Shown here: positions 1 through 64,000 of the stretch, piece by piece
Layout: the number at the start of each line of letters is the position of its first letter
How positions within the stretch are numbered: the first letter of the stretch is position 1
Source: Kofleriaceae bacterium
Lineage (GTDB): Bacteria > Myxococcota_A > Polyangia > Haliangiales > Haliangiaceae
Direction: 5' to 3'
DNA: 64,000 nucleotides
Assembly: GCA_965215005.1 (NCBI GenBank)
Contig: CBDCCZ010000006.1
Span: 128,001-192,000, forward strand
Made by a program: the position numbers and the translations under genes
Notes under the pieces: model-generated
The model's database searches: none
Told to the model about the DNA's origin: nothing
The model's input: the letters and a program-made list of their open reading frames with translations, nothing else

Positions 1-669
1 CTGGCGCCGCAAATCCTGCGGGTCGCAAACAGCCCTGCGTACATGGGCAGCGCCAAGGCGGTCAACCTGATGCAAGCGATTGGCCGGGTGGGTCTGCAGC
101 AGCTGCGCGTCTTGATGTTAGAAGTGTCTGCGCACCAGCTGTTCCAATCGCGCAACCGCAAGATTCGCCGCGCCTTCGCGAGCCTTTGGGATTATTCTCT
201 GGCCGTCGCGTCGCTAAGCCGCGAGCTCTGCAAGGCGGTAGGCGGTTCCATCGATCCCAGCACCGCCTACCTGGCGGGGCTGCTTCACGAGGTTGGCAGG
301 CCGGTGGCGGCGACGCTGCTGCTCGAGGCCGAAAAGCACCTGCCGGGCGCCAAGCAGGCGTGGATGAACGACTCGATCTGGTTCGGTATCGTCGAGTCGT
401 GCCAGCGCGATGTCGGCGCAGCGCTCGCGCGCACGTGGGAGCTCTCCGCCGAGGTCGTGGCGTCGATAGAGTCTCTCGAGTACGACCTGGCGTTCCCATG
501 CTCGTGCGCCAACGTGGTGCGACTGGCGTCGGCGATGGCGCGCAAGCAGGGGCTGTTGGCCACCAACACCATGGGTGACGGCGGCCTACAAGACACCATC
601 GATACCGGCCGGCTGGTGATGCAGCTCAGCGACGATACTCTTACCGGTGTTGCAGCCACTCTGCCGTAA
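1..669 (+). CDS. HDOD domain protein, 5'-truncated at the window edge
   Basis: Frame is open from base 1: LAPQILRVANSPAYM...NLMQAIGRVG...LWDYSLAVA...AYLAGLLHEVG, matching the HDOD motifs (LRxANS, AGLLHDIG-like). Confidence 0.85.
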   Translation: MAPQILRVANSPAYMGSAKAVNLMQAIGRVGLQQLRVLMLEVSAHQLFQSRNRKIRRAFASLWDYSLAVASLSRELCKAVGGSIDPSTAYLAGLLHEVGRPVAATLLLEAEKHLPGAKQAWMNDSIWFGIVESCQRDVGAALARTWELSAEVVASIESLEYDLAFPCSCANVVRLASAMARKQGLLATNTMGDGGLQDTIDTGRLVMQLSDDTLTGVAATLP

Positions 670-671
670 CG

Positions 672-2066
672 TCAGTCATACCGCAGCCCCTCGACTGGGC
701 GCAGAGAAGACGCTCGCAGCGCGGGTAGCAACGTGGCGACGAAGCTGATGACCATGGTGATGACGGCTACCAGCACGACCTCGCGCGGCTCGACTTGAAT
801 CGGCAGGCGATCGATCAGATAGACCTTGGGATCGAGCCGATAGCCATACCCAGCCACCACATGGCAAACCACCAGCCCGATCGTGAGCCCGAGCGTGGTA
901 CCAACTGCGCCGATCGCGGTTCCAACGATCAAGAAGATCGTGCCAATGCCTCGGGAGGTCGAGCCCATCGACTTGAGGATGGCGATCTCACGGGTCTTGT
1001 CGGTGACCATCATCGTGAGCGCGGAGATCAAATTGAAGGCGGCAACAGCGATGATTAGCGTCAAGATGACGAGCAGCACCAGCTTCTGCAGCGTGAGTGC
1101 GGCGAACAGGTTGCGGTTCAGCTCGTTCCAGTCCTGCACCATGTAGGGTGAGCCGCCGAGCTCTGCTTCGAGACGATCGGCGATGATTGCCGCGCGCTCG
1201 ACATCCCTCACTTTCATCTCGACGCCCATCACCTGATCGCGTTGCTGAAGGATCTCTTGCGCCTCAGCGAGGCTGATGTACATGAGCCGGCGGTCGTACT
1301 CATCAAAGCCGCTGTAAAAGATGCCGCGGATGATGAAGTCGCGCGTGACCGGCGCTTCGGCTTTGGCGGTCCAGCTCTCGAGATCGATGTTCGACAGCGG
1401 CGCGACCAGCGTGACCTTATCGCCAACGCTTGCGTGCAGCTTTCGCGCGAGCTCCTGCCCCAAGATGATTGGCGCGGGACCATCGGCCGGACGGTCGCTC
1501 AGAACGCGCACATCGCCCTCGATCATGTGTTTCTGTAGGTCGAGCACGTCCGTGACGCGTTCGGGATCCACTCCCTTGACGGCCACGCCGGAGAGCTCTC
1601 CTTGGCCACGCGTCACCAGCATCTCCACAAAGATGAACGGCTGGACCGATAGCACGTCGGGGTCGATGTTGCGCGCCGTCTCCAACACCTCGCGATATTC
1701 GCTGAAGTCCGCCGTGTTCTTCATGACCAGGACGTGCGCGTTGACGCCAAGCACCTTCTCGCGAAACTGCTCTTGAAAGCCGGTAGTCACCGCCAACACT
1801 GTCGTAAGTGCTGCAACCCCCAACACCACGCCCAGCACCGACACGGTGGTGAAAACCGAGAACAAGCTCAGCAAGGCAAATAGCGTCGTGCCGATCATGC
1901 CGGCCACCAGCAAGATGACGCCGCCGGGCGAGCTACCATCCGAGGTGAGGAGCAGATAGATCGCCAGCGCGATGGTGGCACCGCTCGCCGCGAGTCCGAG
2001 CAGTGCCCGGGGCGATCGATCACCGCGATACAGGTAGCGAAGGCCTATCAAGAGCTCATACGACAC
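672..2066 (-). CDS. LolC/LolE (FtsX-like) ABC transporter permease with extra N-terminal TM helices
   Basis: SVLGVVLGVAALTTVLAVTTGF, VKGVDP, DWNELNRNLFAAL, AAFNLISALTMMVTDKTREIAILKSMG, PVEGLRYD C-terminus. Confidence 0.88.
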   Translation of the reverse strand: MSYELLIGLRYLYRGDRSPRALLGLAASGATIALAIYLLLTSDGSSPGGVILLVAGMIGTTLFALLSLFSVFTTVSVLGVVLGVAALTTVLAVTTGFQEQFREKVLGVNAHVLVMKNTADFSEYREVLETARNIDPDVLSVQPFIFVEMLVTRGQGELSGVAVKGVDPERVTDVLDLQKHMIEGDVRVLSDRPADGPAPIILGQELARKLHASVGDKVTLVAPLSNIDLESWTAKAEAPVTRDFIIRGIFYSGFDEYDRRLMYISLAEAQEILQQRDQVMGVEMKVRDVERAAIIADRLEAELGGSPYMVQDWNELNRNLFAALTLQKLVLLVILTLIIAVAAFNLISALTMMVTDKTREIAILKSMGSTSRGIGTIFLIVGTAIGAVGTTLGLTIGLVVCHVVAGYGYRLDPKVYLIDRLPIQVEPREVVLVAVITMVISFVATLLPALRASSLRPVEGLRYD

Positions 2067-2278
2067 GAGGCGGCTATCTTGTCAGCTGGCGGCGGCGTCG
2101 GCACCACCGCGGGAGCGAATTCGCTCGGCGTCGCGGGATTTGCCGCCGGAGCGAAGGAGGTTGCGCACGGGCGGCGAGGTCAGTCACGCGGCCTGCACGA
2201 GGCGTGAGCCCGAAACGCGGCGCGCCCCGGAGCCATGAAAGCACCGGGGCGCGCCGAGAGGCAACGGTTTGCGTATCG

Positions 2279-4348
<2,070 letters not shown>

Positions 4349-4522
4349 CGTAGATGCACCTCCGAGAGCCGCCGTTGTACTCGGCGACCCTGACGCTCGC
4401 GCCTGACAAAGGGTCCAGCAGGCGGCCGGTCTACTTCACCAAAGGTGCGGATCGCAAGCGTTTAGGGGCTGATTCGCGTCCGGCACGCAACCTGGCGCTG
4501 CGCGGCGTGCTCCGAGCGGGCG

Positions 4523-4801
4523 CTACAACAACGCCAAAGCGGCGACCACGGCGGCAACCATTCCAGCGCTGGCGGCGAGCGCCGCGCGCGGTTGCCAACG
4601 CCGGGCGGGCACTATCGCCCTGGCCTGCGCCGCTGGCAGCGAACGCCGGATAGGCCGCCTCGAGCTCATCCTGGCCGCCTCGAGGTAGCGGCGCTGGAGG
4701 GCAACGGTTGCGCTTCGGGTGCGGCGCCCGGGCCGGGGAATTACAGAGTGGCTCGCGCTGGATACCGCCATGGCGGCCGATGGAAGCACGGCCCATGCCA
4801 C
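4523..4801 (-). CDS. Possible small basic protein with C-terminal hydrophobic anchor
   Basis: 92-aa ORF filling the gap between same-strand genes and ending AGMVAAVVAALALL; no recognisable family. Confidence 0.3.
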   Translation of the reverse strand: MAWAVLPSAAMAVSSASHSVIPRPGRRTRSATVALQRRYLEAARMSSRRPIRRSLPAAQARAIVPARRWQPRAALAASAGMVAAVVAALALL

Positions 4802-4899
4802 CGCTATGACGCCGTCTTTGCGCCGTTCTACGCGGCTGGCTCGGCCTGCACCGGAGCCCCCGCACCTCGCTGCGCCGCTGGGAGTCTCGGGCTCGCCCG

Positions 4900-5688
4900 C
4901 TAGCGACCTTTCCAGTGCGGTTGGCGCTTTTGAAAAAACGCGCTGATTCCTTCCGCGGCGTCTTCGAGGGCCAACACTTTCCCTAGCTCGGCTTCTAAAT
5001 GACCGAGCGCCGGCTCGTGCGGCTGGTCCTGCGTGTCATAGAACGCGCGGAGACCGAGAGCCATGGCCGCGGGACTCTGCTCGGCGAGCTGGTGCGCCAG
5101 CTTCATGGTGGTCTCTTCGAGCGCCTCGTGCGCGACGCAAACGTTGATGAGCCCGATGGCCTCAGCCTGCCGGGCCTCGATGCGCTTGCCGGTTAGCATC
5201 AGCTCGAGCGTCTTCTTCCGACCGATGTTTCGCACCAACTCGGCGGTGATCATCATGGGCCAGAGGCCGACCTTGATCTCGGTGGTACCAAAGCTGGCTT
5301 GGTCACTGGCGACGACCAAGTCGCATGCGACCATGAGCCCGAGGCCACCAGCCAACGCGTGACCGTTGACCATCGCGATAATCGGCTTGCCGAGCGCGTG
5401 CATGAACGGCAACAACTCGGCCAGTCGTCGCGGCGGCGCCGGCGAAGAGCTCGCAGAGGCGCCTTGACCCGCCATCATGCCGAGATCGCCGCCGGCCGAA
5501 AATACCGAGCCCGCTCCAGTCAACACCACCACCCGCACGCTTGGCTCCTCACGCGCAGCAGCGAGCGCATGCATTAGCTCGCCGATGACTTGTGGGCCGA
5601 TAGGATTGCGCTTCTCGGGGCGATTGAGAGTGATGCGCGCGATGGGGGTGCTAGCGTCAAACAGGATGGTCGCGTAGTCGATACCCAT
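4900..5688 (-). CDS. Enoyl-CoA hydratase/isomerase (crotonase) family protein
   Basis: ITLNRPEKRN, FSAGGDL, KPIIAMVNGHALAGG, FGTTEIKVGL, EGISAFFQKR. Confidence 0.93.
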   Translation of the reverse strand: MGIDYATILFDASTPIARITLNRPEKRNPIGPQVIGELMHALAAAREEPSVRVVVLTGAGSVFSAGGDLGMMAGQGASASSSPAPPRRLAELLPFMHALGKPIIAMVNGHALAGGLGLMVACDLVVASDQASFGTTEIKVGLWPMMITAELVRNIGRKKTLELMLTGKRIEARQAEAIGLINVCVAHEALEETTMKLAHQLAEQSPAAMALGLRAFYDTQDQPHEPALGHLEAELGKVLALEDAAEGISAFFQKRQPHWKGR

Positions 5689-5755
5689 GCTGCCTCATAC
5701 CATGGACAGTCGGCTCGATTAACCGACTCCTTAGGTATCAGGTTGCGAGCGGCAC

Positions 5756-6730
5756 CTACGTCGCCTCGCCAACGGTATCGGCCACGTAGGCGCCGCGCTC
5801 GCCCATCGGCGAGGGCTCGCCTTGCGTGGTGTCCTCGCAGGTTTGATGCTCGAGCTCGCTGTTGATTTCGGCGCCTAGCAGCACCACGAACGCGCTCAAC
5901 CACAGCCACAACATCAACACCACCACCGCACCGAGCGAACCGTAGGTCTCGCCATAGCTGCCGAATCGGCCGGCGTAGAGCGAGAATGCCAACGACAGCG
6001 CAACCCACAGGACGGTGGCTACAGCGGTTCCCCAGGTGACCCAGCGCCAACGCGGATCGTCGCGATACGGCGCCACGCGGTACACGACGCTCAGACCACC
6101 GACGAACAGTCCGATTAGCAGTGGCCAGCGCGCCAACGACACCAATGTCTGCACCGTTTCCGAGAACCCGAGACGACCCAGCAACACCGGAACTACCGCG
6201 ATAGCAGCGATGCAGATGACTGCCGTGACCACTCCGCCTACCGTCAACAGCAAAGACAGGGCGTTTGAGCGCACGAAGCTGCGGGTGTCGTTTTCGTCGT
6301 AGGCGATGTTGATGGCGCGAATGAGCGCTTTGGTACCCTTGTTTGCGCTCCACAAGCTTGCCAGGACGCCAAATACCGCGCCAAACGAGAGCGCCCCGGG
6401 CGAGCGATCGATTGCGTGGGTGAGCTGCTCGAGAAGCAGCTCCCGGGCCTGGTTTGGCAGCACGCCAGCCAGCGAGGCGAGCTGCCGCTGCACCTCGGCC
6501 GGGTCGGCGAACAGCCCATAGATTGCAACTGCAGCGAAGACCGCCGGGATGATCGCCAATAGTGAGTAGAACGCCACTCCAGCGGCCACCAAGGCCAAGT
6601 CGTCGCGGCCGACCTCGCGATAGGTTCGCACAGCCACGTCCCGCCATCCGCGCAGGGGAATTTCTCTTGGTGCTTGGGCACGACGTCCGCGAGCCTCATC
6701 GGTGTCGTTAGGTTGCGATGGTTCCGCCAC
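5756..6730 (-). CDS. YihY/BrkB family membrane protein
   Basis: AAGVAFYSLLAI, INIAYDENDTR, YGETYGSLGAVVVLMLWLWLS, LLGAEIN. GTG start at 6730 is preceded by AGGAGG. Confidence 0.92.
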   Translation of the reverse strand: MAEPSQPNDTDEARGRRAQAPREIPLRGWRDVAVRTYREVGRDDLALVAAGVAFYSLLAIIPAVFAAVAIYGLFADPAEVQRQLASLAGVLPNQARELLLEQLTHAIDRSPGALSFGAVFGVLASLWSANKGTKALIRAINIAYDENDTRSFVRSNALSLLLTVGGVVTAVICIAAIAVVPVLLGRLGFSETVQTLVSLARWPLLIGLFVGGLSVVYRVAPYRDDPRWRWVTWGTAVATVLWVALSLAFSLYAGRFGSYGETYGSLGAVVVLMLWLWLSAFVVLLGAEINSELEHQTCEDTTQGEPSPMGERGAYVADTVGEAT

Positions 6731-6755
6731 TGACAATCCTCCTCGTCGGTGGCTA

Positions 6756-6771
6756 AGCAAGGCCAGTGCCG
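6756..6771 (-). promoter_or_regulatory. Sigma54-type -24/-12 promoter for yihY
   Basis: Minus strand CGGCACTGGCCTTGCT (GG-N10-GC), just upstream of the RBS. Confidence 0.65.
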
Positions 6772-7011
6772 GCACTATCAGGAGCGAGGCGGCGCTGCCC
6801 CCCTCGACAGGTTCAGCGTGTCCTGTTGTTCGGCAGCAGCGTCACCGGGGGGCGCGACGCCAACTGCGCCGCACACTCGCGCCACCGCCTCGCTGTGACC
6901 ACACCGCTCACCCCAACGCCTCGGCGTTGCGCTTGTCGGTGGCTCAGGAGCGGTCTGCGGCCATCGCCGCATCATGCTTGAGATCGATGATGACCGCAGG
7001 CTGCAACCGCC

Positions 7012-7773
7012 TCAGGTCTGCTCGCTCGGCTCCCTCGGGCCGTGAGAATCTGACTCGGGCGCAGCCGGTTCGGGCGCAGCCGGTTCGGGCGCAGCCTGTT
7101 GCGGGGACTCGGCTTCAGGAGCGTCGGGCGCGCGGTCCGTCGCACGTGGATCATGATTATCGGCGATGGAGGAAAGCTTCTCCTCGAGCTCGGCGATGCG
7201 CGTGGACAGCGCTCTCACATCCTTTTGCAAACCGGCAAACGGAGTGATCGCATCCACCGCCGTGCGGATCCGACCATCGACCCGCCGCTGCCACTCATCG
7301 ACCGCCCGCTGACTCTGCTGCAGCCACTCGCGAAACTCGAGCAGCGGCGCCAACCCTTCGCGATGGCGACGACCCGCGTAGGTCTCGTCGTCCTCGACCT
7401 TGAGCTCTGCCTCGGGCAGCTCTTCCGCTTCCTCGTCCAGCTCTTCGCCGTCTTCCGGGCGCTTCTTCGGCAAGATACTGGTGACCCGCCGCTGCGCCTC
7501 GGTTACCAGATGGGCAAACGACTCGCCGCCATTCTGGATAATGTTGCGCATCGCCTGCAGCGGCAAAAAACTGCGCTGTTTTTTCTCTTCTTCAAAGATG
7601 ATCTGCGCAAGAGTGACCGAAGTAAGATCTTCTTTGCTCTTGTTGTCGATGATCTTGACGTCGTCGCCATCGCGAATCATCTCGGAGATCTGATCTAGCG
7701 TCACGTAGCGGCTATGCTGCGTGTCGTACAGTTTACGATTTGCGTAACGCTTGATGATTCGCGCCTCAGACAT
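7012..7773 (-). CDS. PhaR-like protein (PHA synthesis regulator N-terminal DNA-binding domain) with coiled coil and acidic/Pro-rich tail
   Basis: IIKRYANRKLYDTQHSRYVTL...EDLTSVTLAQII; AAGGAG RBS before ATG 7773; AAPEP repeats at the C-terminus. Confidence 0.85.
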   Translation of the reverse strand: MSEARIIKRYANRKLYDTQHSRYVTLDQISEMIRDGDDVKIIDNKSKEDLTSVTLAQIIFEEEKKQRSFLPLQAMRNIIQNGGESFAHLVTEAQRRVTSILPKKRPEDGEELDEEAEELPEAELKVEDDETYAGRRHREGLAPLLEFREWLQQSQRAVDEWQRRVDGRIRTAVDAITPFAGLQKDVRALSTRIAELEEKLSSIADNHDPRATDRAPDAPEAESPQQAAPEPAAPEPAAPESDSHGPREPSEQT

Positions 7774-7838
7774 ACTCGAGTTCTCCTTACGGTCCAACAA
7801 CCTGCGCGTCTAGCATTGGTATCACGCAATGCGTCACC

Positions 7839-8672
7839 GTGACAACACGCCGGTTGTGGCACAATGGACAACTGGCGGGGGTTCCAGTGGTCAACGATCG
7901 GCGCGTAATCGAGTTGGTGCGACGGCTAAACAGTGTTCCTGCCTCCCGAATGCGCCGGGTGCTCTTCGCGGAGCATCTCGCGGAGTCCAACATGGACGAA
8001 GCGGTCGCAACGATCGCTACTATCGTTGACCATGCCGCGCTCACCGCCGAGCCCGCGTATCAGCACGCACTCGACGCCCTCGTAGCCACGCTCAGCGACC
8101 CGGAGCTCGTGCGTTATCCGGTACGGCAAGACCTCTACGCCGCTGCCAAAGAACGTAGCCGCGATGACGTCGCTCGGCTGTTCTTCGAGGCCTCGCCGGC
8201 GCCGCCGTCCGATCCCCGTCGCAAAGCCAGAGCACTCGACCCGGAACGAGCGGTGGTGCCGCGCGGTAGAAACATGACGCTCGGAGAGCGCAAATCCTTG
8301 GCTCGAGGCCATCGCCGCGAGCTCTTGCAACATGTCCTTCGCGACCCCCATCCCGACGTCATCGCGGTCCTGCTCGACAACCCACACTTGACCGAGCGCG
8401 ACGTGGTCACGCTGGCCGCGCGCCGCCCGACGCAACCGAGCGCTCAACAGCTCATTGCCGCCAGCGAGCGCTGGGCGGTGCGCTATGCGGTCAAACGGGC
8501 ACTGGTGCTCAATCCACACACGCCGCTACACCTGGCGCTGCGCGTCGCCACGACCTTGCGGACCACGCACCTACGCGAGTTGGCGGCTGACGCCGCGCTC
8601 GCCGCGCCGCTTCGCGAGCAAGCGGCGATGCTGCTGTCGCGCCGTCGAAGCGCCGCGGGCTCAATGCGATGA
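7839..8672 (+). CDS. Hypothetical helical (HEAT/LRV-like) protein; start uncertain
   Basis: TLGERKSLAR...LRDPHPDVIAVLLDNPHLTE...VKRALVLNPHTP repeats. Confidence 0.7.
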   Translation: MTTRRLWHNGQLAGVPVVNDRRVIELVRRLNSVPASRMRRVLFAEHLAESNMDEAVATIATIVDHAALTAEPAYQHALDALVATLSDPELVRYPVRQDLYAAAKERSRDDVARLFFEASPAPPSDPRRKARALDPERAVVPRGRNMTLGERKSLARGHRRELLQHVLRDPHPDVIAVLLDNPHLTERDVVTLAARRPTQPSAQQLIAASERWAVRYAVKRALVLNPHTPLHLALRVATTLRTTHLRELAADAALAAPLREQAAMLLSRRRSAAGSMR

Positions 8673-8746
8673 CCGCGGGCCGCGGCGGCGCCCGCGGTGT
8701 CCAATCCTGGCGAGGCAGCCGAGGGCGAGGGCGCGGGCTTACCGAA

Positions 8747-9010
8747 TCACGACTCGCGCGGCGCGACCTTGGCCGCTGGGTCAGCGGTAGAAGACTCGGC
8801 CTCGCCGCTCGCTCTGCCGGCAACTTCGCTGCGGCGACTATCCGCCAGCTGGGAGGTCTTCGCGACCTCGATCTCGTCGTCGCCGGCGGCCGAACGGCGA
8901 AAGTTCTTGATGCTTCGCCCGAGTGAATCACCGATAGCCGGCAGCTTACCGGCGCCGAACACGAGCATCACGATCACGAGAATAACGAGCAGCTCGCTCA
9001 TTCCGGGCAT
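8747..9010 (-). CDS. tatA: Twin-arginine translocase TatA/TatE subunit
   Basis: [47 protein letters not shown]. Confidence 0.92.
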
Positions 9011-9153
9011 ACGGGTACTCCTGGGGTGCTTGCGGCAGTCTAGCACCGGCTAACCAATATCGGCACTACCGGCGCACGTGGTGCGTCATCTCAACGCCGG
9101 CAGCCTACCGAAAAACTTGGATAGGTAGCCCAGACACCACTATCTTTGTACGG

Positions 9154-11112
9154 GTGATTCGATCCCGAGCAGCTCTCGTCGTCGCCCTCTGCGGTATGGC
9201 CGTGGCGAGCTCCGCGACCGCCGACTCCAGCACCCCGCGCGGCGCCGGCGTGCAATCGGCGCCGCCCGGTCCCGACGCGCTCACGCCGCCGCCGCTGGTC
9301 GCAAACGATGGCCAACGGCGCGCGATTCGCGGCTGCCCCGCGCCGGGCCAATGCCGCGTCGACATCCGCGGCTTGCGCGAGTTCGAGCGCGAGACCTTCC
9401 CTCGTGCGGGGAGCCGCTCGCCGTGGGTCGAAGGCGACGATCGCTACGGCCATCGTATCGGCAGCCGACGCGGACGCTCGCCCCGAGGAACCCGCGGTGG
9501 TGCCGCCAACCCGCTCACGCTGCGCCCCGATCTGCCGTGGTTGGCCAAGCTCGAGCTTCCCGATCTGCCGTTCCGGTGGAACGAAAAGCTCATCAGCTAC
9601 CTCGAGTTCTATAAAGACGATCCTCGTGGACGCCAGATCATGGCGGGCTGGTTGCGTGCGCAAGGCGCCTACAAAGACATGATTCTCGAGCAGCTGCAGC
9701 AAGCGCGACTGCCCGATGACCTGCTTTACGTGGCGATGATCGAGTCTTCGTACGATCCGCACGAGTATTCGCGCGTGGGCGCCAGCGGGCTTTGGCAGTT
9801 CATGCCGGCGGGAGGCTCGATTTATGGCCTCGAAATGAATCGCTGGCTCGATGAGCGCAACGATCCGGAGCGTTCAACGGCCGCTGCGGTGCAGTACTGG
9901 CTCGACCTCTACGAGCGGTTCGGCGATTGGGCGCTAGCAATGGCCGCGTACAACTGCGGCTACGGCGCGGTGCTAAACAGCATTGCCAAGTACAACACCA
10001 ACGACTTTTGGCTACTGAGTGAGTACGAAAATGGCCTTCCTTGGGGGGCCTCGCTGTATGTACCCAAAGCGGTTGCAGCGGCCATCGTCGGCCACAACCG
10101 CAAGTTCTTCGGCTTCGATGATGTCAACGTTGCCGAGCCGATTCGCACCGACCACGTCAGCGTACCCAAGTCGGTCTCACTGGCGGTGGTAGCGCGAGCC
10201 GCTGGCGTGTCGGAACATGCTATCGAGGCGCTCAACCCGCAGCTGCGCAAGCACCGCACACCGCCCGGAATCGCCGACTACGTGCTGCGGATTCCTCGCG
10301 GCACCCGCGGCATGTTCGCCGAGCGTTTCCCGCAGCTCTCCGGCGATTGGCAGGCCTACGATGCGTACGTGGTCGCCCATGGGCAGCGCTTCGAGGATGT
10401 CGCCACGATGTTTGGGATCAGTCTGCGCGAGCTGCGCGAGCTCAATGGTATCGAGCACGAGTCAGAGGTGCGCGGGGGGACGGTGCTGGTGGTGCCGCGG
10501 GTGAGCGCCGAGGAGCGCAACGCCAATCTCGAGGTGGCCGAGGAGTCGCTTTATGCTGCTGGCGAGCCTGAGGGTGGTCTGGGCGAGCCGCTCGTCGTCG
10601 CGGTACCGGATAGAGAGTTTGACGTTCCTGGCAAGCGGCGCGTGTTCTATCGCGTTGTCACCGGCGATACTCAATACGGCATTGCCCACGCCTTTGGCGT
10701 CGAGCGGGCGGCGCTCGCCGAGTGGAATGGCCTCGATCCAACCGCTTATCTGCATCCACGCATGGTGATGCAGGTATTCGTAGACGAAGACTTCGACGCT
10801 TCAGCGCGAACGATCAAGCTGCTGGACCCGCGGCGCATCTTGGTAGTGACCCGCGGCTCGCAAGAGCATATCGATGTCTCGGAGCAGCGAATGGGCCGCC
10901 GCCGAGTCGTCTATAAAGCATCGGGACGTGAGTCGTACGAGAGCATCGGCAAGCGCTACGGCCTCACCTCACGGGATCTGGCTCGCATCAACAATGAGCC
11001 CCACGACACCGTCCTCGATGCCGGTCAAGAATGCATCGTCTATGAGGTGGTCGATCGCTCGCGCTCCGACCGCGCCGCTGCGCAAGGCAAGAAGGCGCGC
11101 GCGCGTCGTTAA
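9154..11112 (+). CDS. MltD-like lytic transglycosylase (SLT domain + LysM repeats) with signal peptide
   Basis: YVAMIESSY (catalytic Glu), GLWQFM, AMAAYNCG, several LysM-like repeats. Confidence 0.92.
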   Translation: MIRSRAALVVALCGMAVASSATADSSTPRGAGVQSAPPGPDALTPPPLVANDGQRRAIRGCPAPGQCRVDIRGLREFERETFPRAGSRSPWVEGDDRYGHRIGSRRGRSPRGTRGGAANPLTLRPDLPWLAKLELPDLPFRWNEKLISYLEFYKDDPRGRQIMAGWLRAQGAYKDMILEQLQQARLPDDLLYVAMIESSYDPHEYSRVGASGLWQFMPAGGSIYGLEMNRWLDERNDPERSTAAAVQYWLDLYERFGDWALAMAAYNCGYGAVLNSIAKYNTNDFWLLSEYENGLPWGASLYVPKAVAAAIVGHNRKFFGFDDVNVAEPIRTDHVSVPKSVSLAVVARAAGVSEHAIEALNPQLRKHRTPPGIADYVLRIPRGTRGMFAERFPQLSGDWQAYDAYVVAHGQRFEDVATMFGISLRELRELNGIEHESEVRGGTVLVVPRVSAEERNANLEVAEESLYAAGEPEGGLGEPLVVAVPDREFDVPGKRRVFYRVVTGDTQYGIAHAFGVERAALAEWNGLDPTAYLHPRMVMQVFVDEDFDASARTIKLLDPRRILVVTRGSQEHIDVSEQRMGRRRVVYKASGRESYESIGKRYGLTSRDLARINNEPHDTVLDAGQECIVYEVVDRSRSDRAAAQGKKARARR

Positions 11113-11918
11113 CGGTACGGCGCCGCTGCGCGCAGTGCCTGCTTGGCGGCCAAAGAAACCGCCGCGTCGCCGCGATGCGTCGCGCGTTCGGCGAGCTGCT
11201 CGACCTCGCGGCGATGCTGCTGCGCTGCCAAATCGCCGAGCAGCATCGCTGCGTCTTGCGTGCGCCCGCTGCGGGCGAGAAGGCGCGCGCGCAACAGCAA
11301 CAGGTCGCGCCGCGCGCCGCGGGCGAGTCGCCGGGTCGCTAGCGCGCGGTCGACGTGCTCGAGCGCCGGCGACAGCTCGCCAGCGGCTTCACCGACACAC
11401 GCCGCCGCGTAGCCGACAATCGGCGCACGCGGCCGGGACGTGAGCAGCGCGGCGACGAGCTCGCGAGCCTCCCCGAGCCGGCCGAGCTCGGCCAACGCCA
11501 CCGCACGCAACGCATCGGCGGTAATGTCGCTGCCGATGCGCGTGTAGATCGCGTCGATGCTGAGGAAGTCGACCACCTCGCGCGAATCTTCGAGGCGATC
11601 GCACTCGACCAACGCCAGCAACAGCGAGCGCGCTGTCCAGCCAGTGCGCGGGCTTCCGAGCTGGCGCTCACGGTGGAAGCGGCGCTCGAGCAGCCGCGCC
11701 CGGGCCCACGCCGCCCGCGGATCCCGCGCAAAGCCGCCCCAGCCATCGCGTTTGCGCGCGATCCCGAAGTAGTCAACGACCAGCGCCGCAGCGGTGAGCA
11801 CCAGCGTCGCGGCGGCAAGCGGCGGAAACACCAGCATCGGGCTGATGAGGCACGCCAAGACCACGGCAAACAGCCCGAGAATGACGAGAACCGCGGTCCA
11901 AAGGCGCCAGAACGCCAT
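11109..11918 (-). CDS. Hypothetical membrane protein (two N-terminal TMs, TPR-like C-terminal part)
   Basis: Hydrophobic N-terminus; ALRAVALAELGRLGEARE-type helical repeats. Confidence 0.7.
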   Translation of the reverse strand: MAFWRLWTAVLVILGLFAVVLACLISPMLVFPPLAAATLVLTAAALVVDYFGIARKRDGWGGFARDPRAAWARARLLERRFHRERQLGSPRTGWTARSLLLALVECDRLEDSREVVDFLSIDAIYTRIGSDITADALRAVALAELGRLGEARELVAALLTSRPRAPIVGYAAACVGEAAGELSPALEHVDRALATRRLARGARRDLLLLRARLLARSGRTQDAAMLLGDLAAQQHRREVEQLAERATHRGDAAVSLAAKQALRAAAPYR

Positions 11919-11966
11919 CGCTCGAGCTTACCCCAGCGAGGTCATCGAAGCTGGTAATTTCCCTGG

Positions 11967-13157
11967 ATGCTCTCCGTTGCCCAAGCATTCGCGCGCATTC
12001 ACGAGCGAGTGCGCCTGCTGCCCACAGAGACCGCGCCCCTGCGCGCCGCTGCGCATCGCGTCCTGGCGACCGACGTCGTAGCAGCGCGCGCGCTGCCGCC
12101 TTACGACAACTCGGCGATGGACGGCTTTGCGGTGCGCGCTGCGGACGTGCCAGCGACGCTGCCAATCGCCGGAACCGTCGCCGCCGGCGACGCCCCCGAT
12201 GCGGTGCTGGGCGCGGGAACGGCGCTGCGCATCATGACGGGCGCGCCCATGCCGCGCGGCGCTGACTGCGTGATCATGCGCGAAGACGTCGAAGACCTGG
12301 GAGATTCGGCGCGGTTTCCCGCAGCCGCGGCGGGCCGCCACATCCGCCGCGCGGGCGAAGATATGGCAGTGGGTGCGCTCGCGGCGGCGCGCGGTACCCG
12401 CCTCGATGCCGGCACCATGGGGCTGCTCGCCGCCCTCGGCGCCGCCAACGTGTCGCTGTCGCGGGCGCCGCGCGTTGCCATCCTCTCGACGGGCGATGAG
12501 CTGGTGGAGGTCGACGTCGAGCCTCGTCCTGGGCAGATCGTTAGCTCGAATGAGCACGTATTGGCGGCGCAAGTAACCGAGGCCGGCGGAGTCGCACTCT
12601 GCAAAGGCATCGTGCGCGATGATCGTCGTGCGGTGGTCGCAGCGCTCGCCGAAGCGCTGCATGATACCGACGTCCTAGTGACCTCCGGTGGCGTGTCCGT
12701 TGGCGACTACGACTTCGTCAAAGAAGCCTTGAGCGACCTCGGGATCGAGCTCGATTTTTGGAAGGTGGCAATGAAGCCCGGCAAGCCGCTGGCCTTCGGC
12801 GTCTCCGGCGGCGGCACGCTGGTGTTCGGACTTCCGGGCAACCCGGTCTCGTCGATGGTGGTGTTCGAGCTGTTCGTGCGTCCGACGTTGCTGGCGATGC
12901 AGGGGGCGCGGCGTCTACAGCGGCCGCGCGTTCGGGCCGTGTTGCCGCAGGGCTACCGCAAGAGCCCCTCGCGCGCGCATTTCGTCTGCGCGACGCTGGA
13001 TTGGAGCGGACCAGAGCCAATGGCGCAGCTGCGCACCCAAGGCTCGGGCTCGTTATCATCGATGGCGGGAATCGACGCGCTGGTCGAGATTCCCGCCGAG
13101 GTAGAGCAATTGCCGCCGGGCGCCACCGCCTTGGCATTGCTCGTCCGCCACGCATGA
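11967..13157 (+). CDS. moeA: Molybdopterin molybdotransferase MoeA
   Basis: PPYDNSAMDGFAV, IMTGAPMP, STGDEL, TSGGVSVGDYD, MKPGKP, GLPGNPVS. Confidence 0.95.
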   Translation: MLSVAQAFARIHERVRLLPTETAPLRAAAHRVLATDVVAARALPPYDNSAMDGFAVRAADVPATLPIAGTVAAGDAPDAVLGAGTALRIMTGAPMPRGADCVIMREDVEDLGDSARFPAAAAGRHIRRAGEDMAVGALAAARGTRLDAGTMGLLAALGAANVSLSRAPRVAILSTGDELVEVDVEPRPGQIVSSNEHVLAAQVTEAGGVALCKGIVRDDRRAVVAALAEALHDTDVLVTSGGVSVGDYDFVKEALSDLGIELDFWKVAMKPGKPLAFGVSGGGTLVFGLPGNPVSSMVVFELFVRPTLLAMQGARRLQRPRVRAVLPQGYRKSPSRAHFVCATLDWSGPEPMAQLRTQGSGSLSSMAGIDALVEIPAEVEQLPPGATALALLVRHA

Positions 13158-14071
13158 GCGACCGCGGTAACGCGATCATCGAGTTGATCGTCGAGAGCGG
13201 CGAAGCAGGTCGCGTCGATCGGTTGCTCGCGGCTCGTTTTCCGGCCATCGGGCGTCGCGCGCTCGCCGCGGTGTTTGCCGCCGGTGAGGTGCGAGTCAAC
13301 GGCAGGCGCGCCAAGAAAGGCATGACTGTCGCCGCGGGCGATCGCATCGCGCTGCGCCCGCCAGAGCCGCCGGCAAAGACACCAATCACGCCCCAGCCCG
13401 GGCCGCTCGAGATTCTCTTCGAAGATGACGAGCTGGTCGTGGTGAACAAGCCGGCGGCAATGCCGAGCCATCCGCTGCGCGTCGGCGAGCTCGACACGCT
13501 GGCAAATCGGCTCGTAGCCCACTATCCCGCCATGGCCACCGTCGCCGAGGATTACCGGGAAGCGGGGCTGGTCCACCGACTCGACACCCCCACCTCTGGA
13601 TGCTTGGCAGCCGCCAAATCTCGCGCGGCATGGCTGGCGTGGCGCGCGCGGCTGAGCAACGGATCGCTCGAGAAACACTACCTAGCCGCCGTTTGCGGCC
13701 CGATAGCCGATCAAGGCGAGTGCCGCGCTGCGCTCGCCCATCGCGGCGATCGCATGGTGGTGGTGCCAGACACTGCTGCAGATGGTCTCACCGCAGTGAC
13801 GCGCTGGTCGGTCATCGACCGATGCGGCGAGCACGCGCTGGTGCGGGTGGTCATCGACCGCGGCCGCCGCCATCAAGTTCGCGCGCACCTGGCAGCGAGC
13901 GGCGCCGCCATCGTTGGCGATCCCATCTACGGCGGTCCGCAGAACGCTGATGGCCTGTTCTTGCACGCAAGCGAGCTGGCCAACAGCCACGGCACGCCTT
14001 GGCGCGTTCACGCGCCGCTTCCCGGGCAGCGCCTGATGACGCTGCGCGCGCTCGGCTTACGCCAGCCATAA
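13154..14071 (+). CDS. RluA/RluD family pseudouridine synthase with S4 domain
   Basis: ATGA overlap with the moeA stop; VVNKPAAM, GLVHRLDTPTSG (catalytic Asp), GRRHQVRAHL, IVGDPIYG, LFLHA. Confidence 0.92.
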   Translation: MSDRGNAIIELIVESGEAGRVDRLLAARFPAIGRRALAAVFAAGEVRVNGRRAKKGMTVAAGDRIALRPPEPPAKTPITPQPGPLEILFEDDELVVVNKPAAMPSHPLRVGELDTLANRLVAHYPAMATVAEDYREAGLVHRLDTPTSGCLAAAKSRAAWLAWRARLSNGSLEKHYLAAVCGPIADQGECRAALAHRGDRMVVVPDTAADGLTAVTRWSVIDRCGEHALVRVVIDRGRRHQVRAHLAASGAAIVGDPIYGGPQNADGLFLHASELANSHGTPWRVHAPLPGQRLMTLRALGLRQP

Positions 14072-14098
14072 CGGCGCGAAGAACCTAAAGCTTTTGCG

Positions 14099-16351
14099 TT
14101 AGCCTACGAGCTGCACGAGCTTGGTCTGGGCGAACAGGTAAAGAATCCGCAAAAAGCGCTGGCGCTGGCTTTCAGCAGTGAAGCGATCGCTGAGCTCGGC
14201 GAGGGTGCGGCTGCCATCGAGACCATTCCAGATGTCGCGGATATCGGGGCCGAGCTCGAACTCTTCGGGGCGAAGGCCGGCGGTCTTGTCCGAGCGCGGG
14301 CGCGCGTCGAGCCGGGCGCGCGTCCAGCCATCGATGACCGCCGCGGGCAACGCCATGGCGCCAGCGCCAAGCACCTCGAAGGCGTTGAGATCGAGCGGGA
14401 ATGCATCGCGCTGATTCTCGCGGCCTCCATACCAAGAAAAGCTGCCTTTGGTCCAAGTACACACATCGATGAGCTTGTGGCGCACCTGGCGAGTCAGCTG
14501 CCGAAACACGTCGAGCGGCTTCATGAGTCCCAGCCCCACCAAAGTATCGCCGAGCTTGCCGCTGTAGTGCGGCATCATCGCCAGTGCCATCGCCAACTCA
14601 CCCGCGGAGATCACCCCGCGGCTCACCAAGTACTCGCCAAACAGCTCGTGCGCCACGTTGGAGGTAACGAACTCGGGCACGCCGTCGCGAACGAAGATTT
14701 CTTTGCGAATCGCCCCCACCGACACGACCAACAGGCCGGTCGCGCGGGTTACCGCCAACCGATACAGCACTGCAATGGAAGGCGTGCTGGTGAAGTCGCC
14801 GCGGTCGTCGGGCTCCCCCGATACCGGCTCGAGCGGCGGGGGGGTTGGTTGATCTTCGAGCGAGATGTTGAGCGGCCTCTGCACCACTGGCCGCTTGCCG
14901 CTGCCGACGCGTTTGTCGTCGAAGTCGACAGTGGACGGATCGGGCACGTGTTGCGAGAGCGAGGTTACCGCCGCTTCGATCGAAGCGTAGCGAGCTGAGC
15001 CGCTGCTGGTGACTTGCTCTGGCACCGGCTCACCTTTGCGACTCATCGAGAACACACCGCTGCGCTGCCCGGCGCGAGTATCACTGAGATCGACGACGAT
15101 GCTGCCAGACTCGGTCGCGTTGCGCGGTCGCTCGGTTCCGGCGCGTGGTCGCGTCATCACCGGCGTCGGGGCGTCCTCATCGCTCTCTTCGGGATCGTCG
15201 GCGGTCTCGATAGAGATGAGAGGCATGCTGTCGCTCGCGCCCTCGCCCGCTGGAATGCCCTCGATCTGGCCTCGTACCCCAGGCCGCGGCGCGGCCACCA
15301 GCTCGCCGGCCGTCGCCTGCGCCACGCCCTGTGACTGTGCCGAACCCAGTGACTGCACCACTTGCTTGAGCTCTTCGGCGCGCGCGTCGCTCTCGCTCAG
15401 GCCCTGTTTGCGGCGCGTCCAGGCGTCTTCATAGAGCGTCTCGACGATGTCTGCGATGTGCCGCGGCGTTACTCGATGGCGATTGTGAAACAACCACTCG
15501 CCGAGCTCGTCGCGCATCTCGGCAGCGGACTGAAAGCGTTCATCGGCGTTCTTGCGCAGCGAGCGGCGAAGCAACTGGGCAAGCTCCGGGTTGAGATCGC
15601 CGCCGTACTTGTCGAGTCGATCGAGGCGCGCATCGCGAACCATGAGGAGCACATCGAGCTCATTGGCAGCGGCGAATAGCCGCCGGCCCGTGAGCAGCTC
15701 AGCCAGCACGATTCCCACAGCGAACAGGTCCGAGCGATTATCGACCTGCCCCTCGAGCACCTGCTCGGGCGCCATGTACCCATACTTGCCTTTGAGCGTA
15801 CCGGCTTGGGTTAGATGCTCGCGTTCTGCAGCGCGCGCAATGCCGAAGTCGACCAGCTTGACGTCGCCGCGACGCGACAACAACACGTTCGAAGGCGAGA
15901 TGTCGCGATGCACGATGTTCATCGGCCGGCCTTCGGTATCGAGCTGGTTGTGCGCGAAGTCCAGCGCGTCGAGAACCTCGTGAGCGATGTACACCGCGAT
16001 GTGCGGCGGCACTCGCGAGCGGCGATGAGCGCACTCGCGGAGCAGCGATAGCGCATCGAGCCCATCAACGAGCTCCATCGCGATGTAGAGCTGATCGTCG
16101 TAGCGACCGAGCTCGTAGGTTTGCGCGATCTTGGGGTGAACGAGACGCGCGGTGAGCTTGGCCTCGTCCACGAACATCGCGTTGAAGTGCGGATCTGCCG
16201 CCAGGTGCGGGAGTAGCCGCTTGATAACGATGGTCTTGGCGAAGCCGTGCGCGCCACTCACCTCGGCCAAGAACAGCTCAGCCATGCCGCCGATAGCCAG
16301 CCGCGAGAGCAACTGGTAGCGACCGAACGGTATGGGGTAGCGCCCGGACAA
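14099..16351 (-). CDS. Hanks-type Ser/Thr protein kinase with low-complexity linker and C-terminal DUF4388-like domain
   Basis: IGGMAE, VIKR, HRDISPSN, DFGIA and YMAPE are intact; C-terminal ATGLLVV...KEIFVRDG...FGEYLV...LGDTLV. Confidence 0.93.
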   Translation of the reverse strand: MSGRYPIPFGRYQLLSRLAIGGMAELFLAEVSGAHGFAKTIVIKRLLPHLAADPHFNAMFVDEAKLTARLVHPKIAQTYELGRYDDQLYIAMELVDGLDALSLLRECAHRRSRVPPHIAVYIAHEVLDALDFAHNQLDTEGRPMNIVHRDISPSNVLLSRRGDVKLVDFGIARAAEREHLTQAGTLKGKYGYMAPEQVLEGQVDNRSDLFAVGIVLAELLTGRRLFAAANELDVLLMVRDARLDRLDKYGGDLNPELAQLLRRSLRKNADERFQSAAEMRDELGEWLFHNRHRVTPRHIADIVETLYEDAWTRRKQGLSESDARAEELKQVVQSLGSAQSQGVAQATAGELVAAPRPGVRGQIEGIPAGEGASDSMPLISIETADDPEESDEDAPTPVMTRPRAGTERPRNATESGSIVVDLSDTRAGQRSGVFSMSRKGEPVPEQVTSSGSARYASIEAAVTSLSQHVPDPSTVDFDDKRVGSGKRPVVQRPLNISLEDQPTPPPLEPVSGEPDDRGDFTSTPSIAVLYRLAVTRATGLLVVSVGAIRKEIFVRDGVPEFVTSNVAHELFGEYLVSRGVISAGELAMALAMMPHYSGKLGDTLVGLGLMKPLDVFRQLTRQVRHKLIDVCTWTKGSFSWYGGRENQRDAFPLDLNAFEVLGAGAMALPAAVIDGWTRARLDARPRSDKTAGLRPEEFELGPDIRDIWNGLDGSRTLAELSDRFTAESQRQRFLRILYLFAQTKLVQLVG

Positions 16352-16368
16352 AGCTAACCAATTCTATC

Positions 16369-16400
16369 GCGAGGCGCCGCGGCTTGCGAGGCGCCGCGGC
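16369..16400. repeat. 15-bp direct repeat (17-bp period) adjacent to the kinase promoter
   Basis: GCGAGGCGCCGCGGC-TT-GCGAGGCGCCGCGGC. Confidence 0.8.
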
Positions 16401-16724
16401 ACGTGATGGCAGCGCCGACGTAGGCACAAACGCGACCGGCGTGGGAGCAGCCGCGACTTGCCCTGCGCTCTCCCACCTCTGGATCACTCGCTCCTGGGGC
16501 ACGCGTGCGTCGCTCATAAGCGATGGTTTCTTGCTGCGCGGGTTGCCCTGCCGACCGTTGGTGGGCTCCTATCGCCGCACCGAATTGCGCGCGAGGACCT
16601 TGCAGAAATGCCCACACCGATCGCCCGCGGTCACCAGCCGCAAAGCGAAGTAACGCGCTCACGCTGCACGCCCCAGCGCCAATGCCCTAGCTCGCGGACG
16701 ATACGACCGCAGGCGGACGCTTCG

Positions 16725-17666
16725 TTGCAGCGCAACACGAAGGCAACCCGCTTCCTCACCATCGTTTGCTTGCTCGCAACCGGCCACGGATGCAGCAACG
16801 GCACGCAGGCGACGTCGCGCCTCGCAGCCGCGGAGGACCCTGCCGTGATAGACACTCCAACACATGAAGCTGACGCAGCGCACGAGGCTGCGGCGCGTGA
16901 GCTACTTGCGGCGCTGAGCGGCGGCTCCTTTGCCGAAGCAACGGCGATGCTCAGCGACGAGCTCCTCGCGAAACTGCCCCCAGAAGCGCTCAAAAACGGC
17001 TGGCGCAGCCTGGCGACGCAAGTTGGCGAGCTGCAGGACGTGGTCGCCACCAAAGCAGAACCATCTGCCGCGGGAGAGGTGGTGACACTGACTCTCGCGA
17101 TGGAGCGTAGCCGCATCAACATGGTCGTCGCCTTCGATGCGCAGGGGCGAGTGAGCGGCCTCCATCTAGTGCCCGCTCCAGCTGCGACACCCGCGCCATC
17201 GAGCGGCCCGAGTTATGCCGACGCGTCTTCCTTCATCGAGTCTGCGATGCAGCTCGAGGGGCTGCCGGCCGATGCCGTCGAACAGGTGAAGCAACTCAGT
17301 GCCGAGCTCCAAGCGCTGGAGGACCCACAATTTTCAGTCAAGAGCGAACCGGTGATGGGCGTGCCTGCAAGCTATTGGGTGGACTTGCTCGAACACGACG
17401 TGGTCGAGCTAGCCGCCACGCAAGAGCTTCCGATGCTCATCTTGCAGGGCGAGCGCGACTATCAAGTCACCAAAGCAGACTTCGCTCGCTGGCAACGCGG
17501 GCTCGCAAGCCGCAAGGGTGTCACCTATCGGTCGTACCCAGACTTGAACCATCTGTTCATGGTTGGCAGCGGCCCACCCTCGCCCGCAGAGTATGATCGG
17601 CCCAATCACGTTGCGGTCGCGGTGATAGACGACATCGCGCAATGGATTCAAACCCACGCGCGTTGA
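16725..17666 (+). CDS. DUF3887-like lipoprotein fused to the C-terminal part of an alpha/beta hydrolase; the nucleophile region appears to be missing (possible pseudogene)
   Basis: Lipobox-like ATGHGC; DUF3887-like region (...VVAFDAQGRVSGL); LILQGERDYQV and YPDLNHLF are present, but there is no HGSG or GxSxG. Start uncertain. Confidence 0.7.
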   Translation: MQRNTKATRFLTIVCLLATGHGCSNGTQATSRLAAAEDPAVIDTPTHEADAAHEAAARELLAALSGGSFAEATAMLSDELLAKLPPEALKNGWRSLATQVGELQDVVATKAEPSAAGEVVTLTLAMERSRINMVVAFDAQGRVSGLHLVPAPAATPAPSSGPSYADASSFIESAMQLEGLPADAVEQVKQLSAELQALEDPQFSVKSEPVMGVPASYWVDLLEHDVVELAATQELPMLILQGERDYQVTKADFARWQRGLASRKGVTYRSYPDLNHLFMVGSGPPSPAEYDRPNHVAVAVIDDIAQWIQTHAR

Positions 17667-17705
17667 GGCGCACGGCACGAGCGCGCCGCCGATGGCCGAC
17701 GTGAG

Positions 17706-18551
17706 CTAGCGACGGCGATGGAGGTCGTAGCCGCAGCACTCGAGGCCGCGGGCGACGGCATCATCGAAGCGGTCGAAGTGAACGATGGCGCAGCCCCGAG
17801 CGGCATCGTTCCACTGCGGGTGCGACGGCTCAGTGGCCCCAACGATAAGCGCCTCGACGGCCGCGAGCTTGGGATGCTGAAACAAGCCCGAAGCCGCGGT
17901 TAACAGCCCCGGAACCACGGTATCGGGCACACCGGCAACGTCGACGATGACGGCGCGTGCGTCGACGCGCACGACCATCAGCAACAAACGGCCAAACAGA
18001 GTATCGAGAGTCCGGCCGTCGAGCTCGCCAAGCATGATCAACGCCGGCAACTCAGGGGCGATCCGCAGGATCTGGATGCCGTTTTCCAGTCGTTCGAGCT
18101 GGCGCTCGTCGGCTGCTTTGGCACCAGCGGCGCTGTAGGAGTCGAGCGCCAGCACCACGAGCCAATCAAACAACACGGACACAGCAGTGCGCGCGTCGGC
18201 GGCTTGCAGCTCCTGGAGCAGCACGTCGCGCAGACTCAAGAGCGCGGCGCCGACATCGAAGCCCGATCCCGTCGTCGCCGCCGAGGTCGCGCCGAGAAAA
18301 GCAACGCCACGCTCGAGCTCGCGCACTGCTACCGCCCCCGGCTCGAGCGCCGGGGGCTCACCGGCCGCAGGCAACGCGCAACGCAGATGGTCAATCAATC
18401 CCGCAACTTGCGCAGCGAGGGCGGAGGCCGCTGCAGGATCGGGCACGCGCATCGGCGAGGCGGCATACCGCTTGGCCCACCGCTCGACGAGCTCCTCCGC
18501 ACGAAGCGATAGCGCCGCCGACAGCGGTGCGAAAATTTCGTGAGTGCTCAC
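17706..18551 (-). CDS. RsbR-like protein (helical N-terminal domain + degenerate STAS domain)
   Basis: EELVERWAKRY N-terminus; C-terminal IQILRI..LPALIMLGELD...ARAVIVDVAGVPDT...ALIVG STAS pattern. Start uncertain. Confidence 0.6.
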   Translation of the reverse strand: MSTHEIFAPLSAALSLRAEELVERWAKRYAASPMRVPDPAAASALAAQVAGLIDHLRCALPAAGEPPALEPGAVAVRELERGVAFLGATSAATTGSGFDVGAALLSLRDVLLQELQAADARTAVSVLFDWLVVLALDSYSAAGAKAADERQLERLENGIQILRIAPELPALIMLGELDGRTLDTLFGRLLLMVVRVDARAVIVDVAGVPDTVVPGLLTAASGLFQHPKLAAVEALIVGATEPSHPQWNDAARGCAIVHFDRFDDAVARGLECCGYDLHRRR

Positions 18552-18655
18552 CAGCGCGAAGGGTAGCTCGAAAGCTCGGCAGCGGAAACTCGCCATTGCG
18601 CTGCGACAGGAGCGGTGGTGGCGCCGCTGCGTCCTTTGCACGTAGTATGAGGCAC

Positions 18656-19423
18656 ATGCGCGCTCGATCGGTTGGCGTCTCAGATAGAGGTCGCAAGCGC
18701 GTGATGAATGAGGATGCGTTCTTCGCCGATGATGCGCTGCGATTCTACGTGGTCGCCGATGGTGTCGGCGGGCACTCCAAGGGCGAGATCGCCAGCCGCG
18801 AGACCGTCGAGCAGCTACATATGTGGGTGGAGCGCGCCGCTATCGAGTTCGACACACTCGGCCGACAGTGCGAAGCGGGACACGCCGAGTCGCGTTGGGA
18901 GATCCGCAAGCTGCTTGAGAGTGGCCTGCAGGCGGCTTGCTACATGGTGTTTGGCATGGCCGAGCTCGATCCCGACAAGCGCGGCATGTCGACGACCTGC
19001 AGCGCGCTGCTGCTACGCGGTGGCTTGGCGTTCGCAGCGCACGTGGGCGACAGCCGCGTCTATCGGATGCGCAATCGCGAGATCTTGCAGATCACGGAAG
19101 ACCACACGCTCATCAACTACAAGCTCAGGCACGGGCTCATCAGCGCCGAAGAAGCCAAGACTTCCAAAGGCAAGAACGTCATTACCCGCGCCGTGGGTCA
19201 TAAAGACTACGTGCAGGTGGACACTGCCGACGTCGACGTTGCAGCGGGCGACAGGTTCCTTCTGTGCAGCGATGGCATGCACGGCTACGTCCGCGGCGAT
19301 GAGGAAATCGTTGAGCTCTTAGTGGGCGACTCCATCGACGCGTCGGCGCACGCAGCGGTGGCACTGGCCAATCAGCGCGGTGGGCGCGACAACATCACGG
19401 TCGTTGTCGTCGACGTCGGGTGA
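18656..19423 (+). CDS. PP2C-family (Stp1/PrpC-like) Ser/Thr phosphatase
   Basis: SDRGRKR.MNED, VADGVGG, AHVGDSR, TEDH, ITRAVG, LLCSDG, GGRDNIT. Confidence 0.95.
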   Translation: MRARSVGVSDRGRKRVMNEDAFFADDALRFYVVADGVGGHSKGEIASRETVEQLHMWVERAAIEFDTLGRQCEAGHAESRWEIRKLLESGLQAACYMVFGMAELDPDKRGMSTTCSALLLRGGLAFAAHVGDSRVYRMRNREILQITEDHTLINYKLRHGLISAEEAKTSKGKNVITRAVGHKDYVQVDTADVDVAAGDRFLLCSDGMHGYVRGDEEIVELLVGDSIDASAHAAVALANQRGGRDNITVVVVDVG

Positions 19424-19436
19424 TCGCCAGAGACCA

Positions 19437-20054
19437 TCAATACCAGCTCAGCGCCGCCACCAGAGAGAGCATCGCCGCACCGTCATCACCGTCGACCGCG
19501 TCGCCATCGTCTTCGTAGCGAGCCAGCGCCAGCGTCGACTCAAGGTCAAGCACCCAGCGGCCGCGGCGGAAGACGTCGTAGCCGACCGAGCCCACCATCG
19601 CAAGCCCGCCGAGCGGCTCCTTTGCGGGGATGTTTGGCTGCTCACGATCGACGAGTCGGGCGGTGCCCAGCAGCGCCTTCACCCAGATGACTTGCCGCAG
19701 ATACACCTGAACGCCAAGCGCCAACACGCTTTGGCTGGCGATGGAGGCGTCATTGACAGCGATGATGTCGGCATCGCTGGTGTTGCGCGAGAATGTCAGA
19801 TGATCGAGCTGAAGGACGAACAGCCAGTTATCGCCTGCCGTGGTGCCAACGCGAAGGGTTGCCGCGCCGCTCGCATGAACCCCTTCGAAGTCGCCGCCGG
19901 TGATCAAGGCGGGTCCCACGCCCGCGCCCACCATGAAACCGCTGCGCCGAAGGGGCGGCGACCGATGCAGGTAATCGCCCGGACGCTCGGCGGCGGCTGG
20001 CAACGCCCACGCAATCACCGCCACGATGACGATGCAACTAGCGCCGCGGCGCAC
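19437..20054 (-). CDS. Putative exported / outer-membrane beta-barrel-like protein
   Basis: Signal peptide (IVIVAVIAWALPAAA), amphipathic beta-strands, aromatic C-terminus (VAALSWY). GTG start inferred. Confidence 0.6.
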   Translation of the reverse strand: MRRGASCIVIVAVIAWALPAAAERPGDYLHRSPPLRRSGFMVGAGVGPALITGGDFEGVHASGAATLRVGTTAGDNWLFVLQLDHLTFSRNTSDADIIAVNDASIASQSVLALGVQVYLRQVIWVKALLGTARLVDREQPNIPAKEPLGGLAMVGSVGYDVFRRGRWVLDLESTLALARYEDDGDAVDGDDGAAMLSLVAALSWY

Positions 20055-20349
20055 GCCAACCCTGTTGTATGGGTGGGACCGACGCGAGAGATTGCCACTC
20101 CACCGCGCTCGCAGCGGCAGCATCGGGTGGCAGCGCCGGAGCATCGATGGCTTGCGCATCCAATGGCGCAGCGGCGTCCGGCGCAGCGCTATCGACCACA
20201 GCGGCGTCCACCGGAGGTGGTGCATCGACGAAGATCAACGCGTCGATGGGGGTGGCGTCGGGCAGCTTGGCGACGATGTCGCTACCGACATCGGTGCAGG
20301 CGGCCACCGCTAAGACGGCTAGCGCCGCACATGTGCGCCTCAAAAACAC
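20038..20349 (-). CDS. Small lipoprotein with DA/PDA low-complexity repeats
   Basis: LAVAAC lipobox followed by PDATPIDA...VDAAVVDSAAPDA. Confidence 0.65.
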   Translation of the reverse strand: MFLRRTCAALAVLAVAACTDVGSDIVAKLPDATPIDALIFVDAPPPVDAAVVDSAAPDAAAPLDAQAIDAPALPPDAAAASAVEWQSLASVPPIQQGWRAPRR

Positions 20350-20410
20350 GACCCTCAGAATAGCACTCGCTGTTGTCGAGCACGTAGCCGCTCTCCTACT
20401 CTAAGGAAGG

Positions 20411-22195
20411 ATGAGCACCGGTGCCGCCATACGCTTCGTGGCCCTGCTCGGGTTGGTAGCGATGGGATGTCGCAGCGACAATCGCGACCGCTCATCGGTG
20501 CGTGCCGCGGAGCGTCCCGCGACTCCGCGGATCCTTTCGCCTGCTCACGGCCATCACACCGGCAGCGTCCGCAGCGATGCCACCGCGTTGCGACCGGTAT
20601 TTACATGGACGCCCATCGAAGCATCCAGCGTCACCTACGACCTCGACATCGATGATGGCTGTAGCCCCGGGGCGCTGCCCGTGTGTCCCTTCACGCGCCC
20701 CTTGATCCGTCAACGCGGAGTCAGCGATGACCACTGGCAACCAGACGAGCCGCTGCCGGTCAACGCTGAGTTACCAATTGGACGGCGCTACTTCTGGCGT
20801 CTACGCGCGTGCATCAAAGCGAGCTGCTCACCGTGGACCCGCGTGCGGTCGCTGGAGGTCGGTCGCACGCGTGGCGACCTCAATGGCGACGGCTATTCCG
20901 ACGTCGTAGTGAGCGCGCCACTCATCGACAACGGCGGCCGCGATCGCGGCAGCGTCTTCGTCTACTACGGTACGTCTACGGGGATTGGGATCAGCCGACG
21001 CCTCGATGAGCCTGGCGATGGCGACGAAGCGACCTTTGGCGTATCCGTGGCGATCGCCGGCGATGTTGATGGCGATGGGTTTGCGGATCTGCTTGTTGGT
21101 GCCGCCGGTGCCCGTGAGGCGCGTGGCGCCGTCCACGTCTTCTACGGCTCGGCAACTGGCGTGTCACCGCAGCGCACCACGCGGCTGGCCGACCGCGCAG
21201 GCGTCACCGCCGATTGGTTCGGCGCTGCAGTGGCCAGCGCTGGCGATGTCGACGCCGACGGCTTTGCAGACATTCTCGTCGGTGCCAGCGGCACTGATCG
21301 TGCGGCGACCGATGTCGGGGTTGCCCACGTGTACCGCGGCGGACCCGAGGGCATTGATCGTGAACCATTGATGATTGCCGTGCCTTCACCGAGCGACTTC
21401 GACCACTTCGCCTTCGCCCTTACCGGCGCCGGTGACGTCGATGGCGATGGCTACGACGACATCGCCATTGGCAGTCCGGGAATCGACGTTGCGGGCGAAA
21501 TTCGCGGCGTCGATCGCGGCGCTGTGTACATTTTCTACGGCTCTAGCGACGGCGTGCTTCGCACCGCCGCGCGCCGTCTCGAGGCTCCGGTTCCACTCGA
21601 TGATGACCACTTCGGCTATGCGGTCGCCGGTGCCGGCGATCTCGACGCCGACGGGTTCGCGGACGTCGTCGTAGGCGCGCCGGGCTCCGATGAAGCGCTC
21701 TCCGATAGCGGCACGGTCTATGTGTTTCGCGGCGGCCCGCGCGGCGCCGCCGAAAGCGCCACCGTGCTCCACGACTTGCGGGTCGAGCTCTACGATCGCT
21801 TTGGTACGGCAGTGGCTGGCGTGGGAGACGTTGATCGCGACGGCTACAGCGACATCGCGGTGGGCACCAGCGGCTCTAACCGTGGCCGCGGGCTGATCTA
21901 CCGTGGCGGGCCCGAGGGCGTCGCGGGGCGACCGACCTCGGTGCTCATCGATCCCCTGGGAAACGGCCGCAATGGCTTCGCCGCGGCTTTGGCGGGGGCA
22001 GGCGACGTCAACGGCGACGGCTACGACGACCTCGTCGTAGGTGCCGCTGGCGCCGCAAACGGCGGCGTGTTCCGCGGCAGCGTGCTGCTCTATCCCGGCC
22101 ATCCCACCGGCATCGATCACCGCTCGCCGCTGCGCCTCGACGATCCCGACGAGGGCCATCACGATCACTATGGTCGCAGCGTCGCTGGACGCTGA
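20411..22195 (+). CDS. Integrin-alpha-like FG-GAP seven-bladed beta-propeller lipoprotein with N-terminal Fn3-like domain
   Basis: Lipobox VAMGC; seven GDx(N/D)xDG(Y/F)xD Ca-binding repeats with FG...GAP motifs; YFWRLRAC Fn3-like motif. Confidence 0.9.
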   Translation: MSTGAAIRFVALLGLVAMGCRSDNRDRSSVRAAERPATPRILSPAHGHHTGSVRSDATALRPVFTWTPIEASSVTYDLDIDDGCSPGALPVCPFTRPLIRQRGVSDDHWQPDEPLPVNAELPIGRRYFWRLRACIKASCSPWTRVRSLEVGRTRGDLNGDGYSDVVVSAPLIDNGGRDRGSVFVYYGTSTGIGISRRLDEPGDGDEATFGVSVAIAGDVDGDGFADLLVGAAGAREARGAVHVFYGSATGVSPQRTTRLADRAGVTADWFGAAVASAGDVDADGFADILVGASGTDRAATDVGVAHVYRGGPEGIDREPLMIAVPSPSDFDHFAFALTGAGDVDGDGYDDIAIGSPGIDVAGEIRGVDRGAVYIFYGSSDGVLRTAARRLEAPVPLDDDHFGYAVAGAGDLDADGFADVVVGAPGSDEALSDSGTVYVFRGGPRGAAESATVLHDLRVELYDRFGTAVAGVGDVDRDGYSDIAVGTSGSNRGRGLIYRGGPEGVAGRPTSVLIDPLGNGRNGFAAALAGAGDVNGDGYDDLVVGAAGAANGGVFRGSVLLYPGHPTGIDHRSPLRLDDPDEGHHDHYGRSVAGR

Positions 22196-22236
22196 GCGCC
22201 GGCGCGACACGATCGCGCCGGTCACCAACGGCGGAG

Positions 22237-23259
22237 CTACTCGAAGGGCTGCTCAATGGCAGGCTCGCCCGCGAGCGCCTCGATGTGCTCCCAGTAATTC
22301 TCGCCGAGATCCACGGTGCCACTGGTGCCGCCGCGCTCCCCGACGATGAACGTCTGCTCTTTGGGAATTTGCGCGCGCTCGTACGCCTCGATGTCGGTGG
22401 CAGCATTGCCGTAGGCAGCTTCGAGCTGATAGCCGCGCGCTGTGACTGAGGCCAGATAGTTGGCCTTGTAGTCAGCATTGGCACCTGGCCACAACACGTC
22501 TTCTACCCGGTCATTGACGTGAAGCGTGCCGCGCGGAAAGCCGAGCTCACTCAGCCACTCACGCGTCACCTCGGTGAGCAAGTACGAGCGCGCGGTGAGG
22601 TAAATGATCTCGTAGTTCTGCCCGTAGTGACGCGCTTCGGTGACCTCCAGCGCCCCAGCCCGCGCCTGCGGCACGTAATCGCCGTTGAAGATATCGACGA
22701 CGACCTGGCCGACCACCTCGAGGTCGCTTTGCGTGAGGGTCGCGTCGATGTCGAAAACAACGAACTTCGTGCCCTCGGGATAGACTCGCAGCACCGATCT
22801 CGCCGCCGTGTTGTCGCCCATCACCCGCAGGTAGAGGTTGTATTCGCCCACGGCAGGCAGCTCGGTGAGCGGCAGGTCGACGCGGCCGTCGCCATTGGTG
22901 CGCGCGTAGCCTAGAAGCGCGTAGCCGCCCGCGCAATCGTCGATCGAGATCTCGATCCACTCGCCTTCGAGATCTTTCGAGAAGATGCCGTAGGCAAACT
23001 TTCCGGGCACTACCGCGGCTTGTCCAGGCACCGCTAGAACATCCTGGGCCGAGTGACCGGCCTCTGCCGCCGCGACCAGGTAGTTCCACCAGTGACGCCA
23101 ACGGACCGTCGGCCCCGCCGCCGGCAGCGGCGCATCGGTGCAGGACTGAAAGACCGGCTTGCCGTCAACGCCGCGGTCAGCAGAGGTGAGATCGAGCTCT
23201 TCGGCCGCGCAGCCACCAACGAACAGCGCAAGGCACATCCATAGCTTGAGACGTTTCAT
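22237..23259 (-). CDS. Lipoprotein with LNS2 (lipin/PITPNM-like) HAD domain
   Basis: FVGGC lipobox; GKFAYG..KDLEGE, VVFDIDATLT, IIYLTAR, AAYGNAATDIEAY. Confidence 0.8.
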   Translation of the reverse strand: MKRLKLWMCLALFVGGCAAEELDLTSADRGVDGKPVFQSCTDAPLPAAGPTVRWRHWWNYLVAAAEAGHSAQDVLAVPGQAAVVPGKFAYGIFSKDLEGEWIEISIDDCAGGYALLGYARTNGDGRVDLPLTELPAVGEYNLYLRVMGDNTAARSVLRVYPEGTKFVVFDIDATLTQSDLEVVGQVVVDIFNGDYVPQARAGALEVTEARHYGQNYEIIYLTARSYLLTEVTREWLSELGFPRGTLHVNDRVEDVLWPGANADYKANYLASVTARGYQLEAAYGNAATDIEAYERAQIPKEQTFIVGERGGTSGTVDLGENYWEHIEALAGEPAIEQPFE

Positions 23260-23281
23260 GATTCCCTTCCCTCGCACGCCC

Positions 23282-23297
23282 AGCTGCGCGCGTGCCG
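23282..23297 (-). promoter_or_regulatory. Possible sigma54-type promoter for the LNS2 lipoprotein gene
   Basis: Minus strand CGGCACGCGCGCAGCT (GG-N10-GC; imperfect -12). Confidence 0.4.
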
Positions 23298-23328
23298 GTG
23301 ATGTACGACGAAGGGCTCAAAAACTCAC

Positions 23329-23363
23329 CGCAACTTTGGCAACAACTTCTTGCCAAAGTTGCG
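23329..23363. repeat. Perfect 14-bp inverted repeat (terminator or protein-binding site)
   Basis: CGCAACTTTGGCAA-caacttc-TTGCCAAAGTTGCG. Confidence 0.85.
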
Positions 23364-23407
23364 ACTGACGCTCCGTACGTGTGGTTGCCGAAGCGACGAT
23401 GTAGGAC

Positions 23408-24550
23408 TCAATGGCGAATCGAGTCGAGCTCGCGGAAGAAGAGCTCGATCTCTTCGTCTTTGGTATAGAAGTGCGGCGCGATGCGAATGCCAGCACGCGG
23501 CCGGTGGTCGCAAAAGAACCGCCGGCGATTGAGCTCGCGGGCGATGTCCGCGGCGCCGATGAAATCGAAGACTACGGAGCCGCCGCGGCGCTCGGGCTCG
23601 CGGGGACTGTTGAGCGTGAAGCCGCGCGCATCAATCGCCTCGAGGATCGCGCTGGTTTGGCGAAGACTCTTATCGCGAATCCTGCTGGCTCCGATCGTCG
23701 CAACGATCTCCTGCCCGGCACGGGCCTGATACAGAGCCGACACCGCCGGCGTGCCGTTCATGTAGCGCCAAATGCTCTCTGCGTAGGTCTGCTCTGGCAT
23801 CGTGAAGGCAAAGGGAGCCTCGCTGGCAAACCAGCCGGTGACCCGCGGCGAAAACTTCTCGATCAAGTCTTTGCGCACATAAAGGTAGGCTGCGCCGGCG
23901 CCGCCGCAGAGGTACTTCACCGAGCCGCCGCACGCGAACGAGGTTCCCAGATCGACGACATCGACCGGAATGGTGCCCACCGATTGATAACAATCCAGGA
24001 TCACGTGAGCGCCCACAGAGGCTGCCTTTTGGCAAATCGCCTTGGCGTCTTGGATGTAAGCGCTGGAGAAGATCACGTGAGATACCGGCACTGCCACCGT
24101 GCGCTCATCGATCGCCGCCAGCAACGACTCTGTGTCGATGGTGATACCGTCTTTCGACGGCACGATCTCGCACACCGCGCCGCGACGCTCCTCCGCCTTC
24201 CACACATACGAAACCGTGGGGAACTGGAGCGCGGAGTAAACGATCTTGTTGCGCTCGGGGGTGTACTCGAAGCACGAGGCGAGTACCGCCTGCACCTGCG
24301 ACACGTTGGTGTGCATGATGACGGTGCCGCGAGGCGCGCTGAGCAACTTCTCGATGCGGCCGGCGGCGCGGTCGACTTCAGGAAGCCACTCGTCCCACGC
24401 GGTGATCGACCCCTTGGCCCACAACTCGAGGAGCTCGTTCATGTCCTCTCGGGTGCGGTCGGGCATGCACCCTAGCGAATGAGAGATCAGATGCACGCAG
24501 CTCTCCAGCGCGGAGAATTGCTTGCGCCACTCGAGGAGCTCGTCGGTCAT
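23408..24550 (-). CDS. Class V PLP-dependent enzyme, kynureninase-like
   Basis: HLISHSLG, QFPT, ILDCYQSVG, GGSVKYLCGGAG (PLP Lys), TGWF, GIRIAPHFY. Confidence 0.85.
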   Translation of the reverse strand: MTDELLEWRKQFSALESCVHLISHSLGCMPDRTREDMNELLELWAKGSITAWDEWLPEVDRAAGRIEKLLSAPRGTVIMHTNVSQVQAVLASCFEYTPERNKIVYSALQFPTVSYVWKAEERRGAVCEIVPSKDGITIDTESLLAAIDERTVAVPVSHVIFSSAYIQDAKAICQKAASVGAHVILDCYQSVGTIPVDVVDLGTSFACGGSVKYLCGGAGAAYLYVRKDLIEKFSPRVTGWFASEAPFAFTMPEQTYAESIWRYMNGTPAVSALYQARAGQEIVATIGASRIRDKSLRQTSAILEAIDARGFTLNSPREPERRGGSVVFDFIGAADIARELNRRRFFCDHRPRAGIRIAPHFYTKDEEIELFFRELDSIRH

Positions 24551-24704
24551 GTCGCGTCCTTTTGCGGAGAGGAGGTCCCGGCGCCGAGCGCCGCGGCTCG
24601 GCCCCGAGCGCGCCTCAGCTCGTGTATCACATCCATTGCAGCCAATTCACGGTTGCCGACCGCGAATCGGAAGTAACCGTAAAAATTGCCAAATACGGCA
24701 ATTC

Positions 24705-24732
24705 TTAGCACTCTGCTCACAGGGGTTGCCAA
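24705..24732 (+). promoter_or_regulatory. CIRCE-like HrcA operator upstream of groES
   Basis: Perfect left arm TTAGCACTC, 10-nt spacer, degenerate right arm GGTTGCCAA (consensus TTAGCACTC-N9-GAGTGCTAA). Confidence 0.6.
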
Positions 24733-24754
24733 GCCAGCGCTGCGTGGCTATGTA
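24726..24754 (+). promoter_or_regulatory. Sigma70-type promoter of groESL
   Basis: TTGCCA-17 nt-TATGTA; the -35 overlaps the right CIRCE arm. Confidence 0.6.
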
Positions 24755-24820
24755 GAGGGCCACTTCTCACCAAGCAGCAAGTTTTTGACTCGACACCCTG
24801 TGAACCACGGGAGGTAACCC

Positions 24821-25111
<291 letters not shown>

Positions 25112-25126
25112 GGAAGGATCCTACCG

Positions 25127-26791
<1,665 letters not shown>

Positions 26792-26814
26792 GCCCGCACC
26801 CTCATCGCTCAACG

Positions 26815-26849
26815 AAGGCCGGAGGCGCTGTCTCCGGCCTTTCCTATTT
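26815..26849 (+). terminator. Rho-independent terminator after groEL
   Basis: AAGGCCGGAG-gcgctgt-CTCCGGCCTT followed by TCCTATTT. Confidence 0.75.
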
Positions 26850-28009
26850 GCGCGTTTTGCTCACAGCAAAGGTCCTGCCCTTCTGCTGCTCGAGCAGAGG
26901 CGCTCGCTCATCCATCTCTGTGGTAGGGTGCCGGCGTTGACGCAGCGAGTATCGCCAGAGCCGGCCGAGGTTGCCGCCCGCGTCGTAGCTCACTATCGCG
27001 CCATGCAGCGTGATCTGCCGTGGCGACGCGGCGTCGATCCCTACGCCACTTGGGTCTCAGAGATCATGCTGCAGCAGACGCGCGTCGCTGCGGTCGTGCC
27101 GTATTTCGAGCGCTGGCTGGCTCGCTTTCCCACCGTAACCGCGCTCGCCGAAGCGCCGCTCGACGACGTGTTAGGCCACTGGGCAGGTCTTGGCTATTAC
27201 TCGCGCGCGCGCAATTTGCACAAAGGCGCCCGCGAGGTTCTCGCCCGCTACGGCGGCGAGCTGCCGGCCGCGGCAGAAGACCTCCAGTCCCTTCCCGGCA
27301 TCGGTCGCTACACCGCCGGCGCAATCTCCTCCATCGCCTTTGGCCGGCGCGCGCCGCTCGTCGATGGCAACGTCGCACGCGTGCTCGCGCGGTTCTATGT
27401 CATCGACGACGACATCAAGTCGAGCAGCGCACAAAAACGCCTCTGGGCACTCGCGGACGAGCTCGTTCCCGCCGACGCGCCAGGCGACTTCAATCAAGGA
27501 CTGATGGAGCTCGGAGCCACCGTCTGCACGCCAACGCGACCGGCTTGCATCGCGTGTCCCCTCCAGGACATGTGCGCTGCACGTGCGCAGGGACGGCAAA
27601 CCGAGCTCCCCGTCATGCCGGCGCGCAAACGACGCCAAGATAAGCCCCTTCTCGAGCTTCACGCGGCGTGGGTCGAGCGCGACGGCATGCTGCTCATGGC
27701 GCGGCGCCGGCAGGAAGGGCTGTATGGCGGCCTCTGGGAGCTTCCTGCCGCAGTCGACATTTCGGCTCTGCAGCAGCTCGTGGATTGCGCGGAGGCGAGC
27801 GCGGCGGCGCCGGTGTGGGAGCACCACCAGGAGCTCAGTCACCGCCGGCTCGTCATCGTGGTGCACGTGATCGGCGCTGGTCAACCGTCGCTCGGCGCCG
27901 ACCACAGCATCTACGAAACGCTTGCCTGGCAACCGATCGACCCGAAGACGCGGCTCGGCATCTCCTCAGCCACCGCCGCGATCATTGTGCAGTACACGGA
28001 GCAACGCGG

Positions 28010-28615
<606 letters not shown>

Positions 28616-28755
28616 GCGGCTACCGGGGCCGCGGGGATCGCGGCTCACACGCGCAAGCTCGCTCACGTCGCTGCGTGCAACCCGCGAAGGCGCCTCGTTG
28701 TTCCCACTGCAGCGCCTTTCTGAGGTAGCGTCCGACTCGGCAGCCGAGATACTGC

Positions 28756-30441
28756 ATGAAGGAATCGTTCATTCAGCTGCAGCGCCTGGCGCGGAGCTTC
28801 GACGATGCAGCACGCGCTGCTCTTGGCCAACGTCAAGAAGAGCGTATGCTGCGCTTCATCGACCAGCTCGGCCCTGTGGCTCTCCCGCTTTGCCTCCGCG
28901 AGCTCGGTGCTGGTGAAGCGCGAGCGGCATGGGCGGCACGACTATTGGCTCACCTCGCCAAGCGCCATCACGAGCGCGTTGTCGCGGCGCTGCACCAGCT
29001 GCTTCAATCGCCCGCTCAACCTGCAGAGCCGCAGCTGCACGCGGTCGCGCTCCTGGTCGAGTTGGTCACCGCCGATCACACCAAGCCGCAAGCGATCAGC
29101 ATTGAGTCACTGGCAGAGCAGCTTCAGCATGCCCAGGACGCTGCAGCAATTGCCGGCGCGTTTCTCGACCAGCTCGACGACGATGAGCTGCTCGCAATGC
29201 TCGACGCGTTTTCGTTGCGCGCACCGCGCAAGGCCCTGGCACTGCTCGACGAATTCCTTCTTCGCGACCAACTTTCCGAAGACTGCCGCAGGGCGATGCG
29301 CCACTTAGCTGCGCCGTTGCGCGTGCGCGGTCGCAGCTCGCGCTTGCCGTCCTGCCGCGCGGCTCGCCCCATCGACGTGCGAATCGGCCGACACCCAAGC
29401 GGTCGCTCCTTGGTGGTAGCATTGCGGGGCGGCGCGCGGCGCGCGTTGTGCGTGCTCATGAGTCGCGAGGGTTTGCTCCTCGATGCGCTTTACAGCAGCA
29501 CCTTGCCGCTCGCGAGCATCGAGCGCGAGATTCTCATCCCGCTCGCCGCGGAGGGCTACATCATTGCTGCAGCGCCACCTGCCGAAGGCGCCGCCACCGT
29601 AGCCAGCGCAAGCCTGGCCACCAGGCGAGCAGGACGGCCACTGCCGCCCGCCTACTTTCTTGGTCGCGACCTGCTCGGCCTCTACGACGAGCACATGCTC
29701 CTCGCTCACCGACAGCTCGAGACCGCCCACGAGGCGCTTCTGGCGCGCGGCATCGAGCTTCTCAGCCGCGGCGAAGCGCTTCGCGCGCAACCGGTGCTCG
29801 AGCGCTACTCCGCAGCGTGCCCGAGCGATGCCGAAGGCGCCGCAGCGCTCGCGGCCTGCTTACTGGTACAAGGCCAACACTCTGCGGCCACGCCCCACCT
29901 TCGCCGCGCCGTGAGTCTGGAACCGACCGAGCCCGCGCATCGCTGGAATTTGGCCGCGGCCGCGCACAAAGAAGCGCGGCTCGGCGGCTGCTACTTGGCG
30001 TTGTGCGAGTTTCTTCGCCTCAGCCATCGCGCTCACGAACAAACCGCCGAGCATCGCGAGCGACGGGCGATGGCGCACGCCGTGGTGCGTGAATACGAGC
30101 GCCTCGCCCGGCTCGAGCACTGCGGCGCCGCTCCATGCTCAGTCGCCCACGCCGACGAGCACGTTCACCGAGCGCGCGACGCGCATCGCGCCGGCCGAGT
30201 CGACGAAGCGGAGCACGCACTTCGCGCCGCGCTCGCGCTCGTTCCCGAGCATGCCACCGCATGGAGCCAGTTGGCGGCCGCGCGGTTATCGGCGGGCGAC
30301 GTCGAGGCCGCCTCGAGTGCTGCCGAGCGCGCGCTAGTGCTGCGTCCAACCGACGCCCTCGCCCACCGCGTTTGCCTCGAGCTAGCCAGCCTGGTATCGG
30401 GTGAGGGCACCGCCCCCACAGCCGGGCCCGCTCACGGTTGA
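28756..30441 (+). CDS. TPR-containing hypothetical protein
   Basis: C-terminal TPR motifs (LRRAVSLEP, AALALVPEHATAWSQLA, ERALVLRP). Confidence 0.75.
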   Translation: MKESFIQLQRLARSFDDAARAALGQRQEERMLRFIDQLGPVALPLCLRELGAGEARAAWAARLLAHLAKRHHERVVAALHQLLQSPAQPAEPQLHAVALLVELVTADHTKPQAISIESLAEQLQHAQDAAAIAGAFLDQLDDDELLAMLDAFSLRAPRKALALLDEFLLRDQLSEDCRRAMRHLAAPLRVRGRSSRLPSCRAARPIDVRIGRHPSGRSLVVALRGGARRALCVLMSREGLLLDALYSSTLPLASIEREILIPLAAEGYIIAAAPPAEGAATVASASLATRRAGRPLPPAYFLGRDLLGLYDEHMLLAHRQLETAHEALLARGIELLSRGEALRAQPVLERYSAACPSDAEGAAALAACLLVQGQHSAATPHLRRAVSLEPTEPAHRWNLAAAAHKEARLGGCYLALCEFLRLSHRAHEQTAEHRERRAMAHAVVREYERLARLEHCGAAPCSVAHADEHVHRARDAHRAGRVDEAEHALRAALALVPEHATAWSQLAAARLSAGDVEAASSAAERALVLRPTDALAHRVCLELASLVSGEGTAPTAGPAHG

Positions 30442-30456
30442 CCGCTCACGCTTAAA

Positions 30457-32754
30457 TCAATACGGCGCATCCTCGAGGTGGCCCCAGGCCGGATCTCCGA
30501 AGGCGATGGGCGCCGACAGCGCGACCTCAGGAATGCCGAATGCCTCGACCAGCGCGATTGCCTCTTGGGCGACCTCGGCGCACAGCAATTCGACCTCCTT
30601 GCGTACGCCGCGCGCTTTGCGCGCTTCGAAGTAGCCATTCTCGAGAAACCAGGCAGCGTGCTCTTCGAGCCGACTGAGGCCGTATAGATCCACCAACCGC
30701 TCGAGAGCCGCACGCTCGGCGCCCTCGGCCAGCTCAGCCACGCCTTCGCAGAACGACTCGAAGATGAAGTGATCGACGTGGGCGCGCGCCATCGCGAGCA
30801 GATGATTTTGCACCGCGCCAGCCGCTTCGAAGGTGGTGGCGCCGTCGGCGACCCGCCGCCGGATGCGCCGCGCCGCCGACTCCAGCAGCGAGGTGGCGCG
30901 ACGTTCGATGAGACCACCGACGAAGTCTCGATCGCGTAGGTGCTCACCGTCTGAGCGGCGCACACGCAGCGGATTGCGATCGACGAGCGAGGTGGCTCGC
31001 TGCGTCACCAGGCGAATCAGTGAGCTCACTGGCGCATCTTCGAATTGGCTCTTGAAATCCGACAGCAGCGACTTGGCGACCAGCTGCAAAAGCACGACGT
31101 TGTCCCCTTCGAAGGTGGCAAATACATCGCAGTCGGCGCGCACCACGCCGATGCGATTCACGGCGAGATAGCCCTGGCCGCCGCAAGCTTCCCGGCAGGC
31201 TTGCAATGTGTCATTGGCGTGCCAGGTACTCGCTGTCTTGATTCCCGCTGCCGTCGCTTCGGCGCGACGCGCGTTGTCTTCGTCTCCGCGCACCAAGAGC
31301 TGCTCTCGGGCGCGGCTGACGGCAAAATGCATGGCGTAAGTCGCCGCCAAGCGCGGCATCAGGCGCCGTTGATGTGCGGGGTAGTCGAGCAAGCGCTGCT
31401 CCGCGACGCCTGGCGGGCCAAACTGTCGCCGAGCGGCAGCGTAGCGCAAGGCGACAGTCATGCCGACCTTGGCGGCGCTCACCGCCGCGGCTGCCACGCT
31501 CACGCGCCCCCACACTAGATTGCCGAGCATCGTGAAGAAGCGTCTCGAGGCGCTGGGGATGTCGCTGTGATAGCCGGCGTCGTCGATCATGGCATAGCGC
31601 CCGAGTAGCCTATCGCGCGGCACGCGCACCTTATCGAACCAAAGGCGCCCGTTATCCACTCCATGGAGCCCGAGCTTTTCACCGTTGTCGACCGCCCGCA
31701 CCCCCGGCAGCAGCTCACCCTCAGAATCTCGAATCGGCACTAAGATCGGATGAACACCGTGATTCCGGCCGTCCACCTCGAGCTGGGCGAATACGGTGGC
31801 CATTCGGGCATCACGGGCGGCGCCGCCAACGTAGTCTTTGCGAGCGCCCTCGCTCGGAGTCTGGATTTCGAGCTCCTTGGTTTGAGGCAGATATCGCGCC
31901 GTAGTCTCGAGCTCTGCCACGTTGGAGCCGTGGCCGGTCTCGGACATCGCAAAGCAGCCCAACAGCTCGCCATGCGCCACCGCATCTAGCAGCTCGCGAC
32001 GCTGCGCGTCGTTGCCGAGATAGAAGATGCTGCCACCAAACAAGCCCCACTGAACCCCAGCCTTGACGACCACGCTGAGATCGCCAAACGCGAGCGTCTC
32101 GAACGCCGCGATAAATGTTCCCGTATCGCCAGAATCGGAGGTTTCACCTGGAAATGCCAGGGCACCGATCCCGCGCTCCGCGAGCTCGCTGAGTCGCTCG
32201 CGCACCCACGCACGATGAGCATCCTTGTCGAGCCTATACGGAGGCCGCCATCGTTCTTCGGCCAGTAGCTCGCGAACTTGGTCGCGCACGGCGACGTAGC
32301 GGCCGTCGAGAACGCGCCGCAGCGCCGCGATGTCGAACAGCGCCGCCGGGGCGGGAGCAACAGGACGCGGCCGCGCACCCGCAAGCAGTGAAGCCGCCGC
32401 GTCAGATCCAAGCACTCCAAGCTCGTCCTCGAGCTCACGGAGCGCGCGCCGCACGCTCTCTTCCTCCACGCCTAGGCGGGCCATCGCAACCGCTAAGTCG
32501 ACGAGCGAGCGGCGGTCAGTCTCCGGCAACTCGGCCGCCGCTTCGCGAATCGCCCCGAGCATCGACAACAACTCCCCAGGCGTCGGCGGCTGCCGCGGGT
32601 CGAGCCAGCGTGCGAGGAAAGCTTTAGTCTTGCCATCGCCGTGCGCTGCGGCTCGCGCTCGCAACGCATCGAGCTCCGATGGATCGAGGTTGCCGTCGGC
32701 CCACGCAACGTAGATGAGAGGTAACCAAGGAAGAACAGCTGGATCGATTTGCAT
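30457..32754 (-). CDS. Acyl-CoA oxidase/dehydrogenase with N-terminal TerB-like extension
   Basis: GCFAMSETGHGSNV, KLGLHGVDNG, CREACGGQGY, TFEGDNVVLLQ; N-terminal YVAWADGNLDPSE. Confidence 0.9.
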   Translation of the reverse strand: MQIDPAVLPWLPLIYVAWADGNLDPSELDALRARAAAHGDGKTKAFLARWLDPRQPPTPGELLSMLGAIREAAAELPETDRRSLVDLAVAMARLGVEEESVRRALRELEDELGVLGSDAAASLLAGARPRPVAPAPAALFDIAALRRVLDGRYVAVRDQVRELLAEERWRPPYRLDKDAHRAWVRERLSELAERGIGALAFPGETSDSGDTGTFIAAFETLAFGDLSVVVKAGVQWGLFGGSIFYLGNDAQRRELLDAVAHGELLGCFAMSETGHGSNVAELETTARYLPQTKELEIQTPSEGARKDYVGGAARDARMATVFAQLEVDGRNHGVHPILVPIRDSEGELLPGVRAVDNGEKLGLHGVDNGRLWFDKVRVPRDRLLGRYAMIDDAGYHSDIPSASRRFFTMLGNLVWGRVSVAAAAVSAAKVGMTVALRYAAARRQFGPPGVAEQRLLDYPAHQRRLMPRLAATYAMHFAVSRAREQLLVRGDEDNARRAEATAAGIKTASTWHANDTLQACREACGGQGYLAVNRIGVVRADCDVFATFEGDNVVLLQLVAKSLLSDFKSQFEDAPVSSLIRLVTQRATSLVDRNPLRVRRSDGEHLRDRDFVGGLIERRATSLLESAARRIRRRVADGATTFEAAGAVQNHLLAMARAHVDHFIFESFCEGVAELAEGAERAALERLVDLYGLSRLEEHAAWFLENGYFEARKARGVRKEVELLCAEVAQEAIALVEAFGIPEVALSAPIAFGDPAWGHLEDAPY

Positions 32755-32795
32755 GATGGAGTTGCTCGGCGAGCTATGAGCGCGCTGAGCGGACC

Positions 32796-35786
32796 TCAGA
32801 ACTCGCCAACGAGGAGCTTTGGCTTCTGCAACGCAATGTGCAGGACCTCAGCGAGATGGAAAGGACGAATGTCGGTGGCCTGCATAATCTGCTCACGGCA
32901 GCTGAAGCCATCAGCCATGATCAACGTGTCTGGCGACGAGCTGCGCACCGCTGGCAAGATCCGCCGCTCTCCTGCCGCCATTGAAACGTCATACTTGGTA
33001 CCGCGCTCGAAGCCGAAAGCTCCTGCCATGCCGCAGCAACCGGAATCGGGCACCGATGCCTGAAGGTCCATCGCCCGATACACCTTCTCGTCTGCCTCCA
33101 TGCCCATGATGGACTTATGGTGACAGTGTCCTTGCACCAGCGCATCGATGGGTACCTTGGGGAAGGCGTAGTCGTCGACGACTTCGGTGAGAAACTCAGC
33201 CAGGGTATGGGTTTGCTTCGATAGCCGAATAGCGCGCTCGTCTGCGGGAAACAAGTTGGGCAGCTCGTCGCGGAACGCGGCCACACAAGAGGGCTCCATG
33301 CCCACCACGGGGGTGCCGCGGTCGATCTCAGAGCCGAGCGCGGCAAAGGTCTTGCCCCACAACTGTTTGGCCAAATCGATCATGCCGTAGTCATAGAGGG
33401 CACGTCCACAGCACAGTCGCTGCTCGGGCACCACCACCTGATAGCCGGCGTGCTCGAGCACCGACACCGCCGACTCCAGGGTGCTGGGAAAAAAGTGATT
33501 GTTGAAGGTATCTGGCCACAGCACCACGCGACGGTCGCGATTCACGACGCCAGGCTTGCGCCGGCGAAACCGACTCTTGAACGTGCGGCTCGCGAACTTG
33601 GGGATCGAGCGCTGCGGCGCGACGCCGGCGATGAGCTTGGCAAGGTCTCTCAGGCCGGGCGTCTGCGACACGAAGTTGACGAGCTCGGGGATACAGCCGC
33701 CAATTGCCGCCCAGCGATGGATCCAGCCAAAAGCGTAGGCCTGGCGGGGTCGCGGATGATGCTCATAGTAGTGAGCCAGAAACTCGGCCTTATAGGTGGC
33801 CATGTCGACGCTCACCGGACAGTCAGACTTGCACCCTTTACACGACAAGCACAAATCGAGTGAGTCCTTGACCGCTTCGCTCGCCCAGCCATCTGCCACC
33901 ACGTCGCCCTGCAGCATCTCGTAAAGGAGCCGCGCGCGCCCTCGCGTCGAATGCTCCTCTTCCAGCGTCACCATGTAGCTGGGGCACATGGTGCCACTCT
34001 CGGTCGCGCGACACTTGCCCACGCCCACGCAGCGAATGGCGGCGTGAGAAAATTGGCCGTTGTCTTCTGGATAGGAGAAGTAGGTCTGCAGCGCCGGCGG
34101 CTGGTACTCCCTGAGGCGCAAATCCTCGGTGCGAGAGAACGCGTCGATGACTTTGCCCGGGTTCATCTTCCAGCTGGGATCCCAGATTTCCTTAAACTCG
34201 TGAAACGCCTTCATCAGGTCGGGGCCAAACATCCGCGACAACAGCTCGCCGCGCGCTTGGCCGTCGCCGTGCTCGCCCGACAACGAGCCGCCGTACCGCC
34301 CAATGAGGTCGGCAGCGTCACGGGTGAAGCGCTCGTAGATGCCGCGTCCTTCTTGGGTGTGCAGCGCGAAGTCGATACGGGTGTGGATGCAGCCCTGGCC
34401 GAAGTGACCGTACAGCGAGCATTCGTAGCCATACTCGTTCAAGAGCTGGCGAAAGTCGCGCAAGTACGGACCCACTTGGTCGGGTGCAACCGCCGCGTCT
34501 TCCCAGCCAGGCCAGGTATCTGGCTCACCAGGAGCAAACGCGGTAGCCCCCAGCCCGGACTCGCGGATCTCCCAGATGGCATCGCCATCGTCACCGACGA
34601 ACCGCTTCATCGACGGCGGATGCGCTTGCGCGGCAAGCATCTCGCACATGGCATCCGCTTGCCCCTCTGCCTCGTCTCGACTGTCACCGCCAAACTCTAC
34701 GAGCAGCCAGCCGCCGCCCTCCGGCAAATACTCGAGGTACTCCTCGTGCATGCCTTTGGCGCGCATGCAAGCGAGCAAACGCGAGTCGATGCCTTCTAAG
34801 CCAGTCGGGCGAAACTGCCGGATCTCCGTTACGTGATCGCCCGCTTCGTAGACGCTGGGATAGCCAAGAACTACCAGCGTCCGCTCCGGCTTTGCTGGAA
34901 TCAGATGAACAGTCGCTTCGAGCACCGTCACACAGGTGGCCTCGGTGCCGACCAGAGCGCGCGCCAAGTTAAATGAGTTGTCCCGCAGTAGCGCCGGCAG
35001 GTTATAGCCGCTTACTTGCCGTTGAATATCGGGAAACTGCTCGCGGATCGGCCGCTCGTAACGGTCTCGCAGCGTGCGCAGCTGCTGATAGATCTCGGCT
35101 TTGCGCCCGCCCTCGGCCACCGCCGCGGCAAATGCCTCGTCGCTGGTCTCGCCGACTCGCATGCGCACGCCGTCGTAAGTGAGAACCTCTAGCTCGGCAA
35201 CGTTGTGCTCGGTACGCGGGCCAGGACCGTAAAACTCGGCCATGATAGCGTGCGATCCGCAGGCGTTGTTGCCAATCATTCCGCCGATGGTGCAGCGGTC
35301 ATGAGTCGAGGTGTCTGGTCCGAAGGTGAGGCCGTAGCGACTTGCCGCCTCACGAAGGTCGTCGAGCACAACACCTGGCTGGACGCGCGCGAGGCGCCGC
35401 TCGGGGTCGATCTCGATGATCTGCCGCATGTACTTCGAGTAATCGATGACGACCCCGACGTTGACGCACTGGCCGGCCAAGCTGGTCCCTCCCCCGCGCG
35501 ACAATACCGGCACCTCGAAGCGCCGACACACCGCCATCGCCCGCTCCACGTCATCGGCAGACCTTGGCACCACGACCCCTAATGGGGTCATGTGATAGTT
35601 GCTCGCGTCGGAAGCATAGGCGCCACGGCTGCCGCGATCGAAGCGTATTTCGCCTTCTACCACCGCCTCCAGCGCCGCGACCAGCTGCCGGGTCAGCCCA
35701 TCCTGCACCTCGAGAGTGTGGCCGTCGCGGGTTCGGCGGATCGCCACTAACTCGTCGCGCTGCAATGGGCTCGAATCAAGCTGCAT
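32796..35786 (-). CDS. FAD-linked oxidase fused to (Fe-S)/CCG domains (GlcD+GlcF / YdiJ-like)
   Basis: RGGGTSLAGQ, GGMIGNNACG, SGEHGDG, CVGVGKC, CLSCKGCKSDCP, CCG motifs. Confidence 0.92.
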   Translation of the reverse strand: MQLDSSPLQRDELVAIRRTRDGHTLEVQDGLTRQLVAALEAVVEGEIRFDRGSRGAYASDASNYHMTPLGVVVPRSADDVERAMAVCRRFEVPVLSRGGGTSLAGQCVNVGVVIDYSKYMRQIIEIDPERRLARVQPGVVLDDLREAASRYGLTFGPDTSTHDRCTIGGMIGNNACGSHAIMAEFYGPGPRTEHNVAELEVLTYDGVRMRVGETSDEAFAAAVAEGGRKAEIYQQLRTLRDRYERPIREQFPDIQRQVSGYNLPALLRDNSFNLARALVGTEATCVTVLEATVHLIPAKPERTLVVLGYPSVYEAGDHVTEIRQFRPTGLEGIDSRLLACMRAKGMHEEYLEYLPEGGGWLLVEFGGDSRDEAEGQADAMCEMLAAQAHPPSMKRFVGDDGDAIWEIRESGLGATAFAPGEPDTWPGWEDAAVAPDQVGPYLRDFRQLLNEYGYECSLYGHFGQGCIHTRIDFALHTQEGRGIYERFTRDAADLIGRYGGSLSGEHGDGQARGELLSRMFGPDLMKAFHEFKEIWDPSWKMNPGKVIDAFSRTEDLRLREYQPPALQTYFSYPEDNGQFSHAAIRCVGVGKCRATESGTMCPSYMVTLEEEHSTRGRARLLYEMLQGDVVADGWASEAVKDSLDLCLSCKGCKSDCPVSVDMATYKAEFLAHYYEHHPRPRQAYAFGWIHRWAAIGGCIPELVNFVSQTPGLRDLAKLIAGVAPQRSIPKFASRTFKSRFRRRKPGVVNRDRRVVLWPDTFNNHFFPSTLESAVSVLEHAGYQVVVPEQRLCCGRALYDYGMIDLAKQLWGKTFAALGSEIDRGTPVVGMEPSCVAAFRDELPNLFPADERAIRLSKQTHTLAEFLTEVVDDYAFPKVPIDALVQGHCHHKSIMGMEADEKVYRAMDLQASVPDSGCCGMAGAFGFERGTKYDVSMAAGERRILPAVRSSSPDTLIMADGFSCREQIMQATDIRPFHLAEVLHIALQKPKLLVGEF

Positions 35787-36873
35787 AGCGTTTTGCCTCT
35801 TGCCGGTTGAGCTCGATTCCAAGCCCTGGCTTGGTTCGATCGGGAACGAGCGCACCACTCTCGAGCTCGGGCAGCCCGTCGAGAAGAAGGCGCTCGATGC
35901 GCTCGTGGTCGTGGAAATACTCCAAATGCACCAGACTCTGCATCGCAGCAGCCGGGTGCAGATGCGCCGCGGGTGCAGTGTGCAGCGACAGCGGCATCGA
36001 GTAAGCCTGACACAAAGCGTCTACGTTCATGAGCCCAGTGACGCCCAGACAGCGCGTGATATCGGCCTGCAGCACGTCCACAGCTTCCGCGTCGAGCATG
36101 CGACGGAAATACATCGTGTCGTAACCATACTCGCCAGCAGTAACCGCCACGGCCGGCGGCGTATGGTCGCGGATATAGCGAAGACCTACGAGATCATCCG
36201 AGGAGACCGGCTCTTCGAACCAACGAACATCATACGCGGCAAACGCAGCGGCAAAGCCAATCGCTTGCTTGCGCGTATAGGCGCCATTGGCGTCGACGAA
36301 AAGCTCGACGTCATCCCCAATCGCCTCGCGCGCCGCGGCGACCCGCTCGACGTCGCCACCAGGATCGGCGCCGACCTTCATCTTGACCCGCGGGATGCCG
36401 ACGTCGACCCAGCCACGCAGTTGGCACTGAAGCTCGTCGATGGACAGCGAGCAGAAACCACCGCTGCCGTAGAGAGGCACCTGGTCCCGCCGTCCACCCA
36501 GCAGATCGACGAGCGGCAGGCCGAGCAGCTTGGCCTTGAGGTCCCAGAGCGCGACGTCGACTGCAGCGATGGCGCTCGACGTTATCCCCGTGCGGCCGAT
36601 ATTACGCACGGCGCGTATCATCGCCTGCCATGCGCGCGGAACCTCAAATGCGCCAAGCCCGCATATAGCCACGGCCAGCGTGTCGCGAATCAGCGAGGCG
36701 GCCGCGGGGTGGCTATACGTGTAGCCAATCCCGCGGAGCCCCGCCGCGCGAACCTCTACCCAGACCATCGTCGTCGAATCCCATTCCAGCGTGCCATCGG
36801 ACTCCGGCTGCTTGCTGGTCGGGATCGTGAAGACCTCAACGTCGAGAGCTTCGATGGCTGGGCTTCTCTGCAC
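35776..36873 (-). CDS. Enolase-superfamily enzyme, mandelate racemase subgroup
   Basis: VDVALWDLKAK, KMK, VDANG, FEEP, AGEY, QAD, SLH, LEYF; TAGTG coupling to the upstream gene. Confidence 0.9.
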   Translation of the reverse strand: MQRSPAIEALDVEVFTIPTSKQPESDGTLEWDSTTMVWVEVRAAGLRGIGYTYSHPAAASLIRDTLAVAICGLGAFEVPRAWQAMIRAVRNIGRTGITSSAIAAVDVALWDLKAKLLGLPLVDLLGGRRDQVPLYGSGGFCSLSIDELQCQLRGWVDVGIPRVKMKVGADPGGDVERVAAAREAIGDDVELFVDANGAYTRKQAIGFAAAFAAYDVRWFEEPVSSDDLVGLRYIRDHTPPAVAVTAGEYGYDTMYFRRMLDAEAVDVLQADITRCLGVTGLMNVDALCQAYSMPLSLHTAPAAHLHPAAAMQSLVHLEYFHDHERIERLLLDGLPELESGALVPDRTKPGLGIELNRQEAKRYAA

Positions 36874-38651
36874 TAGCGAATGCTGCTCCACATGTCCTTG
36901 GCAGATAGCTTGATCATCTGCCAGCGGTTGGGATCGCCGCGCACGACCGACTCGAGGAACTTCTTAGCTTGCTCGAACTTGATGTGCGGCGGCAGCGGCG
37001 GAACTTCGGGATCGACATACGCCTCGACCAGCACCGGTCGACGCGCATCCCACGCCCGCTCCCAACCCGACGCGATATCGTCCGGACTCGTCATCAAGAT
37101 GCCCTCGAAACCGAGCATCTGCGCGTACTGCGCATAGCCAAAATCGGGGACTTGTTGCGAGGCATTGAACTTGGGGTCACCTTCCATCACCCGCTGCTCC
37201 CAAGTCACCTGATTGAGATCGCGATTATTTAGAACCAAGCAGATGAAGCGCGGGTCCTTCCACTCGCGCCAGTACTTCGAGACCGTGATGAGAACATTAT
37301 TGCCATTCATCTGCATCGCGCCATCGCCGACACACGCGATCACCGGCCGGTCGGGATGCACGAACTTTGCAGCGACTGCATAAGGAAGCCCTGGCCCCAT
37401 CGTCGCCAAGTTACCCGACAACGACGCTTTCATCCCCGGGCGCATTTTCAGGTCACGCGCGAACCAGTTGGCGGAAGAGCCCGAGTCCGCTGTAATGATG
37501 CACTTGTCGGGAAGGCGCGGCGAGAGCTCCCAGAACACCCGCTGGGGGTTGATCGGCGAGGCATCATTCATGGCCCGGTCCTCGAGAGTCTTCCACCACT
37601 TGCTAACGCGTTTTTCGATCTCTTCGCGGAAGCCACGAGACTGTTTTCGCTTGAGCAGCGGAGCGAGCAGGCGCAGCGTATCGCGAGCGTCGCCTTGCAG
37701 ATTCACTTCCATGGGATATCGCAGGCTCAGCCGGCGCGGCTTGATATCGATTTGCACGCCCCGCGCACTGCCTTCTTTGGGCAGCCACTCCGAGTATGGA
37801 AAGCTGGTGCCCACCATGAGCAGCGTGTCGCAGTTCTTCATCATCCAGTCGGTCGGCTCGGTGCCGAGCAGGCCGATCGACCCGGTCACGTAGGGCAGAT
37901 CATCGGGCACCGCCGCCTTGCCGAGTAGCGCCTTGGCAACGCCGGCTCCAAGCATGTCTGCGATGGTGAGCACCTCTTCGGCGGCGCCAAGAGCGCCTGC
38001 TCCGATGAGCATGGCGACGCGCTCGCCCTCGTTGAGGACTTGGGCCGCTCGTTTCAGCTCGTCGTCAGCAGGAACGATCCGCGGCCGCGGATGGCCGATG
38101 CCTGAGAACGTGTTGCCGTGCGACCGCGGTGGGCTTTCGACCGCATCCTGCTCTTGAATGTCCTGTGGGAAGATGACGCACGTGACGGTGCGGTTGGCCT
38201 TAGCGATGCGCATCGCCTGGTCGATGAGGTGGCGCGCCTGCGCCGGCGTCGCGCACATCTGCACGTACTCATGTGCTACGTCTTTAAAGAGGCTGATCAA
38301 GTCGACCTCTTGCTGATAGTCGCTGCCGAGCGCGCTCAGCGCTTGCTGTCCGACCAGAGCGACGACGGGCTGATTGTCCATCGCGGCGTCGTAGAGGCCA
38401 TTGAGCAAATGAATCGCTCCTGGACCAGAGGTTGCCAGGCAGACGCCAACCTCTCCTGAGAATTTGGCGTGCGCGCACGCCATGAAGGCCGCCAGCTCTT
38501 CATGCCGGGTTTGGATGAAGCGCACGTGCTCGCTGGCGCGGTCGAGAGCACCCATGAGGCCGTTGATGCCGTCGCCTGGATATCCATAGATTCGGCGAGT
38601 GCCCCATTGATAGAGCCGATGAATCACGTAATCCGCTACGTTGGTGCTCAC
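36873..38651 (-). CDS. Thiamine-pyrophosphate-requiring enzyme (pyruvate oxidase/PoxB-like)
   Basis: YGYPGDGIN, RHEE, TSGPG, GDGAMQM...NN TPP motif; AGGAG RBS before GTG 38651. Confidence 0.93.
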   Translation of the reverse strand: MSTNVADYVIHRLYQWGTRRIYGYPGDGINGLMGALDRASEHVRFIQTRHEELAAFMACAHAKFSGEVGVCLATSGPGAIHLLNGLYDAAMDNQPVVALVGQQALSALGSDYQQEVDLISLFKDVAHEYVQMCATPAQARHLIDQAMRIAKANRTVTCVIFPQDIQEQDAVESPPRSHGNTFSGIGHPRPRIVPADDELKRAAQVLNEGERVAMLIGAGALGAAEEVLTIADMLGAGVAKALLGKAAVPDDLPYVTGSIGLLGTEPTDWMMKNCDTLLMVGTSFPYSEWLPKEGSARGVQIDIKPRRLSLRYPMEVNLQGDARDTLRLLAPLLKRKQSRGFREEIEKRVSKWWKTLEDRAMNDASPINPQRVFWELSPRLPDKCIITADSGSSANWFARDLKMRPGMKASLSGNLATMGPGLPYAVAAKFVHPDRPVIACVGDGAMQMNGNNVLITVSKYWREWKDPRFICLVLNNRDLNQVTWEQRVMEGDPKFNASQQVPDFGYAQYAQMLGFEGILMTSPDDIASGWERAWDARRPVLVEAYVDPEVPPLPPHIKFEQAKKFLESVVRGDPNRWQMIKLSAKDMWSSIR

Positions 38652-38700
38652 GCTGTGCTCCTCTTTCTTCAGACGTCTCGTAGAAAACCGACACGGGTCG

Positions 38701-38716
38701 TGCAGCATCCATGCCC
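38701..38716 (-). promoter_or_regulatory. Sigma54-type promoter for the TPP/enolase/FAD operon
   Basis: Minus strand GGGCATGGATGCTGCA (GG-N10-GC), about 50 nt above the start. Confidence 0.55.
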
Positions 38717-38866
38717 CGGGGTGTAATGACCTGTGCGCGGTGCTCCCGCGGGCAATGCGGCGCGATCTCGCCACGTCGTGTCATGCACGCACGTTGGGAA
38801 TTACGAAGATTTGGCGAAAAACCCTTGGGAACAGCCCTTCTAGCCGTGGTAACAGCACTGGAAAGC

Positions 38867-38882
38867 TGGAACGCGACTTGCG
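38867..38882 (+). promoter_or_regulatory. Sigma54-type promoter for the DUF883 gene
   Basis: TGGAACGCGACTTGCG (GG-N10-GC). Confidence 0.55.
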
Positions 38883-38942
38883 TAGCAGCTCAGGAAGCTC
38901 GGCACTTGTTCATCCGAGCCACTCGCACAAGGAGGAAGCGAC

Positions 38943-39185
38943 GTGCAATACCGTGAATCAATCGAGACTCAGACCCAGAATCTAAATGCCGGCATGAAGC
39001 AGAAGGCAGATGCCCTCGCGGATGCGAGCCGCCGTCGCTTTCAGGATGCGAGCCGGTACTTCCGCGAGAACGACGCCCGCACGATGGCGACTGATCTCGG
39101 CGGCGTCATCAAGACGCACCCGATGCAGTCGTTCCTACTCGGCGTCGGAGTTGGCTATCTGCTGCTCCGCCTGTTCCGCGACTAG
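38943..39185 (+). CDS. ElaB/YqjD/DUF883-like small membrane-anchored stress protein
   Basis: IKTHPMQSFLLGVGVGYLLLRLFR C-terminus; AGGAGG RBS. Confidence 0.8.
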   Translation: MQYRESIETQTQNLNAGMKQKADALADASRRRFQDASRYFRENDARTMATDLGGVIKTHPMQSFLLGVGVGYLLLRLFRD

Positions 39186-39208
39186 TACGCTGCCGCGGGA
39201 TTGATGGC

Positions 39209-39349
39209 GCAGAAATCCGCCGCCCCGATGCGGGGCAAGGGCGGCAGATTTCTGCTGCTCAGGCGCCCCCTTTGGCGTCTCCCCAAGCGACTGTTGTTTT
39301 CCTAGCGGTTCACGACTTCCGCCCTGAACCAGACTTCCGCCGTGAACCA
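39209..39349. other. Structured intergenic element (two hairpins + 18-bp tandem repeat); terminator and/or sRNA candidate
   Basis: Bulged stem GCAGAAATC...GATTTCTGC (39209-39255), stem AGGCGCC-cccttt-GGCGTCT (39261-39280), GACTTCCGCC(C/G)TGAACCA x2 (39314-39349). Confidence 0.45.
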
Positions 39350-39507
39350 ATAGTACGCCGGCGCATGCGTCGTGACGCGATTGTCGGGCGGCCCCGTGCG
39401 GGCGAGGGCCAACAACCGCTACTCACGGCGCGTATCGCCGTCCTCCCACATTTTCCCCACCTCTACCATGTCGAGCGGCTCACGCAGCTCGCCGTGAAGC
39501 CCGCCAA

Positions 39508-41184
39508 TCAGCTCGAGTTACGTACGTCTCTGCGCTGCGGCGCGGCTAGAATCGCGCGAAGCTGCCGTGCCTCCGCCGGCTTGGCGATATGCACGTCGAA
39601 CCCCGCATCCAGCGCCCGCGTTCTTTGGTCTAGCGCACTGTAGCCGCTCAGAGCGACCAAGATCATCCCACCGCACCCCGGGTCGAGGCGAACCCGGCGC
39701 GCGAGCTCGTAGCCTTCGATTCCGGGAAGGCCAAGGTCGACGAACGCCACCTCGGGCTTCCACTCTGTCAGGAGCAATAGCCCCTCAGTTCCGTCTGGGG
39801 CCGCACGCACCTCATGGCCCCACTGCTCGAGCATCATCGTGACGAGCTCGCGGGTATCGGCGTTGTCCTCGACCACGGCGACTCGCCTCGCAACCGTGTC
39901 GCCGATCTCCGGCGCCGCACTTTGCCGGCGCAGCCGCGCGCGTTCGGTCTCGAGCGGCAACTCGACAGCAAACACGCTGCCGTGACCGACTCCGTCGCTG
40001 TGCACGGATATATGGCCGCCATGGAGCTCCACCAATCGACGCGCCAGAGTCAGCCCAATTCCCAGCCCACCCGCACTTCGATCGATCGTCGCCTCGGCTT
40101 GCGTGAAGAGCTCGAAGATGTACGGCAGGACCTCTGCCGCGATGCCGACGCCATCATCGGTCACCGTTACGCGAGCCCGAGGAAGTGCACCATCCTCGCT
40201 GGTCACCACCGCCACTTCCACGACGATCGTTCCTTCAGCGCCGCTGTACTTGATCGCGTTGTCGAGCAAGTTGGTGAACACCTGTTCGAGTCGCGTCACG
40301 TCGCCGTCGATGACGAGGGGACCTTCAGGCCTCATAAGCTCGATGCAGCGACTACCATCACCGCCCACCACGCCGCTGCGGAAGTCCTGGCGTGGTTGGT
40401 TCGACGTCTCCTCCATCGCGCGTTGCTCTGCGAGCGCTTCAGGGTTTCTGCCGTGAGCCGTGAGCCGCTCACGCAAATTTACGATCAGGCGACTGAGCAG
40501 CTCACCGAGCTCGATGGGCTCTCGGCGCAGGACGATGCGGCCGCGGCTCACCCGCGACACGTCGAGCAAATCCTCAATGAGGCGCCCCAGTTGCCGGCTC
40601 TGCCGCTCGAGCGCATCGAGGCTCCGCTCTTCGATAGCGTCGCGGGCCGGGTGACGACGCAACAGCGGCACCGCCGCCGTAATGCTGGCAAGCGGGTTGC
40701 GGAGCTCGTGCGCTAGCATCGCGAGAAACTCGTCCTTGAGCCTATCTGCGTCGGCGAGTCGCCGCGCGCGATCGCGCAGCTCGCCTTCAGCGTCCTGCAA
40801 GCGAGCGAGCGAGCGCACAGTCGCGATGAGCTCCTCCGGCTCGAACGGCTGCGCCAAATAGCCATCGGCGCCAGCCTCGAGCCCTTCGACGCGCTTGTCT
40901 GCGGTGACGTAGGTGGCGGAGCTGTGCAGCACCTTGATGCGCTCGGTGTGCGAGTCGCTCTTGATCCGCCGGCACACCTCGAATCCGTCGATCTTAGGCA
41001 TGCGCACATCGAGCACCACGATGTCCGGTTGCGGCTCTTCATAGATCCGCACCAGCGCCTCGTCCCCCCCCACCGCTTCGACGACGCGAAAGCCGGCATT
41101 GCGAAGCATCTTCGAGACGAGGTAGCGGCTCGCGGGGTTGTCGTTGACGTTGAGGATGAGAAAGCGGCTGGTGTCGAGACTCAT
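39508..41184 (-). CDS. Hybrid histidine kinase REC-HisKA-HATPase-REC
   Basis: N-terminal REC (VVLDVRMP), LAHELRNPL, NLLDNAIKY, DDGVGI, GLGIGL, C-terminal REC (FVDLGLP...IAKP); ATGA-coupled to the upstream kinase. Confidence 0.93.
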   Translation of the reverse strand: MSLDTSRFLILNVNDNPASRYLVSKMLRNAGFRVVEAVGGDEALVRIYEEPQPDIVVLDVRMPKIDGFEVCRRIKSDSHTERIKVLHSSATYVTADKRVEGLEAGADGYLAQPFEPEELIATVRSLARLQDAEGELRDRARRLADADRLKDEFLAMLAHELRNPLASITAAVPLLRRHPARDAIEERSLDALERQSRQLGRLIEDLLDVSRVSRGRIVLRREPIELGELLSRLIVNLRERLTAHGRNPEALAEQRAMEETSNQPRQDFRSGVVGGDGSRCIELMRPEGPLVIDGDVTRLEQVFTNLLDNAIKYSGAEGTIVVEVAVVTSEDGALPRARVTVTDDGVGIAAEVLPYIFELFTQAEATIDRSAGGLGIGLTLARRLVELHGGHISVHSDGVGHGSVFAVELPLETERARLRRQSAAPEIGDTVARRVAVVEDNADTRELVTMMLEQWGHEVRAAPDGTEGLLLLTEWKPEVAFVDLGLPGIEGYELARRVRLDPGCGGMILVALSGYSALDQRTRALDAGFDVHIAKPAEARQLRAILAAPQRRDVRNSS

Positions 41185-43211
41185 CCAGCCTCCTCTTCGA
41201 CCATTCCCGGCAATAGCCCCGCCTTGCCCAGCGCATCGCGAATTCGGTGTATCGCCAGCTCGCGTGACAGCGCTTCTTTGGACAACACGCCTTCGGTGCT
41301 CAGCTCGAGCTGTGCTCGTTGTGCCGGTTCCAATTCTTGGGCTGTGCAAATGATGACGGGTGTCGAGCGAGTGATGGGATCGGCTTTGAGCTCATCGAGC
41401 ACGTCGAAGGCAGTCACGTCCTCCAAAAGAAAATCCAGGAAGATGACCCCCGGCCGCTCATCTCGCGCGAGCCGCACGCCGAGCTCGCCATCGCCGGCTT
41501 CGATGACGTCGTAGCTGGTGCCCTCCAGGTGCTTGCGAAACAAGTAGCGCGCCGTGGGATCATCATCGATATAGAGGACCTTCGCGCGATGGCCCTTGTG
41601 GACCAACGCTGCGAGCTTGCGGATCAAGTGGTCCTGATCGAATGGCTTGAGCCAGAATTCGTCGGCGCCGAGCGCGCGCGCGCGACGCTCGCGATTGGTC
41701 ACCGTCACCACCAACACCGGGATGTCACGGGTGGAGACATCGGCCTTGAGCTGCGACAAGAATCGCCACGACGTGTCCTGCTCGAGCATGATGTCGAGTA
41801 CCACCGCGGCAGGACGGCGGCGGCGCAAGAGCCCCTCGGCTTCAGCAACGGTTCGGGCCGGCAGCACCTGAAAGCCCGCCATCCGCAAGAATCGCTCGTA
41901 CACCAGCATTGTCTTGCGATTGTCCTCGAGCACCAGCACCGGCGCTCTTCCCGGCTCTGGAAACTGCCCGCGCTCTTGCAGCTCATCGACGGCGCGCACC
42001 TCGGGATGTACCGCAGGAACAGTGACAGTAAACGTAGAGCCTCGCCCAAGCTCGCTCTGGACCGTGATGTCACCCCCGAGCAAATGGGCCAACTGTCGCG
42101 ACAACGACAACCCTAGCCCTGTCCCCGGCACCTCGCGGTGACGAGCGGTATCGAGCTGCACGAACTCCTCGAAGATTCGCTGCTGGTCCGCAATGCCGAT
42201 ACCGATGCCGCTGTCGCGAACCCAAACCGTGAGCTCACCATCCGCCGAGCCGCGAGCACCAACGCGCACCTCTCCTTTGCTGGTGAACTTGAGCGCGTTG
42301 GAGATGAGGTTGCGGAGGATCTGCGCGAGCTTGCCGCGATCGGTGCGCAGCTCGAGAACCGTCTCGGGTTCCTCGAACACCATCTCGACCGCGGAATCGG
42401 CCACTAGCGGGCGCATCATGCCACGCAGGGACAACAGGAAGTCCGCCAGATCGAGCTGCTCGACCTGAAGCCGCACCGTGCCGGAGTCGATCTTCGAGAG
42501 GTCGAGCAAGTCGCTTACCAGCTGCGAGAGCTCCGCTGCCGCCGATCGAATCAGCCCGACTTGCAGGAGCTGTTCGCTGTTGAGCGCGCCATCCGAGCCA
42601 TCGAGCAGCAGGCGCGAGAGCCCCAGGATCGAGTGGATCGGCGTGCGTAGCTCGTGGCTGACGTTGGCGACCATCCGCGTCTTGATCTCCGAGCTCTCCG
42701 CGAGCGACTCGTTCTTGTCCTCGATCTCCGCGTGCAGAGCGACCACGCCGCGGTGGGACTCATCGAGCTCTGCGTGCAAGCGAATGAGCTCCGCATTGCG
42801 CTGCTCGAGCTCGCGATTCTGCCGCGCAATCTCGCGATTGAGCTCGACGACCTCATCCATCGTTTGTCCAACGCGCGCCAACGCAGCGCCGTGGTCGTCG
42901 GGGATCAGGCTGCCGAGAATATCGATGCCGGTGGCGCTCGGAACGGCGGAGCACGAGACCACCGCAGGCCGGCCTTCGACGCAGAGAGGCAATTCCCAGC
43001 CAGTGACTTCGCCGACTCGAGCGCGCGCCAAGAACTCAGCAACCTTGCCTTCGCTGCCGCTTGGCGCCAACTTGCGCAGCGCCGTGCCGATATCGCTGCG
43101 CAAGTAACGACGCGCCCGCGGATCGAGCGCGGTGAGGGCGCCATCGGTATCGACCGAGAAGCGCATCTCACGGCTGAATCTATGCAACTGACGTTGCAGC
43201 GCATCGCTCAT
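41181..43211 (-). CDS. Hybrid histidine kinase (degenerate PAS-like N-terminus, coiled coil, HisKA, HATPase, REC, REC); no TM helices
   Basis: VSHELRTP, NLISNALKF, DSGIGI, GTGLGL; REC1 VVLDIML...LKP; REC2 IFLDFLL. Confidence 0.93.
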   Translation of the reverse strand: MSDALQRQLHRFSREMRFSVDTDGALTALDPRARRYLRSDIGTALRKLAPSGSEGKVAEFLARARVGEVTGWELPLCVEGRPAVVSCSAVPSATGIDILGSLIPDDHGAALARVGQTMDEVVELNREIARQNRELEQRNAELIRLHAELDESHRGVVALHAEIEDKNESLAESSEIKTRMVANVSHELRTPIHSILGLSRLLLDGSDGALNSEQLLQVGLIRSAAAELSQLVSDLLDLSKIDSGTVRLQVEQLDLADFLLSLRGMMRPLVADSAVEMVFEEPETVLELRTDRGKLAQILRNLISNALKFTSKGEVRVGARGSADGELTVWVRDSGIGIGIADQQRIFEEFVQLDTARHREVPGTGLGLSLSRQLAHLLGGDITVQSELGRGSTFTVTVPAVHPEVRAVDELQERGQFPEPGRAPVLVLEDNRKTMLVYERFLRMAGFQVLPARTVAEAEGLLRRRRPAAVVLDIMLEQDTSWRFLSQLKADVSTRDIPVLVVTVTNRERRARALGADEFWLKPFDQDHLIRKLAALVHKGHRAKVLYIDDDPTARYLFRKHLEGTSYDVIEAGDGELGVRLARDERPGVIFLDFLLEDVTAFDVLDELKADPITRSTPVIICTAQELEPAQRAQLELSTEGVLSKEALSRELAIHRIRDALGKAGLLPGMVEEEAG

Positions 43212-43288
43212 GTGACTGCCCCTCGCCTGCGTCGGCCATTCCAGAGGCCTATGATAAGGGACATGCCGGGACGGATCGGAAGAGCGTA

Positions 43289-43957
43289 TCAGCGATTATT
43301 TTTGATACGATCGGCCGCCACAGATAGCAGACGACAAGCCTGCGCCACGATGTCCTCTGCAGATCGGCCGATACCGTCCGCGCCGTAGTCTGCGGCCACC
43401 GCGCCAACGGGGAACGCTTGCCCCCCCACGAGGATCGGGCACGGATGCGCCAATGCCTCGCGTACGCATCGTGTCGCTTCGCGAACTCTACTGAGATGAA
43501 ACCCCATCGTCGCCGACAGCGCCAATAGGTCCGGCGGACGGCTGCGACACATGTCCGCGAGACTGCGACTCGGCACGTTCTCGCCCAGATAGGTCACCGC
43601 GAAACCGGCGAGATCGAGCGCGTCCGCGGCAAGCCGAGCCGGAAAACCGTGCAGCTCGCCCTCGACGCACGCCACTAGCACCGAACGCTGCAGCGCCGGA
43701 GCGGGCGTAGCGTGGCGATATAGGTAGCTAAGAGCCAGCTGCGAGATGGCGGTGGCCATGTGCTCATCAGCAACGCTGATGCGGTTCAGTTCCCAGAGTC
43801 GACCGATCTCCCGCTGCGCCTCGCCGATCACACCGGTCGCCACAGAGCTCACCGCGAGTCCCGCTTCGACACCTTCTTCAATGACGAGTCGCAGTGCCTC
43901 TTGGCGATCGCCAGCGAGCTGCGCGGCCACGAAACGCTCCCTAAGCTGGTCGATCAC
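43289..43957 (-). CDS. Stand-alone cobalamin-binding protein (four-helix cap + Rossmann B12-binding domain) with CarH-type Wx9EH motif
   Basis: IGRLWELNRISVADEHMAT (Wx9EH), ACVEGELH (ExH), YLG, LALSAT, ILVGG; no DNA-binding or enzymatic domain. Confidence 0.9.
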   Translation of the reverse strand: MIDQLRERFVAAQLAGDRQEALRLVIEEGVEAGLAVSSVATGVIGEAQREIGRLWELNRISVADEHMATAISQLALSYLYRHATPAPALQRSVLVACVEGELHGFPARLAADALDLAGFAVTYLGENVPSRSLADMCRSRPPDLLALSATMGFHLSRVREATRCVREALAHPCPILVGGQAFPVGAVAADYGADGIGRSAEDIVAQACRLLSVAADRIKNNR

Positions 43958-44202
43958 TGCTCTATTGTAGTGTGCGGTGGGCGTTGTGCAGCGGCGGCGT
44001 CGACCGCGACGACGGCGTCGCGCTTCTACGCATCGGCCGGCAGTGCAGAATTTGGGACGCCGATGGGTTTGGGGGCGAAGTCTCCAGCGCACCGATATCG
44101 AGACCACCCGCCGGGTGATCTCGGGGCCAGAACCTACGAAATTCGCGGCCTATGGCGGCGAAATCGAAGCTGGTGTCGAACGCTTACAGCGCCCGTGCCA
44201 TC

Positions 44203-44218
44203 CGGCATGGAGGCTGCA
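44203..44218 (+). promoter_or_regulatory. Sigma54-type promoter for the NHL lipoprotein gene
   Basis: CGGCATGGAGGCTGCA; 14 of 15 core bases match the 38701-38716 motif. Confidence 0.55.
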
Positions 44219-44261
44219 TTTGTCGCGGCACAGGAGCTCTGACGGGCTCGCGGAGGCAGCC

Positions 44262-45383
44262 GTGCAGTATCTAAAATCATTGACAATTCTCTTCCTTTCG
44301 CTCATCGCGGCCTGTGGCAGCGACGGTGGGGGCTCTGACCCGGGAATCGACGCCGGCGGCACCGGTGGCACCGATGGTGGCGACGGTCCGGTGCAGGAGC
44401 CGCCGGGACCTTTGGCCGAGGGCGCGGCGACGCTCGCTGGAGGCCCGATTTCCGGCCGCGTCGATGGCGACCGCAACAGCGCCAGCTTCAACAACCCGGT
44501 CAATGTCGAGGTCGGCCCCGACGGCAACATCTACGTCGCCGATTTTGATAACGGGCTGCTGCGGGTGATCACGCCGCAAGGGACCGTTTCGACGCTAGCA
44601 CCGGCCGAAGCCGATTTCTCGCGGCCCTTCGGGCTAGCCTTCACACCCGACGGCTCGCTCTACGTGCAAACCGACCGAGACACCGGAGGGCAACTGAGTG
44701 GTGCGCTCTGGCGCGTCGATACCCAAACCGGCGAGGCAACGCTCGTGGAGGATACGGTCGGCCGTATGCGTGGCCTGGCCGCATTGCCCGATGGTCGACT
44801 CGTCATGGCGGAGTATCAGAAGCACGTCATCGTGGTGATCGACCCGGCAACCGGCGTGGTCAACACCATCGCTGGCGCCTACGACCAAATCGGCAACACC
44901 GACGGCGTCGGCGAAGCCGCTCGCTTCAACATTCCCTACGACCTCGTGCTGCACCCCGATGGCTATCTCGTCGTCGCCGACTACGGCAACAATCAACTGC
45001 GCCGCATCGACTTGAACGGCAATGGCCCGGCCGAGGTCACCACCTTGGCCGGCACTGGCATGGCCGGCGTGGTCGACGACACCTTGGCCGCGGCTGAGTT
45101 CAATCAGCCGCAAGGACTTGCCGTGGACGATGCTGGGATGCTCTACGTCACCGACAGCGCGGGGTTCGTGATTCGTCGCGTCGACCTCGCGGCGGACTCG
45201 GTGACGACGATCGCCGGGACCGGCGAAGCCGGATTTCGCGATGATGAGAATCCGCTTGCAGCACAGTTCTACGGGCTAGAAGGCATCGCTGTCGACGATG
45301 CCGGTACCTACCTCTATGTCGCCGACGGCAGCCGCGGCGAAGACGCCCGCTACCACCGCGTGCGTCGCGTGTCGCTCCCGTAG
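44262..45383 (+). CDS. NHL-repeat beta-propeller lipoprotein
   Basis: LIAAC lipobox; repeated FNxPxG(L/V)...YVAD..N..(L/I)R and (L/I)AG.G.....DG....A.F motifs. Confidence 0.88.
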   Translation: MQYLKSLTILFLSLIAACGSDGGGSDPGIDAGGTGGTDGGDGPVQEPPGPLAEGAATLAGGPISGRVDGDRNSASFNNPVNVEVGPDGNIYVADFDNGLLRVITPQGTVSTLAPAEADFSRPFGLAFTPDGSLYVQTDRDTGGQLSGALWRVDTQTGEATLVEDTVGRMRGLAALPDGRLVMAEYQKHVIVVIDPATGVVNTIAGAYDQIGNTDGVGEAARFNIPYDLVLHPDGYLVVADYGNNQLRRIDLNGNGPAEVTTLAGTGMAGVVDDTLAAAEFNQPQGLAVDDAGMLYVTDSAGFVIRRVDLAADSVTTIAGTGEAGFRDDENPLAAQFYGLEGIAVDDAGTYLYVADGSRGEDARYHRVRRVSLP

Positions 45384-45441
45384 TGTTGCCGTTTCCCAGG
45401 CCGCTCAGCAGGTTTTCTACGGCTGCTGAGCGCGCCCGGCC

Positions 45442-45783
45442 TCAACGGCTTTTGCGCCATGACGGCGGCGGCTGCAGAGCCTCCGTCGGCATGATCGCAA
45501 ACATCAGGAGCAGCAAGCCCAGCACGATGTGGTTCTGGTGGTAAGCCGGAATCGGGTATTCGTTGATTCGGCCGTAGGCGATTAGCCACAGAGAAACCGC
45601 CAGAGTCCCGAAGCGGGTCCAGCGCAGCGGCTGGTAAAACGTCGCAAGCGAGAAGACCACGATCAACGTCGCGCAAATGAAATCGTTGGCCCAAACGCTC
45701 GGCTGCGCGGCTGGCAGTGAAAAGATGAACGGGCTGAGGGCGAGCCAGATCCCCAGCATGGCTTCTACGACGCGGGGCCACAT
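45442..45783 (-). CDS. SPW-repeat membrane protein
   Basis: LGIWLALSPFIF...WANDFICA...LWLIA; TGATG-coupled to the VKOR gene. Confidence 0.75.
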   Translation of the reverse strand: MWPRVVEAMLGIWLALSPFIFSLPAAQPSVWANDFICATLIVVFSLATFYQPLRWTRFGTLAVSLWLIAYGRINEYPIPAYHQNHIVLGLLLLMFAIMPTEALQPPPSWRKSR

Positions 45784-46397
45784 CAGGCACCTGCCTGTAG
45801 CGCCAACGCATCGGCGCGCTCGTCTCGCTGGCCCCAGAACACTCGCCAAACCAGTCGCGCGTCCCGGTGCTCTTTCCAAACTCGACGCAAATAGGCAAGG
45901 GTTGCCCATACCTCATCAGCAGCGAGCGGGATCAACACGGTCGAGATCGCTGCAGTGATCAGGCACAGAAAACACCACGACCCCACCACCAGCCCCTGCA
46001 CGAACACCAGCACAATGCTCACGATCCCAAGCGGGATGACGTCGATGCCAAAGATGATCACCATCCACGGCCGGTACTGCCAGCGCCTCGTTGAGCCGGC
46101 GAGACCAAAGATCGCATCGCCGAGATACGCGAGGGCTCCCAGCGCGGCGTCGGGTACGCCAATCCAACGATGCATCGTGCCGCTGGCGTCAGACTCGAGC
46201 ACGGTTCGCGTTCCGTCGCCAAACACCGGATCCCACACCGTCTCGATGAGCCCCCACTGAAAAAGGGCCAAGTACGTCGAAATGATCGCCCCCACCGCGG
46301 CCAGCACGCAGATCGGGATCCGCTGACTCCACGCGGAGGGATTGCGCGAAAACGGCGGGGCGTGGGCATCTAAACGAGAGTCGTCTGCGCGAGCCAT
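45783..46397 (-). CDS. Vitamin K epoxide reductase (VKOR) family protein
   Basis: [24 protein letters not shown] (CxxC). Alternative start 46415. Confidence 0.85.
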
Positions 46398-46483
46398 CGA
46401 GGCGAGCTCCTTCATATTCGAACGGTTGTACGGCGACGCGAACGCCGTTGCAGCGTTGCATGATGGCTGGCAGCTCCCGCCAC

Positions 46484-46499
46484 TGGCACATGGTTCGCA
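46484..46499 (+). promoter_or_regulatory. Sigma54-type promoter oriented toward glgE, about 330 nt upstream
   Basis: TGGCACATGGTTCGCA (GG-N10-GC). Confidence 0.45.
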
Positions 46500-46828
46500 C
46501 GGCGATGCGCCCGTCACACCGGGAAGCGCTCGACCGGTGAGCGGTCGGTCAACCGCCGACCGCGAGCGGATCGGTTGCGATGGACAGCGAATGCGCGTGA
46601 CACGATGCTCGACCGGCGCTCCGGATGCTGACGCGATCAATATGAACGAGACGATCTGCCACGACCGAGTCAACACGACACGGACAACGCGCGTGCGAAA
46701 CGCGTATCAGACGTTCCATCACGCGAGCTCGCGGCTCGACGATGGCCGAGACATTTCATGGTCACGCGAGTGCGTCGTGCGCGACGCCAAGCTTGGCCAA
46801 GACTTTTGCTATAAGAGGACACACAGGC

Positions 46829-48838
46829 ATGCGGGGTGAAGGCAAAGCTATCGCTCTCGTCGCGGCTGAGCAGCAGGACTGGGATCCGGTGTTCATCGCG
46901 CGGCGCAGAATCGAGATTCTCGGACTCCATCCGGAGGTCGACGGCGGTCGCTATGCGGCCAAGGCCATCGCCGGTGCTGTCACCTATGTCGAAGCCGACT
47001 TGGTCGCCGACGGTCACGATCAAATGGCCGGCGTGGTGATGTATCGCCACGAGAACGAGCGCGAGTGGCGCGAGGCGTCGCTTTCGTCGCTCGGCAACGA
47101 TCGTTGGCGTGCCGAGCTGACGCTGCACGAGCTCGGCCGCTGGCGGTATGCCGTGGAAGGTTGGATCGATGCTTTCGCGACCTGGCGGCGCGGCTTTCAC
47201 CTCAAGGTAGAAGCGGGCATCGACGTGAGCGTCGAGCTGCTCATCGGCAGTGAGCTCGTCGCGGCAGCGGCCGCTCGCGCGAGTGGACCCGCTCGGCAAC
47301 GCCTGGACGTGATCGCCCGCGACCTGCAAAGCAACGCTCCCACGCACGCGCGCATCGACGCGGCGCTCGACCCCGAGCTCGCCCGTCTGATGATGCTATG
47401 GCCCGACCGCAGCCTCTCGACTCGATCCCCCGATCGCGTGATTTTCGTCGAGCGCCCGAAGGCGCGGTTCTCGGCCTGGTATGAGTTCTTCCCGCGCTCG
47501 TTTGGGCCCAATGGCAAACACGGCAGCTTCCGAGATGCCGAGAGCCACCTGCGCTACGTCGCGGGGCTCGGTTTCGATGTGGTGTACTTGCCGCCGATTC
47601 ATCCTATAGGCCGTCTGCACCGCAAAGGGCGCAACAACACGCTCGACGCTCAGCCCGACGATCCCGGCAGCCCGTGGGCCATCGGCTCCAGCGAAGGCGG
47701 CCACACAGCGATCCATCCGCAGCTCGGCACTCTCGCCGATTTTCACCACTTTCTCGCCGCCGCCAAAGACCTCGGGCTAGAGGTCGCTATCGATGTCGCC
47801 TTTCAGGCAGCGCCCGATCACCCATGGGTAAAAGAGCACCCGGAGTGGTTCATCCAGCGCCCGGATGGTTCTATTCAGTATGCGGAGAATCCGCCAAAGA
47901 AGTATCAGGATATCTATCCTATCAACTTCAACAGCGAGGACTGGCGCGGCCTCTGGAACGAGCTGCTCGGAGTGTTCCTGTATTGGCTCGAGCAGGGTGT
48001 TCGCATCTTCCGCGTCGACAACCCGCATACGAAGTCCCTGCGTTTTTGGGAGTGGTGCATTGCGCAGGTAAAGCAGCGTGATCCGGGCGCCATCTTCCTT
48101 TCTGAGGCCTTCACCCGGCCCAAGCTAATGTACGCCCTCGCCAAGCTGGGCTTCACCCAGTCGTATACGTATTTCACTTGGCGACACACCAAGGCAGAGT
48201 TCGTCGAGTATCTCACCGAGCTAACGAAGCCAGAAATCGCCGCATTCTTTCAGCCCAATTTCTGGCCTAACACTCCAGACATCTTGCCAGAAGACTTGCA
48301 AAGCGGCGGTCGGGCCGCGTTCCTTGGCAGGTTCGCCATGGCAGCCACGTTGTCGCCGAGCTACGGAGTCTACGGCCCTGCGTACGAGCTGCTCGACAGT
48401 ATTCCGCGGCCCGGCTCCGAAGAGTACATCGACAACGAGAAGTATCAGCTGAAGCAGTGGGACCTGGAGCGGGGCGACAGCCTGCGCCACTTCATGGCCC
48501 GCATCAATCGCATTCGCAAGAACAACCCCGCCCTACACGACAATCTCTCTCTGCGCTTCCACAAAACCGACAGCGATCAGCTGCTTTGCTACAGCAAGCA
48601 GACACGCAACCGCGATAACACGATTGTCATCGCGATCAATCTAGATTGGCATCATCGACACGGCAGCCGCGTCTGGCTGGATCTCGAGCAGCTGGGCCTG
48701 GACTGGAACGCAACCTACGACCTTAACGACTTGATCGATGGCAGCCGCTACACGTGGCATGGCACGGAGGGATACGTGGAGCTCGATCCGCATATCATGC
48801 CGGTGCACGTGTTTCGGCTCGAGCCTCGAGGAGGTTAG
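46829..48838 (+). CDS. glgE: Alpha-1,4-glucan:maltose-1-phosphate maltosyltransferase GlgE
   Basis: AWYEFFPRS, YLPPIHPIG, YAENPPKKYQDIYP, FRVDNPHTK, LSEAFT, NTPDIL. Confidence 0.96.
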   Translation: MRGEGKAIALVAAEQQDWDPVFIARRRIEILGLHPEVDGGRYAAKAIAGAVTYVEADLVADGHDQMAGVVMYRHENEREWREASLSSLGNDRWRAELTLHELGRWRYAVEGWIDAFATWRRGFHLKVEAGIDVSVELLIGSELVAAAAARASGPARQRLDVIARDLQSNAPTHARIDAALDPELARLMMLWPDRSLSTRSPDRVIFVERPKARFSAWYEFFPRSFGPNGKHGSFRDAESHLRYVAGLGFDVVYLPPIHPIGRLHRKGRNNTLDAQPDDPGSPWAIGSSEGGHTAIHPQLGTLADFHHFLAAAKDLGLEVAIDVAFQAAPDHPWVKEHPEWFIQRPDGSIQYAENPPKKYQDIYPINFNSEDWRGLWNELLGVFLYWLEQGVRIFRVDNPHTKSLRFWEWCIAQVKQRDPGAIFLSEAFTRPKLMYALAKLGFTQSYTYFTWRHTKAEFVEYLTELTKPEIAAFFQPNFWPNTPDILPEDLQSGGRAAFLGRFAMAATLSPSYGVYGPAYELLDSIPRPGSEEYIDNEKYQLKQWDLERGDSLRHFMARINRIRKNNPALHDNLSLRFHKTDSDQLLCYSKQTRNRDNTIVIAINLDWHHRHGSRVWLDLEQLGLDWNATYDLNDLIDGSRYTWHGTEGYVELDPHIMPVHVFRLEPRGG

Positions 48839-48847
48839 CGACGACTC

Positions 48848-51800
48848 ATGGTCAGGCACTCAAAGGACCCTCAGGTTCTGCTCGCGGACGATCCGCTCTG
48901 GTACAAAGACGCTCTCATCTATGAGATTCACGTTCGAGCATTCTCGGACTCCAACGGCGATGGCATCGGCGACTTCAACGGATTGGTCAGCAAGCTCGAC
49001 TATCTGCAAGATCTCGGCGTCACAGCACTATGGCTGCTGCCGTTCTATCCGTCGCCGGGACGCGACGATGGCTACGACATCGCCGATTACACCGACGTAA
49101 ACCCCTCGTACGGAACGCTGGCCGACTTTCGGCGTTTCTTGAACGAAGCGCATCGTCGCGGCTTGCGGGTCATCACCGAGCTCGCCATCAATCATACGTC
49201 CTCGGAGCACCCGTGGTTCCAGCGCGCTCGCCGCGCGCCTGCGGGGAGCCGGTGGCGCAACTTCTACGTGTGGAGCGAATCGCCAGAGCTGTACCGCGAT
49301 GCCCGCATCATCTTTCCCGACTTCGAAACGTCCAACTGGACGTGGGACCCGATCGCCAAGTCCTACTACTGGCACCGCTTCTACTCGCATCAACCCGACC
49401 TCAACTTCGAAAACGAAGAGGTTCACGATGCGGTCATCTCGGTGCTCGACTTTTGGATGGATCTGGGCGTGGATGGGATGCGGCTCGACGCCATTCCCTA
49501 CCTATACGAACGGGAAGGTACGAACTGCGAGAACCTGCCCGAGACGCATCAGTTTCTCAAAAAGCTGCGCGCGCACAACGACGAGAAGTACCGCAACCGG
49601 ATGTTCCTGGCCGAAGCCAATCAGTGGCCGGAGGACGCCGCTTCGTACTTTGGTGATGGCGACGAATGCCACATGAACTTTCATTTTCCGCTGATGCCGC
49701 GGATGTTCATGGCAGTAAATCTGGAGTCGAGTTACCCGATTCTCGATATCCTCGAGCAGACGCCGGAGATCCCCGAAAACTGCCAGTGGGCACTATTTCT
49801 CCGCAACCACGACGAGCTCACGCTGGAGATGGTCACGGATGAGGACCGCGACTATATGTGGCGCGTCTATGCCGAGGACCCGCAGGCGCGCATCAACCTG
49901 GGAATCCGTCGGCGGCTCGCGCCGCTCCTCAAGCTACGGCGCAAGATCGAGCTCATGCACGGTCTCTTGTTCTCACTGCCGGGGACCCCGGTTCTCTATT
50001 ACGGCGACGAGATCGGGATGGGCGACAACATCTATCTCGGCGACCGCGACGGCGTGCGCACGCCGATGCAGTGGAGCTACGACCGCAACGCCGGCTTCTC
50101 GCGGGCCAACCCGCAGAAGCTGTTTTTACCCGCGGTCATCGACCCCGAGTACCACTACGAAGCGATTAATGTCGAGGCGCAGCAGAACAACGCCCAGTCG
50201 CTCTTGTGGTGGGTCAAACGTCTCATCTCGTTGCGCAAGCAGCACCAGGTGTTTGGCCGCGGGAGCATGCGCTTCTTGCGACCGGACAACCCCAAGATCT
50301 TGGCATTCGTGCGCGAGCTCGACGACGACCGGGTTCTGGTGGTGGCGAATCTGTCACGTTTTGCCCAGGCCGGTAAGCTCGACTTGAGCGGCTACGAAGG
50401 CCTTATTCCAATGGAGATGTTCGGGCACTCGCCATTTCCGCGCATCAACGAACAAGAGCCTTACTTCTTAGCGCTCGGTCCACACGAGTTCTACTGGTTC
50501 GAGCTCACGGAAGAAGACACCGCCAGCCAGACGCCACACGCCGAGCTGCCGCGCCTAGACGCACCTCAAGGTTGGGAGACGCTGCTCAGCGGCCAAGGAG
50601 ACCTCGAGCGAGTGCTAGCGACGTACCTGCCGACCTGTCGCTGGTTCCGCGGCAAAGCGCGACGTATCTCGAAAGTAAGGCTCACGGAGGCGGTGCCGCT
50701 AGAAGGCGCCAGTGGTGCTCAGCTGGCGTTTGTGCGGGTTGATTACGTGCAGGAAGACCCGGAGACGTATCTCCTGCCGCTGGCGCTCGCGGACCTCGAG
50801 ATGGGGCAGAAGCTGATTGAAGATCAGTATCAAGCAACCATCGCTCGGGTCGCAATGGGTGATGAGAGTGGTGTCCTCTACGATGCGAGCTACTCCGATA
50901 CGTTTGCGCGCGACCTGCTGGCTCTCTTTAGCAACAAGAACCATCCGCGCGGCAGCGACGGGGAGATCAGCGCCACTGGGTTTGCTGCGCTCCAGGCGCT
51001 AACCAGCGAAGGTCTAGCAGCCCTTTCGCCTAAGCGCTCCACGGCTGAGCAATCCAATACCAGCATCATCTTTGGCGACGAGCTCATCCTCAAGCTCACG
51101 CGCGTCGTCGAATTTGGCTCGCAACCCGAGATTGAGATTGGCCGCTTCTTGACCGAGAAGGTCGAGTTCGAGCACGTCCCACCGCTCGCCGGCGCTATGC
51201 ATTACGAGCGCGGCAGCGAGCAGGCCGTTATCGGAGTGGTCCAGGGTTTCGTCGACAATCAGGGCGATGCGTGGGCCTTCACCCTCGACTCGCTGAGTCG
51301 CTTCTTCGAGCGTGCGCTCAGCTATCAAGAGCACCCAACCGAGCTGCCCATTGGCGCCGACTCGCTCATGGCGCGTGCTCGTCTAGACGTTCCCGACGTT
51401 GCCAAGGATACCATCGGCGGCTATCTCCCCTTGGCGCGCATCTTAGGAGAACGCACCGCGCAGATGCATCTCGCCCTTGCCCGCGGCGATCTCGACTCAA
51501 CGTTCGCGCCGGTCGCGCTGTCCACGCTGCACCAGCGTTCGCTATATCAGGCGGCGCGCACCACGTTGAATCGCGGCTTCGAGCTCCTCGAGTCGCGCCG
51601 GCGCAAGGTGCCCGAGCGCTGGCAGTCACTGGTCAAGGAAGTGCTGAGCAACAAGGATCGTCTTGATGAACAGCTGAGGTCGATCACGGGGACCAAGATC
51701 GAAGCGGCTCGGATCCGCACCCATGGCGACTTCCATCTCGGTCAGGTGCTGTACACCGGTGGCGACTTCGTCATCATCGACTTCGAAGGAGAACCAGCGC

Positions 51801-52171
51801 GTCCACTGGGTGAGCGCCGCATCAAGCGGTCGCCGCTTCGCGACGTGGCTGGCATGCTGCGATCGTTTCATTACGCGGCGATGCTGGCCTCCCACGATCC
51901 GCACTGGCCAGCCGACAAGCAAGACGCCGTCGAGCGATGGTCCACCTTCTGGCACTCCTGGGTGACAGCGCAGTACCTACGCGCCTATCTCGAAGTGACA
52001 GGCGGCAGTGGCTTGGTGCCAGCGTCCGATGAGCAGCTGGCCGCATTGCTCGACTTCTATCTCGTGGACAAGTGCGTCTACGAGCTTTCCTACGAGCTAG
52101 GTAGTCGGCCGGAGTGGGTGTGGATTCCGCTCATGGGGCTCCTGGACATCTTGAAAGCCAAGGGACAATGA
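48848..52171 (+). CDS. treS: Trehalose synthase fused to maltokinase (TreS-Pep2/Mak)
   Basis: [32 protein letters not shown]-terminal [32 protein letters not shown]. Confidence 0.96.
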
Positions 52172-54177
52172 CAACCCATACGAATCAACGAACCCACACG
52201 AGTGCAGCCGATCGCTCACGCGAGCGAAGCAACTCGAATGGGGCAGCCAAGGTAGTGCACGGGCCGACCCTTCTCGGCGACCAAGACCTTCATTACTTCA
52301 ATGAAGGCACTCATGCGCGCATGTATGAGCACCTGGGCGCGCATCTTCGCAGTGAGAAAGGCAAGAGCGGCTGTCAGTTCGGCGTCTGGGCTCCTTCGGC
52401 CGAATCAGTGAGCGTGATCGGCGACTTCAATGGGTGGGATGCCGCCGCTACGCCGCTTGCCGTGAAGGGCTCCTCGGGCATCTGGGAAGGCTTCGTACCC
52501 GGAGTGGAGCGCGGCGCCACTTACAAATATCACGTGGTATCCCGCAACGGCGGCTACACCGTCGACAAGATGGACCCCTATGGACTGTTCCATGAGCATC
52601 CACCACGCACCGCGTCCGTGGTCTGGGATCTAGATTACGAATGGGAAGATAAGACTTGGATGCAGGGCCGTGGTGAGCGCCACAAGCTCGACGCGCCCAT
52701 GTCGATTTATGAGGTCCACCTCGGTTCTTGGCGCCGCGATCCCGACGACCCCGAGCGGTTCCTCACGTATCGCGAGCTCGCTCCCCTGCTCGCCGATTAC
52801 GTCTCCTATCTAGGATTCACTCACGTCGAGCTGCTACCGGTGATGGAGCATCCGTTCTACGGCTCGTGGGGCTATCAAGTCACCGGCTATTTCGCCCCCA
52901 CCAGCCGCTACGGCAATCCTCAAGACCTGATGTACCTGATTGACTATCTGCATCGCGCCGGCATTGGCGTGCTGCTCGATTGGGTACCCGCGCACTTCCC
53001 CTCGGATGAGCACGCTCTTGGCTACTTCGATGGTACTCACGTCTACGAGCACGCCGATCCGCGCCAAGGCTTTCATCCTGACTGGAACTCGCTCATCTAC
53101 AACTATGGCCGCAATGAAGTGCGCAGCTTCTTGCTCTCGAGCGCCATCTTCTGGCTCGACAAGTACCATATCGATGGTCTGCGGGTGGACGGCGTGGCGT
53201 CCATGCTCTACCTCGACTATTCGCGGGCCGCGGGAGAATGGATACCCAATGAATTCGGCGGTCGGGAGAACATTCCCGCCATCGACTTCCTACGCCAGAT
53301 GAACACCACGGTGTTCAAAGAGTTTCCCGACACCCAAACCATCGCGGAGGAGTCGACAGCTTGGCCAATGGTATCGCGGCCAACGTACACCGGCGGGCTC
53401 GGCTTTGGCATGAAATGGGACATGGGGTGGATGCACGACACACTCCAGTACTTGAGCAAAGACCCCATCTACCGCCGCTATCACCACGGTGACGTCACGT
53501 TTCGCGGCGTGTATGCCTTTCACGAGAACTTCGTCTTGCCGCTGTCGCATGACGAGGTGGTGCACGGCAAGGGCTCTTTGATCAACAAGATGCCGGGGGA
53601 TGAATGGCAGAAGCTTGCCAACCTTCGGCTGCTCTACGCCTATATGTGGGCGATCTCGGGCAAGAAGCTGCTCTTCATGGGCGGTGAGTTCGGTCAGTGG
53701 CGCGAGTGGCAGCACGACAACAGCCTCGATTGGCACCTCACTCATTCGGAGGGCCACCGCGGGCTGCAGAGCTTGGTGTCGCAGATAAATCGCCTCTATC
53801 GCGAGAAGCCGGCCCTGCACCGCGACGTCGAGCCGGAAGGGTTTCGATGGATCGATGCCTCCGACTTCGAGCGCAGCATCTATATCTTCGAGCGTAGCGG
53901 TCGTCGCGGCGAGAAGCTCCTCTGCGCGCTCAATGCCACTCCAACGCCGCAGTACAACTACCGCGTCGGAGTGGATCGCATGGGTTACTGGCACGAGCTT
54001 CTCAACACCGATGCCCGCGAGTTCGGTGGCTCCGGCCTCGGCAATTACGGCCGCGTCGAGGCGCATCCTGTTTCATGGCAGGGGCAGCCGTTCTCGATCA
54101 CGCTCACGCTGCCGCCACTGGCCGCGATCTGGCTGGAAGCGCCAACGGCCGAAGGAGATGGCGCGAGCGAAGCGTAA
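52168..54177 (+). CDS. glgB: 1,4-alpha-glucan branching enzyme GlgB
   Basis: [50 protein letters not shown]. Confidence 0.97.
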
Positions 54178-54223
54178 TCCCGGCGCAGCCGCTCTTGTGT
54201 CACCACCCGGCTTACCAAGAGCC

Positions 54224-56665
54224 ATGAACCGCTACGTCTGCATTCACGCTCACTGCTATCAGCCGCCGCGCGAGAATCCGTGGCTCGAGGAAATCGAGCA
54301 GCAGGACTCGGCGTATCCCCATCACGATTGGAATGAGCGGGTCAACGCCGAGTGCTACGCGCAGAACGTCGCGTCGCGGATTCTCGATGCGCGCGGGCGG
54401 ATCGCTCGCATCCTCAACAACTTCTCCCGCATCAGCTTCAACATCGGGCCAACGCTGCTGTCGTGGATGGAGCACCACGACCCGGACACCTATCGCGGAA
54501 TCTTGCGCGCCGACCACGAGAGCCGTGAGCGCTTCGGTGGTCACGGCAGCGCAATTGCTCAAGCGTACAACCACATGATTCTGCCGCTCGCGAACGAGCG
54601 CGACAGACACACGCAAGTGCGCTGGGGTATCGAAGACTTCATCCACCGGTTCGGTCGCCGCCCGGAGGGGATGTGGCTTCCCGAGACCGCGGTGGATCTG
54701 GCGACGCTCGAGGTGTTGGCCGAGAACGAGCTGGCTTTCACGATACTCTCGCCGTATCAGGCCAAACGGGTCCGAAGGCGCGGCGAGACCGACTGGCTCG
54801 ACGTGGCAGGAGGCCGGATCGATCCATCGCAGGCGTATCTCCATTCGTTACCCTCGGGACGAAGCATCGCGGTGTTCTTCTACGATGGTCCGGTGGCACA
54901 AGCGGTGGCGTTCGAGCGTTTGCTCGATAGCGGCGAGCGTTTCGCCCAGCGTCTCGAGGGCGGGTTCTCCGAGCGCCGCAAGTGGCCCCAGCTCATGCAC
55001 ATCGCCACGGATGGCGAGAGCTACGGCCATCACCACCGCAGCGGCGAAATGGCCCTCTCCTATGCCCTCGACCTCATCGACCGCGAGAAGCGCGCCGAGA
55101 TGACCATCTATGGCGAATATCTCGAACGGCATCCGCCGACCCACGAGGTCGAGATTCTCGAAGACACCGCGTGGAGCTGCTCGCACGGCGTCGGGCGCTG
55201 GCGAGAGAGCTGCGGCTGCAACACCGGCGGTCAGCCTGACTGGTCGCAAGAGTGGCGTGGCCCGCTGCGAAAGGCGCTCGATTGGCTGCGAGATGAGCTT
55301 GCCACTGCCTATGAACGAGCCGCCGCCGACCTCTTCATCGATCCGTGGGCGGCACGGGACGCGCTGATATCGGTGCTGCTAGATCGTCGCCGTCAAGCCG
55401 TGGAAGCGTTTCTCGCAACCCACCAACGCCGACCGTTGACCGGCGAGCAGCAGCGTCGAGCTCTGATGCTGCTAGAGATGCAGCGCCACCTCATGCTCAT
55501 GTACACGAGCTGCGGCTGGTTCTTCGACGATCTCTCCGGCATCGAGACGGTCCAGGTTATTCAATACGCCGGTCGCGCCGTTCAGCTCGCCGAGTCGCTG
55601 TTTGGCAGCCAGCTCGAGGAGAGCTTCGTCGGCAGACTGGCGCGCGCTCGCAGCAACCTCCCAGCGTGGCGAGACGGGCGAGCCATCTATGAGAAGAACG
55701 TCAAGCCGGCGATGGTCAATCTCACCAAGGTGGGTGCTCACTACGCCATTAGCTCGCTGTTTCAGGACTATCCCCAGCGCGCCCGAATCTACTGCTACGA
55801 CGTCGAACGGCAAGCGGAGGAGAGTTACACGCTTGGGCGGATGAAGATGTTGGTTGGGCGCGCGCACATCGCTTCGACCATCACCTGGAACGACACCGAT
55901 CTCGCCTATGCGGTGCTCCACTTTGGCGACACCCACGTTCTTGGTGGTGTTAGCGAGGGACTTGACGACGCCGCGTGGGAAACGATCACGTCCACGTTGA
56001 TCAACGCCTTCATGCGCTCCGACGTGACGCAAATGGTCCGCATCTTCGATCGCCATTTCACCGAGCAGTTCGCCTTGCCTTCGCTGTTCCGCGACGAGCA
56101 ACGCAAGGTGCTTCGGCAGCTCATCGACAGCACGGTCGACGAGGTCGATGCCGCCTATCAGGCCATCTACCGCAACAACGCCCCGCTGATAGCCTTCCTA
56201 ACTGCGAGCAACATGCCGGTGCCACGCCCGCTGCGGACCGCTGCGGAGCATGCGCTCACCGCGCAGCTCGAGCGCGCCTTCGACGACGATGACCTCAATC
56301 GCGACGATATCGAATCCATACTCACCGACGCTGCCGAGCGCTGCGTGCAGCTCGATGAGCCGACGCTGCGATTCACGCTTCAGCAGCGTATCGAGCGCGA
56401 AGCCCAGAGGCTAGCAGAAGACCCGCTCGAGATGCGGCTGCTGGCGCGACTCCGCGCGGCGGTGGATATAGCCGGCCTCACCTCGTTTGGTGTGGAGCTC
56501 TGGAAAGTTCAGAACATCTATTGGGAGCTTCTCAGACAACGGTTTACGGACCAGCGTGCGCGCGCTCAGGCAGGCGACGATGACGCTACCGCGTGGTGCC
56601 AAGACTTCCTAACGCTCGGCGATCAGCTTCGTGTGAGCTTCGCCTGCGAGGACCATCATGAGTGA
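54224..56665 (+). CDS. GH57-family / DUF3536 protein
   Basis: HAHCYQPPRENPW, SFNIGPTL, GMWLPETAV, ATDGESYGHH, MYTSCGWFFDD. Confidence 0.9.
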   Translation: MNRYVCIHAHCYQPPRENPWLEEIEQQDSAYPHHDWNERVNAECYAQNVASRILDARGRIARILNNFSRISFNIGPTLLSWMEHHDPDTYRGILRADHESRERFGGHGSAIAQAYNHMILPLANERDRHTQVRWGIEDFIHRFGRRPEGMWLPETAVDLATLEVLAENELAFTILSPYQAKRVRRRGETDWLDVAGGRIDPSQAYLHSLPSGRSIAVFFYDGPVAQAVAFERLLDSGERFAQRLEGGFSERRKWPQLMHIATDGESYGHHHRSGEMALSYALDLIDREKRAEMTIYGEYLERHPPTHEVEILEDTAWSCSHGVGRWRESCGCNTGGQPDWSQEWRGPLRKALDWLRDELATAYERAAADLFIDPWAARDALISVLLDRRRQAVEAFLATHQRRPLTGEQQRRALMLLEMQRHLMLMYTSCGWFFDDLSGIETVQVIQYAGRAVQLAESLFGSQLEESFVGRLARARSNLPAWRDGRAIYEKNVKPAMVNLTKVGAHYAISSLFQDYPQRARIYCYDVERQAEESYTLGRMKMLVGRAHIASTITWNDTDLAYAVLHFGDTHVLGGVSEGLDDAAWETITSTLINAFMRSDVTQMVRIFDRHFTEQFALPSLFRDEQRKVLRQLIDSTVDEVDAAYQAIYRNNAPLIAFLTASNMPVPRPLRTAAEHALTAQLERAFDDDDLNRDDIESILTDAAERCVQLDEPTLRFTLQQRIEREAQRLAEDPLEMRLLARLRAAVDIAGLTSFGVELWKVQNIYWELLRQRFTDQRARAQAGDDDATAWCQDFLTLGDQLRVSFACEDHHE

Positions 56666-59246
56666 CAGCAAGATTCCCATCGCGACCTATCGTTTTCAGC
56701 TCACCGGGACGCTGGGATTCGCACGCGCTCGCGAGCTCGTGCCTTATCTCGCGGCGCTGGGAATCGATACCCTCTATGCGTCACCTATTCTGGTAGCTCG
56801 CCGAGACAGCACCGCCAACTACGACGTTTGCGACCCGCGGTTCCTCGACCCCAGACTCGGCAGCGACGAGGACTTCGACGCGCTTGCCGCAGCGCTGCGT
56901 GAGCGCGAGATGGGAATGGTCGTCGACATCGTTCCCAATCACATGGCGGCCTCCACAGAGAATCCATGGTGGCGCGAAGTGCTCGCCCACGGCCCCGACT
57001 CGGCCGCCGCCCGTATCTTCGATATCGACTGGGATGCGTGGCCAGCCGCTGCCGGCGCAGCCCCAAAACTCCTCTTGCCGATACTCGGCGGCCCGTATGC
57101 CGAGGTTCTCGCCCGCGGTGAGCTAACGATCGCCGACAGTGAGGGCGGACTCGCCGCGCGCTATTTCGACACTTTCTTGCCGCTCGCGCCTGGTTCGTGT
57201 CCGGCTGAGCACGGCGATGATCCTGCCGCCATTCATGAAATTCTCGAAGCGCAGCACTATCGGCTCGGGTTTTGGCGCAGCGGCGCTCGCCGTATCAACT
57301 ATCGCCGATTCTTCGATATCTCCGAGTTGGCCGGCACACGCGTGGAGGATGGCGATGTGTTCGCGGCACTGCACGAAAAGACCCTGGCGCTGGTGAGCCG
57401 CGGCGCAATCACTGGGTTGCGGGTCGATCACATCGATGGATTACGCGATCCAACCCAATATCTGCAGCGACTGGAGCGTGCCGCAAGCGATGCGGCAGAC
57501 GGCCGCAAGCCCTATATCGTCGTCGAGAAGATTCTTTCGCACGACGAGACGATGCCAGCCGACTGGCCCATTCAAGGCACCACTGGCTACGAATTCGTTC
57601 GAGCCCTTAATGGCGTGTTCGTCGATGCCGATGGTCTTGCCGAGCTCGAGCGCATCTATGAGAAGTTTCTCGGCTTTGCCCAGCCTTTCGAAGATCGCCT
57701 GTATCAGCAAAAGAAGCGCGTCATTCGGGACTTATTCCCCAACGAGATTCATCGCCGCAGCGCGGAGCTCCGGCGATTGGCGTTGGCCGACTTGCACGCC
57801 CGCGATCTCTACGACTACGACCTCGACGCCGCGCTCGTGGAAGTTGCCGCATGTTTCCCAGTGTATCGCAGCTACGCCGGCACGACCGCGAGCGAGCAGG
57901 ACCGGAGATGGAACGACAGCGCGGTTGCCGCGGCGCAAGAGCGTGCGCCGCACGTAGCCGCGGGTGCATTCGATTTCTTGCGCCGGGTGCTGTCGATGGA
58001 AGGCTTCGAGCAGGCTCCCGCCGACATGCGCCAACCGTGGGCCGACTTCGTATGCCGCTGGCAGCAGCTAACGGGTCCCATCGTCGCCAAGGGACTCGAA
58101 GACACCGCTCTCTATCAAGACTTTCGTCTGCTGTCGCTCAACTCGGTTGGCGGCGAGCCCGACGCAGGCCGCGAGCTGATGCAGGTGGAGGCCTTCCATC
58201 GCCACAACCAGTACTACTGCCAGCACTGGCCGCACTCGATGATTTCCACCAGCACTCACGACTCAAAGCGCAGCGAGGATGTACGAGCCCGTTTGCACGT
58301 ACTTTCCGACATGCCGGTAGCATGGTCACGCGCGCTGTCGCGATGGGCGGGTCAAAACGGCCGGCACAAGCAAATGGTGGCCGGTCGCGCGGTGCCATCC
58401 CGCAACGTCGAGGTTCTCATCTATCAGACGATGCTCGGTGCCTGGCCTCTGGACCAGAGTGAGGTAGGCGCCTTCATCGAACGGCTCGAGGCGTACTTGA
58501 TCAAAGCCAGCCGAGAAGCGAAGCTCGAAACCAGTTGGCTCGACACCAACGAAGAGTACGAAGGGGCGTTGATAGGCTTCGTTCGCGCCATCACGGATGA
58601 CGCGGAGCTGATGCGCGACTTCGCCAGCTTACAGCAGCGCATCGCCTTTTATGGCGCCATCAATGGACTGTCTCAGGTCATCCTCAAAGCTACCAGCCCA
58701 GGCGTGCCGGACTTCTATCAAGGAACCGAGCTTTGGACCTTTACCCTGGTCGATCCCGACAACCGTCGTGCAGTCGATTTCGATCGCCGCCAGCGACTGC
58801 TGCAAGAGCTAAACGGCCTCGCTGAGCGCGACCCGGTGACCACGTGTCGTGAGCTCTTGCGCACCTGGCAAGACGGCCGCATCAAGCTCTTCGTCACGCA
58901 ACGTGCACTTGCCGCCCGCGGCCGCCACAGCGCGTTGTTCACCAAAGGGGACTACCTACCGCTGCGCGCGACGGGCGAACGCGCCGACGATGTCTGCGTG
59001 TTCGCGCGCCGTCACGAAGCATCCTGGACGATCACCGCCGTACCTATGCGCGTAGGCAAGCTCGGCGCTGCTGGCGCGTGGCCTACCGGCAAGCGCTGCT
59101 GGAAGAACACGATTCTCGAAATCCCCGCCGAGGCTCCCAAACGCTGGCGCAACGCGTTCACCGGCGAGCTCATCGATGCAAGCGGCGAGCTGCGCGCTGC
59201 CGAGGTGTTCAAGACGCTGCCGATCGCACTCTTGGAGCCGGCGTGA
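56658..59246 (+). CDS. treY: Malto-oligosyltrehalose synthase TreY
   Basis: PIATYRFQL, DIVPNHM, NYRRFFD, LRVDHIDGL, VEKIL, STHDSKRSED, PDFYQG, LVDPDNRR. Confidence 0.96.
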   Translation: MSDSKIPIATYRFQLTGTLGFARARELVPYLAALGIDTLYASPILVARRDSTANYDVCDPRFLDPRLGSDEDFDALAAALREREMGMVVDIVPNHMAASTENPWWREVLAHGPDSAAARIFDIDWDAWPAAAGAAPKLLLPILGGPYAEVLARGELTIADSEGGLAARYFDTFLPLAPGSCPAEHGDDPAAIHEILEAQHYRLGFWRSGARRINYRRFFDISELAGTRVEDGDVFAALHEKTLALVSRGAITGLRVDHIDGLRDPTQYLQRLERAASDAADGRKPYIVVEKILSHDETMPADWPIQGTTGYEFVRALNGVFVDADGLAELERIYEKFLGFAQPFEDRLYQQKKRVIRDLFPNEIHRRSAELRRLALADLHARDLYDYDLDAALVEVAACFPVYRSYAGTTASEQDRRWNDSAVAAAQERAPHVAAGAFDFLRRVLSMEGFEQAPADMRQPWADFVCRWQQLTGPIVAKGLEDTALYQDFRLLSLNSVGGEPDAGRELMQVEAFHRHNQYYCQHWPHSMISTSTHDSKRSEDVRARLHVLSDMPVAWSRALSRWAGQNGRHKQMVAGRAVPSRNVEVLIYQTMLGAWPLDQSEVGAFIERLEAYLIKASREAKLETSWLDTNEEYEGALIGFVRAITDDAELMRDFASLQQRIAFYGAINGLSQVILKATSPGVPDFYQGTELWTFTLVDPDNRRAVDFDRRQRLLQELNGLAERDPVTTCRELLRTWQDGRIKLFVTQRALAARGRHSALFTKGDYLPLRATGERADDVCVFARRHEASWTITAVPMRVGKLGAAGAWPTGKRCWKNTILEIPAEAPKRWRNAFTGELIDASGELRAAEVFKTLPIALLEPA

Positions 59247-59280
59247 CCGCCCGCTCCTGCAACTCGGGACGGTGTCTTCG

Positions 59281-61149
59281 ATGAAGCCCGGCGGCCTAGA
59301 CATAGCCGACCACGGCGTCATCGGCGATCGGCGGTCGATTGCGCTGGTCGGCACGGATGGCACGATCGACTTTCTCTGTTACCCGAGCTTTGACTCCCCA
59401 AGCGTCTTCGCTAGCCTTCTCGACGACGAACGCGGCGGCAGCTTTGCCGTTTATCCAGAGCTTCCCGACGCCCGCCGGCAACAGTTCTATCTGCCCAACA
59501 CCAACGTGCTGCTCACCCGCTTTCTCGCCGAGGAAGCCGTTGCTGAGCTGTCGGACTTCATGCCAGTGGGGGACCGCTGGGCTCCCCGCGATTCAGTGAT
59601 CGTCCGCCAGGCGCGCGCTGTTCGCGGCGAGATCACGTTTCGGTTGCGGCTCCAACCAGCCTTCGACTATGGCCGTGCTCAACACCGCGTGCACCGCGAT
59701 GGCAAGCATCTCATCTTCGAATCCCGCGCCGGTGATGGCTTAGCCTTGCGGCTGCGCTCCTCTCATCCGTTGAAGATCGATGGTGCTGCTGGCATCGCCG
59801 AGCTCGATCTCGCCGCCGGTGAGACGGCGACCTTCGTGCTCGAGCGCGCGAGCGAGGAGAACGATTCCCCCTTCGACTCCGCCAGCGCCGTCGAAGAAGC
59901 CTTCGCAGACACTGTGCACTTCTGGCGCCGCTGGATTTCGCGCTCGACCTATCAGGGACGCTGGCGCGACCGCGTGCATCGGTCCGCGCTCCTGCTCAAG
60001 CTCCTGCAGCACCACGATAGCGGCTCGCTCATTGCGGCCCCGACCTTCGGTTTGCCCGAAGAAATTGGTGGGATGCGCAACTGGGACTATCGCTATACCT
60101 GGCTCCGCGATGCATCATTCACGGTGCAGGCGCTCAGTCAGCTTGGCATCGTCGAGGAGTCGCATCGCTTCATGGAGTGGCTTGAGCAGCGATGTCTGGA
60201 GGTCGATCCTGGCCAGCCACTGGCGGTGCTCTACACCACCGCGGGTGGGACGTGCGTGAAAGAAGAGACGCTCGACCACTTTCGCGGCTATCGCGGCTCG
60301 ACTCCGGTGCGAATTGGCAATGCCGCGGCTGGACAGCTGCAGCTCGACATCTATGGCGAGCTCTTCGACGCGCTGTGGCAGTACAGCGCCCAGGGCTTTT
60401 GTCAATATCATCAGGTGTGGTCGCGGCTCGAAGAGATCATCAACTGGGTTTGCGACAATTGGCGTCGTGAAGATGAAGGCGTATGGGAGACCCGCGGCGG
60501 GCGTCATGAGTTCGTGCAGTCGCGATTGATGTGCTGGGTCGCTCTCGACCGCGCGCTCAAGCTCGCTGATCGCGAATCAAAGCCCGCTCCTCGACAACGC
60601 TGGTTAGAGACCCGCGACGCGATCTACCATGACCTCCACGCCCGCTTCTGGAACGAGCAACTCGGCGCCTTCATGCAGTATCCCGGGGCTAACCGCCTCG
60701 ACGCCGGATGCTTGCTCATGCCGCTCGTCGGTTTCATCAGCCCGACGGATCCTCGCTGGCTATCGACCCTGCGTCGAGTCGAGGACGAGCTTGCGGTCGA
60801 TGAGCTCGTCTACCGCTATCGCGCCCACGACCGTGAAGAGTGGTCCGATGGACTCGAAGGCCAAGAAGGCACCTTTTCCATCTGCACCTTTTGGCTCGTG
60901 CAGTGCCTGGCGAGAGCCGGCGAGCTCGATAGAGCGCAGTTGGCATTCGAGAAGATGCTCGCCTACGGCAATCACGTCGGCCTCTACGCAGAGCAGCTCG
61001 GCCGCCGCGCCGAGCACCTCGGCAACTTTCCCCAAGCGCTCACCCACCTCGGGCTCATCAACGCGGCTATCGATCTCGACGCTCGCCTGAATGCCTCGAG
61101 GTCGCCCATGGAAGAGGCTCATCGTCGCCCGAGCGTCGAGATGCGATAG
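59281..61149 (+). CDS. Glycoside hydrolase family 15 (trehalase/glucoamylase-like)
   Basis: FDSPSVFASLLD, AAPTFGLPE, RNWDYRYTWLRD, QLDIYGE, GVWETR, LGNFPQALTH. Confidence 0.93.
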   Translation: MKPGGLDIADHGVIGDRRSIALVGTDGTIDFLCYPSFDSPSVFASLLDDERGGSFAVYPELPDARRQQFYLPNTNVLLTRFLAEEAVAELSDFMPVGDRWAPRDSVIVRQARAVRGEITFRLRLQPAFDYGRAQHRVHRDGKHLIFESRAGDGLALRLRSSHPLKIDGAAGIAELDLAAGETATFVLERASEENDSPFDSASAVEEAFADTVHFWRRWISRSTYQGRWRDRVHRSALLLKLLQHHDSGSLIAAPTFGLPEEIGGMRNWDYRYTWLRDASFTVQALSQLGIVEESHRFMEWLEQRCLEVDPGQPLAVLYTTAGGTCVKEETLDHFRGYRGSTPVRIGNAAAGQLQLDIYGELFDALWQYSAQGFCQYHQVWSRLEEIINWVCDNWRREDEGVWETRGGRHEFVQSRLMCWVALDRALKLADRESKPAPRQRWLETRDAIYHDLHARFWNEQLGAFMQYPGANRLDAGCLLMPLVGFISPTDPRWLSTLRRVEDELAVDELVYRYRAHDREEWSDGLEGQEGTFSICTFWLVQCLARAGELDRAQLAFEKMLAYGNHVGLYAEQLGRRAEHLGNFPQALTHLGLINAAIDLDARLNASRSPMEEAHRRPSVEMR

Positions 61150-61191
61150 AGTCGAAGGTGGTCGCTCGAACGCGACTCCCTCGACTCGTTT
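61149..61191. terminator. Hairpin between the convergent GH15 and SDR genes
   Basis: Outer stem GAGTCGA/TCGACTC with inner GTCGC/GCGAC, then GTTT. Confidence 0.45.
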
Positions 61192-61203
61192 ACCCCGCCG
61201 ACG

Positions 61204-62067
61204 TCACCCGGCGCGCGTCTGCCCGCCCAAGAGCGTAAGCACTTCCCCCGTCACGTAGCTCGAGTCGATATCCGAGGCGAAGTAGACATAGGCTGGAGCG
61301 ATCTCCTCGGGCTGCGCTGGCCGTTCCATCGGCTGCCCCTCACCGAAGTGCGCCACGTCTTCTGCGTCGCGGTCCGACGGATTGAGAGGCGTCCAAACCG
61401 GGCCCGGCGCGACGCAGTTGACGCGAATGCCCTCCTCGACCAAATTTTGCGCCAACGACTTCGTAAACGCGTGGATCGCGCCTTTCGTCGCCGAGTAATC
61501 CAGTAACTTGCCTGAGCCGTTGAGGCCAGTAATCGAGCCTGTATTGATGATTGACCCACCTTTCGGAAGGTGCGGCAACGCCGCCTTCGCCATATGAAAG
61601 TAGCCGTAGATGTTGGTCTTGAAGGTTCGATCCCACTGCTCTTCATCGAGCTCATCGAGTCCTTCGCGATGCTGCTGATAGGCGGCGTTATTGACCAACA
61701 CGTCGAGGCGGCCGAGCTGCTCGACCGTTTGCTTTACAGCATCGCGGCAGAACCCGGCGTCTTTGACGTCACCCGGAACCAGCAGCGCCGAACGCCCCTC
61801 TGCCTCGATTGCCGCGCGAGTCTCCTCTGCATCGGCCTGCTCCTCGCTCAAGTACACCAACGCGACATCGGCGCCTTCACGGGCAAACAGAACGGCCACT
61901 GAACGGCCGATTCCCGAGTCTCCTCCGGTGATGAGAGCTACTTTGCCGGCAAGTTTGCCGGCTCCGCGGTAGCGTGGCGCCGCATAGCGTGGACGTGGAT
62001 CGAGCTCTTGCTCAGAACCGGGCTTGTCTTGGTGCTGCGCAGGAAATGGCGGGCTGGGTTGCTGCAT
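61204..62067 (-). CDS. SDR oxidoreductase, general-stress YhdF/YghA-like
   Basis: PFPAQHQDKPG...P.PRY, ITGGDSGIG, NNAAYQ, DYSATK, VAPGPVWTP. Confidence 0.92.
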   Translation of the reverse strand: MQQPSPPFPAQHQDKPGSEQELDPRPRYAAPRYRGAGKLAGKVALITGGDSGIGRSVAVLFAREGADVALVYLSEEQADAEETRAAIEAEGRSALLVPGDVKDAGFCRDAVKQTVEQLGRLDVLVNNAAYQQHREGLDELDEEQWDRTFKTNIYGYFHMAKAALPHLPKGGSIINTGSITGLNGSGKLLDYSATKGAIHAFTKSLAQNLVEEGIRVNCVAPGPVWTPLNPSDRDAEDVAHFGEGQPMERPAQPEEIAPAYVYFASDIDSSYVTGEVLTLLGGQTRAG

Positions 62068-62080
62068 GGGCAATTGCGGC

Positions 62081-62096
62081 AGCAGGGAGTGTGCCA
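62081..62096 (-). promoter_or_regulatory. Sigma54-type promoter for the SDR; predicted +1 near 62070
   Basis: Minus strand TGGCACACTCCCTGCT. Confidence 0.65.
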
Positions 62097-62243
62097 GCAC
62101 GACATTTTTGGGCAGGACCGAGGGCGCGAGCGGCGCGAGCCGATGCGTCACGACGAGGCGTGATGGTACGCGTCACGACGTCGGTGTTCTTCAATAGGCA
62201 AACAGCATGCTCCTACGTCCGCGACAGCGTCCGCTCCGCCGTG

Positions 62244-62259
62244 TGGCACGGCGTCTGCT
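62244..62259 (+). promoter_or_regulatory. Sigma54-type promoter for the ASRT-like gene
   Basis: TGGCACGGCGTCTGCT, followed downstream by an AGGAGG RBS. Confidence 0.7.
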
Positions 62260-62303
62260 CTCGCTGAGTCGCGCGAGCACCTCGCTCGTGTTAGGAGGAT
62301 TCG

Positions 62304-62674
62304 GTGAAACAAGCACTCGGCCGCACTCGTTGGGCAATCGCGGAGGGCTATATCCCGGAGGGGAGCAACGGCCCCAAGCCAGAGATGGAGAGTCATGAAA
62401 CCGCCTGCCTTCTCAATACCGGCGAGGTCGACGCCAACGTCACGATTACCGCCTATTTTGCAGGTCGCCGGCGGGTCCCTTCCGCTTGGTGGTCGCCGCG
62501 GAGCGAACCCGCCATGTGCGCTTCAATCAGCTAGACGACCCGGAACCGATTCCCCGAGGAACCGATTTTGCCACGGTTATCGAGTCCGATGTGCCCATCG
62601 TGGTTCAGCACACGCGACTCGACTCGCGCCAAGCCGAAAACGCGCTGATGACCACAATTGCGTTCTCGGAATAG
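62304..62674 (+). pseudogene. Anabaena sensory rhodopsin transducer (ASRT)-like gene with a frameshift near 62469
   Basis: First frame: GRTRWAIAEGYIP...SHETACLLN; second frame: AGPFRLVVAAERTRHVRFN...SDVPIVVQHTRLDSRQAENAL. Confidence 0.85.
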
Positions 62675-62730
62675 CGAGCCCGCGGTCGCACAGTCTCGTC
62701 GTTGGACCGTACCGTGCATTTCTGATACCT

Positions 62731-62898
62731 ATGCGATCATTCCTTCTTGCCGTCATCGTCGTCGCTGGCGGCGGGATCCTTCTGTCGATGCTCGCCGCAC
62801 CGTTTGGGCTGCATCTCGATCTCACCAAAACCATCATCCTGAGCGTAGGCTTGACCATTCTCCTCAACTTCGTCCTCGCCATGTTCCGCGCCGGATGA
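62731..62898 (+). CDS. Small two-TM membrane protein (55 aa)
   Basis: MRSFLLAVIVVAGGGILLSML...TIILSVGLTILLNFVLAMFR; ends 4 nt before yihY. Confidence 0.6.
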   Translation: MRSFLLAVIVVAGGGILLSMLAAPFGLHLDLTKTIILSVGLTILLNFVLAMFRAG

Positions 62899-62902
62899 GT
62901 CG

Positions 62903-63862
62903 ATGAAGCGCCGCGCCAAGCGCATCGGCGGCCTGCTTTGGGACGCGGGCAACCGCTTTCAGGAAGATCGCGCCAACCTCCTGAGCGGCGCGATCGCCTT
63001 TTACACGATGCTGTCGCTGGCGCCGGTGCTAGTCATTGCGGTTTCGGTGGCCGGAGTGGTGTTCGGCGACCGGGCGGTTCAGCGCGAAGTTCTACAGCTG
63101 GTTCGCAGCTCCCTAGGCAAGGACGCCGCCGAGCTAGTCGCGATGGCCATGGACCACGCCGCAGTCGATGCCTCCGGTTGGGCGCTTCTACTCGGCATCG
63201 GTCTCACGTTCTTCGGCGCCTCGCGGATGTTCATCAAGCTTCAGGAAGCACTCAATTCCCTGTGGGGCATCCGCGATACGGTAGAGAGCTTCAGCGTGCG
63301 CGGGTTTCTCGGTCCGCTGTTTCGCAAGCGACTCCTGGCCTTCGGCACCATCCTCATCGTTGGTGTGCTTATCGCGGCGTTACTTCTCGCCAAGCTCATC
63401 ATCGCGGGGCTCGATCAAGTGGCGAGCCAGCAACTGCCTTCACTCACCATCCTCTGGCGACTTCTAGAGCTCGCAGTCTCGATTGCCCTCACCACAGTGA
63501 TGTTCGGGATCGTGTTCAAGTTCTTCCCCGACGTCGAAATACCGTGGAACGCGGTGTGGGTTGGAGCAGGAACCACGGCTGTTCTATTCAATCTCGGGTT
63601 GGTAATCGTTTCCGCCTACTTCGGCTACGGCACCACCAGCAGTCTCCCCGGCGCAGCGGGAACGCTCATGGCGATGCTGTTATGGATCTACTACTCCGCC
63701 AATGTCTTCTTCTTTGGTGTCGAGCTGAGCCGAGCGTGGCTCGAGAGGCGCGGCGAGCACGCGGTACCCGAAGACCACGTGGCGGTGCAACAGCACGGTC
63801 CTATTCTCCGCAGTGAAGAACCCGAGGCAGCCTCAATCGAGTCCGACGAGGCCGCCAGCTGA
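62903..63862 (+). CDS. YihY/BrkB family membrane protein (second, divergent copy)
   Basis: SGAIAFYTMLSLAP, LQEALNSLW, GAAGTLMAMLLWIYYS, FFGVE. Confidence 0.9.
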   Translation: MKRRAKRIGGLLWDAGNRFQEDRANLLSGAIAFYTMLSLAPVLVIAVSVAGVVFGDRAVQREVLQLVRSSLGKDAAELVAMAMDHAAVDASGWALLLGIGLTFFGASRMFIKLQEALNSLWGIRDTVESFSVRGFLGPLFRKRLLAFGTILIVGVLIAALLLAKLIIAGLDQVASQQLPSLTILWRLLELAVSIALTTVMFGIVFKFFPDVEIPWNAVWVGAGTTAVLFNLGLVIVSAYFGYGTTSSLPGAAGTLMAMLLWIYYSANVFFFGVELSRAWLERRGEHAVPEDHVAVQQHGPILRSEEPEAASIESDEAAS

Positions 63863-63897
63863 TCCATCGAGGCGCTTCGCATCCTCCCACGCAAGCC

Positions 63898-64000
63898 TCA
63901 GCTTGCGCGTGCTGCGCTGCTCGCCTCGCCTTCGGCCAGCATTTGTACGAGTGCCAAGGTGAAGGCGCCGAGGTCATCAGGCTTCCGACTGGTGATGAAG
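63898..64000 (-). CDS. C-terminal end of a PfpI/DJ-1 family (YhbO-like) protein, truncated at the window edge
   Basis: Manual translation FITSRKPDDLGAFTLALVQMLAEGEASSAARAS*; ITSRxPxDLxAF is the PfpI C-terminal motif. Not in the ORF track. Confidence 0.75.
   Translation of the reverse strand, partial: FITSRKPDDLGAFTLALVQMLAEGEASSAARAS

Follow-up and report, generated by a model that had tools for sequence, protein, structure and literature searches.

In the analysed window, a 64,000-nt stretch of a Kofleriaceae bacterium contig, three consecutive minus-strand genes encode what we regard, with moderate confidence, as a light-sensing unit in which a stand-alone B12-binding protein controls a hybrid histidine kinase (HK1), the first of a two-kinase cassette, by binding its PAS domain. 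The sensor family is known; its kinase partners also serve stressosome gene clusters.

The gene for the B12-binding protein (43289..43957, minus strand; 222 aa) encodes a putative stand-alone light-sensing module of the photocobilin/CarH type. It is followed, after a spacer of 77 nt (43212..43288, minus), by the HK1 gene (41181..43211, minus; 676 aa; PAS-HisKA-HATPase-REC-REC), whose stop codon overlaps the start of the HK2 gene (39508..41184, minus; 558 aa; REC-HisKA-HATPase_c-REC) in an ATGA read from the sequence at 41181..41184 (minus). Translations and a Pfam scan confirmed this trio, its gap and its coupling as the first-pass annotation had described them. The length of 222 aa follows from a GTG start at 43957; the true start is uncertain by about nine codons, and an existing gene call is 213 aa long.

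In the B12 protein, Pfam finds only PF02607 (B12-binding_2; aa 5-79, E 2e-11) and PF02310 (B12-binding; aa 92-202, E 2.8e-13), and a DNA-binding domain is absent. The segment WELNRISVADEH holds W55...E65 H66, a Wx9EH motif (43760..43795, minus; read from the sequence and a family alignment) that we take, from work on CarH, to be the upper-face motif of light-sensing B12 domains. W55, E65 and H66 are invariant in all 20 aligned relatives (alignment A1), as are E101 and H103 within GELHG; E101-L-H103 (43649..43657, minus) contains the predicted lower axial His ligand of cobalamin, and GELHG aligns with GEWH of photocobilin 8J2X. The best solved relatives are the photocobilins 8J2X/8J2W (E 3.3e-26), with a further match to 8J2Y (E 1.4e-20); the CarH match is far weaker (E ~4e-7), and the AerR structure 7TE2 gives E 4.6e-4. 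The protein had initially been called a CarH-type sensor, and the Wx9EH motif and the ELH histidine are indeed there, but it is closest to photocobilins, which are B12 and biliverdin photoreceptors. We infer that it binds adenosylcobalamin; a PduO-type adenosyltransferase is present in the source genome.

Many homologues carry the JGI name 'methanogenic corrinoid protein MtbC1', and the NCBIfam models MtbC and MtgC match below threshold, which would make the B12 protein a corrinoid methyl-carrier. We give this almost no credence, given an NCBIfam score of 39.5 bits against a cut-off of 350 (the CarH model scores 49.4 against 400), methyltransferase families matched by 0 of 10 ORFs scanned around the trio, the presence of Wx9EH, and conserved partners that are kinases and a globin.

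An HK1 orthologue is found at 42 of the 47 closest B12 loci and an HK2 orthologue at 36, in four gene orders (B12-HK1-HK2, B12-globin-HK1-HK2, HK1-HK2-B12 and divergent), and the linkage spans Myxococcota, Gemmatimonadota and some Proteobacteria. At the genome level, sampled in 121 genomes of one order, the HK1 N-terminal domain occurs in 19 genomes and the B12 orthologue in 23, including all 19; in each of the 19 the B12 gene lies on the same contig at most 760 nt away. The N-domain profile has one match in each of five module-bearing genomes. The adjacency of B12 protein and kinase is therefore conserved, and its persistence in varying gene orders supports a functional link between them. Because the trio stays together in many bacteria, switching of the kinases by the B12 protein in response to light is likely. 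The B12 protein can also have other partners, since HK1 is missing at five of the 47 loci (L035, L038, L041, L047 and L048, of which L041 is so counted yet has a flank of only 939 nt) and the N-domain from 4 of the 23 genomes that have the B12 orthologue. The 75 ORFs that flank 22 B12 loci include no conserved output regulator, and neighbours differ from locus to locus, so the suggestion that the module controls surrounding stress genes is unsupported.

The first ~110 aa of HK1 (aa 1-110; 42882..43211, minus), the predicted docking site of the sensor, have no Pfam match. The domain nevertheless folds as a PAS domain in an AlphaFold2 model (mean pLDDT 87.1), in keeping with the degenerate PAS-like start noted in the first-pass annotation; Foldseek gave 336 PDB matches at E ≤ 0.001, and among the matches listed all are PAS domains, including those of FixL, PpsR and ARNT. 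Next comes a coiled-coil linker (42684..42875, minus), matched by 739 library proteins at E ≤ 0.001; its motif LHAELDESHRGVVALHAEIEDK also occurs in a phytochrome kinase and in kinases whose N-domain is RsbT-like. The transmitter and two receivers (41256..42683, minus) comprise, by Pfam, HisKA at 177-244 (H186), HATPase_c at 291-400 and receivers at ~425-536 and 545-652.

A complex model of the B12 protein with HK1 aa 1-125 scored 0.36 (runs 0.35-0.37), against 0.01 for the best of three controls, with a partner pLDDT of at least 76 and runs sharing at least 40% of contacts. Of 157 solved complexes, 116 attain the mark for such models, as do 2 of 215 mismatched pairs; just 18 of the 157 solved complexes and both passing mismatches attain it at 0.60 or under. 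A score of 0.36 falls in a range where most models prove wrong, except for pairings that were already probable. Docking of the B12 protein on the kinase, as earlier envisaged, thus separates from the controls, and the model lends weak support to the PAS domain as the predicted site.

A globin of the bilin-binding BBAG-2 type, with the RGMC motif, adjoins the B12 gene at 36 of the 47 close loci, and at some of these loci genes for a heme oxygenase and a pre-PcyA bilin reductase accompany it. By profile, the globin matches the globin domain of photocobilin (8J2X residues 222-325, E 2.5e-8), with allophycocyanins as weak matches. The first-pass annotation had mentioned neither globin, bilin reductase nor heme oxygenase, nor that sensors of this class have been published. 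Globin and bilin reductase are absent from the window; elsewhere in the source genome, on contig C2, a full-length RGMC globin is ATGA-coupled to a bilin reductase (Fe_bilin_red). The single heme oxygenase match of this genome lies ~25 kb from the B12 gene, and in L030, L040 and L100 a heme oxygenase is directly upstream of the B12 gene. In L045 (Chondromyces apiculatus DSM 436) the B12, globin and reductase genes stand in a row, and we presume that these are CAP_1520/CAP_1521 themselves.

This pattern could mean that the globin contacts HK1 while the B12 protein tunes the globin, a split photocobilin assembled here from two contigs: the globin is between or beside B12 and HK1 at those 36 loci, the genome keeps its full-length RGMC globin coupled to the reductase, and photocobilins house both chromophores in one unit (PMC10979010). 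We think this unlikely, because the constant pair is B12-HK1, which persists without a strong globin match in the window and at eight other loci (L009, L011, L013, L020, L024, L032, L042 and L046; the contig of L046 ends 204 nt past the B12 gene, and in L042 a weak, divergent globin-like match adjoins it). Two genomes with globin-less loci (G462 and G428) have no globin match anywhere and three Polyangium genomes have weak partial matches only, while the model of the B12 protein with the PAS domain cleared its controls, if weakly. Since the globin is outside the window and undetected in G462 and G428, its part is uncertain.

The dispersal of the cluster, with globin and reductase on contig C2 and heme oxygenase ~25 kb off, also bears on whether the adjacency has regulatory meaning here at all. 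The B12 gene might be a leftover beside kinases that have their own promoter and another PAS input; other PAS domains bind small ligands, and the 77-nt gap could hold a promoter. A TATCAT box flagged in this gap is present, but a consensus scan gave 0 sigma-70-like sites in 38700-44300 and neither a sigma-70-like nor a terminator-like site in the spacer. As no promoter-like site was found, reading frames and motifs are intact, and B12 and HK1 lie similarly close at other loci that lack the globin (the HK1 match starts 6 to 226 nt after the B12 match ends), we judge a leftover gene highly improbable and retain the B12 protein as the predicted sensor of HK1.

In HK2, the first receiver (aa 10-123; 40816..41157, minus) is atypical in an alignment of 14 orthologues (A4): D59 is kept, N14 is found in 13 of the 14, and Q or E occupies the expected position of the conserved Lys. 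From general knowledge of receiver domains, we take N14 to be the first acidic position and the Q/E to be the Lys position; judged by these residues, the domain may not be a normal phospho-acceptor. The transmitter and C-terminal receiver (39508..40737, minus; Pfam, and BLASTP against L122) consist of HisKA 150-213 (H159), HATPase_c 294-412 and a receiver at ~435-548. Pfam scans of HK1 and HK2 found no Hpt domain.

Similar kinases follow stressosome-like genes in the same order at two loci, L122 (Archangium gephyra) and L121 (genome G380): RsbR-like, STAS, RsbT-like, RsbT domain with PP2C, RsbT domain with HK1-type kinase, and REC-PAS-HK-REC. The HK1 core is 46-53% identical to the HK1-type kinases of these loci and the HK2 first receiver 55% identical (BLASTP) to that of the second kinase of L122, bearing out a resemblance to stressosome-type kinase pairs previously offered from recall. 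Mutual exclusion of the B12 protein and rsbRST holds per locus: STAS, HATPase_c_2 and SpoIIE are absent from the 75 ORFs flanking 22 B12 loci, and B12, globin, reductase and HK1 N-domain from 12 stressosome-type loci. It fails per genome, since one (G335) has both types of locus. In the source genome (92.8% complete) there are three STAS (PF01740) matches, all of them outside the window's contig, and a single one adjoins a HATPase_c_2 gene (contig C44); on these grounds the rsbR-rsbS-rsbT triad was not found genome-wide, and its reported absence stands. A careful kinase tree fixes neither B12-type nor stressosome-type input as ancestral. HK1 aa 127-666 share 56% identity over 541 aa with the phytochrome-type kinase P0238 (GAF-PHY-HisKA-HATPase-REC-REC), which nests among B12-type kinases in a 17-row tree (support 97/97); no PHY domain (phytochrome) was found in the source genome. 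Because it serves both stressosome-like modules, with their RsbT-like N-domain, and a fused phytochrome, the kinase cassette is an exchangeable output unit.

The B12 protein could instead set kinase activity by reporting cobalamin supply or redox state, a choice left open in the first-pass annotation; AerR/PpaA-type stand-alone regulators can respond to the form of cobalamin bound. This is very unlikely in our view. The Wx9EH motif and the His ligand do not vary among the aligned relatives, and the closest proteins of solved structure are photoreceptors. Bilin-binding globins, bilin reductases and heme oxygenases accompany the family, and a phytochrome-type sensor is found fused to an HK1-type unit; all of this argues for light. 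Under light sensing by the B12 protein, illumination would change the protein's state or oligomeric form, in line with published work on photocobilins, and the lit protein would change HK1 autophosphorylation through the PAS domain. A trans-encoded globin carrying biliverdin or phytochromobilin possibly joins in this control, and phosphotransfer would run between the two receivers of HK1 and HK2.

Photocobilins (SasPcob, AbDPcob; 8J2W, 8J2X, 8J2Y) share W...EH and E-x-H with the B12 protein. They bind AdoCbl and biliverdin, and light alters their quaternary structure along with enzyme activity, in trans as well; photocobilins that stand alone reportedly control a partner enzyme by protein-protein contact (Zhang et al. 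2024, PMC10979010). Their two domains form one ~340-aa chain, whereas here a 222-aa B12 protein is separate and the globin is on another contig; the partner here is a hybrid histidine kinase, and 'histidine kinase' has 0 occurrences in the main text of that paper (PMC10979010).

BBAG-2 proteins are biliverdin binders encoded alongside B12-binding proteins and pre-2 reductases (PMC10151467), and in Myxococcales pre-2 PcyA, BBAG-2 and B12-binding genes form a stereotyped three-gene cluster (Rockwell, Martin, Lagarias 2023, PMC10151467; Protein Sci 2026, PMC13446030), with CAP_1520/CAP_1521 characterised from Chondromyces apiculatus DSM 436 (PMC10151467; PMC13446030). The present module shares its B12-protein and globin families with this cluster, and its own genome's globin carries the RGMC motif named for it; in the window HK1-HK2 come directly after the B12 gene, whereas the published cluster has globin and reductase at the locus. 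Kinases are not discussed in these papers, the word 'kinase' occurring once in one main text and zero times in the other (PMC10151467, PMC13446030). Photoglobin and B12-binding genes, proposed as light sensors in a computational report without experiments, sit with histidine kinases and response regulators, among them in multi-kinase operons (Schneider et al. 2022, PMC8717448); the relevant passages of that report name neither the HK1-HK2 cassette nor a link of these kinases to stressosome loci, and its figures may show such operons. Earlier publications thus cover the B12/globin/reductase cluster and the connection of photoglobin-B12 to two-component systems, and the HK1-HK2 pair is not discussed in the main texts searched on these sensors.

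CarH/LitR repressors share with the B12 protein the Wx9EH motif, the His lower ligand and a B12 domain of four-helix cap and Rossmann fold, but they have a MerR-type DNA-binding domain missing here, and their similarity is weaker. AerR/PpaA are stand-alone B12-binding antirepressors that act through a PAS-containing partner, CrtJ/PpsR. The B12 protein likewise stands alone, and the HK1 N-domain has fold matches that include PpsR PAS domains, although sequence similarity to AerR is weak and the partner here would be a kinase, not a repressor. In the stressosome loci L121/L122, where HK1-type and HK2-type kinases follow RsbR-like, STAS, RsbT-like and PP2C genes, an RsbT-like HATPase_c_2 domain takes the place of the PAS domain of HK1. 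The Vibrio vulnificus stressosome module has a sensor kinase, VvD1, and a regulator predicted to act on c-di-GMP (PMC10014275); its architecture differs from the HK1-HK2 pair, VvD1 having ~1,060 aa or more since its deletion spans nt 12-3185 (PMC10014275). The bacteriophytochrome kinase P0238 carries its sensor within the kinase polypeptide, whereas here the B12 sensor would act in trans.

The locus consists of three successive minus-strand genes, and on this point translation and Pfam analysis agree with the first-pass annotation. Gene 1 (43289-43957, minus strand) encodes a B12 protein of 222 aa from a GTG start, in which Pfam finds the B12-binding cap PF02607 (aa 5-79) and the Rossmann-type domain PF02310 (aa 92-202). 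After a spacer of 77 nt comes HK1 (gene 2; 41181-43211, minus strand), a kinase of 676 aa with HisKA, HATPase_c and two receiver domains by Pfam, joined by an ATGA overlap to HK2 (gene 3; 39508-41184, minus strand), a 558-aa protein of REC-HisKA-HATPase_c-REC architecture by the same search. No Hpt domain was found in Pfam scans of the two kinases. The first receiver of HK2 keeps D59 and is atypical in 14/14 aligned orthologues, with Q or E at what we take, from general knowledge of receiver domains, to be the conserved Lys position and N14 (13/14) at the presumed first acidic position. A consensus scan of 38700-44300 returned no promoter-like sites and three terminator-like sites, all within coding sequence and at a count on the level of shuffled sequence. 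An inverted repeat of ~16 bp (CAGAAATCTGCCGCCC ... GGGGCGGCGGATTTCTG) at 39209-39254 of the window, ~250-300 nt 3′ of the HK2 stop and between convergent ORFs, could be a terminator, though it has no T-run.

The N-domain of HK1 (aa 1-110) has no family in Pfam or NCBIfam. It had been described as a degenerate PAS-like segment; AF2 modeling and a fold search show a genuine PAS fold. The model, built from 27 orthologues, has a mean pLDDT of 87.1; 336 solved chains match it at E ≤ 0.001, those listed being PAS domains such as those of FixL, PpsR and ARNT.

The B12 protein carries the motifs WELNRISVADEH and GELHG, and the residues of the Wx9EH motif and the His lower ligand (W55, E65, H66, E101 and H103) are invariant in 20/20 aligned relatives. 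The first-pass annotation had called it CarH-type, which holds for these motifs but not for its closest relatives: the nearest solved structures are the photocobilins 8J2X/8J2W (E 3.3e-26, residues 6-193) and 8J2Y (E 1.4e-20), compared with E about 4e-7 for solved CarH and 4.6e-4 for AerR, and the match to the NCBIfam CarH model reaches 49.4 bits where 400 would be needed. Photocobilins are photoreceptors that bind adenosylcobalamin and biliverdin; light acting on the B12 alters their quaternary structure and switches on attached or partner enzymes (PMC10979010). A word-indexed search in which 8,000 candidates were scored found at least 1,232 homologues of like length at E ≤ 0.001, the best of them 51-63% identical and the named ones mainly from Myxococcota. 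The label 'methanogenic corrinoid protein MtbC1', given by several sources, was rejected, its NCBIfam matches lying far under cut-off. The window's genome encodes on contig C42 (L086:5520-6443) a CarH-type regulator of 307 aa with the domains MerR HTH, B12-binding_2 and B12-binding, between genes for a family-2 glycosyltransferase and a methyltransferase, and therefore has a second, classical B12 photoreceptor candidate.

Adjacency of the B12 and kinase genes, for which a neighborhood comparison had been proposed, proved to be conserved. One genome per species was scanned, yielding 80 loci that were compared with the window's proteins by tblastn: 47 close loci, with a B12 protein at least 44% identical to the window's, and 33 more distant ones. 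An HK1 orthologue is present in 42/47 close loci (counting one, L029, with only a remnant of the N-domain) and an HK2 orthologue in 36/47; the five without HK1 are L035, L038, L041, L047 and L048, and the flank available for L041 is only 939 nt. None of the 33 more distant loci has an HK1 orthologue, and 14 of them have another histidine kinase within 1.5 kb. Carriers of the module include Myxococcaceae, Archangium, Polyangium, Nannocystis, Labilithrix, Kofleriaceae, Gemmatimonadaceae and Usitatibacter. Its genes occur in the orders B12-HK1-HK2, B12-globin-HK1-HK2 and HK1-HK2-B12(-globin) and in divergent arrangement, and because the order varies we favor selection on the B12-kinase linkage over inherited synteny. 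Among 121 sampled genomes of the order of Archangium gephyra, the N-domain occurs in 19 and the B12 orthologue (E ≤ 1e-30) in 23; all 19 fall within the 23, with the B12 gene and HK1 on one contig and at most 760 nt apart. The N-domain query gave a single match in each of five module-bearing genomes.

Several loci of the survey deserve separate mention. At L029:9369-9599 (Myxococcus sp. CA023) only N-domain residues 12-88 remain, between the globin gene and an intact HK2 orthologue, which looks like an HK1 deletion. A Polyangiaceae MAG has tandem B12-protein paralogues (L047:4806-5342 and 5794-6411) without HK1 or HK2, and its globin gene is on another contig. The module of L033, a record labeled Comamonas sp. 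KCTC 72670, is nearly identical to that of Myxococcus sp. Y35 (end branches in the kinase tree 0.02-0.03), and its genes are ordered as in Myxococcaceae; the organism label looks doubtful. In six loci from Longimicrobium and other Gemmatimonadota (L051, L053, L054, L058, L076 and L081) the B12 homologue is more distant (41-45% identity), and the gene after it is of kinase type but shorter and different, with matches that span HK1 aa 108-403. These form their own long-branched clade (support 100/100) and are a second, separate B12-kinase pairing.

Closer to the window's organism, a search of 40 relatives (E ≤ 1e-20) found no B12 orthologue, and neither did one of 100 further genomes from the phylum (E ≤ 1e-30) in which every candidate was scored. 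Among 300 other genomes of the phylum, with up to 14 first-look candidates per genome scored, the N-domain query identified at least one carrier, G324, of the same family, where genes for heme oxygenase, B12 protein, globin, HK1 and HK2 stand in a row. Its proteins are ~52% identical to the window's, no nearer than the myxobacterial ones. The distribution is patchy and would fit horizontal spread; horizontal acquisition is plausible.

The first-pass annotation had also likened the kinase pair to those of stressosome loci and had noted the absence of rsbRST. The absence was confirmed: three STAS matches occur in the genome (6.2 Mb, 92.8% complete), all of them on contigs other than the window's and none in an rsbR-rsbS-rsbT triad, although one, on contig C44, adjoins a HATPase_c_2 gene; neither STAS nor HATPase_c_2 was found in ten ORFs scanned around the trio. 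To follow the kinases, the linker of HK1 (aa 113-190, containing LHAELDESHRGVVALHAEIEDK) was used as a query against a library of 1.84 billion proteins, giving 739 matches at E ≤ 0.001. A Pfam scan took 65 of the 150 listed matches (those of at least 459 aa), 64 of which are histidine kinases; 17 have an N-terminal RsbT/RsbW-like HATPase_c_2 domain (19 with two weaker matches), one has CHASE3 and one, P0238, is of GAF-PHY phytochrome type. In the RsbT-domain kinases ELEETNRGVVALYAELEDK is present.

The first 215 residues of P0198, one of these RsbT-domain kinases, used as a query, match in 37/121 genomes of the Archangium order. Near-full-length matches (at least 209/215 residues) occur in 15 genomes, and in every one of these a stand-alone RsbT-like gene lies 1.0-1.3 kb upstream. 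Two such stressosome-type loci, L121 (G380) and L122 (A. gephyra), have in order an RsbR-like gene, a STAS gene, an RsbT-like gene, a gene for an RsbT-domain + SpoIIE/PP2C protein, one for an RsbT domain with an HK1-type kinase and receiver, and one for a REC-PAS-HisKA-HATPase-REC kinase; the C-terminal STAS of the RsbR-like gene is visible by tblastn only. A candidate bridge between the two inputs, the RsbR-like gene of L122 as a homologue of the bilin-binding globin type BBAG-2, was rejected (hhalign probability 0.1%, empty PDB search). The HK1 core (aa 113-410) is 46-53% identical to 11 stressosome-type kinases, compared with 49-58% to its B12-type orthologues, and HK2 is 55% identical to the second kinase of L122 over the 122 aa of the first receiver and 40% elsewhere. 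Mutual exclusion of the B12 gene and rsbRST, proposed as a check, is true of loci but not of genomes, A. gephyra having both: no STAS, HATPase_c_2 or SpoIIE was found among 75 flanking ORFs (of 121 candidates) of 22 B12 loci, and in 12 stressosome-type loci the B12 protein, globin, reductase and HK1 N-domain were all absent.

A careful tree was built from 68 kinase cores, leaving out L111, which duplicates the L121 locus, and HSPs that span less than 250 residues of the core. In it B12-type and stressosome-type kinases group together in one clade (support 87/99), to the exclusion of HK2 and a CHASE3 kinase, which served as outgroups; P0257, an RsbT-domain kinase, falls outside the clade. Together with the identities, this largely bears out the proposed kinship. 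The two labels can be separated by a single change with support of 54/99, in 44% of bootstrap trees. A quick tree had placed the B12-type clade as derived within the stressosome-type kinases; we dropped this arrangement, and claim no direction for an input swap, because the careful tree does not resolve the base. Between the GAF-PHY protein P0238 and HK1 identity is 56% over aa 127-666, a stretch that takes in both receivers and the C-terminal tail, and in a 17-row set P0238 groups inside the B12-type kinases (support 97/97). An output unit of the HK1 type is thus driven by a photoreceptor of red/far-red type as well, and P0238 suggests that a PAS docking domain and a fused phytochrome sensor have been swapped.

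A gene of 225-260 aa adjoins the B12 gene in 36/47 close loci. It has no family in Pfam or NCBIfam, but a profile search matches it to photocobilin 8J2X, in the globin domain that binds biliverdin (residues 222-325, E 2.5e-8), and weakly to allophycocyanins; as a lone sequence against the PDB it matches ApcE alone, at a non-significant E of 0.11. An RGMC motif runs through 17 aligned globins, with G101 and M102 invariant and R100 and C103 in at least 90%. This motif was named for BBAG-2 globins, which bind biliverdin and in Myxococcales accompany B12-binding proteins and bilin reductases of the pre-2 PcyA type (PMC10151467; PMC13446030). One of our loci, L045, is from Chondromyces apiculatus DSM 436, the source organism of the characterized CAP_1520/CAP_1521. 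A bilin reductase is also present in five loci, and heme oxygenase lies directly 5′ of the B12 gene in three (L030, L040 and L100).

The window has no globin gene, and in eight further loci that have an HK1 orthologue no strong match to the globin was obtained (the contig of L046 ends 204 nt after the B12 gene); in L042 a weak, divergent globin-like match adjoins the B12 gene. Of the genomes with globin-less loci, three from Polyangium and one from Gemmatimonadaceae gave weak partial matches only, and G462 and G428 no match to the globin query. We therefore regard B12-HK1-HK2 as the constant core and the globin as a frequent accessory.

Elsewhere in the window's genome the globin query matched contig C2 only, where L085:3317-4800 encodes a BBAG-2-type globin of 259 aa with RGMC, overlapping by ATGA with a bilin reductase gene. 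The globin is full length, its first half 43% identical to the globin of L006, and the reductase is a ferredoxin-dependent bilin reductase (PF05996, E 3.3e-24; top NCBIfam match PcyA, sub-threshold). Genes for a 538-aa NAD_binding_8 oxidoreductase and for purine synthesis precede the pair, which is the half of the photoreceptor cluster that the window lacks, relocated within the genome. The single heme oxygenase match of the genome (L102:6488-7180) is on the window's own contig C6, ~25 kb from the B12 gene and 4.5 kb past the right end of the window, and stands by itself, without a neighboring phytochrome. A genome-wide search for the PHY domain found none, and in a search covering globin and PHY the contig C2 globin was the sole bilin-binding protein identified. 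A PduO-type adenosyltransferase is also encoded.

The B12 protein is predicted to bind adenosylcobalamin and be light-sensitive, and would act on HK1 through the PAS domain; the globin encoded in trans may join as a second chromophore domain, and HK1 would hand phosphoryl groups both to the receivers it carries itself and to HK2. Docking on HK1 had been proposed together with an AlphaFold-Multimer check. The complex model of the B12 protein with the HK1 N-domain scores 0.36 (three runs 0.35-0.37), above the best control at 0.01, with partner pLDDT of at least 76 and at least 40% of contacts common to the runs, and the tool rates it 'weak support'; the mark for a complex is reached by 116/157 solved complexes and 2/215 mismatches, and at scores up to 0.60 lie only 18 of those 157 complexes and both passing mismatches. 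It is possible, though we lean against it, that HK1-HK2 is a portable output cassette plugged into three inputs, namely a stressosome-like partner-switching module via an RsbT-like N-domain, a fused phytochrome, and a trans-acting B12/bilin photoreceptor via PAS, and that it is gated here by the B12 protein alone, without a globin in cis, docking on PAS.

No conserved output regulator was found in the flanks of the scanned B12 loci. A Cache-HAMP chemoreceptor gene comes after the module in those scanned loci that belong to Archangium, Myxococcus and Pyxidicoccus; in L014, L026, L031 and L018 an sCache-HAMP methyl-accepting chemotaxis protein gene lies within ~0.5-0.8 kb downstream of HK2; this gene may be a lineage-specific output, or may reflect mere local synteny. 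Sigma-54 activators lie near the module in L011, L021 and L030. Neither kind of neighbor is conserved across lineages. The suggestion that the module controls surrounding stress genes finds no support in the window, where its neighbors encode an NHL-repeat protein, VKOR, GlgE, TreS-Mak, a TPP enzyme, an enolase-superfamily enzyme and an FAD oxidase.

B12 photoreception is firmly established chiefly for CarH-type repressors and, since 2024, also for photocobilins coupled to diguanylate cyclase; for a stand-alone B12 protein that controls a histidine-kinase phosphorelay there are, to our knowledge, genome-based predictions but no demonstration. The module is small, soluble, conserved and carried by culturable myxobacteria (Corallococcus, Archangium, Myxococcus, Polyangium and Nannocystis), which makes it a practical system for B12/bilin sensor signaling in trans to a kinase. 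Stressosome outputs outside Firmicutes are poorly understood, and work on the module would inform them too, since stressosome-like genes are followed by this kinase pair; if the cassette is indeed portable, one easy light switch could reveal the downstream role of the Gram-negative stressosome-output kinases, uncharacterized so far.

Already in print are the linkage of photoglobin and B12-binding genes to two-component systems as predicted light sensors (PMC8717448), the B12/BBAG-2/pre-2 reductase cluster with biliverdin binding by BBAG-2 (PMC10151467), the homology of the B12 protein and BBAG-2 to the two photocobilin domains (PMC13446030), and photocobilin structure and function (PMC10979010). 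The main texts searched do not mention the HK1-HK2 cassette as a constant partner of the B12 protein, the PAS docking domain of HK1, or the kinship of HK1-HK2 with stressosome-output and phytochrome kinases; Schneider Fig. 5, Rockwell SI Figs S11-S12 and Zhang Supplementary Figs 24-31 may show operons of this kind.

Set against known systems, the window's B12 protein has the Wx9EH motif and His lower ligand in common with CarH/LitR but lacks their MerR-type N-terminal DNA-binding domain, Pfam finding only the two B12 domains. It has the B12 domain of photocobilins, whereas the globin domain that these carry fused in one chain is missing: the protein stops after the B12 domain, and the homologous globin is the separate gene on contig C2. 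The first kinase of stressosome-type loci begins with an RsbT-like HATPase_c_2 domain where HK1 has its PAS fold. The window's B12 protein is of the same family as those of the pre-2 PcyA/BBAG-2/B12 cluster, being 44-58% identical to the B12 proteins of globin and reductase loci such as L045, L030 and L022; there the globin and reductase genes adjoin the B12 gene, where the window has its 77-nt gap. The window locus is a variant with dispersed sensor genes and otherwise an ordinary member of the family.
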